Assembly (NCBI GenBank): GCA_964016885.1
Contig: OZ024742.1
Span: 69,006,001-69,070,000, forward strand
Direction of reading: 5' to 3'
Length of the DNA stretch: 64,000 nt
DNA from: Eledone cirrhosa
Taxonomy: Eukaryota
The translations under genes and the position numbers were made by a program. Below the pieces are notes generated by a model. That model saw nothing but the letters and a program-made list of their open reading frames with translations, was not told the DNA's origin and did not search any database. Each line of letters starts with the position of its first letter. Position 1 is the stretch's first letter. This document shows, piece after piece, positions 1-64,000 of this stretch.

Positions 1-483
1 TCTACTCTGCCAAAATCCCTATGAACAAGTTTTGGTTTCTATACGGATCATAAAGTATTTTGTAGTTGAGCCTCTGTTGAACTTTCCACATTCCTAGTTT
101 TACAATGTGGCCATCTATTTCCACAAACCCTCTTGCTTTTTTTTTACTACTTCTTCAGAGAATGTGATCTTCGAAAAAGAAGTTTTCGTGGCACTAGCGA
201 AAGATTTAGTAGCTGCTGCTGTTATTGTTGTTATTGTTGTTGTTGTTGTTGTTGTTGTTGTCATTGCTATTGTCTTTCACAATTTTATTGCTGTTAATTT
301 TGCTGCTTTTGTTTTTTGTTGTTGTTGCTCCAATTGTCATTGATGTTATTCTTGTTGGATATGTTTCCAATATTTTGTGTTTAAAGCCTTATTATTTATA
401 ATAATATGGTTTTGTTTTCTTTTTGAGTCCGTCTCCATTATAGAGACGCTGTCTTCCTCACTTTTCACTTTAGTTGGTGTTAG

Positions 484-521
<38 letters not shown>

Positions 522-700
522 AGACCTTTCGCTGCATTCTCCACTTTAGGTATCAGAATCCATGTATATATATTTTTGTGAAAAATAAAATTAACAAAAT
601 TAATAAAGCCGACATCCCCGTTCAAACAGGACTGAGCCAACTCTTGTCAAGTCTAAAACTCGAACAAAAGGCTAGAGACGGTCAAAATAAACAAAAATGA
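1..700 (-). mobile_element. Degenerate LINE 5'/ORF1 remnant
   Basis: TRNVESSTEAQLQNTL resembles ORF1 SRRVERASESQIQKAL near 39090; poly-Asn/Thr low complexity; interrupted by stops. Confidence 0.4.
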
Positions 701-742
701 AACAAACTCTGCGAAGCGTGGCCTCTACTTCAGTAGTCCTTT

Positions 743-1330
743 ATAATAATTGTTTCTACTTTTGGCACAAGGTCAGCAATTACCCCAGTGCATTACCGGT
801 GCTTATTTTATCGACCCCGTAAGGGTGAAAGGCAAAGTTAACCTCGGTGGGATTTGAACTCAGATCGTAAAAGGCGTAACTCTATGCTGCAAAGCATGGC
901 GCCCGGCCCTCTACCGATTCTGCCAATCCATCGCCCTTGATAATAATAATAATAATGATTTCTTATATAGGCACAAGGCCAGTAATTTAAGGGAGGGGGA
1001 AGTCGATTAAATCGACCCCAGTACATTACTGGTGCTTTATTTGATCGACTCCGTAAGGATGAAGGCAAAGTTTAACCATGTCGAGATTTGAACTCAGACG
1101 ATAGAGGGCCGTAACTCTATGCTGCAGAGCATGGCGTCCGACCCTCTACCGATACTGCCAATCCACCATAATAATAATAATTTCTTATTTTGTCACAAAG
1201 CCAGAAATTTGTGGGGAAGGGTTGGTCGATTATATTGCCCTGATACTTAACTGGTAATTTATTTTATCGACCACGAAAAGATGAAAGGCAAAATTGACCT
1301 TGCCGAAATTTGAACTCAGAACATAAAGAA
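743..1330 (-). mobile_element. Three tandem tRNA-derived SINE copies (about 743-938, 960-1168, 1180-1330) separated by (AAT)n
   Basis: Repeated TCGACCCC..GATGAAAGGCAAAGT..TTTGAACTCAGA core; Pol III boxes on the minus strand. Confidence 0.88.
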
Positions 1331-1670
1331 CAGGTTCAAATATCGGTAGCAAATAAGAATACACCCATCAATCACTGACAACGCAATTCTATACAACTGG
1401 ATCAACGTGGGAGTCGTAACACGGTCGCTTGACCACGTTGAATTAGGAATTTAATCTTTAAATTATATCACGAACTCTTACAAAAGGAATGATATATTGG
1501 ATAAGAACACTATATTTGAAAATAAAAAAAGAAAGCTGGTTGGTCACTGGGCTAAAATATCTTTCTTAAGTCTCTTTTACCAAGTCTAATCTGGAGCTAA
1601 ACAGCAACGTCTAAATAAAATGTCACCCTTTATATGAACGCCAAAGACAGATTATTCCAAATATACTCAC

Positions 1671-1806
1671 CCTGTTTTAACGAAATTGCCAAAAAGTGCC
1701 ATGTATTTTTTGCTGACCTCTTTGTCAAGTTCTGTGTAGGTTTTCAACGGGTGCCCAACCAAAGGAGCTCCAAACAAGTAGAACATATCTATTCCATGTG
1801 GCGCCC
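1671..1806 (-). CDS. Carboxylesterase exon 10 with catalytic His (GAPHGIDMFYLFGAP...FGNFVKTG); gene continues beyond position 1
   Basis: GxxHGxDxxYLFGxP and NFxKTG motifs; His at 1796-1798; TTTCAG|GG and GG|GTGAGT. No terminal exon found in 1-1670. Confidence 0.92.
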
Positions 1807-1847
1807 CTGAAATAAAAACATACAGTAATATATACATATATATTTGT

Positions 1848-1980
1848 TGGCGGTTAACCTTACCGATGTATTAGGTGATGCTCTTGAGGGTGCTTGATTA
1901 TACCAGCGCCTTACCCTCGCTATCATTCGCAGCAATGCTGTGAGTGTGTTGGACTATCTCAAAAGAGGAAAATTCTAGCG
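1848..1980 (+). mobile_element. CRE-like non-LTR element, extreme 3' remnant
   Basis: Translates LYQRLTLAIIRSNAVSVL, like the QRxSxAxxRxNA C-terminus of CRE-type elements. Confidence 0.55.
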
Positions 1981-2567
1981 CCCATGTTATAGCGTGCGAT
2001 TCAAAGTGTGGCTCACTGTTTTTTCTTCTTACACTCCATTTACTTGATGAATACAAATATATATATATAATACATTTTTTATTTCCGATCCTACATATTG
2101 CACAGGTTTTCCTCCTCTAACTCATACATTTTATTAAGCTACCCAGTGCTGTTGGTTCTTACGAGCGTGTATTTCAGCGAATCACGCTCTTTAGCGTTGC
2201 TTTTGAAGATTTCTGACAGCCGTATTTTTTGTTCGATTTCTATTTCTCCTCTTCTTTTCTATTCTTGTTGCAAATGTCTGTCAGCCTGGTTCAACCTATA
2301 AATCTAACTTCATTGTCAAAATGGAAATAATACATCTTAAGTAAATGCAAGAAAAATATTTTAAAAGGAAAATCAATGCAGAAAGCCGAAATAATATACT
2401 CACATGGAGTGCATGTGCCTCGTTGGGAGAAAATATGCAACATGAAAATTGAAATCAGCACGAGTTATTATGAGACGAACAAATAGAACACAGAAAGTAC
2501 AAAGATGATTGTATCTACATTTATATATCTATAAAACACACGCATGAAAATATAGAACACAAACGAA

Positions 2568-2850
2568 GCAACAGAAACATAACACGGGGCGATAAAAGGC
2601 TAGAAGACACGAGCTTCCCATTTCGTGGTGGTAGATCTTCATCTTGGATGTTACATGTGACACTTTCGCTAACGGCAACCTATTGCACTCGGCGACTAAC
2701 CCAGACTTTCCTGCTCGACAAACCGAAGAGAATAAAATGTCGAAATATCGATCACTCATCCCTACTCACTACTGTCGGAACGGAGTTGGCTACCCGCAAG
2801 AGTGAACCCAGCGAGTTGGAATGGCTATTCCAGCGCGTCTCCCTTGCAAT
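2568..2850 (+). mobile_element. CRE-like RLE endonuclease remnant
   Basis: WDVTC.DTFA...EENKMSKY...LEWLFQRVSLAI across frameshifts; homologous to 14731-14940. Confidence 0.65.
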
Positions 2851-3835
2851 ATTTTCTCCAAGTGAAGTTGTTTGTATACTTAAGTTCAAATTAGAATCTA
2901 AGGGTTATTGAAAGAGTTGTTTGAAAAAATAAACACGATAAACAAGCAGAAATGTGACTGAAAATGTTGCCAAAATACCAATTTTATCTTTTTGTCTATT
3001 TTATCCCAGTTAAAATCAGGTCTTTATGTGTTTAATCACGTTTTTAATCTGATATGACATCATGTACTCCATCATGGTATATTATTACATGAAATTTTAC
3101 ACACGAACAAAACGAAAAGGGGACGTATAATCTCGAAATAGGTCATATAAATTGCTACTATCTGCTAAGTTTTACTAAACACAGAGATGTTTTAAATCAA
3201 CGGAATATCTTACGCCCGTGTAATGAGCCTACCCACCATAATCGCGTATCTTACACCAGCAAAGTGAATTTACCTATCGTAACCACCTATCCTACTACAA
3301 TGCATTGTACCTGCCTATCTTAGAAACCTTTTTCATCTTGGTAGACTGCACCTACCTATTACAAAACTTGCTTTGCCTCAGTAAATAGCTCGACCTGACT
3401 CGAACATGTATCATTTTTCATTAGAAAGCCTCGGCGGAATACAATTTTATGTCTTGAAAAACGGGAGATAATTAGCGTTTGGGGCTGAACCCTGCATAGT
3501 CAGGTTGGTGATCTTATATGTCACACTCAGATTAATGTGGTTGGTGTCCGGTGTAAGCTGGAACAAAGTGCTTATCGGAGCATATGAAGCGTCATTTACT
3601 TGGCAGGCCCCCTACTTGATCTTTTAATCCACACGTTACTGTCTTACAATTGTAAGAACATATTTAAAAAACAGTGCACAAAAAACAAAAGCACAAACTA
3701 AAAACAGGCAAACACGAACTGGTCGTGGTTGGGCACTATTGAGAGTGAGTCGTCTGGGTCATGGCTGATGTGGCATTAAACTTTAGATAATAAACTATTT
3801 AAAGTAGTGAAATACGAGAGTTAGGCTGTACTTAC

Positions 3836-3965
3836 CTGTCCACCCTTTTTCTGTGTCAGTAGTTGACCGGTGTGCGAAGACGGATAAATGAACAGGAAAC
3901 GATCTCTCTGCCAATAGTTCAGTCATATGCACCGAGGGATATATAAGAATATAATCTCCTTTTAA
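3836..3965 (-). CDS. Carboxylesterase exon 9 (LKGDYILIYPSV...VHLSVFAHRSTTDTEKGWT)
   Basis: GDxxxxxP...FxHR...W pattern; CTTCCAG| acceptor, AG|GTAAG donor; phase 0/1. Confidence 0.88.
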
Positions 3966-4691
3966 CTGGAAGAGAAAGGTCCAGGTACGAAGCGTTACAA
4001 AAGTCGATTTTGAGATGGAAAATCACCATAACAAGCTTCAATAACTAGTCTACAAAGCAACCAATACATACATACATACAGAAAAAATATATAAAGAGCT
4101 GGATTAGGAACTTGGGGGTGGGTAGGCGAAACACTTCAGGTGTAGGGAGGCCCTCATACTAAAAAGAAAAAATTAAAATAAACAAACTCCTAAGTTTATA
4201 TTTCAAATTCAGCTAGGCGCATGTAATTTGAATTGTCAAGTTAAGCGAAACATCTGACCGCCTTCATTTTTAGTGCGCTTTCCAAACTTAAATGTATTTA
4301 AAAACACACACGCACACACACAAACAAACAAACAAACACACACACACACACACATACACATATACATATTGTTCTGGTGTGTCTAAAATATAAAACCAAA
4401 AGCCCCATCAGGGGGGAACGTCTTTGGAACTCCCAAGGGACATCTATCTTACTAGGCCCCATCCCCATCGATCGGGAGCCCAACTGATGGGGGACCTGGG
4501 GAAATTCCTCGTCCGCCCCGCTATCTGACCCTGTATATATATATATAAAAATATAATATGAAGGTTCTCGGGTGATGTCGGCAGGTACCACAGTTATAAA
4601 AAGGTACTCAATATATTGGCAGAATATAGTCATCTTTAGTATATATATAAATGACTTCTACAGGACTAGTACTGTTTCATTCATATGAAAG

Positions 4692-4730
<39 letters not shown>

Positions 4731-4801
4731 TAGATATAAAATAAGTAAATCAAACATGTAAAATTTGGCTTCGTATTTCGTCGAGTGCTCCAATCTGCAT
4801 G

Positions 4802-4859
<58 letters not shown>

Positions 4860-5202
4860 GAAGACGGGAACTCCAGTTCCATCATAGAGATATACACATG
4901 AATTGCATATACATTATGTAACTCGGGGTGTAACTTCCAGGATTTTCCCAGAAACCCATCGAAACATTTTTATCGATTTCTATCGATTCTAATCGACTCA
5001 AGATGATCTAGGTTACTCGTCAACCTTTTTATATTTTTCGGTGTTGTGGTATAAGTATGGCCACTGCCTTCGGTCGTTTTTCTTGGTGTCACATTTGTTA
5101 ACATTTGTGTACACTCTGGACGCTCAATTGAGTGCTTTATGATTGCCACAAACAACTCGATTAGTACCTGCTTTATAGCGGCTACAACTTCGATTCATAC
5201 CC

Positions 5203-5286
<84 letters not shown>

Positions 5287-5569
5287 GAGACATGCACAAG
5301 GGCTGCGAAAATATGACACAACAGAAACATTTAGCTTCTTTACAGCTGCCTTTGTTTAAAAAAAAAAAAATTATGTTTCTTTTTCCTTCCGTTGGACTCC
5401 CCTTTTTATCTCTCTGTCTCTCTTGTTTTAATTTCTTAACTGTATGGAGTACTAGATAACTTCAAGGCTTACTAGCTCTGTGACGACGTTTAATTTGATT
5501 AAATAAATAAATATGTATGTATGTATGTATGAATGTATGTATGTATGTATGAATGTATGTATGTATTTC

Positions 5570-5990
5570 AGGTCGCTCTCGAGTGTTACTGGTAACATGT
5601 AACCCAGTACAACATGTCTCATGGTCGGATCGTCGGCGACTAAACCGGCAACCCACCAAGATTGCTTGGTGAGGAGGGTGATATTTGGACACCCTGCGGG
5701 ATAAAATACAAGACCCGGCGAAGGGCAGCGGAACTCATCAGAGTCAACGGCCATCCAAATAGTAGTTTCTTTTTCACCTGGGAGTGAAAGGCCCCAGTTG
5801 TTACACTTTTCTAGGAGATAGAAACTCTGAGAAAAAACCTGCGGTTTCGGAAGCATCCGATGATCTTGACCAGTTCTCCTTTTCGGGTAGTGCTTTTGAT
5901 GCTCAGGCATTGATGCACAGGCATTGCTTGTTCAGGATCTGTTACAAGCGATTGCAATACTCTTAGCAGAGTCTGCAGTCATCATGTATA
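5570..5990. mobile_element. Non-autonomous repeat (LINE-5'-like plus degenerate coding part), second copy at 13085-13590
   Basis: Shared CTGGTAACATGTA.CCCAGTACAAC...GGCGACTAAAC.GGCAACCC...GGCCATCCAA block and shared downstream GCACAGGCATTGCTT block. Confidence 0.6.
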
Positions 5991-6000
5991 TATATATATA

Positions 6001-6360
6001 TTGTTATACTTTGGGAGGGTCATGTTGCCAATAAGAAACACACGCACTAGTTGCTTTCACTTCAATTTATTATAATTATATACAAAAACAAAGAAAAGAA
6101 TCCCCAGTCACTGAAGAGGTCACAGAATGTGTGACGAAAGAACTTTGATAATATATAAACAATCATCTGGTTGTGGAACCAACCAACCAACCAACCGGAA
6201 ATTTATAAATTCCTAAATTTATAAATTTATTATAATAAATTGAGGCGAAAGCTACTGGTGCGTGTGTTTCTTATTGGCAACATGACCCTCCCAAAGTATA
6301 ACAATATCGGTTTCGACACACGTTTTCAGATAAAGAATCTTGCTAAACAAATTCAGAAAC
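6001..6360. mobile_element. (TA)n-flanked foldback element, Penelope-pLTR-like
   Basis: About 74-bp inverted arms 6001-6074 and 6231-6304 (about 4 mismatches); internal CTGAAGAG-GTCACA..TGTGAC-GAAA motif. Confidence 0.6.
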
Positions 6361-6398
6361 TATAAATATATATATATATATATATATGTAGGTATACA

Positions 6399-6429
<31 letters not shown>

Positions 6430-6554
6430 CTCTTGCACATTCGCGCACGCACAAACACACACACTCATATATAATTATATTTATGTACGACGCTACAAAT
6501 ATTTACAAATCTAAAATAATACTTATTTGGGTATATATAATATAAAGCTGCTAC

Positions 6555-6634
6555 CTTTTTATAAGCCATTTCGAGAGATAATTCATCTTTAGGGTCGTTT
6601 CGATCCCAAGTCAAATATTCCTGTTTCACAATGT
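6555..6634 (-). CDS. Carboxylesterase exon 8 (DIVKQEYLTWDRNDPKDELSLEMAYKK)
   Basis: Resembles the neuroligin/ChE IxxxYxxW segment; polypyrimidine CTCCAG| acceptor, AAG|GTAG donor; phase 1/0. Confidence 0.75.
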
Positions 6635-7101
6635 CTGGAGATATTGAAAAAGAAATTATTTTAAAACAAAGAACATCTGTGAAGCTCGAATTTCCGAACT
6701 TACGAAAGCACTGAGGAAATAGATTTATAAGATGTACGATTCTCAAACGCAGAAAATAACTACAATTATAGTCAGTTGCTATAAAATAGCTTATAAAAAT
6801 TGGGTAAACACATTTAAAGATGAGAAAATCTTGTCAAAGACTGTTACGAATAATCAAACTCCATATCGCTCGGATACCAACTGAATGCTCGCACAATTGA
6901 GCTAAAGTTCATTGAATTTTTTATTTATTATTTTTTATTCTTATTTGTTCATTTCACTGTTTCTTCTATTTTTAAGCACACTGTTAGTCGCTTTTTAATG
7001 TAATAATACCAGTCATCATGTTTTTTAGTTTTTTGCTTTATGAGTCTGACCTGTATTATAATGCCACCTCTTGCTTGTTTTTATTTGAATAATTACAACT
7101 A

Positions 7102-7611
7102 CAGGGTGGTCAGAAAGTCTTGTATCCCTTGACACATATTGTTTTAAATTTCAGTATTTTTTGTTTTAATAATATAATATATAATATCATTAATTATAAT
7201 ATATATAATAATTGTTTCTACTTTTGGCACAAGGGCATCAATTACCCAGTACATTACTGGTACTTTATTTTATCGACCCCGTAAGGATGAAAGGCAAAGT
7301 TAACCTCGGCGGGATTTGAACTAAGACCGTAAAGGGACGTAACTATGCTGAAAAGCATGGCGTCCGACCCTCTACCAATACTGCCAATCCACCATAATAA
7401 TAATATAATTTTCTATTTCAGAGTTCCTACAGTTTGGAAGAGAGGCTGCTTGCAAGTGTGCATTCTGGCAAGATCATGGAGGATGTGCGACATGAATTCA
7501 CTGCAAGATTCGGCAAACCAGCTCCTCCGAAGAGGACGATACTGCGATGGGAACATAAACTGTTTCTCATTACTTTTTGGTAGGGGGTAACAAGACTTTC
7601 GGACCACCCTG
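7102..7611 (+). mobile_element. Tc1/mariner-type internally deleted element with nested SINE (7207-7393, minus strand)
   Basis: 21-bp TIRs CAGGGTGGTCAGAAAGTCTTG / CAAGACTTTCGGACCACCCTG with TA on both sides; residual HTH-like peptide EDVRHEFTARFGKPAPPKRTILRWEHKLF. Confidence 0.85.
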
Positions 7612-7870
7612 TACATCTATGCTCCTGACGATATGTAGAGCAACGGACAGGTTCCGAATATATCTATTGAGGCACAGCCCGCCATCCTACATTGATACGT
7701 TCGTAGAGTAAAATAATGTTGTAAATATTAACTGGTTATCCATAGTTATTTTATTAAAATGTTGAGCACTGCAGTTCGAGCAATAACAGTCTATAATGTA
7801 ATCCACGGAAGTTGAAAATATGTGTGTACGTATACATATATACATATATACATATGTGATAGATTTATAT

Positions 7871-8076
<206 letters not shown>

Positions 8077-8389
8077 ATGAAAATAGAGAAATTAATGCTT
8101 ACACACACATATGTTCGTATGGGTTATATCGAACATTAATAATAATGTTCGATTCGTTTGTAAACAAATGAGGCCAATTAGAAGCTGTGTCGTACCAGTG
8201 ACTGATCGTCATCTGTTTGTTCAACACTCGCTTTGAGGAACAATCAACATGTTTCTGGGTCATTAGCCTCCATAAGGACTCTATATCTCTTTGCCAATGT
8301 GTTTAACGGTTGAAAATATATAGTATTTTTTCAGTATACATCGGCTGAGTAACCTCATTTGCATACCGAGCGAGTTGCAGCAGGCTTTG

Positions 8390-11340
8390 CCGGCACTGAC
8401 CCTTGGTATTTTTAATTCCGCATTGATTCATTAATGTTTTAATCCGGCTCAAAAACTTATTATTTTTAATCCGACACTGATCATTAGTGTTTTTAATCCG
8501 GCACTGACACCTTTTAATGCGGCACTAATCCAATCCGGCGCTGACCATTATTTTTAATCGGTCACTGATCCTTATTATGTTTAATCCGGCACGTATCCTT
8601 ATTATTTTTAATCCGGCAATGATCATTTGTGTTTTTAATCTGAGACTTAGATATACCATTTTAAATCCGGCATTGATCATTTGTGTTTTTAATCCGGCTC
8701 ACAATCTTATTATATTTAATCCGGCACTTACCTTTATTATTTTGAATCCGACACCGATCATTTGTGTTTTTATCCAGTTCTCAAACTTATTATTTTTAAT
8801 CTGGCATTGACGCTTATTATTTTTAATCCGATACTTATACTTATTAATTTTAATCCGGCACTGACTCTTATTTTTATCCGGGACTTATCCGTATTTATTT
8901 TAATCTGGCACTGGTCACTTGTGTTTTTAATCTGGCACATAAATTTACTATTATTAATCCGGCACTAATCTCAATAAGGATAAGTGTCGGATTAAAAATA
9001 ATAAGGATCAGTGACGCATTGAAAATAATAAGGGTCAGTACCGGATTAAAAATACTGAGCTGGATTAAAAATAGTAAAGTTAAGTGCCGGATTAAAAATG
9101 AAAATGATTCATGCCGGATTAAAATAGTTTTATTTATTTAATCCGGCACGAACACTATTTATATTAATCCGGCACCTATCATTTGTGCTTTTAACCTGGC
9201 ACATAAATTTACTATTTTTAATACGGCAATAATCCCCAATGCATTTAGTCCGACACAGACCCTTATTATTTTTAATCCATCACTTATCCTTATTTATTTT
9301 TAATCCGCTATTTATCCTTATTATTTTTAATCCGAGACTAATCATTTGTGTTTTTAATCTGTCACATAAGTTTACTATTTTTTTCCGGGACTAATCCCTA
9401 GTGTTTTTAATTCGACACTGACCCTTATTATTTTTAATCCGACACCTATCCTTTTTAATTTTAATCCAGCACTTACGTTTATTAATTTACTGATCATTAG
9501 TGTTCTTAACCCAGGACTTAAATATTCTATTTTTAATCCGGCACCAATCATTTGTGCTTTTGATCCGGCAGTGACAAATCTTAATTTTTAATCCGGCACT
9601 TATGTATTTTAATCCAGCACCGATCTTTGTTATTTATAAATCCGGCACTGATCATTTGTGTTTTTAATACGGCACATACATTTTCTATTTTTAATTCGGT
9701 ACAAATGCTTAATACTTTTAATCCGGCACTTATACTTCGGCACTAGTGTTTTTAATCCGTAACTGATTCTTATTATATTTAATCCGGCACTACCACTTAT
9801 TATTTTTAATCGTGCATTGATCATTTATTTTTAATCCGTATTTAAAGTTACTATTTTTAATCCGGCACTTATCCTTATTTATTTTAATCGGGCACATAAA
9901 TTTAATATTTTTAATCCGGCAATAATCCATAGTTTTTTCAATCCGGCACTGATTTTTTGTGTTTTTAATCTGGCTCTCAAGCTTATCTCCACATTGTCAT
10001 AACGGATCATCCTAGCTCCATTATTAGTTTTAATCCGGCACTGATAATTTATGTTTTTAATTCAGCACTAACAGTTATTATTTTTAATCCGGCACATACA
10101 TTTACTATTTTAATCCGGCACTAATCCCTATTCTTTTTAATCCGACACTTATTCTTATTAATTTTAATTCGGCACTGATCAACTGATTAGTGTTTTTAAT
10201 CCAGGACTTAAACTTACTATTTTTAATCCTACACCAATCATTTGTGTTTTTAGTCCGGCTCTCAAACTTATTATTTTTAATCCGGCCCTTATCCTTATTA
10301 TTTTTATTCCGACACTAATTTTTGGATAATATCTACCAGCAATAGGAAGTAGATTTTAATTTCAATAAGTGTCTGTCATATATTAATTGATAGGAGTCTG
10401 AAAGCGGTCATGCGACGGTAGTTATTCGATGTTTTTTTCTAAAAAGGATGAGTGTTATGACTACGAGTGATTTATATATCACTACGAACCGGAACAAAAT
10501 GTGATCGATGATGAATAGTACAATGTATAGGGAATCTTTGTTAAATAGGATACTTTTAAGTTCAATCGATGCTTTCATGAATGAAATAAGCAATAAATCG
10601 GTATGATTAAGAAACTTTTGAAGGCTGGAAGGAAAGTGTCGGTCGTATTGTAGGATATGGAGGTTGGATTGGGTTTGGTAAAGCTGAAATTGAACGGTAT
10701 TTACTAGTTTCAAAGTACCATAAGGGGTCATCCTAGCTCCATTATTATTTTTAATCTGGCAATGATCCTTATCATCTTTAATCTGGCACTGATCAGTTAC
10801 GTTTTTAATCCGGAACTAACACTATTTATTTTTAATCCGGCACTTATCCTTATTAATTTTAATCGGGTATTGACCCTTACTATTTTTAACCCGGCACGTA
10901 AATTTACTATTTTAAATCCGGCACCATTCCCTAGTGTTTATAATCCGGCAATTAAATTTACTATTTTTAATTCTGCACTAACAGTTATTATTTTTAATCC
11001 GGCACTAACACTTATTTATTTTAATCCGGCATTGATCATTAGTTTTTTTAATCTGACATAAAATTATTGTATTTAATCAGGCACTTATCCCTAGTGTTTT
11101 TAATCCGGCACTGGCCCTTATTTTTAATCTGACACCGATCTTTTGTGTTTTTAATCCGGCACTTAAATTCATTATTTTCTATCCGGTAAAAATGCTTAAT
11201 ATTTCTAATCCGGCATTTATACTTATTATTTTTAATCCATCACTGATCCTTATTATTTTTAATCCAGAGCTTATCCTTATTAATTTTAATCCGGCTCTCA
11301 AACTTATTATTTTTAATCCGCCACTAAACCATATTGTTTT
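8390..11340 (+). repeat. Degenerate AT-rich minisatellite, ~27-30-bp unit with core TTTTAATCCGGCAC; inverted block at about 8975-9125; interrupted at about 10320-10730
   Basis: Dozens of copies of (TTA/GTG)TTTTTAATCCGGCAC; the reversed block reads GTGCCGGATTAAAA. Confidence 0.93.
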
Positions 11341-11520
11341 TAATATCTCCTTAGTTTAACTAAGTCTCCTTAGTTTAACTTCAATTAAGAAGCAGATTTT
11401 AATTCTTTTTATCAAATAATTTCCCTTTCATCATATTTATACCCCTTGCTATTTACACCTGCTTACTTCCTGTTTTATAGTTCCACCATTATTTAAAAGT
11501 TTAACTTCTTTTATTTTAGA

Positions 11521-12100
11521 ATGCATTTTAATTGTTTGTCTGGTGATTTCAGACAGACTCTTCCCGTAATTTCCAAAGGCACCAGGGCAGATGAAATCCA
11601 AGCATGCTTTAAGTCCTCTCCATTGTGGCAACAACTGACTCTTACCACCAACACGAGAGTTCAACTGCACGGCGACCAACTGTCAGCCAAATTTGCAAAG
11701 GATATTTTGACACTTAGCGATGGCAAGGTGTCTCTAGATGCTGGTGGAGAAATGACAGTCGATCCAGTTTGCACCATTGTTAATACTGTTGATGATCTCA
11801 AAGACCAAGTGTTTCCAAATTTGAAGGAAAATTATGAAAACCACAATTGGCTGTGTGAAAGAGCAATACTGGCTCCAACAAAGACTGCAATTTCTCATCC
11901 GTGTCAGCTTTGCTATGTCATTAACAAATCCCAGGGTCAGACTTTATCTGTGGCAGGACTTCACTAGGAAGAGTCATGTTTCTCACACGGACAATTGTAT
12001 TTTGGCTGCTCTAAAGTGGGAAGCAAAAGAAATCTATTTGCATATGTTCGACAAGGAAAAACAAGGAGCTTTGTTTACCAAGAGGTCTTATAATCGCAAC
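11521..12100 (+). mobile_element. Helitron PIF1-helicase remnant, internally deleted
   Basis: GDFRQTLPV, RAILAP, FAM..NKSQGQTL and FSHGQLY motifs across frameshifts; the segment between RAILAP and QF is missing. Confidence 0.88.
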
Positions 12101-12551
12101 AACAAGGATGTAGGTACTACGTGCGGACCTTTTCTTAAACAAACTTGACGGAATTTGTTTTTATTTCTTAACCAAAATCAATTTATTTTGTCTTAGGTAA
12201 ACGCTTCCAAAGAAGAGATCCTCCATTGATTGACAAACGGCGAGAAAGTGAAAAGACTAAGAGTAAATGAATCCCCACAGGAAACTGTAAAATGCTTAAT
12301 GTATAGCTACTACAGATTTGCTGGTATCTTTATATAACAGATACAGATTTTGATTCAATGGGTGTTTTTAGACAGATAACATTTTAAGCTCATTTACAAA
12401 AGGCTGTCTCTGGATCACCGTAACAATCACGTCACATGTGCGAAACTTAAATAATTGTTGGTTAACATTTTTATCCTATCCTTGATGCTGTTAATGCTTA
12501 CATTTCTGCACAGGACAGCTAGTTGTGTATCGATTTTTTCCATTTACCTTG

Positions 12552-13023
12552 TATATATATAAAATAGATGTCTGTCTGTGTGTGTGTGTGTGTGTGTAAA
12601 CCTTATACATTTCTACAGTTTGCAACCAATTTTCACCAAACTTAAGACATAGATTACATATGTACTCCGGATGGTCATGGACACTTTCATTTTTCCAGAT
12701 ATTGATTATAAGAAGGGGGGGGGGGGGCAGATAACCCCCTTTAATCGCTTCCGTGGAGTCGACTGAAGCACTGCAGTGCAATGCAACAAAACGTCATAAC
12801 TTCTGGAGTTCGCAACCAATTTTCACCAAACTTGACACATGGGCTATAGATGAATTTGAATTGGCACATATTGAGTAGGGGACCCCTGGGGGCAGGAATC
12901 CTCTTTTGGAAAAGGCCGATGATTTGGTACAAGTATAGTTTTCGAAGCAGCACTGAAGTATTGACGTGAATGCTATATATGATTGCTATTTAATACCCGA
13001 GCAACGCCGGTTACCTCTGCTAG
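12552..13023 (+). mobile_element. Non-autonomous Helitron
   Basis: 5' TATATATAAAA..(GTCT)/(GT)n; internal repeat CAACCAATTTTCACCAAACTT x2; 3' hairpin CCCGAGCAACGCCGG then CTAG|T. Confidence 0.7.
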
Positions 13024-13037
13024 TATATATATGCATG

Positions 13038-13077
<40 letters not shown>

Positions 13078-13675
13078 CCAGTTGGTGCTACTGGTAACAT
13101 GTATCCCAGTACAACCTGTCCCATGGTCGGGTCGTTGGCGACTAAACTGGCAACCCCACCAAGGTTTCTTGGTGAGGAGGGTGACTTTAGACATCCTGCA
13201 GGACTAAAAACAAAACCTGTCAAAGGGCAAAGGAGCTCTTAAGAGTCAATGGCCATCCAAAATCACCGGGAGAGATGACCCCCTTAGCCTTTGTCAAGGC
13301 AGAATTCTAAGAGAAGGAAAACTCTGATATAACACCTGCAACCCTGATGGTATCCAATGATGTTGACTTGTTTTTCTTTTTGGTAAATATCATCTTGGTT
13401 AAGAGAGTGGGACTGGTTTTGAGCAGTGCTTTTGTTCACTATAAAAGCTTCACGGCACAGGCATTGCTTTATATCTGGAGATCTCTCTGCACTTGTTATC
13501 ACATGGTACCATGGGCCCAGCACTATGTGTCAGTAATTGTCACAAGTGTAGTGTTTGTACCAGAGTTTTCAAGTCACTGGCTGGACTAAAAAGTCACACT
13601 CGTTCAGCGCATCGGTAGGGGTTCTCCTACATGGATATAAAGTAGTGGCCGTACTCAAAAACGAGTTGGCAGCCA

Positions 13676-13754
<79 letters not shown>

Positions 13755-13820
13755 AATGAAGTAATTCCGTCGGAAAAGTCCAGGAAAAAAGAGTGCTCTA
13801 TGTAGGTAACAGAGCTTAAT

Positions 13821-14070
13821 TATTATTATGTAATAAACAACATAAGGCAATTATTCCATTTACCAGTGGTTTCTTAAAAGCAAAAGATTTTGCTTTCAAT
13901 CCTCAGAATGAAAAAGTCCTGGTCTGTTTATTGAATTTGGATTTTAAAAACCAAATTCAATAAACAGACCAGGATTTTTTCATTCTGAGGATTGAAAGCA
14001 AAATCTTTTGCTTTTAAGAAACCACTGGTAAATGGAATAATTGCCTTATGTTGTTTATTACATAATAATA
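13821..14070. repeat. Near-perfect 250-bp palindrome (120-bp arms, 10-nt loop)
   Basis: 13821-13940 is the reverse complement of 13951-14070 with one visible mismatch. Confidence 0.92.
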
Positions 14071-14699
14071 TATATATATATATATATATAAAGAAATCGA
14101 AGTTTGAAAGCCACGACAATGCAAAATGGACGGGTAAACAAACAAATTGGATGAAACAAGAAAGTGTTTTTTACTTTAATTTATATATATGTTTTGATAT
14201 TTCGAGATTAAAATCTCTTCTTCCGAGGAAAATAAAACTGACTAATCCAGTATCCGATGCAGCGAGCTATATCATGCTGGCGCTTTATTATTATTTTTTT
14301 TTCAATCGCTTTTATTTAAAAATATTAAAGGTGTGGACAGGACACATAATTATTTCCCTTTAAATTTACACAGAGAGATATATACTAATACGCACTGACA
14401 TATACGCGCATACATACATGTGTGTGTAAGCACGCACACAAATACACATTTATGCATGGATATAATCCTGTAAAGACATGAATGCATATAGAAAATTTCT
14501 CACAGATAAATAATATGCTCGTATGCGGGCCCATGTGTAACCCTATGTGTAGAGTCCAGTAGCCTTCTATGTTAGGTGTTGTGTGCCGAGTTCTATGTTA
14601 GGTATGTTTCAAGAGGATATTTACTAGAGATATATGTGTCTGTGTTTGTGTGTGTGTGTCTATATATGAATACACAGTGACACTTATCTTATAATCTAC

Positions 14700-15900
14700 A
14701 GTTGTTGTCTTCCTGTTTCTTCTACAACAACTACAACGGTACGCGATGGGGCCCACCCACAGCTCCGGCGGACACAATGGAAAAAGCGTTTCTCCGGAGG
14801 ACGGCGAGGGAGACGCGCTGGAAGGGCCACTCCAACTCGCGGGGCTCACACCTGCGGCTGGCCAGCTCAGCGCCTATGGTGGTGAGTAAGGAGGTAGCCC
14901 TGGGACTGAGGACACCAGAAGTCTCCACTGCCAGGAGTACGACCGCGGGTTGGAGGACAGTGTCCTCTGAGGCAACCACTCTGACTGCGGCCGAGACATC
15001 ACCCATGATAAGCTTGGCGTTTACCTGGTCACGCAAACGCTTGGCGATCGCCTCGGGGGGTGGAGGATAGGGTACCTGAGGGAGGGGTGTGTGGCGTCCC
15101 TGGGCACGCTTGGAATGAGCGCTCGCCCAAAGGACGAAACATTGGCCTTGACAAAGGCTGCTGTTGACCGGCCGCCCCGTTCAGCGCCAGAGCTGTGGAG
15201 GCCGAGGGCAAGTGGGGCGAAATAAACAGCCGCTCCCAGTCACTGGCTCGATTGGAGTCCAGGGCGCTCTCAATCGAGGAAGCGAGGGCATCGGCTACCG
15301 GCACCCGTGCCGCTCTCGGGATCCTGAGTGGGATCTTCTGGAGCCGCCTGAGCCGAGCGATGTTGACCAGCGAGGGTTGGGCGCCAGGCAAGCTCGCTGT
15401 CCCAGCTGGTAGTGTGCCAGACGGCCGTGGATGGGAAGACGTGGGGAAGAGGCAGCTCCTGCACCTCCACGCTGCGAGGGCATTGGAAGCTCGACGAGTC
15501 AAGCCAACGCAGGTGAGGTGGTGGAAGCAGCCGCACCCCAAACAGTTCCGGCCCCTCTTCCATTTGTTAGTGATGCTGCAAGTGCTGCAGGTGTCGGCTT
15601 GGAGGGATGGGTGTGGGGCCGGGGACTGGGGCACCGAGCGGCATCAGGGGTGGGTGGCTGGCGTGTATGGGTGGAAGGGAAAGTGCTGGTAAGAGGGCCT
15701 CATAGCTGACCTATACATATAGAGGTGTCAGAAAATAAGAGAGAAAAGAAGGGGCTGCATGGAGGGGGACACACAGGAAGGTAGAATGTTAGTAAATGAA
15801 TGAGTGAATGGATGAATGTACAAACAAAGGGGGTTGTTCCGAGCGGAAATACCCAGAGTTCAGCACGCACACATGCGAGCAACTTAGCAGTTTGTCATAG
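14700..15900 (-). mobile_element. Internally deleted CRE-like element: PHD-like finger plus RLE C-terminus, no RT
   Basis: GC-rich island. CSTC..CLGCGCFHHLTC..WRCRSC; RIPRAAR..WERLF; KLIMGDVSAAVRVV joined directly to AVETSG..FQRVSLAVLRRNA. Confidence 0.75.
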
Positions 15901-17789
15901 GCCCTTGTGGCTGGAGGTGAGTCACTGATGCTGGGGTTGGCTTCCTCTTGTTAATGGTAGACTTGTTGATGTTAATGTCACAGTTGTTGTCGTTGCCTTC
16001 CTCCTGTTAATGGTGGTGGTAGATGAAACTGCTACCAATTCAGGCTGCCAGGCAGTATGCTGAGGCTCGAGTGCCTTCTTTTACCGAAGATGCGGGGTCG
16101 ATGTTATTATCCTGTTGCTGTCGCCTTCTTGACCGGAGATGCGGGTCAGTGGATTTCGGCATCATTTGGCAGCACAACGGCAAATAAATATATTCTCTTT
16201 TTTTTGGGGTGGGGGTGGGGGGTGGGGGGGGGGGTCTTTTCTTTCTCTCTGTCTAATCCGATTCAAATTATTTGGCAGTGAATTGGTGGTCGGTTTTGTT
16301 TTGTTTTGTTTTATGTTTCCATTTGTTTTTATTTATTTCTCTCGCTCTTCTCGTATGTTTCGGTGCGTTACATTTGTGAGGTTCCTAGCAGTTATTATTT
16401 GAGGTTATATTTCCATTCTGGATGTATTCCATCATAACAGTACATACTGCTTCCCACCATCATGGATTAAACTGCGAGTTAATGCCGCGAAAGTTTGACT
16501 ATTGGGTAATCAGATAATCCAAGCGTAAAATCATCAATGTAGATATGGATAGAGTCTAGTGGACTTGACAATGTGTTAGAAGTGATGAAGTAGCGTGGTA
16601 AATGTTTAAGATAACAATTCATTAACTCAAGAGGGTTGGTATCTGATGCAGGCAAATTTCCTTCAATGATGTCAGGATCAACATCTTTATGGGCTCCGCG
16701 TGTTGAGTTACGTATGGCGAACTATAATGTTTAATAATTCGCGACTAGTATAACAGCTCTGTACGGCTCTCATTCAATGGGATGAAAAAGCCTGTAAATG
16801 GGTATGCTTGCTCCAAGGAATGGCATAATATTAACATACCACATACATATATACACATACATGTATGCCCACGTACATATGTGTGTTGGTATGTCAAATA
16901 CACACATATATGTGTGTATATCCGTGTGGGGAGCAACATGTGTTGGTTTGTTTTTAATTTTTATTTCTTCTCTCTCTGATTAGAAAGATAGAAGAAATAA
17001 AAATTAAAAACAAACCAACACGTGTTGCTCCCCTGATTAAAAAAAAATTATTTGGCAGTGAATTGATGGTCGTTTTTTTTTTGTTTTTTTTTTGTCCCCC
17101 CTTCCTTTTATTTTGTTTCTTTCTCTGTTTTGGTGTGTTATATTTGTGAGGTTCCTATCAATCGTTAATAACATTTATTATTTGTGAATGCACAGGGTAA
17201 TTGCTGGCCTTGTGCCTAAAGTAGAAACAATTATTTGTGGTTATGTTTCCATTCTAGGATGTATTCCATCATAGCAGCACATTCTGATTCCAGGAATCTT
17301 GTATTAGACAGTGAATTAATGCCGCGAATGTTTGGAACGCAAAAGTATTTGAATAATGGGTAATCCAAGCGTAAGATCATCAATGTATGGTAAACAAATC
17401 TTAAATAGAGCTTGGAGCAGATATTACGTTAAGAGAACATTCAGACAGAGTGGATGTGGAAAAGTTGAAAATGTTTACCTCGTTGGGTGTTGAATTTGTA
17501 GTTCCAGAACATTTTTTTTTCAATCACAGGAAAGTGCACACACATACATATATGTATATATACAGGTACATATATTAATGAACTTGTATTTCACGTTAAA
17601 CACAAAGGGACATCAGTAAATATTAATAACGATATTTAGATATGAAAATATAGATGTACATATCTCTATTTCGGAGGTTATTTTTTTCCCCGTGTGTGTA
17701 GCAACACGTCGTTGTATGTGTTGCTGTTGACTCTAGCAGAGCCCAAGAAAACACGTCTATCCTTCAAGAACTTCTTAATTGTGTGCTTA

Positions 17790-18025
17790 ATTCTAGTCTA
17801 TTATTGATTTGTGGGTGTTTCCTGGCTATGATTAATGCTTCCTCAATTTTAAGGTTGCCTGGATTCCTTTCTCTTATTTCAACCTTAACTGTTATTTTTT
17901 TTGTAGTGTTTTGGGTTTCTCTAACTGTTTTTTGAATGACGAAGCATTAGTGTTAATGTGTTCCTTAATTCTGATATGTAGGTGTCCGGTGGTGCTGCCT
18001 ATATAGAAGCCACTACATTTATCAC
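17790..18025 (-). mobile_element. Penelope-like GIY-YIG endonuclease remnant
   Basis: CDKCSGFYIGSTTGHLHIRIKEH...LKIEEALIIARKHPQINNRLE. Confidence 0.8.
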
Positions 18026-18059
18026 ATTGGACTCGGTACACGACGTATACTTGATGGCA

Positions 18060-18740
18060 TATATCTGTTATTGATGGGGCAGTTGGCCAGTGTGCAGTGT
18101 CTGTCGCGGTCTTTAGGTCGTCTCCTAGATAGCTGTCCGCGTAATGAGGGCCCCGAGTGAGCTAGTTGCAAGTCGAGCCCTTCTCTTCGGATGGCCCTGC
18201 GGATGGCTGTTTCTGTGCCATCGACAGCTTTCGATTGGTCCAAGTTTATTAGTCTCCACCCTCGCCAGATTTCTTACTACCTCTCTATAAGGTATAGCAT
18301 GAGGTGGAGATTGTTGGGGATAGATCTGTTTGCGATGGAGCACATTTGCAAATCTCCAGCCAGACACTTCCACAACAAGCACCAACCTCTTTTCTAACGC
18401 CTTGGCCAAAACTTCGAACTCTGCATATAGCAGAATTATGGACCTAAAATTATAAATACGATCCCCGTGTTCGGGTCCTTTCTCAGCAGCACCACCATCC
18501 CCTGACTCACAGAACTAACAATTCTCCCGTTCTTCTTCCAGTAAGTGTACACGTCTGCTAAGGTGTCACCGAAAAGGTATGGCATGTAAACGGAAAGCTT
18601 ATTGGTCAGACCATCCAAAACCGGCGATTTGCCCCTCGTGCAACCAGTTATTGCCTCCTAAATTTCATGTATTTTCGGTCATTTGCAGCACTGTACCTCC
18701 GTTGCCTAGAATCGCGGAAGGCCGTCGAAGTAGGCACTTT
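18060..18740 (-). mobile_element. Degenerate Tx1/L1-like RT fragment
   Basis: MPYLFGDTLADVYTYWKKNGRIVSSVSQGMVVLLRKDPN, homologous to the ORF2 at 39988-43410. Confidence 0.8.
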
Positions 18741-19396
18741 AGTTCCTCCTATGATCCGGCACGTCGCTACTCCCGAGAAGTAGGCGTAGAGCGGCTATAA
18801 AGCTGAACACATCGGATTTTTTTACTAACTGCTTTGCCTGATTTACTTCCTGCTCGTTGTAATACTTTGCGACATCATCATAGGAAAACCACGTATGTAT
18901 TTGTTGTTTTACCGTGCCTACTGCCACACTCTTGGCTGCTGTGTTGGTGTTGATGTCTGTATCTGATTTGCAAGCTGGCTGATTTGTACATTTTCGTCGC
19001 AGTTGCTGTTGTTATTATAATAAATGTTGTACTTGTGGTGTCCATTGTCAATCGCAAAAGCCTTGGTTGGGTGTCGATGGTAATATCAGTTGTCAATTTG
19101 TAGGTGAGCTGTTTGTTTTCTTTTTGTCAATGTTGATGTTGTTGAAGCAATTTTTTTATTGACAATACCGCTTTTGTCGTTTAAAACAAAAATGAAGTGG
19201 TTTTTTTCGCATTTGATGGTTGAGAAACGTTGGTATCAACAAATATTTCTCTTCGCTTGTTGAGCGTTTGTCCCCGACACTTTGCAATGTAATACCGGTC
19301 TCTCTCTTTTTCTCTTCACATATCCATGATACATATATGTGGATCTCCCCACTTCTCACTCTCTCTCGCTATATTTCTCTTTATATATATATAAAG

Positions 19397-19488
<92 letters not shown>

Positions 19489-19522
19489 GGGAGATCCACA
19501 TATATGTATCATGGATACGAAA

Positions 19523-19564
<42 letters not shown>

Positions 19565-19670
19565 TTTCGTATCCATGATCCATATATGTTGATCTTTCCC
19601 ATTCTCAAAAGCGTGAACCTAATAAATTCATATTTGTACCGCCTCTCTGTTTTTGTTCCTGTCTAAGATT

Positions 19671-19717
<47 letters not shown>

Positions 19718-19722
<5 letters not shown>

Positions 19723-20960
19723 AACGAGTAGGACCCCGACGGCTGAGCTCAAGCCGTTTCGACGGCTAATTCTGGACTAAATGAAAATTTTTATCCTGGT
19801 ATATGAATAGCCGAGCTTCTCAGGGGGTAATTCCATATATGGTAAAAGTGATTGTCACAAGGATTGGTCAAAAGTTTGTTGTTGAGACATAATAATTCTA
19901 TCATGGCAATTTGTGGAGGGAAGTGGTAGCTGAACCTGCCAGTAGAAGAAAGAGGGAGAGGGGGTGGAGGAAACCCAGTCGTGCGTTGATAGTGCCAACT
20001 ACAGCTGGGCAGGAGGTCAAAGAAAATACTAGGGAGGGGGAGGGGGAGGAAGTCGAAACAATAAGTAAAACAATATGGGGTAAATATATAGAAAAATACC
20101 GAGAGTGTTAAAAAACAATTAAATGTAAAAAAAACAATTTCTGGTTACTATAACCTAAGGACAGCTATCAAATCTCTCACTGGTACTGCTAGACTAAAGA
20201 AAGGTTTACTAGGTGGGACGGAATTATAATGAGACCCTTTTAAGAGGTAGTAGTAATCAACCGAGTATATCTTACGGTGACGGGTCAACAAGTGGGGGGG
20301 GGGGGGGGGGGGGGGCAAAATACTAAAGAAACTACCACTAAATAATAATTCAGAGTCCCGAGACCAGTACGAAATAAAGGTTTCTACCCAAGGCACAAGG
20401 CCAGCAACCACCCAGTGCAAAAAAAATAAACTAATACGAAATAATAATTCAGAATCCCGAAAAAGAATACTAATACTATCTCTAAGGGTGCCGCCACGAT
20501 ACAAAAATTCTAGTGCAAACTACATAAATGCTCGTACGAAGTATATGTAAAATTTGATACGGAAAATTAATTCAGAATCCCCCCCCCCCCCAAAAAAAAA
20601 AAAATAAATACTGATATACGAGAAATTAAAGCAAAGATACCACTAAGAAATATAGAAAGCACGGAAAAGGGGCAGCCATCAGATAAGAAGGCAAGTATCC
20701 GGATCTAACACATCTGGTATAAAAAGCGGAGTCGGCCGAATCTATCATAGAATAGGGGAAGGGGGTGGGGGTACTGAGGCTACAAAGTACCCCCTGAGAA
20801 GCTCGGCTATTCATATACCAGGATAAAAATTTTCATTTACTCCAGAATTAGCCGACGAAACGGCTTGAGCTCAGCCGTCGGGGTCCTACTCGTTCCTATT
20901 ACCCACTCTACTACCCTAAGTATTGAGTACTTTGGTGCGTTATGGTCCACCTGGTTCCTT
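19718..20960. mobile_element. (TA)n-flanked non-coding element with ~112-bp inverted repeats that carry a hammerhead-like fold
   Basis: 19718-19829 is the reverse complement of about 20788-20899 with few mismatches. Confidence 0.75.
20787..20886 (+). ncRNA. Hammerhead-like fold with a variant core (CUGAGA)
   Basis: ACCCC-CUGAGA-A-[UCGGCUA..UAGCCGA]-C-GAAA-CGGCU..AGCCG-UC-GGGGU; mirrored on the minus strand at about 19731-19829. Confidence 0.55.
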
Positions 20961-20975
20961 ACCACATTTCTTTCG

Positions 20976-21025
<50 letters not shown>

Positions 21026-21027
<2 letters not shown>

Positions 21028-21720
21028 GTGTGAATATGAAAACAAACGTGCTGCGTGGTTACATATGAATAAAGTTAGTCCTTCATCAGTGATCTTCCAA
21101 CCATCATTGGTATTTCATCGCTTTAAAGACCATATACCTCCGGTTGGTGCGGGCAACGGCTAAAGAAAGTCGTTGGGACACGTAAATATGGGGAACGAGC
21201 GATAATGTAAACACACAAAGATGGTAAAGCAACGAAAAGTGAGGAAGAAAGAGTCAAGTCCCAGATTTCCATGAATATAAGTTCGGTGAAATCGTGAACG
21301 AGAGAGAATAAAGACCATCAAACCTAGCCGAAATGTGAGCAAGGAAGGAATTCCGCACAGGAGGAAGAAGGAGTCTAGTCCATGAATTCGGTGAACATAA
21401 CTTCTGTGAAATCGTAGACGAGACAGAGAAAAGGGGAACCAGCCTAGTCAAGCGTGCGAGAGAAAAGAATTACGCACAAGTCAAACGGGAGGAAGTAGGA
21501 GAGGTAGTAGCAGAGAGTGAGTGAGTGAAGGGTGAGGAAGAGGCTAACAGAGAGAGTGACTGTTAGAGAGGGTAAAGATACAGAGAAAGAGGAAGCAGTA
21601 AGAACGAAATAGACGGGTCATAGCGGGGGAAAATATATGTGTGAATATGAAAACAAACGTGCTGCGTGGTTGCAAATGGGTTACATATGAATAAAGTTAG
21701 TCCTACATCAGTGATCATGA
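21026..21720 (-). mobile_element. Element bounded by ~70-80-bp direct repeats (pLTR-like)
   Basis: ATGTGTGAATATGAAAACAAACGTGCTGCGTGGTT...CATCAGTGATC at 21026-21095 and 21638-21718; the minus strand has CTGATGAAGGAC. Confidence 0.55.
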
Positions 21721-21727
21721 GTATATG

Positions 21728-21760
<33 letters not shown>

Positions 21761-21779
21761 ATGTGTGTGTGTGTGTGTG

Positions 21780-21836
<57 letters not shown>

Positions 21837-22189
21837 ACAGCTGAAATAGATGTTGATTGTTTTGAATTTTTAGAGCTATCACGGTCCCAGTGGGGTGTCC
21901 TTCCGGAATTCAGAACCACGCCTGAAATTAGCATGTTTGTTTCTCTATGTTCCTATTAAAACCTTGAGCAAAATATTAGAACACGTAAACATTTCAAGGT
22001 TTTAGAAAGACGTACGGGAGCTGAGAAGAAACGTAGTTTTCACCCCAGTAATCATCATCAACAACAACAACAACAATATTAATGGTTTCTGATTTAGGCA
22101 CAAGGCGAACAATTTTTTTGGGGGATGGCAAGTCTATCAAACATACCTGAATGCGTTATTGGTACTTTATTTTATATATTAGTGCTTTT

Positions 22190-24400
22190 TTTGGTCCTAG
22201 GGCCGAAACATAAAGGACAAAAGAACAGGTACAGTGGGGATTTACATAAAAAAGTGTAAAAACATGGGAAAACAGGTAACAATAAATGAATAACAACAGA
22301 ATTCTTCAAAAGGGAAAAGCATCACCCAGAAGTAGTTTAGGAAGCCCACAGATCCGAAACCACCCCAATCGCTAAGGTGCTCCTATTTCTCACTGAACTC
22401 TCCAGCCTACAGGCGCATGATCAGAGTAGGTCCATTCACTCGGGCCATCCTGGCTTAATTCACAAACGTTTTAACAAATGCACTGGGATGGACGTGGATG
22501 TGGGGAAGCACTTCCTTCACCACCCTCATCTTCCTATGCAAGGGAAATTTGAAAAAGCGGATGAAGGCTTTACCGAAAAGGAAAGTGTTTTCAGGCCTTT
22601 CTGTCATATCTACCACCCAACATCTTTCACTACAGCCACCAGTCAGAGGAAAACGGCCAAAAGAAGATGGTCAGGCGATCTTCACGAAGGAGTCTATCGA
22701 TAACCGGATCCATTCCACCCGTAACCACAGGTGTTCGACAAAACTCCACAAGTAAGCAATGCCACAGGACGAGTTTGTGCAGAACAGTTTCGTCGAGCAC
22801 TTCAGGCAGGTTCGTCTGACAATACTTACATGCCTGTAGAATTTGTCTGAAAACGGCATTGCTTCCAGGTAGCTCTGTCAAGCCATGGATTTTATGGAAA
22901 TTACCTATAAGCCCCGGAACCGAAACTCGTCCGGAACAAACTAACTAGTCTGTCCTCGTTGACGCTAAGAATTTTATCAAGCATGTCGTCGCACTGCCCA
23001 CCACTAGTCCTCTAAAGTATGATAACGTGGAATTTCAACTGATCCCAGTACCCGATTGGTGAGATCCTGATAACATTCTATATGCCAGGTGACCACTCCC
23101 GGTCTTCACATGACCAAGAATTGCAGCTCACTCAAAGAAACAAGCTTCGGAAAGACCTATCTGATAAACTGGTACCACACCTCTTCACCGTCTATGAATA
23201 TCTGAAGAAACCGTAGCCTCAGCCTATGTTTTCGCATCAAACATGGCAAGCCCTGCCCTCCAGGCAAAGAGTGCTGACAGCAGATGGACTGCCTAACCAA
23301 TGGAATCTGTCACATCCACAAGAGGGTGAAGAGCAGGCGTGATGGTCAGGTGGTAATAGATGACAAAAGCGATGTACATCTCTACCCGAGCTTTCAGGGA
23401 TAGCTTACTCTTAACGCATCTCTGAGTATGGATGAGCACCTTGTCTCCTATCTGCCTAGATGACCGAATCAAACCAGACTCCAAGCAACTTGACGGATCC
23501 GTCCATCAAGCGTCCGACGACGTTGTTGAACGAGATGTATTTTCCTCTCCAGGTGCCGCGGTGCAAACCCACCGACGACTTTACCTGGTTGATTTATTCT
23601 CCCGTCAACATTCCATATTCCTCTAAGAAGTTACCGACCATCACGATTTCCGAAGTGTTCGATACCATCACAATGATGTCATCCTCATATGCCGACACAG
23701 CCCTTGCACGTCCCAGTTTGAGCGAAAAGCCCTGCATCAGCTCCAGCTTCTGCTGTATTGGCTCAAAAGTCAGCACACGTAGAAGGGGGGGGGGGGTTAG
23801 AGATATCCTTGCATGATCTAAAATGGTTTCGATATGTGGCCATTTACTCTGGCCACCGAGCTTCTGTCGCTGTGCATTTCAGCAGTCCAGCCCCAGAAGA
23901 CGCGACCGAAACGGCTGCCTTGAGGACATCCCCAAGTAGCGTTGCTGCTTGCGGAACTAGTGTATATTTTGTTGTTGATTTTATTGAAGTTGTTATTATT
24001 GTTGGGGCTATGGCATTGGCATTGCTATGGCATTGTTAGCAAGAGGGCCCTGTAGTTTCCTGTCTCCTGTTGAGGGAAAAAAGCTGTCAGGTGGCTCGTC
24101 TTCCCACATAAATGACAACATGGTTTTTTGTCCTCAACGACTACGTCTAAGAGGGACGTCAGTCGGTAGGTGAATAAGGTCAGGGCTATGTTTTTTGTTT
24201 TTTTTCGAGTTTTATGTGGAGGAGGACCTCTAAACATATCCCCTACCATTGTTCTCTCCGAGTACGCCTGTCTTCTAAAAGGGTATCACTACCTTATTGG
24301 ACCACACAGGCTAGGATCCACCAGATATACAATTCTGGTGGGATACCGGCGATCCTCACGCTTTACCGTTCTTCTTCCCTGGCACCATGAGTATAATATA
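22190..24400 (-). mobile_element. Degenerate Tx1/L1-like LINE (RT C-terminal half and 3' end, plus ORF1 fragment)
   Basis: SAYEDDIIVMVS, KLSLKARVE, DETVLH motifs parallel ORF2 39988-43410; many stops. Confidence 0.78.
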
Positions 24401-24479
24401 AATGACAGCCAAAATATCAATAATAGTTTTTAATATTAAATTTCGGAAATGAACACGCCAAGCTACCCACATACGTTCA

Positions 24480-25140
24480 TACCTACCTACCTACCTACCT
24501 ACTAACGTACCAACCTATCTTCCTACCTACCTACCTATCTTCCTACCTACCTACCTATCTTCCTACCTACCTACCTACCTACCTACCTACCTACCTACCT
24601 ACCTACCTACCTATATACCTACCTATCTTCCTACCTACCTGCCTACCTACCTATCTACCTACCTACCTACCTACCTACCTACCTACCTACCTACCTACCT
24701 ACCTATCTACCTACCTAACTAGCTACCTACCTACCTACCTATCTACCTACCTACCTACCTACCTACCTACCTACCTACCTATCTACCTACCTACCTACCT
24801 ACCTACCTACCTACCTACCTACCTACCTATCTACCTACCTATCTACCTGCCTACCTACCTACCTACCTACCTACCTACCTACCTACCTACCTATCTTCCT
24901 ACCTACCTACCTGCCTACCTACCTACCTACCTACCTACCTACCTACCTACCTACCTACCTACCTACCTACCTACCTACCTACCTACCTACCTACCTACCT
25001 ACCTACCTACCTACCTACCTACCTACCTATATACCTACCTATCTTCCTACCTATCTTCCTACCTACCTACCTACCTACCTACCTACCTACCTACCTACCT
25101 ACCTACCTACCTACCTACCTACCTACCTACCTACCTACCT
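24480..25140. repeat. (ACCT)n tetranucleotide array, about 660 bp
   Basis: Direct reading. Confidence 0.97.
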
Positions 25141-25189
25141 ACATACATGCATATATGCATATATACATACATACATAAAAATGAAATCA

Positions 25190-25680
25190 AATAGGGTGGA
25201 ATATGTTGAGACTGATGGCTCCACCAAATTAAAGCCCAATCGGCCTGATATTGTTGGTTCGGACCACGCATTAAAACATGCTCTTTTGTTGAAGTCAGCT
25301 GCCCGCTTGATGTTAATGTGGTAAGAAAAATGCAAGAGAAGGAGTATATCTACGAATCATTGATGAGGAATTTGCAGATCCAGTATCCAAGAGACACGTT
25401 CAGCTTCATACCCGTGATTATTGGAGCTACAGTTTATATACCAACCCACCTGGACCAAAGTATAACTGAACTTGGATTTGTGGAGAAAGAATGTGGCTCC
25501 TTAATTCATAAGCTACAAATATTCGCAATATTAGGACCCTTCAAGATTTGTAAAACATTCTTACGATTAAAAGGATGAATGCTTACACAAGAGATGACAA
25601 TAATATCGTTTTCTAAACACATTGCTACCGGGAAGATAGCCGGTAAAAAATTGATTCAAAATTAAGAGAAAGTGAGAACA
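25190..25680 (+). mobile_element. R4-like (RLE) LINE 3' fragment
   Basis: PNRPDIV...EKEYIY..L...FIPVIIGA; related to 61250-62620. Confidence 0.75.
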
Positions 25681-25935
25681 TACACACACACACACACACA
25701 CACACACTCATAATACATACATACATACATACATGGTGGCTGCCAACTCGTTTTCGAGTACGGCCACTACTTTATATCCATGTAGGAGAACCCCTACCGA
25801 TGCGCTGAACGAGTGCATACATACATACATACATACATACATACATACATACATACATACATACATACATACATACATACATACATTATATATACACACA
25901 TTCATACATACATGCAAATATCCATAAATACATAC

Positions 25936-26013
25936 CTGATGCGATTGGAAGCTTGTTCAAATCTTTTAGTACAGTATTAATGAAGTCCTGGTTTAAAGGT
26001 TTAACGAAGTCAT
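25936..26013 (-). CDS. Carboxylesterase exon 7 (DFVKPLNQDFINTVLKDLNKLPIAS)
   Basis: Phase-1 donor CAG|GTATGT joins exon 8 to give LPIASDIVKQEY. Acceptor ambiguous: phase-1 options start the exon at 26013 or 26070. Confidence 0.62.
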
Positions 26014-27049
26014 CTGATTCCATTTTAGAAGAGAAGAGAAAACATTGCATAGAACTAGAAAACAGATAATCTAAAATTCCAAAAACAGATATTTGCTGGA
26101 AAAAAAAAATGTTTAGAACTAGAAAAAACAGATATTGTTTGAATATTTTTACGGCAACACTCTTCTCTAAAAACGAAAATAGAAAAGAATAGTCGTATAA
26201 AACCCGGGCGAAAATAATCCCCACTTTGAATTGAAGCAGACTAGCGAACCTAAGAAGATAACAAAATGAAAATAGTATCAGAAATTGAATATGAGATCGA
26301 AAAGAACGTATACACTACTAAAACACAAAACAACTAAACAAAATAGATATGTTGAGAATAGTGAAAGAACTAACATATCCCTAAACAAATAAAGTAAATA
26401 GCAATACAACAAACCAAAACCCTTAAAAAACACACAAAAAGCATCGCTTGGAACAGGTCAAATACTCAGGAGTGTATTCGAAAAATAAGAGGTGTTACCT
26501 CAGTTCACCGGTAAGTTTTGTCCAATTTTGCAAATTTACACCGACTTCGATCGACCCCAAAAAACGTCATTGGTTTCCGTAAGCGACCAAGGAAGAGTTG
26601 AAAAAAACAAAAAAAAACAAAAAAAAACACACACACACACACACACACAACAAAGAAAAAAAAACAACAAAACAATAATTTTCCTCATGGAACAGACTCT
26701 TGGGGGCTTTTCCAAAAATCATTTTCTCTAGCTCCACGAAAACATTGAAAATGGTTTTTCTCAATAATTCAAATTTCTTTTAGTAGAAAGCGAAAGTCCG
26801 ATGTCAACTTGCCTACCAGATGCTAGTAGCCATAACAACAGGTATGTATTAACAGTCACAGAATAGACAAAAACAAACCCACAGCCGAACTTAACTTAGC
26901 CGAGACAAAATACAAAACATCATCAACAACAATACGAGCAGCCCTAGTGACTTCAAAAGGGAGCCAACAATCTATTTATAGACTGATGTCGCTGACCTCG
27001 AATCAGAAAACAACAACAAAACAGCAAGGATTCTAAGGGGGGTGTTGGA

Positions 27050-29060
27050 AAGTTGAAGAAGGAGAATGAATGACCCAAAGGACCTTTGGCCATTGGCTAT
27101 GACTCGCTCTTTTGGTATAGAGTAGAAAGAATTGAATAAAACTGTAATGAAATGTTATTTGAAAAGTGCTTCCACTAAGAAAGGCTATAGGCAACGGATG
27201 CATAAAATCTGAACAAAAACTAGTGGATCAGGCTCCTGTAATGAGAACTAATGGATGGATACGCGAGTTGTAAATGGAGGAACTGAATATAGAGATTAAG
27301 TTGCAAATGGAAAATGGCAAATGAGCAAATAGAAAATGAGGGTGAAGTGGTTGAGAAACCTGAGGAAGTAACTGAAGAAGAAATGTTGAGATAAATTACA
27401 TCTGGAGTAAAGATATGGCCATTTAGAAAATGAACGCTGACGAGCTAGGGCATAACATGAATAATGATAGTAGAAAACTTATGAATCTTCGATTTGAAGA
27501 TAGAAGAAAGTTAAAAGAAATGACACCAAAGTAAACAGATTCGTCCCATACCTTGAGTTGAAGAATCTACATCAATTCAACAATATCCTCAAAGCAGCCG
27601 CAAATGTGGTGAAAACATCGCTTGGTATCAAAACAAGGGAAAATAGATGAGAAAGGACAGAACTTTTGTGGAAGGGGCGGTTGAATGGTCAAATCAAGGA
27701 AATAAGAAAAGATATCGGGAAACCTGAGTCTTCATAGAACGGGACATTACAAAACGTAGATACTAAGGATAGATTGACAAGGAAATACAACAATAAGGGA
27801 AAAGGGCTAAATGTTGTAATAGAGGAATTAAAACAATGTATCATAGCCAAAAGTGCAAAAATTAAAAAGTATGAGAGCAGTGTTCATCAGTATAGACAAA
27901 ACCGCATGTTTAACAACAACCAAAAGATGTTATTTGAACAGCTAGAAGGAAAGAAAAAGGCAACGATGCTATCCCTGAGGCTGAACAGACCAACAATTTT
28001 GGGGGAGGGATTTGGGAGCAGGATGCTGAGCATAATAGTTGGGCAGAGTTGACTGAGACTGTTAAAAAGGCGGTTAATGAACAAGCACACCAACAACCTG
28101 ATTTGAGTATCTCGGTTGAAACCCTTAAAAAGCAGGCCAATAAATTAACTAACTGGAAATCTCCAGGCCAAGATGGTATGCAAGGATATTGGACTAAAAT
28201 TATAACGTCTCGCCACCCGATACTGACAGCCATGTTCAATGTCTGCTTGATGTCGGGTGAAGTACCACGGTTCTAATAAGGAAAGACCAAGCCAAGGGAA
28301 ATGATGTTACTAACTATAGGCCTATCACGTGTCTGTCCTTGATGTGGAAATTGCTAACGGGCATTATGTCTGAGGGAATCTACCACCAACTCGACATAAA
28401 CAACTTATTGCTGGGGGAACAGAAAGGTGGCCGAAAGAAGTCCTCTGGAATAAAAGACCAAGATTATAATAAGGAACTGCAAGAGGAAGCATACTGGTCT
28501 TGCCATGGGATGGACAGGTTACAAGATGGCATTCGATATAGTTCCCCATTCTTGGATAACCAAGGGCCTAGAAATCTTCAAAGTGACAGACAATATCAGA
28601 CTGCTATTAAGTAATAACATGAAGAACTAGGAGACATAGTTAAGATCGAGGGAGTATCCTTGAGGGCAGTGAAAATAAAAAAAAAGGTATCTTCCAAGGA
28701 AATAGTCTACATCCTTTATTGTTTGTATTTACTCTCATATTCTTGTCCATCGTATTGCGAAGAGTGAAGGCATGGTACTAACTGGGAATAGGAAAGCTTA
28801 CTGTCAACCACCTCCTGTTCATGGATTATCTAAAACTCTCCAGGAAGATCATTGAATTGGATGTACTTGTTAACACTGTTCGTATTTTCAACAATGATAT
28901 ATCTATGGAATTTGCTGTTTATAAACGTGGCATCCTAAGCTGAGGAGAGGTAAATTGAAGAGAAACTAAGGAATCGAGGTATCAATGGGTGAGGTGATAA
29001 AGAGATCCACACAGAAGAAAGGTATAGGCAGATAACCCCAAGGCATCGAATGAGAGGACA
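27050..29060 (+). mobile_element. Degenerate R4/Dong-like LINE (N-terminal and RT part)
   Basis: NWKSPGQDG, NYRPITCL..MWKLLTGI, EQKG, GIFQG, HLLFMD motifs with many disablements. Confidence 0.82.
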
Positions 29061-29139
29061 TTACGAAGTCAATTTACATAAAATGTAGGGGTTTACATAG
29101 AAATTGCATGAGAAAAAAAAAAAAAACAATGATAATCAC

Positions 29140-29272
29140 GCATGTGTTCGCCATTTGTGGCTCCTATCATTATAAATTTTGCATTAATTGGGGCTGACTG
29201 AAACAGCACTTCCGGTCTGTCTTTAAGGTAGCCATGGTGATCTGGGGAATATGTCGGGCGAACTAACTTCTT
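29140..29272 (-). CDS. Carboxylesterase exon 6 (KKLVRPTYSPDHHGYLKDRPEVLF...FIMIGATNGEHM), with putative catalytic Glu
   Basis: Strong T-rich acceptor TTCCAG|AAG; matches the PxxDGxFLxxxP...GxxxxE pattern; Glu at 29147-29149. Donor C|GTGATT is weak, so the 3' boundary is uncertain. Not in the ORF track. Confidence 0.78.
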
Positions 29273-30264
29273 CTGGAATAAAAAAAAAACGAGGAAGAAT
29301 AACAGAATAAGAGAGAATAATATAACTGAGGGAAAAGAAGAAATTATGTAAGAAGGGGAATCTGTGTGTGCAATTCACATGCTACATATTTATTACTAAA
29401 TAGATTCTACTGTACCATTTTATAGTACATATTTAATAAGTTAACTACAATGGTTGGGCAGTGTATATAACTTTGCTGACCTCCCACACGGAGGAGATTG
29501 AGGAGGTCGATGCCAATTTTGAAGATGTTACTGTCTGGGAATAAAATAAAAAAAATCGAACGGGAGGGAATTTTGCTCTTAGCATAGGGAACTCCACTAA
29601 AGGAACCCAGGAATCAGGTGTTAATCTGGGCAATGGATAAGAGCTATCATCTAATAATTAGGTGTTTTATGTCAACGACAGTTAACAGCTTTTGACTATT
29701 AACAGCATAAGCAAACAAAGAATCTTTGATATTGGAGACTTCACACTAACAGCGCAGACCTGACCTTCAGGAAAACTGATCTATTTGATTTAATCATTTG
29801 ATATCAAACCACCCCAAAACCACTCCTGGTTTTATGATTAAAAAAAACATTTTTAGATGTTTATATTTATCTAAAAAGCTTCGACCATAACTCTATGTGA
29901 GAACCTTTCTTATGTTGTTTTCCTAGATTAATAGGGGGAAAGTTATATTACTGAGTCTATCCAAGTTCATGATTATTTGCTACATTATTTGAAATTCATA
30001 GGCTCCATTTTTTGTTAGAAATATTGTAACGAAAGGGTTAAGATTTGAGTTTTACATGTGAATTACATTATTGTTATTTCTATGGTTGTCGGTATTGCTG
30101 TTGTATTTATTGTCTCGATCGGTCCTGATTGAACATACATATCGCACAGAAATAGTCAAATAAAAAATCATGAATAAGAATATCTGCTACAAAATGGCGG
30201 CCAACTAACTCTGTCGAAATGGTTATAGTTGGAACACCCGTCGAACAATGAAACTTTGACTCAC

Positions 30265-30446
30265 ATGGCTTTTCGTGAAATGTTCTACCTTCTGCTTCTT
30301 GAGACAGTCCTTCAGATCTGCCACTTGTGGGTGGTTGCAGAAGTCGACAACTTTTCTCGTGTATTCAGCTGGATCTTCATTAGAGGGGACAACTGCCCAG
30401 TAAGCTAAACTTGAGCCGCTGTAACAAATTGCATACCGGAACAACC
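30265..30446 (-). CDS. Carboxylesterase exon 5 (GLFRYAICYSGSSLAYW...C..LKDCLKK)
   Basis: GLFxxAIxxSG motif and second Cys pair; AAAG|GG acceptor, CAT|GTGAGT donor; phase 1/0. Confidence 0.9.
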
Positions 30447-32390
30447 CTTTCAATTTGAAACAGAAAAAAGAAATAGTTGCTTAAATATTTTAATCAAATT
30501 TGTTGTGCGTTAATCTTCAACTGAAAGAAGATTATATATTGTTGAAATTGTAGTTGTCTGTGCTTTGCTGCTTAAACCGAAACAGATCCGAACCAGCAGA
30601 AGGAACTTTCTAGTTAGCCCGTCTTTTATTCAGACATATTGAATATAAAACTACATGATTATCCAACATCCCATTCTATTTTTAACACCGAATGGAGATT
30701 TAGCTGTTATTTCCAGCAAGTCGAATCACTGGCTGGAATTTCCCACTTTATGTATGTTATTTCATTTCTTTTAATTAATGGTCGGACTAAATGATCTGCA
30801 GAAATTGATAACATTCCTCTACTTTCTGAATTCAAATCTCCGTGGGTTGAGTTAGTCTTTCATTTTTCTTGGAGTATGGGTACTATAAAATAATTACTAG
30901 AGAGATACTAGAGGTCGACTACAACTCACCCTATCCGACGAAATATGTATCTTTCTGCCTATAATGGAAAGTAATAAAAATTATAGCTAACGAAGAAGAC
31001 GCCTCAATGTAGTCGCTGGAATTACTACAGTCAAATTCGGCTCAGTACAAATCCAAAAATCTTAAACAAGACTGTAATATTGGGTAATATAGACGTAGGT
31101 ACCCATAAAAAGACTGTGGTTTTGAGTAGAATGTTTATCTATATAGACTATTTTACGAAAGATATCCTTATATTCACCAACACAATTTATTTTAAAGTGT
31201 ATGTTTAGGTGTGACTGCACGAGGAGAATGCTGGCTTCAAGAGAACTGCACGGAACAGTAAAATCAGTTATACATGTTATACATATATCTCACTAAGGTC
31301 TTTCAACTGGGTGTCAGTGTACTCAGAGATGCATGAAGCTACTGTCTAACTGAACCTCGACATGTGGCTCAGATCTGTCCCTGGTCTGCGTATGACCTGT
31401 TTTCGCCAACGGTCAGTCACACAACAAAGAATAGCTCGCAGGAAAAAGACGCTTCAAATTTTCTTCCTTTTTCATTTGAAATATTATGAAATATACAGAG
31501 TAAAAACTATTGTTTTGTTTTGTAATTTCATCATAATATTTTATATTCACATTGTACCAACCTTTCCAATCCAATACATTCTAAATTACATATCTCACAA
31601 TACCTCATATAAACTATAGTTTTTGATAGATTCCGCACCACGAAAAGAATGAAATATAAACCTGTTTTCTACTTTTTCCTCTGTAAACATACACACGCAC
31701 ACGTAATCCCCACCCCCACACAAATGAATATATTTGTGCGTTTCAGAAATTATTGTTTAAAACCAGAATATACCTACCCAAACGACGTTCTTTATAGCTG
31801 TCTTTATAGCAGGATGTAGAACAAAATTGAAATGGTAAGTCTAATTTGCATATTATTGTACTCTAAGTATAATATTAGAACTTAATCTCCATCAATCTTT
31901 TCCAAACAATAGCAAAATAATTGAATTCCTAAACATTAAAGTTTAGAAGAATGCCCTGAATCTGGAAGAATACGTAAGAGATAGATGGGTCTATCATTAC
32001 GCGGAGCTGATGAAATAAATCAGACAGTAACATTTACCGACATATACTGTACGCATTCACTTAGGCTAAGCAAGATATGATATTCTTAACAGAAACACAA
32101 TGAAATACCAGAAAAGGCTTTGAACTCACTATATGGTGGGTGGCAGTCTAGTACCTTAAGAACACAATCATTCAGTGTCATTGACTGTTACTGTATTTAT
32201 AGGCTTTGAATATATAAAAGGCATACTTGAAATCGAGGTGATTTACTCAGAGTAACTCCGAAGAAACTAAATGTTTTGCAGCAAATAAATATATTAATTC
32301 GTTATTACTGGGGAATAAACTCAAAGTACACTAAGTCCCGATCATGCACACCTGATTAATAAATTAAAGGAAACTGTTTTCATTTCTTAC

Positions 32391-32576
32391 CTCGTGTATG
32401 CTCTGATATGAGATGCAATGAAACATCAGCACCCCCAGCACTGTGGCCACTCAAAGTGACCTTTGCAGGGTCACCACCAAAATATTTGATATTCTTCTGT
32501 ATCCACTTGAGAGCAAATACTTGATCCCAGAGGCCGTAATTTCCTGCGAACTGTGGACTCGCCATACTTAAAAACC
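32391..32576 (-). CDS. Carboxylesterase exon 4 with nucleophile elbow GHSAG
   Basis: GFLS...[36 protein letters not shown]; catalytic Ser codon 32440-32442; ACAG|GG and G|GTAAG; phase 1/1. Confidence 0.95.
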
Positions 32577-32611
32577 CTGTAATAATAATGTAGTCACTTA
32601 TTTACTTATTT

Positions 32612-32719
<108 letters not shown>

Positions 32720-33011
32720 TATATATATGATCACACTAATACTAAAAATGAAGGTTTCACTTTTTTATTTATTTATTCGTGTTCTGTCCAGGGAGAATAT
32801 TTGTACTCTTTCATTTAACGCCAAGGAAACCGGAGATAAGCACCGGCTTGGTGAGTCTTTGGCTTAGCACAGACTATCTTAACATGCAATGTATAAAACT
32901 GATAATTCAATATCAGTGAAGAACACTGAAATCTTAATAGCAATGATTGAGTGAAATCTTAATAGCAATAATAGTAATGAAGGAGTAACCAATCGTCGTT
33001 GTTATCTTATT

Positions 33012-33051
<40 letters not shown>

Positions 33052-33175
33052 TACATGCATATGGGGTATGAGAAAGAGGAAATAATGACATAGATAGAGA
33101 GTGTATGGGTATGAAACCATTGTAAAGGTTGTGTGGTGTGTGTGTTGAAATTTGTAACCAATGTAATATTCTCAC

Positions 33176-33323
33176 CGAGATAGTGGAGTCTGTAATTCAT
33201 CATAACAACAACAACATTGTTGCTTACAGCAAACACATCACCATCAAACATGGCTGCCATGCCGGCAATATTAGTCCCTCCGTGAATGTAAGCGAGGACA
33301 GGTCGTAATTCATTGAACTCGGT
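33176..33323 (-). CDS. Carboxylesterase exon 3 (RPVLAYIHGGTNIAG...VVVVMMNYRLHYLG)
   Basis: PVxxxIHGG oxyanion motif and NYRL motif; acceptor TTAAG|ACC, donor G|GTGAG; phase 0/1. Confidence 0.92.
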
Positions 33324-33378
33324 CTTAATCAAAATATAACAAAAAAAATAAACATTCTCAAACATGAAACTATAACAA

Positions 33379-33434
<56 letters not shown>

Positions 33435-33435
<1 letters not shown>

Positions 33436-34179
33436 CCCTGGCCTGGCAGTGCTACCCAGGAGCTTTGCCAGTTCGGGATAAACTCTAGAGGCATAGAGGT
33501 GCCGTCAGCCGGGCATGTCCGAGATGCGCGCAGGGCGACGAAACCGTCCTGCACGCACTCGTCCAGTGTCCGAGCATTGCTGACTTGTGGGTTTATGTCG
33601 AACACCTGCTGTCACGTGTAGGACGGATCCAGCTAAAAGCTGAGTCCACCGTGAAGATTACCCCACCCACTTCCTTTAGCCGGGAAGGGCAGGCAGTTTT
33701 TATCTGTCTGGTGGCCAAGGCGAAAGAGATAGTATGGTGGACACGTTTGAAAGGGCTGAAGACGAGCACTTACCTTTTCGGTGATGCCCTGATTAACTTT
33801 TTCAAATTTCATTTGAAAAGGAAAATCAGGGTAGAGAGGGGAGTGCTCTCTTCCCAGCATTTTGTTGAAAGATGGGTGAGAGAAGCAAGAATGGCCCGAG
33901 TGAAAGGGCCTACTCTGAGTATGTGTCTGTAAATTAAAGGTGGAAAACTGGGAGAGAGCACTTGCCCTGGTGGTCAGGGTCGCTGAGGCCTTTTAATGGG
34001 CTTTCTCCACAAATGTCCCTCGGAAATCTACCCCCTATTGGGGAATTTTTCATTGTTATATTTTTATTACATCCTCTGTTTTTTTTACATGCAGAAATGC
34101 TCATTTGTACCGTCCTGTATTGTCCTGTACTGTCCTTAATGTCTACTTTATGTAAACCCTTGTGGTTAATATAGAAAGC
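33435..34179 (+). mobile_element. 5'-truncated copy of the Tx1/L1-like LINE
   Basis: Highly similar to 42913-43653, including the 3' UTR; flanked by (ATT)n on both sides. Confidence 0.93.
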
Positions 34180-34206
34180 ATTATTATTATTATTATTATT
34201 ATTATT

Positions 34207-34353
34207 ATGCTTTCCAGCATAGTTACGCCCCTTTACGATCTGAGTTCAAATCCCGCCGAGGTTGACTTTGCCTTTCATCATTACGGGGTCGATAATATAA
34301 AGTACCAGTAATGCACTGTGTAATTGTTGGCCTTGTGCCTAAAGTAGAAACAA
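34207..34353 (+). mobile_element. 5'-truncated tRNA-derived SINE between (ATT)n tracts
   Basis: GAGTTCAAATCCCGCCGAGGTTGACTTTGCC...CCTTGTGCCTAAAGTAGAAACAATT. Confidence 0.88.
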
Positions 34354-34375
34354 TTATTATTATTATTATTATTAA

Positions 34376-34430
<55 letters not shown>

Positions 34431-34432
<2 letters not shown>

Positions 34433-37400
34433 AGTTGTATTTATCTTGCTTTATGTTCATACGAGTTATCACCAAGTCACAACCAGTGACCTCAAGAGAC
34501 AACAAGGTCCGCCATGTTCAAGAAAGAACATACATACTCACACATGCATCTTTAGTGTTTAGACTTGTGATGTACTTATATTGACAGAATCTTCCTTAGT
34601 ATATGGGCAGTTCCCATTAGTACTATCTTTTGTATTTCTCCTATACGCGGGTTTCCTGGGATTTGCGATAAGTAATCATTAGACCCCTTAGGTATCATTC
34701 CCAGAGCGCCTACAACCACTGGTATTGTTTTAGTTCTCAATTTCCACATTTTTCCAATTTCTATCTCCAGGTCCTTATACTTGCTCAATTTTTCAAATGT
34801 TTTTATAGATACATTCTTGTCTATTGGAACAGACATATCAATTAGCAGGCATACCCTCTTTTGAAAGTCTTTCAATATTATATCAGTTCTGTTTGCATCT
34901 ATTTGTCGGTCTGTTTGGATGCTAAAGTTCCACAAGATTGAGATGTGATCTTTTTCAAGTATGGGAGGTGGCTGATGCTCCCACCAATTCTTTTGATGGG
35001 GCAGATCAAAATGCTTACACATTATCCAATGTATGTATTGTGCAGCTCTGTCATGCCTGTTTAGGTATTCGGTTGGAGCTATAGGACTGCACATTGAAAT
35101 TATATGGTCAATGGTCTCTGGTTGTTTTTTTGCATACACGGCATAATGGGCTGCACCCATTTTTTACTATGTTGGCTTGGTAATTTTTTGTTGGCAGACA
35201 CTGATCTTGTGCTGATATAATCAGTCCTTCAGTCTCCGATTTCAGTCCAGAGGATGCCAACCACTGATGGGTTAAAGTTTTGTCAACATCAGGATTGTTA
35301 GCTCGCTCTGGGTATTTTCCATACAGAGGCTTTTCTTGCCATTTCTTAGCCAGTTTCTGTAGCAGTTCTTTCTTTGCAGTTACTTTCACCTGCTTTGCTT
35401 TTTCTGTGTTTTCCATTTCAGCAGTAAATGGGACTTCTGAAATTTGTAGTCCATTACTGTATCTTTGTGCATCTTTTGTAATGGAATATGATCTTTTGAT
35501 GCTTTCGTGTTTCAAAACGAGTTTGATCATCCAATCATGTGATTCCCTTAGATATGTAGATAATCCAATTGTTGCAGTTTTCAACGCAATGTCTAACTGG
35601 ATTAACCCACGTCCTCCTTCTTTCCCAGGGAGATATATTCTATCTATATCTGCCTTAGGGTGATGCATTCTGTGCATGGTTAAGAATTTTCGAATTTTTG
35701 TATCGAGCCTACGGATCTCTGTGCTTGACCAGTTGATGACATTGTAACTGTAGGTTACTACTGGTATGGCAAGCGTGTTTATGGCATCGATCCTATTCCT
35801 TGCATTCAATTCCGTTCTTAAGATTGCTCTTACTCTGCGGTAACATTCCTTCCTTATCCTTTCCCTCATTGTCGAGTGCTTGATTCCGTCTCCTTCACAA
35901 ACACCTAGATATTAGTAAGTTTTTTCTTGATCAAGTTCTCTTATCACGTTCCCCCGATCAAGATTAATGTCTGAACTCTTCAGCAGCTTTCCTCTGGTGA
36001 ACGTTGCTTTGGCGCATTTATCTAGTCCAAACTCCATTTTAATGTCATCACTGAACTGCTCCACAGTGGATAATAGCCCTTGCAATTGTTCATCATTTCT
36101 TGCAAATAGTTTCAGGTCATCCATGTAGAACAGGTGATTAATGGTTTTGTCATAGACTTTATATCCATGTTTTGTTTCATTGAGTATTTTACTTAATGGT
36201 ATAAGTGCGATGCAGAATAAAAGCGGTGATAAAGAGTCACCCTGAAAAATTCCACAATTAATATTAACTTCTCCAGCTTCCAGTGATTTTGTTTCACTAT
36301 TCAAAAGGAGTGTCGTTTTCCATGTCTTCATACTGAATGACAAAAACCTCCTGACAACGGGGGATATTTTGAAAATCTCTAAACATTTTTCAATCCAACT
36401 GTGTGGCAAACTATCGAATGCTTTTTTATAATCTATCCAAGCAATCGATAGATTTTTGTGTCTATTATGACAATCTTCCAGTATCATTTTGTTAACCAGA
36501 AGCTGTTCCTTACAGCCATATGAGCCTCGTTTACACCCTTTCTGCTCAATGGGAAATAGGTCATTTGTTATCAGGTGGTCATATGTGTATTCAGTTAGGA
36601 CAGATGTTAAAATTTTATACATTGTGGTCAAGCAAGTTATCGGTCTGTAATTTTTGGGATTGTTTGTCTCATCATTCTTCGGAAGCAGGAATGTAATGCC
36701 GTTAACTAGCCATGATGGTATCTTTTCTGGCTCCTTAACTATTGCATTGTAAAGTTGGGCTAACAGCTCATGAGACTCTGTGAAGGCATTTATCCAAAAG
36801 TTTTGTATTTTGTCTTTTCCTGGGGATTTCCATTTGCTGGTTTTTCTTAGAGCCAAGCGCAACTGTTCAACTGTTATATTTTCCCATATTTGTTCCTCAA
36901 GGTGAGCTGTATCTTTCATTTGTCTGTCTATCCATGGGGCATGTATGTTATGAACTTTTTCTTCGGCCCAGATCTTTTCCCAGAATTCTTGCACTTCCTC
37001 CTTGGGTGGTATTGATTTAGCAGTTATTGTTGACTTACCAATTTTTCTGTAGAAGTTTCTTTGGTTGTTTTTGAACATATTATTGTCCTTATAGAATCTA
37101 GATCGTTTTTCAAAGCGCCTTATACGAGCAGCTTTGGCCGACACTTTTTGCTTGATTATTTCTATCAGCATGTCTATATCACATGTTGATTTTATACTGT
37201 ACTTTTTTTTCAATTTTCTAAGTTTAGTTTGTTTAACATGTTCACCTACTTTATAGTTTGTTAAAATTTCTATGTCAGATCGGAGAAGGTTTATTTGGCG
37301 ATTGATGTTCTCTTGCCAAGTAGATTTCTTGTGGGAATTCCTTTGTTTTTTCATCTTCACTCCACATAAGTGAGTGGTGACTTTAGCCGATGCATAATAG

Positions 37401-38176
37401 AGATGATTTAAATCAGTAATGTTTAGTTTGTTTGTGATGATAATGTTTTTGAGAATTATGTTAGTCTTGTGTATTATCTTTTGGTTCTGTTTGGAGTTCT
37501 GGATCTTAGGGAGGGTGTCTCGTTGCCCCATGTCAGATTCTTTCATTTTCATCCATTCGATCATAATTTCATCCTTCAAGTTGGCAAGTTCATTCTCATT
37601 CATTTCTTTATCATTTACGATCTCATTATTTTCATTTGGAGTTTCATCTTGAGCATGCACTCCCTCCACTTTTTCGATCCTTTCTTTAATTTGTTCTGTT
37701 GCCAGTGATTCCCCCCCAACCCTGGGATTCGAAGTGTTACAATTTACCTCGTTTTCACTGACACATGTTTCATTTTCCCTTCGCTGACTTTGTGCTAATA
37801 GCTTGATCTGATCAATTTCTATATCAGTTAGTAACTTTTTTCTTACAATATTTCTTCGTATATTGGCTAGTTTGTTACTGTCAATATAGCCTCTGTTTTC
37901 GGGATGTTTCTTTTTCCAGTTGATATATGTCTGTTCTGTATTCGATGTATTTGATGGGTAGTACATGGTAGTGTAGAAAGCCTCAAGGACTTCTTTATTA
38001 TCTTCCCTTGACCATTTTTCTCTCTTTTTCTTTGGATTTCTTGGTGGTGAGCATGGAGGGCCAACAGTAGGAGTATTCCGGTTATGGGCGGTCTCCAGCT
38101 CCGAAGTGATGGGAAGGTTTGAACCATTAGCTGATTTTTCGACCCCAGTCTGGTTCCTCTCTGAGGGACGCGGCCC

Positions 38177-38179
<3 letters not shown>
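34431..38179 (-). mobile_element. Near-full-length R4/Dong-like non-LTR retrotransposon (RT, CCHC, RLE)
   Basis: [52 protein letters not shown]. One nonsense codon (35912-35914) and one frameshift (T-run near 35125-35131). (AAT)n on both ends. Confidence 0.95.
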
Positions 38180-38257
<78 letters not shown>

Positions 38258-41200
38258 GGCGACCTACGTAGTAAATCGTATCATCGTGAGCTCCGCAAAG
38301 GTTTATTATTTCCGTTTGTTAAATATTGTCATTTATGGAAAATTTTATTGTTAACTGTTTATAAGGGCGGTGCCCCAGCATGGCCTCAGCCGGATGGCTG
38401 AAACAGGTAAAAGAGTAAAAGAGTAAGCGCACATACATTATTTTCCGAAAAGGACACCCAAAAAGATTGGGGCCTTGTGCCCAAAATTTAAACTTTTATT
38501 ATTATCAAAAAATTTCTTTGAAAAAAAATGGCTAATTCACCTCTGCACGAAGCAGCTGAAAGCCTTCCTCACAAATTAACACCTCACACCGACACCACCA
38601 TTGTAAATGTTACTACGTGTGCCAACACAAAAAAAATATAAGCACTAGCAATATTTTAAATTTGTCTCAGGCAGACATTCATTTCCCGCCATTACCAATG
38701 ACTGCAGGTGTTAAAGCCTCCACCACCACCACCACCGCGACAACAGAAACAAAAGAAGAAAAAAATAAATTAACTCGTGATGTCGAAATGAAATCAAGCA
38801 AAATGGACTCTTCCCCACCAAAGACGACTGACGTCACCACCACCACAACTGAAACTAAAATTAATATTAACGATAGCAACAACAACAACAATGACATTAT
38901 AACCCCCCCCCTCAGTTTCGCCAGAGTAGCAAAACAGTTCGAAGCATTTACGGTAACTCAGGAGGATTTAGAAAATTCCAAACAAATGGTAAAGAAAGAT
39001 GGGTACAGGGTCAGCCTCATCCCCCCCTAATAAAATGGAGCATCGGCGCCTATGCACCGTGTCGTATAGAACAATAAATGTAAAATCGCGCCGAGTGGAA
39101 CGGGCATCCGAGTCCCAAATCCAAAAAGCTTTGGGACATGTGTGGGCAAGAAAAACCCACATCAGACGTGGGCAAAAGTATGGAACCGTGGACGTGTTCT
39201 TTGAAACACCAGAGGAGGCTAGAGAACACTCCATGGCCCCATTAAGAAGTGACGACTTCACACTCGTCCCAAGCTATTGTGGCCAGAGACTCGTAAAGAT
39301 CAGGGTGACCCACGTTCCACCGGCCATCGAAATTCCCTGGCTAATAGCGGCTGTCCTCGCCGGCATCGAAGCCAACACGAAAATAATAGCAATAGCAAAA
39401 GAAAAGCAGGAGAACTTCTCTTCCTTCCCCCTCCAAAAACAAAATACAGAGGGAAACAAATAAATTAAGAAACAAAAAAGTTAGGACAGATATGCCACCA
39501 TCCACACCAGCATCACCAACCCCATCAACCCAAACACCAACACCATCACCATCATTAACCCCAACACCACCATCACCTACACCACAAAAGTCACCAAAAT
39601 GCGAAACAGAAACAAACCCACAACAAACGCAAACAAAACAAAACAACCAAAACGATACACACTACACAGCATTAAATTTGAACAACAAGCAATTATTACA
39701 CTACATCCAACACAAGACCAGCATCACAGAAAAAGACTACACAACAAACCCAAAATTCACACCACCTCCACACATACAAATCACTCGCATCACACAGAAA
39801 ACGTACATGACACTAAAACAAAAATTCCCCAAAGACATCGGAGACTTCCGACAAGCACTCTCCAGGAGGATTTATAAGGACATCCTTCCTGAGGAGGCCA
39901 CAAGCAGTGAAAAGGATTGAAAAACCGTCCTTCCCCTACGAGAAGTAAGGTAAGTGGTCTTTCCCATCTTTTCCACTCCTTTTCAACATGACCTCACTCA
40001 GAATAGGCAGCATAAATGCGCGTGGCTTGGGATCGTCATGGAAGCAGGGCCACCTGCTCAACGACCTCAGATCACTAAACATAGATGTAGTGGCCATCAG
40101 CGAGACCAGAATCTCCGAAGCACAGGCTTTCGCACCGATCTTCGGCGGCTACGATGTGTACGCATCTCCCAGCCGTCCGGGATCGGGGGGAGGAGTTGCT
40201 GTGCTTTTTCGGAGAGGTTTGGATCTTGCCATACGGGCCATCTTCCTGGACCCAGAAGGTAAGTTGGTGGTGCTGGACGTGACCAGCGGAGACGGGCAAG
40301 CTTTCAGGTTAGTGGCCGCCGTCTATGCCCCGACAGGAGCAGGGCGGCCTGATTTCTTCCGGCGTCTGGAGACCTTTCTTGGAACGTCCCGCTCTTTAGT
40401 GTTAGTGGGCGACTGGAACGGGATCTTAGATGCACGCTGGGATTGTGTGGGATTAGTGGATAGGCAAGGAGGGTGCAAGAGTCTCACCAACCTGCTCAGA
40501 CGTTTTGAACTGTCTGACAGGTACCGAATGGATTTCCCGAATGTACCAGTGTGGACTTGGATAAATCGCATAGGGTCATCCAGATCATATCTAGATAGAG
40601 TATTTTGTAGGGAAATAGATAGGTCTAGAATAGGCTGTCCACAATTCAAGATAGTCAGCTACACGGACCACAAATTCGTGATCTGTGTGCTTGACTTAGA
40701 TAGGCTTCATAGACGAGGACCCGGCTACTGGAAGCTAAACGCGTCCTTACCAGCGCGCAAGGCCTACAGAGACCGGATTAGCGAACTAGTTAAGCGGGCG
40801 TTGACGGGGGCCATCGTCAACAACAAGTGGTGGTTTGCTCTGAAAAGAGCAATTACAATAGAGTCCATTAGGTTTAGTAAGACTTTAGCAATAGAGAAAA
40901 ATAGAGCAGAGGGAGAATTAGTTAGAAAATTAGATGAGGCGCATAGCAAAGGCATCGCGACCGACGTACTTGCGGCGAAATTGGCCCTTGACCAATTCTT
41001 CAATGCAAAGCACGAAGGCTGCGTTGTCAGAGCTAGGGTGCGTGCTCTCAGACACGAGGGGACGAAAGACGTTCAATGGGCCCGAGTGGCGGAGGCGCGT
41101 CGTGGAAACAAAGCCACGATCCGGTCTTTGGTGGACCACGACGGGCGCATGCTACTCGATCCCGGGCAAATGTGTGAAGCTTTTCAGCGACACTTCGCTC

Positions 41201-43653
41201 AACTGTTCGGGGGCAGTGGCGGGCCGGATCGAGGGATGGACTTTAGTGTCTACCTCGACGGACTGCCGCGGCTTTCGGCCACTGAGGCGGAGTGTTGCAA
41301 AAAGCCGATAACAACCGCTGAAGTACGGGATGCAATGACTAGTTGCACAAGGTGTAAATCGCCTGGTTTGGATGGTCTGCCCTATGAACTTTACGTACAA
41401 ATGCCAAACTTGTTCGGAGGCCTCTTGGCGGACGTCTACTGCAACTGGCAACAGAACGGGAGAATTCCCAGCTCTGTGAGCCGGGGAGCGGTGGCGCTGC
41501 TGAGAAAGGATCCGAACAAGGGGGATAACATAGATAATTTTAGGCCCATAACTCTGCTAAACACAGAGTGCAAGATTTTGGCCAAGGTGCTAGCAAAGAG
41601 GTTGGCGCTTGTCGTTGGTGGTCTGGTGGGAGAGGCACAGACATGCGCCATTCCCGACAGATCCATCCAAGACAACCTCCACCTCATGCGATACATCGTA
41701 GAGAGGGTAGCTAGGGAACCTGGCACGGGTGGGTCTTTGATCAATTTAGATCAGTCGAAAGCCTTCGATAGGGTCGACCATCGTTACCTAGCGGCAGTCC
41801 TGAGGGCAGCTGGCTTTGGGCCCGTCTTCAGAGGCTGGATCGCTGCCATGCACAGCGACATCTGCTCTGTAGTGAGAGTGAACGGTCACCTTTCGGAACC
41901 GTTCAACATCATGCGCTCGGTCCGCCAAGGATGTCCCCTCTCGTCCCTATTGTACGTATTGACTCTCGAGCCATTACTGCACAAACTGGAGACGTTGAGG
42001 GGGGTCCCGCGCGAACTAGGATGCGGAAGATCCGTGTCAGCATATGCCGACGATGTCACCGTAGTGGTGTCGAACGCCAAACACATCGAGGCGATCGGCA
42101 CTACACTAAGAGAATACGAAGCGGTGACAGGAGCAATGATCAACCAGGAAAAGTCAGTGGGCCTGCAGCTCGGCACCTGGAGAGGCAGGTCCATGCCGTC
42201 CAACAGCGTCGTCGGGCGCTGGACGGACGGACCGGTTAAATTGCTAGGGGTCTGGTTCGGTCCAGACCTCCAGACGGACAAAAACTGGGACGAGGTGACG
42301 AGCAGGGTGGCTTCTCTCACCCAGAAATGGGCCGAGAGGAAGCTATCCCTGAAAGGTCGAGCGGAGGTGGCGAATGCGTACATCGCATCCGTCATCTACT
42401 ACCGCCTGACCGTCGTACCTTGTCCTAAGCCCCGCCTGACTGCGCTGGAGCGTTTGCTCTTTCGCTTCTTGTGGAAGGGACGCGCTCCGATGGTCAGGCG
42501 GTCCATCTGCTGTCAACACCCGCTACGTGGAGGGCTGGGCATGCCGTGGCTGATGATGCGCAGACACGCGCTCAGGCTACGACATCTCCACCTCTTCCTC
42601 GACGGTGATCAGGTGTGGTCGCCGTTTGCTAGACACGTTTTTCCCCAGCTTATCAGCTTGACGGAGCTGCAGTCCTGGGTCAAGCGAAGACCGAGAGGGA
42701 GCGCTTGGAGACTGGAATGTCTTCAGGCGCTCACAGCCCTCGACCAATCGGGCAATGTGATCGGTGGAAACTCCACCTTGGCGTTCTATAGGGGATTAGT
42801 GGAGGGGAAGAGCGACGACGTACTTAGAGAAACTCTAGGCGTCGACGAAAATCAACTAGCCAATCTCTTCGGAAGGACTTTCGGGCCGAGGCCTATGGAC
42901 AACTTCCAGAAATCCCTGGCCTGGCAGTGCTACCGAGGAGCTTTGCCAGTTCGGGATAAACTCTACAGGCATGGAGGTGCCGTCAGCCGGGCATGTCCGA
43001 GATGCGCGCAGGGCGACGAAACCGTCCTGCACGCACTCGTCCAGTGTCCGAGCATTGCTGACTTGTGGGTTTATGTCGAACACCTGCTGTCACGTGTAGG
43101 ACGGATCCAGCTATCAGCTGAGTCTATCGTGAGGATTGCCCCGCCCCCTTCCTTTAGCCGGGAAGGGCAGGAAGTTTTTATCTGTCTGGTGGCCATGGCG
43201 AAAGAGATAGTATGGTGGACACGTTTGAAAGGGCTAAAGACGAGCACTTACCTCTTCGGTGATGCCCTGATTAACTTTTTCAAATTCCATTTGAAAAGGA
43301 AAATCAGGGTAGAGAGGGAAGTGCTCTCTTCCCAGCATTTTGTTGAAAGATGGGTGAGAGAAGCAAGTATGGCCCGAATGAATGGGCCTTCTCTGAGTAT
43401 GTGTCTGTAAATTAAAGGTGGAAAACTGGGAGAGGGCACTTGCCCTGGTGGTCAGGGCCACTGTGGTCTTTTAATGGGCTTTCTCCACAAATGTCCCTCG
43501 GAAGTCTCCCCCCTATTGGGGAATTTTTCTTTGTTATTTTATTTCAACCTCTGTTTTTTTACACGCAGAAATGCCCATTTGTACCGTCCTGTATTGTCCT
43601 GTACTGTCCTTAATGTCTACTTTATGTAAACCCTTGTGGTTAATAAAGAAAAC
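38258..43653 (+). mobile_element. Apparently full-span Tx1/L1-clade LINE with disrupted ORF1 and intact ORF2
   Basis: 5' end shared with the copy at 45794; ORF1 pieces 38528-39920; ORF2; 3' UTR with AATAAA just before (ATT)n. Confidence 0.93.
39988..43410 (+). CDS. LINE ORF2: APE endonuclease, reverse transcriptase and C-terminal CCHC zinc finger (1140 aa, uninterrupted)
   Basis: SINARGL, ISET, VYAP, GDWN, YLDRVF, TDH, GYWKLN; SPGLDG, NFRPITLLN, KAFDRVDH, RQGCPLS, YADD; CPRC..ETVLHALVQC. Confidence 0.96.
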   Translation: MTSLRIGSINARGLGSSWKQGHLLNDLRSLNIDVVAISETRISEAQAFAPIFGGYDVYASPSRPGSGGGVAVLFRRGLDLAIRAIFLDPEGKLVVLDVTSGDGQAFRLVAAVYAPTGAGRPDFFRRLETFLGTSRSLVLVGDWNGILDARWDCVGLVDRQGGCKSLTNLLRRFELSDRYRMDFPNVPVWTWINRIGSSRSYLDRVFCREIDRSRIGCPQFKIVSYTDHKFVICVLDLDRLHRRGPGYWKLNASLPARKAYRDRISELVKRALTGAIVNNKWWFALKRAITIESIRFSKTLAIEKNRAEGELVRKLDEAHSKGIATDVLAAKLALDQFFNAKHEGCVVRARVRALRHEGTKDVQWARVAEARRGNKATIRSLVDHDGRMLLDPGQMCEAFQRHFAQLFGGSGGPDRGMDFSVYLDGLPRLSATEAECCKKPITTAEVRDAMTSCTRCKSPGLDGLPYELYVQMPNLFGGLLADVYCNWQQNGRIPSSVSRGAVALLRKDPNKGDNIDNFRPITLLNTECKILAKVLAKRLALVVGGLVGEAQTCAIPDRSIQDNLHLMRYIVERVAREPGTGGSLINLDQSKAFDRVDHRYLAAVLRAAGFGPVFRGWIAAMHSDICSVVRVNGHLSEPFNIMRSVRQGCPLSSLLYVLTLEPLLHKLETLRGVPRELGCGRSVSAYADDVTVVVSNAKHIEAIGTTLREYEAVTGAMINQEKSVGLQLGTWRGRSMPSNSVVGRWTDGPVKLLGVWFGPDLQTDKNWDEVTSRVASLTQKWAERKLSLKGRAEVANAYIASVIYYRLTVVPCPKPRLTALERLLFRFLWKGRAPMVRRSICCQHPLRGGLGMPWLMMRRHALRLRHLHLFLDGDQVWSPFARHVFPQLISLTELQSWVKRRPRGSAWRLECLQALTALDQSGNVIGGNSTLAFYRGLVEGKSDDVLRETLGVDENQLANLFGRTFGPRPMDNFQKSLAWQCYRGALPVRDKLYRHGGAVSRACPRCAQGDETVLHALVQCPSIADLWVYVEHLLSRVGRIQLSAESIVRIAPPPSFSREGQEVFICLVAMAKEIVWWTRLKGLKTSTYLFGDALINFFKFHLKRKIRVEREVLSSQHFVERWVREASMARMNGPSLSMCL

Positions 43654-43689
43654 ATTATTATTATTGTTATTATTATTGTTATTGTTATT

Positions 43690-45709
43690 CCTTGAATCTC
43701 AGTCATTGATGTTGGTTAACTGGAAAGTCCGTTGGATTGAATATCAAGCCACTACCTGCAGCCTCAGATATTCAGGACGTATCGGAGGGTTCTTGCCGTT
43801 CCAAGCAAGCATGCCTTTTGAAGCGTTCCAAAAAGCGTGAAGGGGCCGATTTTCTTTAACCATCCCTGGAAACCTTTGGAGATAGTCCCCAGTGCGCCTA
43901 TGATAATCGGGATCACTTTGACTTCATGGCAGTTCCAAATCCTTTTCACCTCCCACTTTAGGTCCTGGTATCGGTTAATTTTCTCCCTCTCCTTCTCTTG
44001 CACTCTCGTGTCGAACGGGCAGGCCACATCCACAATCAGGCACGATCTTTTTTCTTTGTCCACAACCACCAGGTCAGGTCTATTGTGTTCCAGTTTTTTG
44101 TCCGTCTGTATCCTAAAATCCCACAGCACCTTCACCTGACTGTTCTCCATCACCGCCTCTGGCCTATGCTCATACCATTTCTCAGAATGTGGTAGATTGT
44201 TTACTTTGCACAGGTGCCAGTGGATCACCCTGCCCATCACATCGTGTCTTCAGCCCTTATAGTGGGTCTGGGCTAGGTGTTTACACTCGGACACAATGTG
44301 AGCCACAGTCTCCTCTCTCTCTCCACAGATCCTGCACAGTGGGCTAGCCTCCTCCTTGTAGATATGGTGCTTCAACCACTTCGTTTTGAGGGCCTGCTCC
44401 TGCGCAGCCATTAGCATTCCTTCTGTAGCCTTTTTGAGGTCTCCTCTTCTCAACCAGTTCCATGTCTGTGGATCTCTAAATTCAGTTTTCTCAAAAAAGG
44501 TACTATGAAGGGATTTTCCCTTAAGGCTGCTCTTCCTCCTTGATGTTATTTCCTCCTTGGGTATCCCCTGGCCTACTGTCCCCTCCTTCAGTACAGCTCT
44601 GAGCATTGGCTCCTTACTATAGGTCACGTATTTGTATAGGTTGTTTTTCTCCATCTGAACACAGTCCTCTATGCTGATAAGACCTCTTCCACCCTCAGAT
44701 CTCCTTAGGTAGAGTATATCGACATCACTCCTCTTGTGGAACATGTTGTAGATAGTCAATAGCTTCCTAGTCTTCCTATCCATTTCTTTTTGTTCAGCAA
44801 CATTCCATCTCAGGATTCCCGCACTGTACCTAATAATAGACACAGCTCGGGAATTTACTGCGCTTATGGCATTTCTGCTGTTCAGATGTGACTTCAATAC
44901 GCTCCTTACTCTCCGAATGTATTCAGTTCTTAACAATTCCTTCATTTTTTTGTTCTTTATGCCATCAGCCTCCAGAACGCCCAAATACTTGTATCCTTCC
45001 TCAGAGTCAATTTCCTTTATCATCTCACCTGTTGGTATCTGGATCCCGTTACTTCTGCTCAACCTACCCCTCCTCATCACAATGACTCCACATTTACCAA
45101 TACCAAACTGCATACATATATCACTGCTGAAAATACGGACAGTGTCAACAAGCACATCCAACTCCTTCTCACTTTTCCCGAAGAGCTTAAGATCGTCCAT
45201 GAAGAGGAGGTGGTTGATGGTAAGCTCTCCCCTTCCCAACTTGTATCCTGCTCTCACTTTTCGCAGCATAATGGTCAAGGGCATCAGGGCAAGGACAAAC
45301 AACAGAGGGGACAGGCTATCTCCCTGGAAGATACCTCTCTTGATCTTCACGCTTCCCAAGGATACTCCAGTTGATGTCAACTCTGACTCCCAGGACCCCA
45401 TACTCCTGCCCAGCAACTGTCTGATGTTATCTGCCACCCTGAAGATCTCCAGGCTTTTGGTGATCCAGGAATGAGGCACCATGTCAAGTGCCTTTCTGTA
45501 GTCTATCCATCCCATGGCAAGATCAGTGTGTCTCCTCCTGCAATTCCCCATTACCATCTTATCAATAAGCAACTGGTCCTTTGTACCACGTGACTTCTTT
45601 CGGCATCCTTTCTGTTCGTCCGGCAACAAGTTGTTTGTGTGGAGGTGATGGTAGATTTCCTCAGACACAATGCTCGTCAACAGTTTCCACATTACGGGCA
45701 GACATGTGA

Positions 45710-45710
<1 letters not shown>
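43690..45710 (-). mobile_element. 5'-truncated R4/Dong-like LINE, second subfamily
   Basis: [11 protein letters not shown]...[42 protein letters not shown]; one TGA at 44250-44252 before RHD; (AAT)n on both ends. Confidence 0.94.
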
Positions 45711-45791
<81 letters not shown>

Positions 45792-45793
45792 TT

Positions 45794-48700
45794 TGGCGAC
45801 TAACTTAAGAAATCAAATTATCGTGAGCTCCACAAATGTTTGTTGTTTTCAATTGTTTCGAATTGCCAGTTATGGAAATTTTTTGTTGTTATAAGTTCAT
45901 ATATATTGCTTTCTGAAAAGGACACTCAATAATATTGGGTCCTTATTGGTTTGACAAAATTTGACACTTTTTTTTGTCAAACAAACAATTTAAAAAAATA
46001 TGGATGGCATTCTGCTACCCAAATGTGCTGACAGCAGCTCTAACATACCAACATCTACCATCACCACCATCGAAAGCCTTGATACAGGTGCTAAGACCGA
46101 AAATGTTTTCGCTACCAGCAGCAACAGCAATAGCAGTTACTTAGGTTTGCCACGTGCAGACGTAGATTTTCCCGCCCTTACCAATGTCTACAGGTGTTAA
46201 AGCCGCCATCTCCACCACAACAATGTCGAAGAGTACATACATCCCAGACCACTGATACCACCACCACCACCACCACCACCACCACGACCACCACCACCAC
46301 GACCACCACAACCACGACTACCACCACCACCACCACCACAACAACAACAACTGAAACTAAAAATAATAATAACAAAAATAAGAATAACAACAACACCAAC
46401 ACCAGCGCAAAACCAAATGTGTTTTTTTCTAAAGCGGCTAACAAAAACGAAACAATTGAGGTAAGTCAGGAAGAACTGAATGAGGCCAGGCGAATGGTGA
46501 AAATAAAACGGTTACAGTGTCAGCCTCACTCCTGCCATCAAATACCATGTAACATCGGCGCCTATGCACTGTATCTTTTCGCACGATCAATATAAAAACA
46601 CGCCGAAAGGAGCGGGCATCTGAGTCCCAGATCCAAAAAGCTTCGGAACATGTGTGGGCTCAAAAAACCCACATCAGACGTGGACAAAGATATGGAACCG
46701 TGGACGGTTCCAGTGACTCAACCATCAAAACCAGCAGCAGAAATGGCAGTAACAACTGTAGCAGCAACAGTAGCAAGACCAACACCACCACTGCCCACCG
46801 CGCTTGAAGTAGCACTAGCGCCTCCACCTTCCACCTCACCACAACCAACGCCAACGCCTGTGGAGGACATTCCCTTCCCCGACCTCTCACAACTGGAGAC
46901 GAATTGTGACGAGGAGGAGGGGTGGGAAACTGTATCTGGAAAAAAAAGAAAAAACTCTATTGCTTCGCCCTCCAAAAAGAAAATAAAGGGCGAATCAAAC
47001 AAACAAACTAGCAAAAAAGTTAAGAGAGCTCCACCAACATCCACACCAGCATCACCAGCCCCATCACCACAAACACCAACACCATCACTATCATTAACCC
47101 CAACACCACCATCACCAACACCACAAAAAAACACCAACAAGCGAAACAGAAACAAACCCACAACAAACGCAAACAAAACAAAGCAACCAAACCGATACCC
47201 ACTACACAGCATTAAACTTGAACAACAAGCAATTATTACACTACATCCAACACAACACAGAAAAAGACTATACAACACCCCAAAAATTCACACCACATAC
47301 AAATCACTCGTATCACCCAGAAAACGTACACAACACTAAAATTAAAATTCCCCAAGGACATCAGAGACTTCCGCCAAACACTTTCCAGGAGGATATATAA
47401 AGACATCCTTCCGGAGGGAGACATAAGCAGTCAGAAGGACGGAAAAACCATCCTTCCTCCACAAAAAACTGAGGTAAGTGGTCTTTTCCATCTTTTCCCA
47501 CTCCTTTTCAACATGACCTTACTCAGAATAGGCAGCATAAATGTGCGTGGCCTGGGGTCGTCATGGAAGCAGGGTGACCTGCTCAACGACCTCAGGCCAA
47601 TGAACATAGATGCGGTGGCCATCAGCGAGACCAGAATTTCCGAGGCACATGCCTTCGCACTCATCTTCGGCGTTTACGATGTGTACGCATCTCCAAGCCA
47701 GCCGGGATCGGGAAGCGGAGTCGCTGTGTTGTTTCGGAGAGGCCTGGATCTCGTGATACAGACCATCTTCCTGGACCCAGAAGGTAAGTCGGTAATACTG
47801 GACGTGACCAGCAGCAAAGACTATGCTTTTAGGCTAGTGCCTGTTTATACCCCGACATGGGCCTGATTTCTTCAGGCAACTGGAGACCTTCCCAGGAACG
47901 TTCCGCTCTTTAGTTTTAGTGGGCGATTGGAACGGGATGTTGGATGCACGCTGGGATTATGTGGGATTAGCAGTACCAACTGGATTTCCCGAATGTGTCA
48001 ATGTGGACATGGACAAACCGTATAGGTTTATCCAGATCGTATCTAGATAGAGTATTTTGTAAGGAAATAGATAGTTGTAGTATAGGTTGTCCACAATTCA
48101 AAATAGTCGACTTCACAGGCCACAAATTCCTGACCTGTGTGGTCGATTTAGATAGGTTTCATAGATAGGGACCCGGCTACTGGAAGCTAAACGCATCGTT
48201 GACAGCGTTCAATGCCTACAGAGACCGGATTAGCGAACTAGTTAAGCGGGCGTTGACGGGAGCAACCGTCAACAACAAATGGTGGTTCGCCCTGAAAAGG
48301 ACGATTAGAATGGAGTCCATTAGGTTTAGTAAGGAGTTAGAAATAGAGAAAAATAGAACAGAGGGAGAACTAGTTAGAACATTAGACGAGGCACTTCGTA
48401 AAGGCATCACGACTGATGTGCTTGCAGAAGCGAAATTGGCCCTCGACCGATTCTTCAACGCAAATCACGAAGGCTGCGTTGTCAGAGCTAGGGCGTGTGC
48501 TCTCAGAAATGAGGGGACGAAAGCCGTTTGATGGGCCCGAGTGGCGGAGGCGCGTCGTGGCAACAAAGCCACGATCCGGTCTTTGGAAGACCACGACGGG
48601 CGCATGTTACTCGAACCCGAGATAATGTGTGCGACTTTTCAGCGGCACTTCGCTCAGCTGTTCGGGGCAATGATGGGTCAGATCGCAGGATGGACTTTAT

Positions 48701-48843
48701 GGCCTACCTCGACGGACTACCGCAGCTCTCGGCCACTGAGGCGGGGTGTTCCGAAAGGCCTATAACAGCCACTGAAATATGGGTAGCAATGACTGATTGC
48801 ACGATGGGTAAATCGCCTGGTTTGGATGGTCTGCCCTACGAGC
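45794..48843 (+). mobile_element. Older Tx1/L1-like copy, 3'-truncated within ORF2
   Basis: Homologous 5' end and ORF1 pieces; MTLLRIGSINVRGLG ORF2 start at 47513; ends at SPGLDGLPYEL; multiple frameshifts. Confidence 0.9.
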
Positions 48844-48899
48844 TTGGTTCTGGATGTTGTGACAAGTGTTTTGCTGCTTTCGTAAATCTTTAACTTATT

Positions 48900-50890
48900 G
48901 TTGAACATTTTAGAGTTTAGTCATATATATTTTTTATTCTAGAACATTGTTAAACAAACTAACCCCGGAAGGTCGTAGTCGCTTTTCTTTGTTTCTCGTC
49001 TCTCGGGACAGAAATTCAAAAAATTTCTTTTGGATTTTGTTTTGTAAAATTATAATCTCACAGGATGGCATCGCTTTTCCTCCCATTCACACATACAGAA
49101 TCACACCCATCTCCACTGCATCACCATTGCAACAGGCAGTAAGAGCAACGACTTCTTAAGCATGTGCCAGCATGACAGCCAACTCCACCACCAACGCCAC
49201 GACAACGACGAGCACCACCACCGCCGCAATGGGTGAAGATATTCACAGAAGCAACAAAGACTGAACCACGAAGAAAGACGAGATAACATATAAAAATGTT
49301 CTACTAGCGCCAGAGATAACATTACGACAAAGAACAATATCGACGAAATTATAGAAAAAAAAATCAATAATGATATCAAAGGTGGTGATAATCATCATCA
49401 TCATAAGCAGAAACAAGACTATTATCGCTAGCCACAGATCAAATGCTGGTGGTTATGCCAATGCCATTAGTAGGAGAAAACCCCAAGACAGGGAAGATTT
49501 CAAAATACAGTATAGAAAATGTATCATAGTGCCTGACACACTCACACTCTCAGAATAAAGGTACTCTAACCGTACACAAGTTATAATAGAAAACAAAGTC
49601 AACACCCGACCCCGGCTCAGGAAGAATTGTGCTCGCAAAACGTTTGGAGCCCCATATGGTAAATTGATAGACGAAAGAAGTTTAGGACCTTTCTGTCACA
49701 ATGCACCATCGAGGACTTCCGCAGACTTTCGACAATTGTGTGTGTTTCTGGAGATTACCTCCGCCTGTCTTATTACATAGAAAAGCGCGTGACCAAGGTC
49801 ACAATTCATCATATCTTGCCACAGTTTGAACTGAGTTATATCGAAATGCTAATGGAGGAACACAAAGAAATTGTTAAAGCAAATTCAGCAACTCTCCAAA
49901 ATTGGTAAAATATTTATTTGCAGCTGCAAATACTGCTCACTCTCATAAGCCTAGTATCAGTCCCCTATCGAATTCAACTTAAGTGGGAGAACAAAGGAGG
50001 TGTGGTGGTAAATGGAAGTTCCAGGTGCTACTTATGTAGTAGCTCCAACACTAAAGACTTTCTGTTCTCAAATAATGGGTGAATGGGTGGGAAATCTCCT
50101 TTGCTGCCACCATCACAACCACATCAACAATTATAACAAGAAAAATAGCAGCAGGAAGTCAGAATAGCAGCATTTGTAACAATAGCTACAATAGGATTAG
50201 AAAAACACGCAGATTCCATAGAAACCCCAGAAAGAAAAATAGTCAATTGCAAAAACAAAACAGGACACCGAGCTACCAAATCCCCTTTTCTCAGCTTCTA
50301 ACAAACATAAACATGCGTACATGTTCTGACATAACTCTCTCCTACTTTACCTCAGACTAGTTGGTCGTAGTAAAAAATCATTGTCTGAGGTCTTCATAGG
50401 AGGAAAAAGAAAACAAAACCCAGGAAACCGTGGAAAATAAAGGAAAAAATCAGTTCTACACTCAGTCGATACATATCCACAACATCACTAGCAAAAGAAA
50501 AAATAACAACCACCATAAGGGTTAATTCCACGATCACACCATGACGGGGAAAACACAAAGACACAATATCAAAAGAAACAGCATGAATTATAACAACCAA
50601 ACACACTCATAATCTGCCCAATTTCACAGATATAAACAAACAGAATGTGGAGTTGATGAGCTGCTTACAACAAAATAAAAACACAATAGCAAGAAAGAGA
50701 AAGGGAAATTGAGAAAACATTTCCTAAACTACCAGAACACGGGTTTCTAATAAAAACAAGGAACTCGGAGAGAGATTTCCAAATGATGTGGGTTTGGGGA
50801 CTATTAAAAGAAATGTCAATAAATGACTTTTAGATGGGACACTAAGGAAGTACTCCTCAACTTGCGTAAAAATCATTTCGCTCGTACTTA
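48900..50890 (+). mobile_element. Highly degenerate LINE 5'/ORF1-like remnant
   Basis: A/C-rich sense strand and an ORF1-like layout similar to 38500-39920; no intact frame. Confidence 0.35.
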
Positions 50891-50973
50891 CAAAGGACGG
50901 AGATAAGTGGCTTCTTTAATTTTAATCTTACTGATGATTATGGCATTAATAAGAGTAGTCATTATGAATGCAC

Positions 50974-51245
50974 ATGGCCTATTGGTTAGGGTGTTGGACT
51001 TACGTTCATAATGTCGTGTGTTCGATTCCTGGGCTGGGTTGAGTGCTGTGTTTTGAGTAAAACACTTAATTTCGCGTTGCTGTAGCATATTCAACTGAAA
51101 ATGAGTACCAGTAATAACTGGAGGGGGGGGGGGGGGGTGACGGTAACATTGCGATGGACTGGCGTCCTGTTCAGTGGGGAGTCTTGGACTCTCAATCGAT
51201 TCACACAACGAAATTGGGATAAGTACCGGCCTAACAAGCTGGAGA
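50974..51245 (+). mobile_element. tRNA-derived SINE of a second family
   Basis: TGGCCTATTGGTTAGG A-box, GTTCGATTCC B-box, then TTGAGTAAAACACTT..AAATGAGTACC core. Confidence 0.75.
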
Positions 51246-51591
51246 CAGAATCATTATAAAGATACGCGACTTAGGTTTGCCTTGGGAAGAATTGCGCTTT
51301 CTTAAAGAATACATGCCGCTAGATATGTAGTAACCATCAGCGAGACCAGATTTATAATCCACATACACTCACACTCAATGTCTGTGAGGTCTATGCGTTT
51401 CTTTGTTGACCAGGATCGAAAGGTGGAGTGGAGGTGCTTTGAAAAAGACTGAATCTCAAGGTACGGTCGATCCTCCTGAACCTATCAGTGAAGAAAGACT
51501 TTCTATTTATCACAAAGGTAGAATGAAGACATTTCACTACTCTACTAAATACATTATAAAAGGATATAATATACTAAACAAAATAACTTAC

Positions 51592-51747
51592 CTGGGGTAC
51601 GTAAATATTTAAGTAAAGACAGTCTTCTTTAAAATCAGTAAAATTCGGACGATGCTGTTGGACATAAATGACGTAAGGCTGAATACAACCAGGTGGGTAG
51701 GTGGTGCAGTTACGGATATCAAACCACTTCTTCGGACTGACTGGATT
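51592..51747 (-). CDS. Carboxylesterase exon 2 (NPVSPKKW...PPGCIQ...EDCLYLNIYVPQ)
   Basis: EDCLYLNIY type-B signature; acceptor TTACAG|AAT, donor CAG|GTAAGT; phase 0/0. Confidence 0.93.
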
Positions 51748-51799
51748 CTGTAATATAGACAAATGGTTCGATATATTGATTGGTAAAAGTGAAGATCGG

Positions 51800-52830
51800 A
51801 GAGAAAAACACTTCTTTTGATTATGATGATGATAATATTCAATGTTTTCTTTGGCTTAAACTGTTTCATTCTTCCTTGAACAAGTTCCCTATAAAGCAAT
51901 TGCAAAGAAGACTGAAGCGATGTTTGTAACGTATCCAAGTTTCAGAGGAGTACAGAAGAGAGGATAAAACAAAGGATCTATAAACAGAAAGTTTTGTTTT
52001 ATTGTTATGTCTTTGTGACCAGACCCAAGACTATCAGATTTTGTTGCCTTTTCAATCCTTAGAGTTATTTCTGAATCCAATATTCCATCTTTATTCACTG
52101 CATTCCCAAGTTATATGAATCATTCAACAACCTTAAGAAGATTACCTTTTACATATATTTTAGGTTGCTGCACAACTTGATGAGGTACAGGTTGACACAA
52201 AATCACCATTTTCTTTAAATTTATAGTCAAATCAAAGATATCACATGCCAATTGAAATGAGGAATTCAACGCTTGCGATCCATGCTTTATATAACTGACA
52301 TGGTCACAGTCATCACCATACAGTAGGTCTCTTATTAGTGAGGTGAACACTGGCCTTAAATTTCATCCTTGTCGAATTAAAAACATTTTCTGTGGTACGA
52401 GATAATACACACACCCCTTCATTGATATTTTGCAAAGCATGCTAGAGCATGACAGCAAAATATATTGCAAAGAGTGTGACTGCAACAAGATCTCCTTGTT
52501 TTACACCATTTTCTACTGCAAAGGTTTCAGATAATGTGCCCGCAAAGTTAACTGGTTTCCATGTCATTATGAAGCGCTTTCAATGCACTATGAATTTGTC
52601 TAGCCGTTCCAAAAGGGTATGTGCTAGAAACTTACGAAAACAGACAATTGAGTAATGCATCTAAAATTACCACATTGGTCTTTGGCACCGGATTTGAAAA
52701 GAGAGACCAAGATAGCATCAACCCAGTCTTAACTCCTCTTTCCTCCAGCAATGGGACACCATTATGTGCAAAGATTCTACCATTTTCTTACCTCCATGCT
52801 TGAGAAACTCAGCGTTATATATATACGATT
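51800..52830 (-). mobile_element. Degenerate RTE-type LINE RT fragment
   Basis: NGVKQGDLVA.TLFAIYF, IRDLLYGDDC, LTINLKK, LDSEITLRIEKA. Confidence 0.8.
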
Positions 52831-53283
52831 CTCACTATACTAATTTAACTTTAAGTTTTGTTTTAACAGCATAGGTTAAAGTAGAAGCAGTTTTCAATAA
52901 AATGGTTGTTATAAGTTTAAAGATACTGTTTTGATTTAACGGGATGATTAGAATTCCAGAGTCTGCAATATTGTTTATAATAATTTGATTTGTTCAACGA
53001 AACTTGTTTATCAGGGAAATAATCAAGCTCAATTATTCCATATATAATTATCGTAATTTATTTATTTTAAAATATATTGGATTTGTGAAGAATTGTAAAT
53101 ACTGCATCAAACTTAAACATTCCCTATATTGCAATATCGATCCTACGATTATCTGAGATTTATAGAAACACTATTTCAAAATTGGACGTATCGATATCCA
53201 ATGCCTCTTTGAAAACTGGGTGAAACAATTTAAAGAAACAAAACATAATACATATTCAAATAATTATATATTATTGATATTAC

Positions 53284-53751
53284 CTCGAAACGAAGTTCTC
53301 CGATAGGTGGGGCGGCGTAAGGTACTCCAAGATAATTTTCTGAAAACTTTCCTGGTAAAGTCTCTTTGACAAAACCTCTAACTTTACCATATATTGTCTC
53401 TCGTATTGCTATTTTTTCTGATCCTTCTGGTGACGAGGGCAATGATATTGCTAACTGAGGTTGTGTCACATCTTGTGCTGCTGGTGGTTGTAATTGTCTT
53501 TTCTGAAGTACAGATTGAGGTAGCATTTGTGGTACATCAACTCTGGGTAACATTTGTGGTTCTTGTAGTGATTGATGGACGGTTGATGTTGCTTGGGGTA
53601 GTGTTGTTGGTGATACTAATGATGATGATGACAGTTCTCCTAAATGTCTGTTTTTGGTATCGCCAGTGATAGATGAGGTAAAAGATGAGCAAACAGCGAT
53701 AGAAGCAAACAAAAGGAGGATAAAGGCATGCCGCCACCACATCTTCATCAT
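53284..53751 (-). CDS. Type-B carboxylesterase (cholinesterase/neuroligin fold), coding exon 1: signal peptide, S/T/P/Q-rich insert, start of catalytic domain
   Basis: MMKMWWRHAFILLLFASIAVCS signal-like stretch, then TIYGKVRG...YLGVPYAAPPIGELRFE (COesterase N-terminal motif). Phase-0 donor GAG|GTAAT. The start could also be the ATG at 53766, 53748 or 53742. Confidence 0.88.
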
Positions 53752-54424
53752 TAAAGTGGTGATCATATATCGGTTGTGAAAACAGCTGTTAACTATGAGA
53801 GCAGAGATGTGTATGTCTGCATGAATGTGCACGTTTGTATATATACTTATGATAAAATGTGTGCGTTATTGTTTGTTTGAGCACGCACAACTGTGTGTGT
53901 GTGTATGCGTAAGTGTCTATAGTTGTGTATGGCTGTGGGTACTTGGTTCAGGATATATATGTTCGCCTGTTGAATGGATATGTATGTGTAAATATATAAG
54001 TAATTTTAAATTTTATTTAAGTTTTCATGTGGAATAGTATTTAGCAGTTGGCGAAAGAGTGGTGAAAGTTGGTATGCTCTGTTTAAATATATATATATAT
54101 ATACCTACATACATGTATATATGTATAAATGTGTGTATGTATGAATGAACGAATGTATGCATGTATGTAAGTTTTTTGTGTATGTATGGACGGTTAGGTG
54201 CATGCGCGGGTGCAGTGTTACAGCTGTGAAGACATTTATTGCAGTATGTGCTCAATTAGATGTTTATTTTATTGGTAACAACAAAACTCTGAGTAGCAAA
54301 CCATACCACACCACACATAACTACACAGTGGTGATAAGGATGTTGTTGACACTACTTGAAATGCTAACGCCCAAAATAGTTGCACAACATGGCCAATAAT
54401 CTCTTTCAAGACCCCCCCCCCCCC

Positions 54425-54455
<31 letters not shown>

Positions 54456-54822
54456 TTCTATAGTGTGGTGAGGTGTTTGCGTACGTGTTTGAATAAATAT
54501 GATTATGCATATACGCGGTGGTCCATATATGCATATGTGCAAAGAGTGTGCATATGTTTACGTGTACATATATATTTATATATATATATACGTGTGTGTG
54601 TGTGTGTGTGTGTGTTTATACGTGTATGTGTGCACATCTATATGTTTGCTTGTGTGAATGTGAATATATGTATGTATGTACGTGTGTGTGCAGTTGTAGA
54701 CAGCGAAGATGGAATGACAGATTGCCTTAAAACCGAGGAGGCATAAGATATCCAGCAACGTGACTAAGATCGAAGATGGATTAATTAAAACACACACAGG
54801 CACACACATACACACATACATT

Positions 54823-54865
<43 letters not shown>

Positions 54866-54953
54866 AAACAAACTATTGAGCCCTTTGCCACGCATTTCGA
54901 AGATTGTGTTTCGTTATTTCGTGGGCCGAAATTCCGATTCTCGATAATTTATT

Positions 54954-54996
<43 letters not shown>

Positions 54997-55041
54997 AAAT
55001 AACAGGAGGCTGGACTGGTGTAAATCCTTGAAAGGTTTATT

Positions 55042-55099
55042 ATACTATGATCATTTCAATGACCGGGTTCAGTATGAATCCGGTGACATCATCAGGTAT
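55042..55099 (-). ncRNA. Type I hammerhead ribozyme motif (Penelope-associated)
   Basis: AUAC-CUGAUGA-[ACCGG..CCGGU stem II]-GAAA-UGAUCA-UA-GUAU: complete core, 4-bp stem I, palindromic stem III. Confidence 0.7.
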
Positions 55100-55717
55100 T
55101 CAAAATGTAACACAGGAATATAACAGATAAAATCCATGGGGCTGAAAATCAGAGACAAGAGGACGATCGACTATTTAGCAGCTTATACCTCAGTCGGTCG
55201 GCCTCGAGTGTTGGTTATTAAGTCTACTTATGACCATCTGGTGAGGGGGGTGCAAGCTTATAATGTGCTACTCCCTCCCCGTCAAAGAGAAATGTCAGCG
55301 TTGAGGTCATGCCACAACCAGGCTGATTATGCGTGCTAGAAATTGCCGCGAAAAATGTTTTTTCCAAAGAACATATATCTTCAACAAAGGCATATATAGT
55401 GGGCGTGTGTATGGTATAATGTGTGGACAGGAATTTCGGTTAGCAATTAGAAACGTTAAACATATGTTTAGAGTTATAGGATGAAATTAGAAAAATAAGG
55501 TTTAAGGTTTTGGTTGTGAGATTTAGTTAAAGAATTTACAGAAAGATACTTTTATGAAAAGGTTTAAGTGTATTATAGATACACTTAACCAAACGAATAC
55601 TATTAATTCACACAGGAGGGGGGTTTAGTTACGTGCTAGTAGAGGGAGGCATGATACAGCTAATAGTTATGATTAAGCCTAGAATTTAAAGGTACTATAT
55701 GGCGGTCAAAGCAGGCG

Positions 55718-55836
<119 letters not shown>

Positions 55837-56077
55837 GTAATAATAATAAATTTGAAGACTAAAATCCAAAGAGGGCTCGATAAGGATAAATATATATCAA
55901 ATATATAAGAACCGTAGAGCAAATATTTATTAAAATAACAGATTAAAGTTTAAGCAAAGAATCGCTGCTTTCACCCTTAACGGGATCTTCTGAAACTAAA
56001 AAAATCAATCTGTGAACGCAGAAGTAAATATAAACAAAAACGTTGCTACCGAAGGAAGACAGGAAGACGATACTTTG

Positions 56078-56357
56078 GTTCGTGGAAACGTTCCCTGGCA
56101 AAGAACGGATAAAGACAAAGATAATACGTCATAATTTGGAGCGGTGAAAACAATTACACGCAAAGACAAAACCACGTTTATGGTACAAATGAAGTCGTAG
56201 ACTAATATTCTATTAGGTGGTTCGTGGAGACGTACTCTAGCAATGAACGGTAAAAACGAAGATAATACGTCATTATGTGGAGCGCTGAGAACAATTACAC
56301 ACAAAGACAAATCCACGTACATGGTATAACTGAAGTCGTAGATAAAATTCTATTAGG
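56078..56357 (+). repeat. Two diverged ~140-bp tandem units
   Basis: GGTTCGTGGA.ACGT...GAAGTCGTAGA...TTCTATTAGG repeated. Confidence 0.8.
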
Positions 56358-58204
56358 AAACCGAATGATTACCGGTTTCAGAGTTAAGAATAAAGTAAAT
56401 AAATTACAGAGGTAATTGAAATTAAATATATACATGCACGCAACCATATACGTACATATACAAGCATACGCGAAAACACCCGCAATGGGTATGTCAATAC
56501 AAGCACGTACACAAAAACACACACACGCACGCACATACAGACCCCCACGCAACGCCTGTACCCGCACGCATACGAACGTATACACCAAATACACATAAAA
56601 ATATATATAAAAAGAAAATATATATATATATGTGTGTGAGTGTGCGTGTATACATATAATTATATAAACGTATAGAAATATACGCACATAAATACGTATA
56701 AACGCGCTCATACACATGCCACCCGTAAATACACATATGTACGCAGACGTACGTCAACCAAAACACAAAGTACACATATACACACACCCTACATACGTAC
56801 GAACCCGCATACTCACAAAGACGCAAAACTCACGTATACGCATAACCATATGCACATGTACCAGTATATATAATATATACGCCATAACATATACAAGCAA
56901 ATATACGTAGAGAAAGTATACGTACCTTCACAAAACATACAGGTAAAATATACTTACCTATACAAATAAGTAATGGTATAAACATAACATACTTAGCTAC
57001 CACATCAAGACGTAAAATATCCGCGTATAGTTCGTATTATCCGTTAAGGTATAATGTGGGGCTGTAATACAGGAAAGTTGTGTGCAATTTATGTTTACAA
57101 GCCGAAATTGCCTCAGATTTTTGTTAAGAAGTGGTCTTTGGCGTAGAGTATTTCCAGGGCCTCAGCGGCGCAGAGGTTTCCAGGCCCTCAGCGGCGCAGA
57201 GGTCACATGGTCTTTTATTTCCGTTATACGATCTAACCTTAGCTAGGATCTCCCAGTGTAACGTAGATTCCAGATATAAGCTGAAAGTGACGTCATATTC
57301 CTTCTTAAAGGGTTAAGAAAAGAATGGGTATGCATGTAAAGACGCTGCTTGAATCTATTGGCGGTTAACCCTATGTAGGCCCTACGGGACGTGGGTGTTT
57401 CAAGTTTACATTTGTAGACAATGTTACTAGAGAGGCATTTCCCGGATAGGGGGCAGTCAACCCGATTCCTACAATTACAGTTAGTACTAACTACAGGGTT
57501 GCACGTGTTCCTACGGCTAGGTAATTTAGCTAAATTTGAAGCTGTGATGTTATGTGTCAGGTTAGGAGTCGTAGAGTAAGAAATTTTAATGGTATTTCTA
57601 TTAAAAATTTTACTATATTTATGTGCTGGGAGGAAATGCTTCATAAAAAGGAAGAGAAAGATCTTAGCTAATGGTGTGGCCACCTCCATATTATATGGTG
57701 GGTTATACCAACAAACACGACGGGATCTATTTCTTCTAAGTCTATTCTCGTACTCTGTATAAGCTACCTTATCGGCAAATCCACTCCGAGCAAGAGCTTC
57801 ATTGTAATATGTGGAATGGTCGTTGAAAATATGCTCGTTAGTAGATAGATGGGAAAGCCTCTACGAAACGTTTCTTACCAGGTTCTTGGTTATGCTGGCA
57901 GGATGGTTAGAATGCTTACTTATGTAATTAAGCGTATCATTCGGCTTTCCATACGGGTAGTGAAAGCCATTCGACAAATTGAGGGTAACGTCGAGGTAAT
58001 TAACGACCGAGAAGTTGGCCTCAACCTGTATGGAGAGGTTGAAGCCTTTAAAGAAGGCTGTGAGTTCTTTTCTGAACCTGTCGCAAGCACATGGGCCGCA
58101 CTTAGTCATGGTCAAAAGACCACACACACACTGGCACGTCCGTGATTTTAATGCTTAAGCAATGGCATTACTCGAAATCGAGTTTCAGGCATCATGTATG
58201 TATG

Positions 58205-58790
58205 ATTGTTCTTCAAGTTTTATAATTTATAAATTCTTACTAATAGAGTGAGAGAGAGAGAGAGATCTGGGGGCGGGAGGAGAGTGAGAGAGAGAGAGTC
58301 GGTTTCTAACATAGATACAAGACTCTCGCTTTGGAATTTAAACATATCCGCATGCATGCGTGTGCAGGTATGGATCTTAATGTATGTGTGGGTATGTATG
58401 TTTTGAGTTATATGTGCGCATGTGTATATGCTTTGTATCTGTACATGTGTACATGCAGTTATAACATGCAGAATTTTTGGAATATTTTACATATTTTTAC
58501 TGTTCCATTAATGGATTATACTTGTAATTTCCTAACTAGTTGTGTTCTTTCTGTTTCTGTGAAGCCTAGCTTCTCAAGATTTGTACTGAGGCAGTTAGTA
58601 ACGTATCCCAGTGCCCCAATAACCACATGTATAAATCTGAAGGTATAGTCAGGGTGGAGTATCTGTAGATTACTCATTAGTTGTGCATAGATATTCTCCT
58701 TTCCGCTAATCTTTAATATTATATTGGCATCTGCTGGGCAGCTAACTTCCACTACTGTGCATGCCTTCTTTTCCCTGTCCCAGAACTAAT
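58205..58790 (-). mobile_element. R4-like LINE 3' end (copy A)
   Basis: VEVSCPADANI..KENIY..L..FIHVVIGALG; 3' UTR matches 60435-60660. Confidence 0.82.
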
Positions 58791-59280
58791 GAGGAATCTG
58801 CAGATACTCCACCTTGTGTACCGGGTTATTAAACTCCCGTGAGTCTTAATTAGCGTAAAACATGTGAAAATACTCTAAACGGAAATTAAAAGCCTCCTCC
58901 ATAATTCTTCATAAGATATTCGCTAGCTGCAATGTATCACCCTGGCTTGGGAACATTTACAGAGTAAAGGGAATAAGAATATGTGGCTTTCATGACTTTC
59001 CAAATATATTTAGACAGAATAAAATGAATTGAATCTTGCTATAAGATAGAATTGAAAATGTATCACATACTCTGGTTGTTAATTAATCTTTTCATCTATG
59101 AATCTCTGATCAATAATGGATTATTTCGATTATTTTGCGAGTGTGCGTGTGTGTTGGTATGAATGTGTGCGCGCGTGTGTGTATGCGCGTGTATGTTTGT
59201 ATGTGTGTGTTTGGGTGTGGTTAACTTTTGTAATTGAATAGCTCTTTATATTGATATTTAATATAAATGCACATCTAAAT

Positions 59281-59388
59281 ATGAATAATGTCAAGTCCCC
59301 AGAGTGTAAAGTGTTTTTTTATTTTATCTCCAAGGCAACTGTTGAGTCTGTTATGTATCATACAAATATTATATCATATATTTCGCCG
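59281..59388 (+). CDS. Putative first coding segment of the GRL gene (MNNVKSPECKVFFYFISKATVESVMYHTNIISYISP)
   Basis: ATG-initiated and in the same frame as 59557-60360; separated from it only by a 168-bp SINE with GT...AG ends. Confidence 0.5.
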
Positions 59389-59554
59389 GTGAATTGGCAG
59401 TATCGGTAGAGGGTTGGACGCCATGCTTTCTAGCATAGTTACGTCCCTTTACGGTTTGAGTTCAAATCCCGCCGAGGTTAACTTTGCCTTCCATCCTTAC
59501 GGGGTCGATAAAATAAAGTACCAGTAATGTAGTGGGTAATTGCTGGCCTTGTGC
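59387..59554 (+). mobile_element. tRNA-derived SINE inside the GRL gene
   Basis: A-box TGGCAGTATCGG, B-box GAGTTCAAATCC; body like the copies at 743-938, 7207-7393 and 63646-63793; lacks the usual 3' tail. Confidence 0.9.
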
Positions 59555-59556
59555 AG

Positions 59557-60360
59557 AATTTATTAAAACTTTTTAACGGTATTGTTTTACTGTATTTAGT
59601 TTGGAATATGTGGCAGTTATCTACGATGCTAGACAAAGCAGTCAGCAGGGGGGAATTAATCAACTTCATAACCTCACTCATTTTCTATCTCATGCACACT
59701 TTTGAGAGTATTATAAAGGTCATGTTCAACATCATGTTTGGAAGAGGATTAATAGAAACATTTATGGCTTATGTTTTTGTGGACCAAGATTATTTCAGGA
59801 AATTGAAAGTGGTCGTTAAAATTTCGTTAGTGGTTTTAGGTTCCGTATTAATCCTGTCTCTAATATTTAACATAATACTAATTAAAATTCAATTAGAAAC
59901 AACTAATTTGAACACAACAATAGCATTTCCAATATGGAGGAACGAAGCTCTAGATATTCTAAACTTCAAGCTATTAAACTATTTTATCGTTTTGGTACAA
60001 CTCATCAACAAAATATTTCTTTATATCTTCCTGAAAATAATACGTTCAGAGTTGTATGTACTCACCCAGCAACTGAAGCTGCTAGATGTCAAACAACAAG
60101 CAATTGACATTAATAGCAAACTGATTCATCTACAGAAGAAATACGAAGTGATAATGGAGCTACTGGATCAAGTCAACAAACATTTCTCCAGCTATTTAGT
60201 CACTCTGTTTTTATTTACACTCAGCAGTATCAGTATACTGATATACGTCATATTTCAGGATGTGGACTTTTATGAAAAATATATTGTATCCTCATTTGCA
60301 ATAATTTCGACAACCTTTACTATGTTTGTTCTCTACAATGGTATCTCTATGCAATTTGCT
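59557..60360 (+). CDS. Gustatory-receptor-like (GRL/7TM chemoreceptor) main exon, about TM1-TM6
   Basis: 268 open codons in AT-rich DNA with about six hydrophobic helices. LIHLQKKYEVIMELLDQVNKHFSSYLV matches the GR pre-TM5 loop pattern. Ends at a phase-0 donor GCT|GTATGT after TM6. TM7 exon(s) not found in the window. Confidence 0.75.
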
Positions 60361-60434
60361 GTATGTTGATTTATTTTATATGTATTTATGCATGTATGTA
60401 TGTATGTATGTATGTATGTATGTATGTATGTATG

Positions 60435-61220
60435 TTCTTCTGGTTTTATAATTTCACAAAGTTTTACCAATAGAGAGAGAGATTCGGTTTCTAACATAGA
60501 CACAAGACTCTCTCATTGGAATTTACACAACATCAACTAGGTAGGTATGTATGTATGCATGCATGTGTAGATATGGATGTTATTGTATGTGTGGATGTGG
60601 ATGTTTTGAGTTGTATGTGTGCATGTGTATATGCTTTGTATCTGTACATGTGTATATGCAGTTATTAGATGCAAAATGTTTGGAATGTTTTACATATTTT
60701 TACTGTTCCGTTAATGGATTGTACTTGTAGTTTCCTAACTAGTTGTGTTCTTTCTGTTCCTGTGAAGCCTAGCTTCTCAAGATTTGTATTGAGGCAGTTA
60801 CTAACATATCTCAGTGCCCCAATAATCACAGGCATAAATCTGAAGGTGTAATCAGGGTGGAGTATCTGCAGATTACTCATCAGTTCTGCATAAATATTCT
60901 CCTTTTCATTAATTTTTGATATTATATTGGCACCTGATGGGCAGCTAACTTCCACTACTGTGGATGCCTTCTTTTCGCTTCCCTATATCATTATATCTGG
61001 TCTGTTATGCCTGAATTTTATTGGGGTTTTTACTGGAACATTACACCAGTACTGTTACATATTATGTATATGTATGTCTTCCACATTGCTGTAGCTTTTA
61101 ACGTGTTTTTTATCGGGGCTATATTTTCTATGGAGTATTTTCGCCACCACATCGTGCCTCATAGGTAGATAGTACCACGATGACATCTTTGGACAGCTGC
61201 TTATGAAATGGGTGACATCC
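60435..61220 (-). mobile_element. R4-like LINE 3' end (copy B) with (TACA)n tail, in the GRL intron
   Basis: RHD, HNRPDI, EVSCP, KENIY, PVIIGAL, KICKTF. Confidence 0.85.
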
Positions 61221-61249
61221 TAGCTGTAAGTATGTACGGATGTATGTAT

Positions 61250-62620
61250 GTACGTGTGAATATATTTTCTTCTCTTTCTCTTAATTCTAAGTTAACTTTT
61301 TACGGGTTAACTTCGCGGAACCAAATTGTAAAGAAAAGGAAAATTGTGTCTTGTGTCCAATCATTAATTGTTTGAATCATCAGGATGTTTTATAGATTTT
61401 AAAAGTTTATATAACTCGGCCATTTGTAGCTTATAAATTGAGGCATTTCGTTTTTTTTTTTTTTTTCAACAAATCCAAGGTCAGTCATATTTTGGTTCAA
61501 GCGGGTTGGTAAAAATCATATGGCTCCAATAATGATGGGTATGAAGCTGAACGTGTATTTTGGGTACTGCATCTGTAAACTCCTTATCAATGCTACGTAA
61601 GTATCCTCCTTTTCTTGTATTTTCCTTACTACATACATTAACATCGAGGGAGCAGTTTTTAAGGCGTAGTCCCAAACAACAAAATCAGGCCGGTTGTGTT
61701 TTAATTTGGTGTTGTTTTTTATATTTTGGTTCCACCTGTATTTCTTTGAGCTATAATTCTCAAAATATTGATTTTCATTTTGTCTTCCATAGTGCATTCC
61801 AGATTGTTCTGGGCTACCAAGCAATCTCGTGGTGGGGTAGTAACGAAAATACATTATTTCATAGCTAACATCTCTCTTTGTCTACATTTATTGTGAACTG
61901 AGGACCTTCCTCTTTTGTACAGTAGGTATTAGGGGATTTATTGTCCCTGGATTGCAAGGAGTATCCTTCAAGGTGGGATGTTACAAACTCCTCGGAATTC
62001 CATCTCAGGCTTTTAGTAAGATTTTAGTAAGAATTCCTTCTAAGATCTGCGTTTTTCGTCTCACGTACCCCTGTATAACATTACCAGTGAACTAGTTTAT
62101 TTTTTAAAAACATTCATTCTTCAAGAATTTAGTAGATTCTTCCAATGTTCCTGGAGAGAAATTTCTGTTAGCTTTCATTTCATATCTCTCTTCTAGACCA
62201 GTGGCTATCCTAAAAATGTGGTTATTTTCATGATCATAAACCTGAGCGAGATGGTTGCTGATCTTTTTTCTGTTGAAGATGTTGCTTCAGTGTTACTCTC
62301 CGAGTCTTATATGTTGTTAATAAGGACTTTAGGCCCCGGTCATACTCTTTTCGTGGGAAATATAGCCTATCTACATCACCATGGAAGTAAAACTGAGCAG
62401 CTTGCGAGTCCTTACATCCGTTCAGTTCGTGCAATTTCCAGTTCAGCAAGCCAAATGTTGGTATTAGGATGGGCACTGCAAACGTATTATAGGCAATGTA
62501 CTCTGAGCGTTCTGATGGCTATATTTTCTTTACTTTCCTTAGGTATTCATTCCTGTCCTCTCCATATTATATCTGAGATACTCATCTTGTCTAAGGTTTT
62601 CACGTCAAGCTGTTCATTTT
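61250..62620 (-). mobile_element. Degenerate R4-like LINE C-terminal region
   Basis: DVDRLYFPRKEYDRGLKS, KHNRPDFVVWD, FIPIIIGA. Confidence 0.78.
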
Positions 62621-63336
62621 TAGATTTTCAGAGACCATGCAAACACAAATTATATACAAACACACACTGAGAGAGAGAGAAAGCAGAGAGAGGGGGGGGG
62701 GAGAGAAACACAAACGCACAAACAAGTACACATAGAGATACAGACACACACACACATATAAATGCACATGTACGCTAGATACAAATGAATATATGGGAGA
62801 GATGAATACTGATACAAGTATACATGTGTTCGAATTGCAAATGACCATGTTAGCTAGGTTGAAAAATACTAATTTAAAATAATATAGTTTGCCTGTCTCG
62901 ATTCAAAATAATAAATCAATAAAAATAACAAACCTATATTGGCAATGGCCGTGATACACGGACAAATTCTAAATTTGTTTCGCAACAATTATTAAGTGAA
63001 AGTCACTATTCCTGTGTTCTTCTGCGGGTATCCAGGAAAATTCGTACTTTTCACTTCAAAATACTTAAGAAGACTGAGAAATGTGTTGTTGAACGCACAT
63101 GTGTCACAGCGCCTAACTCGTCTCATATACGTGCCGTTAAAAATAGCAGCCGGTTACGCATTTAATGAATATATACATTCTCACCTACGTGTAACACGAA
63201 CATGCATGCACTCAAATATAGATGATGCACCATCAGTCAGAGACACGTATAAAAACAGCACGCTACGCAAACAGGTCTGTATACGTGACTGTACACACAG
63301 AGATATACATACACATATACACATACAATCATAAAT

Positions 63337-63412
<76 letters not shown>

Positions 63413-63480
63413 TATATATATATATAAATAATATATATATATATAAATAATATATATATATATAATATATATATATATAA

Positions 63481-63520
<40 letters not shown>

Positions 63521-63537
63521 AATAATATATATATATA

Positions 63538-63591
<54 letters not shown>

Positions 63592-63645
63592 ACATATATC
63601 AACCACATTGTATATGGAATTACGGATTGCGTTCAAATCCCGCCA

Positions 63646-63793
63646 TACTTTCCAGCATAGTTACATCCCTTTACGGTCTGAGTTCAAATACCGCCGAGGT
63701 TAACTTTGCCTTTCATCCTTACGGGTCGATAAAATAAAGTACCAGTAATACACTGGGATAATTGCAGGCCTTGTGCCGAAAGTAGAAACAATT
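63646..63793 (+). mobile_element. tRNA-derived SINE, 5'-truncated
   Basis: Same body and tail as 34207-34353. Confidence 0.88.
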
Positions 63794-64000
63794 ATATATG
63801 GGATTATTTGTCGTGAAATGCTACCAGTAGTATTGTCACATTAGTTCGGTATTTGACATTGCAAGTAGTGTCAACATCTCCACCACCACAACTGGGTCGG
63901 CTTCTGTTAAGTATTGGTGTACTCATATCATATAGTTGTTGTTGAACCTCATTTAACAACATGTTAAATTCATACTTTAGCACATTATGCAGTAAATTCC

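Follow-up and report, generated by a model that had tools for sequence, protein, structure and literature searches.

A Displaced Exon Copy and the Putative Shared-Tail Gustatory-Receptor-Like Arrays of the Cephalopod Eledone cirrhosa

Introduction

A long hydrophobic open reading frame (ORF) near the end of a 64,000-nucleotide stretch of the Eledone cirrhosa genome (G000:C3:69006001-69070000 in working coordinates; hereafter, the window) had been interpreted, from the sequence alone, as a divergent gustatory-receptor-like (GRL) gene whose last transmembrane (TM) helix would be encoded beyond the window. This raises the question of what the ORF is: a working receptor gene, part of one, or a relic. 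Passages of a sensory-receptor review attribute contact and distance chemosensing in cephalopods to Cys-loop chemotactile receptors (CRs), IRs, and GPCRs, and cephalopod GRLs are absent from those passages (PMC11526382). GRLs are known from molluscs and annelids, as described in parts of PMC7746228, PMC5850775, and PMC11730519. Our literature searches turned up no report of cephalopod GRLs or of a shared-tail gene design in a mollusc; Robertson 2015, Saina 2015, or supplements could list cephalopod GRLs. The main text of a survey of the 7TMIC superfamily (10.1101/2023.08.30.555482) does not mention octopus, cephalopod, or mollusc, and PMC11682238 offered nothing further on cephalopod GRLs.

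Results

Extent of the Window ORF

The window contains a 278-codon hydrophobic frame at 59533-60369 (+), closed by TGA at 60367-60369. The initial annotation had described a hydrophobic ORF running from 59281; the long hydrophobic frame is there, but its start is not, because five stops lie between the same-frame ATG at 59281 and 59533, where the open frame begins. Other features read from the sequence held up. The predicted model of the window ORF has six long helices and the sequence has five to six hydrophobic segments, in agreement with the six or so TM helices that had been counted, and the GR-type loop motif before TM5 is present as the stretch LQKKYEVIMELLDQVNKHFS. The phase-0 donor placed after TM6 was recovered as GCT/GTATGT at 60360/60361, and in 13 of the 13 C3 exon copies examined it falls at the same codon. 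Since homology stops at this same GT donor in every copy, after GISxQF(A/Y/V/S), we consider the donor at 60361 to be real; it also occupies the same protein position as the joint between variable first exons (heads) and shared last exons (tails) in annotated Octopus isoforms.

Family homology starts only at 59553 (Table 1). The window copy has no start codon, no cytoplasmic N-terminal tail, and no S0 helix, a repeat having taken their place, and is 90-98 codons short compared with its closest paralogues; no upstream N-terminal exon was found in the 119 kb 5' of it. When the 3.0-Gb genome was searched with the window ORF, 16 matches, far beyond chance, were obtained at E<=5e-13, all of them at 69.07-69.88 Mb on C3, and the closest named relatives are Octopus proteins of ~50% identity. 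The TM7 exon predicted beyond position 64000 did not materialize. The TM7 motif is absent from the window itself, a coverage scan of the downstream DNA for shared exons returned repeats only, and no such exon lies on the + strand for 639 kb, the nearest same-strand first tail exon (c1) being 639,269 nt away, at G000:C3:69705629 in tail B. A TM7 exon right after the window was accordingly rejected as a candidate, with none detected in searches that covered from 20 kb up to 640 kb of downstream DNA. The distance to the same-strand tail was 2.7-118 kb for the 12 heads of the cluster that were measured, versus 639 kb for the window copy.

Table 1. Features in and around the window copy (positions within the window)
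Feature	Position	Strand	Basis or remark
Variable first exon remnant (helices S1-S6), frame open	59553-60360	+	Paralogue comparison; predicted model
Phase-0 splice donor GTATGT	60361-60366	+	Read-through reaches TGA 60367-60369
First seven ORF codons, repeat-derived rather than receptor	59533-59552	+	Homology comparison
First in-frame ATG, end of helix S1, 251 codons before donor	59608-59610	+	Sequence
Junction AG, weak possible phase-0 acceptor	59555-59556	+	Sequence
Short high-copy repeat abutting the truncated exon	59388-59554	+	108 matches in 1 Mb; summed contig depth above 10^6
Piece from spacer ~2.6 kb upstream of heads B1/A1 (G000:C3:69696267-69696992)	58813-59554	+	Homology
31-nt linker, inverted copy of the window exon's downstream intron	58782-58812	+	2 mismatches to 60857-60887 and to A2 intron
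Intron remnant copied along with the exon	60361-61221	+	Homology to B2 intron stops at 61221
High-copy repeat fragment	58287-58782	-	85-86% like copy in GRL introns (60420-60990)
Dispersed repeat outside the cluster remnant	56620-58122	-	Copies on many contigs, 86-91%; 40 of 5024 candidates scored

Family and Fold

The divergent GRL call was borne out by fold, profile, and intron pattern, by which the family almost certainly belongs to the GR/OR/GRL superfamily (7TMIC), and no GPCR or transporter competes. An AlphaFold model of a full-length O. bimaculoides relative (P0003; pLDDT 76.9) matched eight insect OR/Orco/GR chains at Z 22.6-27.4 (rmsd 3.7-4.1 A over 311-367 residues), and the next best of 48,161 chains reached only Z 8.5. 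In Foldseek, 17 of 17 matches at E<=0.001 fell within the OR/Orco/GR block, with the best non-OR/GR row at E=0.12. For the window ORF itself, the model (pLDDT 81.1) recovered the same eight chains over S1-S6 at Z 13.3-17.2, followed by a next value of 7.4; the resemblance to Orco/GR structures that had been anticipated was thus seen in both models, and the best GPCR rows stayed at Z <=6.9, against 13-17 for OR/GR. The full-length structural match of the predicted model to Orco/GR would imply an intracellular N-terminus. Compared with the insect OR/Orco/GR channels (PDB 8z9a, 8v3d, 7lic, 8jme, 8jm9, 8vc1, 6c70), the cephalopod proteins share the S0-S7 fold, the split S7a/S7b, and TM7 motif positions 1-3, but identity is 8-15% and the gate Phe is replaced by Thr in SYGVIVFQT (C3) and TYILVVIQT (C13).

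A family profile run against PDB sequences gave nine matches, all nine of them OR/Orco/GR. Membership in Pfam 7tm_7 was supported for full-length octopus relatives but not for the window ORF alone, which scored E=0.43 and 10.3 bits against the curated cut-off of 26.6 bits. That cut-off was passed by six of the ten proteins tested (P0003 at 48.5, P0004 at 57.7); a C13 head reached 34.5 bits, head B1 fell below with 26.2, and the six-frame translation of C3 contained matches above it. The TM7 motif of animal GRLs, (T/S)Yhhhhh(Q/K/E)(F/L/M), is termed diagnostic, not definitive, in a passage of PMC7746228, and the two tail motifs agree with it at three of four positions, the last being Thr. The motif ends in QT, not QF, in all cephalopod tails seen (C3, C13, C29, Sepia, Octopus models), and having a polar side chain at the hydrophobic gate could alter gating.

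The C-terminal phase-0 introns expected of this superfamily are also present: the head/c1, c1/c2, and c2/c3 junctions are phase 0 in tails A, B, and C and on C13, their positional homology with insect introns being judged from protein alignment only. As for the suggestion that automated annotation could easily miss the family, RefSeq labels these proteins 'uncharacterized' and the C13 exon is without a relative among 3326 candidates, but some UniRef entries do carry the names 'Odorant receptor' or 'Gustatory receptor'.

The C3 Cluster

We mapped 1.01 Mb of C3 (68.946-69.958 Mb), a region with no missing stretches and three 200-N assembly gaps. It holds three tails (A, B, C) of three exons each, with canonical phase-0 sites in every one of the nine tail exons: c1 has 24 codons, c2 has 29, and c3 carries SYGVIVFQT and the stop. 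Genome-wide protein and DNA searches found no further tail sets of this family. The heads are ~1-kb exons encoding S0-S6, all ending at one phase-0 donor; tail A (-) is faced by heads A1-A5, tail B (+) by B0, B5, B3, B2, and B1, and tail C (-) by C1, C2, and a disrupted third head. Nine heads have at least 309 open codons before the donor, four are broken exons, and two are fragments. A2 and B2 have in common a frameshift (1-nt deletion) and a stop, and B0 and the third C head are also broken. Arms A and B are inverted and 95-99% alike, and may be partly allelic; B and C have an inverted tail region in common. Two nested inverted duplications can be recognized at G000:C3:69.457-69.745 Mb, with the A/B axis at ~69.58 Mb and the B/C axis at ~69.73 Mb, and the assembly gaps at 69.513 and 69.637 Mb sit at roughly mirrored places of these duplications. 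Tandem repeats of a 466-bp unit, nearly perfect and with an inverted copy next to them, were observed at G000:C3:69,275,235-69,285,406.

The C13 Array

A genome search with 7tm_7 (111 of 215 candidates scored), together with a search using O. sinensis LOC118764606, exposed a second GRL array at G000:C13:13,020,122-13,305,330. It comprises 12 intact heads of 327-330 codons from Met to donor and four partial or broken ones, all on the + strand, and behind these 16 heads lies a tail of one c1, one c2, and one strong c3 with TYILVVIQT; the c1 is a weak match (E=0.37, best of 902 candidates). No database relative of a C13 head was found among 3326 candidates. The Gr39a/Gr28b-type layout, in which several long heads precede one three-exon tail, is therefore present on both C3 and C13. 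In a quick tree of 38 rows, covering a subset of heads and supported by SH-aLRT values with no bootstrap, the C13/C29 lineage (99) and the C3 lineage are separate, the latter clustering with Octopus models (99) and, at weaker support, with Sepia (93); the C3 heads of the E. cirrhosa genome form their own expansion (99). Two separate GRL lineages thus appear, from gene layout, to use the head/shared-tail design. A divergent GRL gene with its own c2 was seen just upstream of the C13 array (C13:12,994,193-13,005,400), and a 49-kb contig carries one gene related to LOC118764606 as well as two near-identical heads before one detected c2 (C29:12,000-44,500).

Joining of Heads to Tails

The evidence for joining comes from automatic gene models of three other cephalopods. 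In O. bimaculoides, RefSeq models X1-X3 of LOC106874590 differ in their S0-S6 heads and share one tail of 93 residues; in O. sinensis, models X1-X5 of LOC118764548 place different heads on an identical tail; and in Sepia pharaonis, CAE1281263 and CAE1281266, from one contig, are identical in their last 87 residues and divergent in their heads. These loci are of the same GRL lineage as the C3 cluster, and it is very probable that the large C3 and C13 heads are likewise spliced onto shared three-exon tails. The Octopus and Sepia loci are annotated as uncharacterized, with 3-5 models each, and the window copy is in contrast truncated and displaced. In one model, P0008 (O. sinensis LOC118764548 X2), the head type switches in mid-S4, so that the protein looks chimeric between two heads; a cryptic splice, a recombinant exon, or an annotation error is possible.

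Origin of the Window Copy

Comparison with the cluster identifies the window ORF as a stray copy of one cluster exon, ~1.4% diverged and missing its own N-terminal part, with the apparent source cluster 0.4-0.6 Mb away. It differs from A2 at 11 positions in 805 nt and from B2 at 14, and it does not carry the frameshift of A2 and B2. Among the variants private to it are those at 59615, 59908, and 59918. On the window-copy side, before the frameshift site, five changes alter an amino acid and one is silent. An open frame and donor in a copy whose counterparts A2 and B2 are broken would fit the survival of a functional copy; the window copy is, however, too young to test, and its open frame is consequently no evidence of function. 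We regard it as dead, a pseudo-exon, with considerable confidence.

Sequence comparison shows the copy to be a three-piece patchwork of cluster DNA: a spacer piece, an inverted linker, and an exon with part of its intron (Table 1). The first 338 nt of the spacer piece are 99% identical to B and A and have no counterpart outside the cluster, and the repeat and the exon meet at a 2-nt GC microhomology. The repeat at the truncated end is inferred to be SINE-like, and it had no match in Rfam. The repeat at 58287-58782, which we take to be the 3' end of a LINE (a Pfam search gave no match), is the likely insertion site of the patch. Two template changes and an inverted linker fit template-switching repair, as that process is generally understood, and the copy would have arisen in this way. 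The 55.8-58.1 kb region was considered as an older cluster remnant and rejected, since it proved to be a dispersed repeat in which a search for degraded exons gave none; its frame at 56620-58122 (-) has a GIY-YIG-like stretch and is presumably Penelope-like, with no match in a Pfam search. Long retroelement-like ORFs of 1153, 783, and 520 codons were also noted in the window at 39949-43407 (+), 35111-38263 (-), and 44253-45812 (-), respectively, the first being a relative of the element that disrupts the third C head.

Selection on Heads

Values of dN/dS come from pairwise counting and from one-ratio codon models, applied to 12 of the 16 C13 pieces and nine of the 16 C3 pieces, broken and partial ones being left out, and the intervals given below take no account of shared ancestry or gene conversion. 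On C13, the 12 intact heads had a pairwise dN/dS of 2.02 (column bootstrap 1.37-3.36; maximum likelihood (ML) 2.0-2.1). With outward- and inward-facing compartments assigned by alignment to the P0003 model, outward-facing C13 codons had a pairwise value of 2.36 (1.33-4.59) versus 1.17 (0.67-2.53) for inward ones, the intervals overlapping, and the ML values were 3.15 and 0.8. The nine C3 heads gave 0.87 overall, 1.03 outward, and 0.57 inward (0.41-0.76).

Discussion

We put the probability at about three in four that the window holds a displaced, 5'-truncated, likely non-functional exon copy derived from a shared-tail GRL cluster, and that this cluster makes predicted tetrameric ligand-gated cation channels. 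In the mechanism that we propose, which is that of Drosophila Gr28b, where each head has a promoter of its own (a passage of PMC12635824), transcription would begin at a separate promoter for every head, and the transcript would be spliced to the next tail on the same strand. In insect GRs, the same source describes, in part, a pocket in S1-S6, an anchor made of S7a and cytosolic parts of S4-S6, and a pore lined by S7b. Here the exon border, at residue 374, lies close to where S6 ends (a helix at 344-387 in the model), and therefore the pocket, formed by S2-S6, is expected to be encoded by the heads, whereas the tails would contribute S7b as the pore and, with S7a, part of the anchor. With a head pocket joined to a tail pore, ligand specificity would vary on a constant gate. 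About 21 isoforms (9 + 12) would be made from four tails, and their ligands would be external chemicals.

Other origins of the window copy must be weighed. It might be the live, most distal head of cluster B, using a new promoter or the junction AG and being spliced across 639 kb to tail B, or being read through as a pore-less modulator of other subunits with 5-6 helices. The copy does lie on the strand of tail B, its junction AG is in phase 0, and its frame and donor are intact where A2 and B2 are broken; but we think a live head improbable, considering that no start codon precedes the end of S1, that the S0 helix is lacking, that an N-terminal exon was not found in the 119 kb upstream, that five same-strand heads and the opposite-strand cluster A intervene before the tail, and that its flanks are a patchwork. 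Still less credit is given to an assembly artefact, that is, a chimeric join at repeats. All joins of the window copy are in or beside repeats, and among the Logan contigs listed (three sets, one sample), none bridged the 59553 junction or had window-copy variants, only A2/B2-type sequence being seen, an absence that is weak because contigs drop or collapse variants. A mis-join would not, however, create the copy's own substitutions or remove the A2/B2 frameshift, the inverted linker differs by at least 2 nt from every source copy, and the nearest assembly gap is more than 230 kb away. A zero-difference contig over 61192-61440 moreover crosses the right-hand end, with 30 letters to the left, one below the bridging rule. 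The displaced, truncated copy from a shared-tail cluster hence remains our preferred reading.

Alternatives also exist for the heads and for what the channels do. The heads could be separate genes or mostly decaying duplicates, functional only when beside each tail, and the broken pieces (seven of 16 on C3, the window copy counted, and four of 16 on C13) and a dN/dS near 1 among recent C3 duplicates point in that direction; yet distal heads retain frames of at least 300 codons and the donor across dS 0.4-0.9, inward-facing C3 codons remain at 0.57 as given above, and tails are common to several heads in the relatives' gene models, which makes decay or separateness hard to credit. A chemosensory role is what we consider probable. 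The isoforms might instead be GRL channels with a developmental, thermal, light-related, or internal sensing role, given that the cnidarian NvecGrl1 works in body patterning and not in sensing (a passage of PMC5850775), and that DmGr28b isoforms sense heat and perhaps light (part of PMC12635824). Such a role is unlikely, though a real contender, since head birth-and-death and the outer-face amino-acid excess fit tuning to varied external ligands.

The design itself has known counterparts. Gr39a has tandem long first exons before shared short exons (PMC2204066), and a variable-exon design is described for cockroach GRs and ORs, including Gr60a-m (passages of PMC6175461). Drosophila Gr39a and Gr28b and cockroach Gr60a-m are like the present loci in having tandem long first exons with three short shared phase-0 exons, as well as head gain, loss, and pseudogenisation. 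The present case differs in being from a mollusc and known from sequence, in involving two GRL lineages, and in having arrays of 0.1-0.3 Mb with inverted duplicates of whole units. Selection differs too, Gr39a being under purifying selection overall, according to part of PMC2204066, in contrast to a dN/dS of ~2 for the C13 array. Occurrence of the Gr39a/Gr28b design, known in insects, would on this gene layout be new in a mollusc, and suggests that the design is a consequence of three ancestral phase-0 introns and can arise again in any animal. The CRs are likewise lineage-expanded, fast-evolving ion-channel receptors (26 in O. bimaculoides), but they are Cys-loop pentamers of an unrelated fold whose sensory function has been shown (both from passages of PMC11526382), whereas the sensory role of the GRLs described here is predicted.

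The window copy itself carries little weight beyond being a false positive in gene counts. With many receptors under one locus name, gene counts in turn understate the family several-fold. The shared tail makes these arrays easy to test: a c2/c3 probe would mark every expressing cell, one knockout would take out a whole array, and heads could be swapped on a fixed pore. It seems to us an even bet that coleoids possess, in addition to the chemotactile receptors, a second system of ionotropic chemoreceptors. In it, two GRL lineages, independently of insects, would have come to produce ~20 receptors by choosing among promoters, and with them among exchangeable ligand-binding exons, while the pore module, with its Thr-for-Phe gate, would be shared. 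One of the arrays would be under positive selection, and the window copy would then be a record of the rearrangements that give rise to heads and eliminate them.
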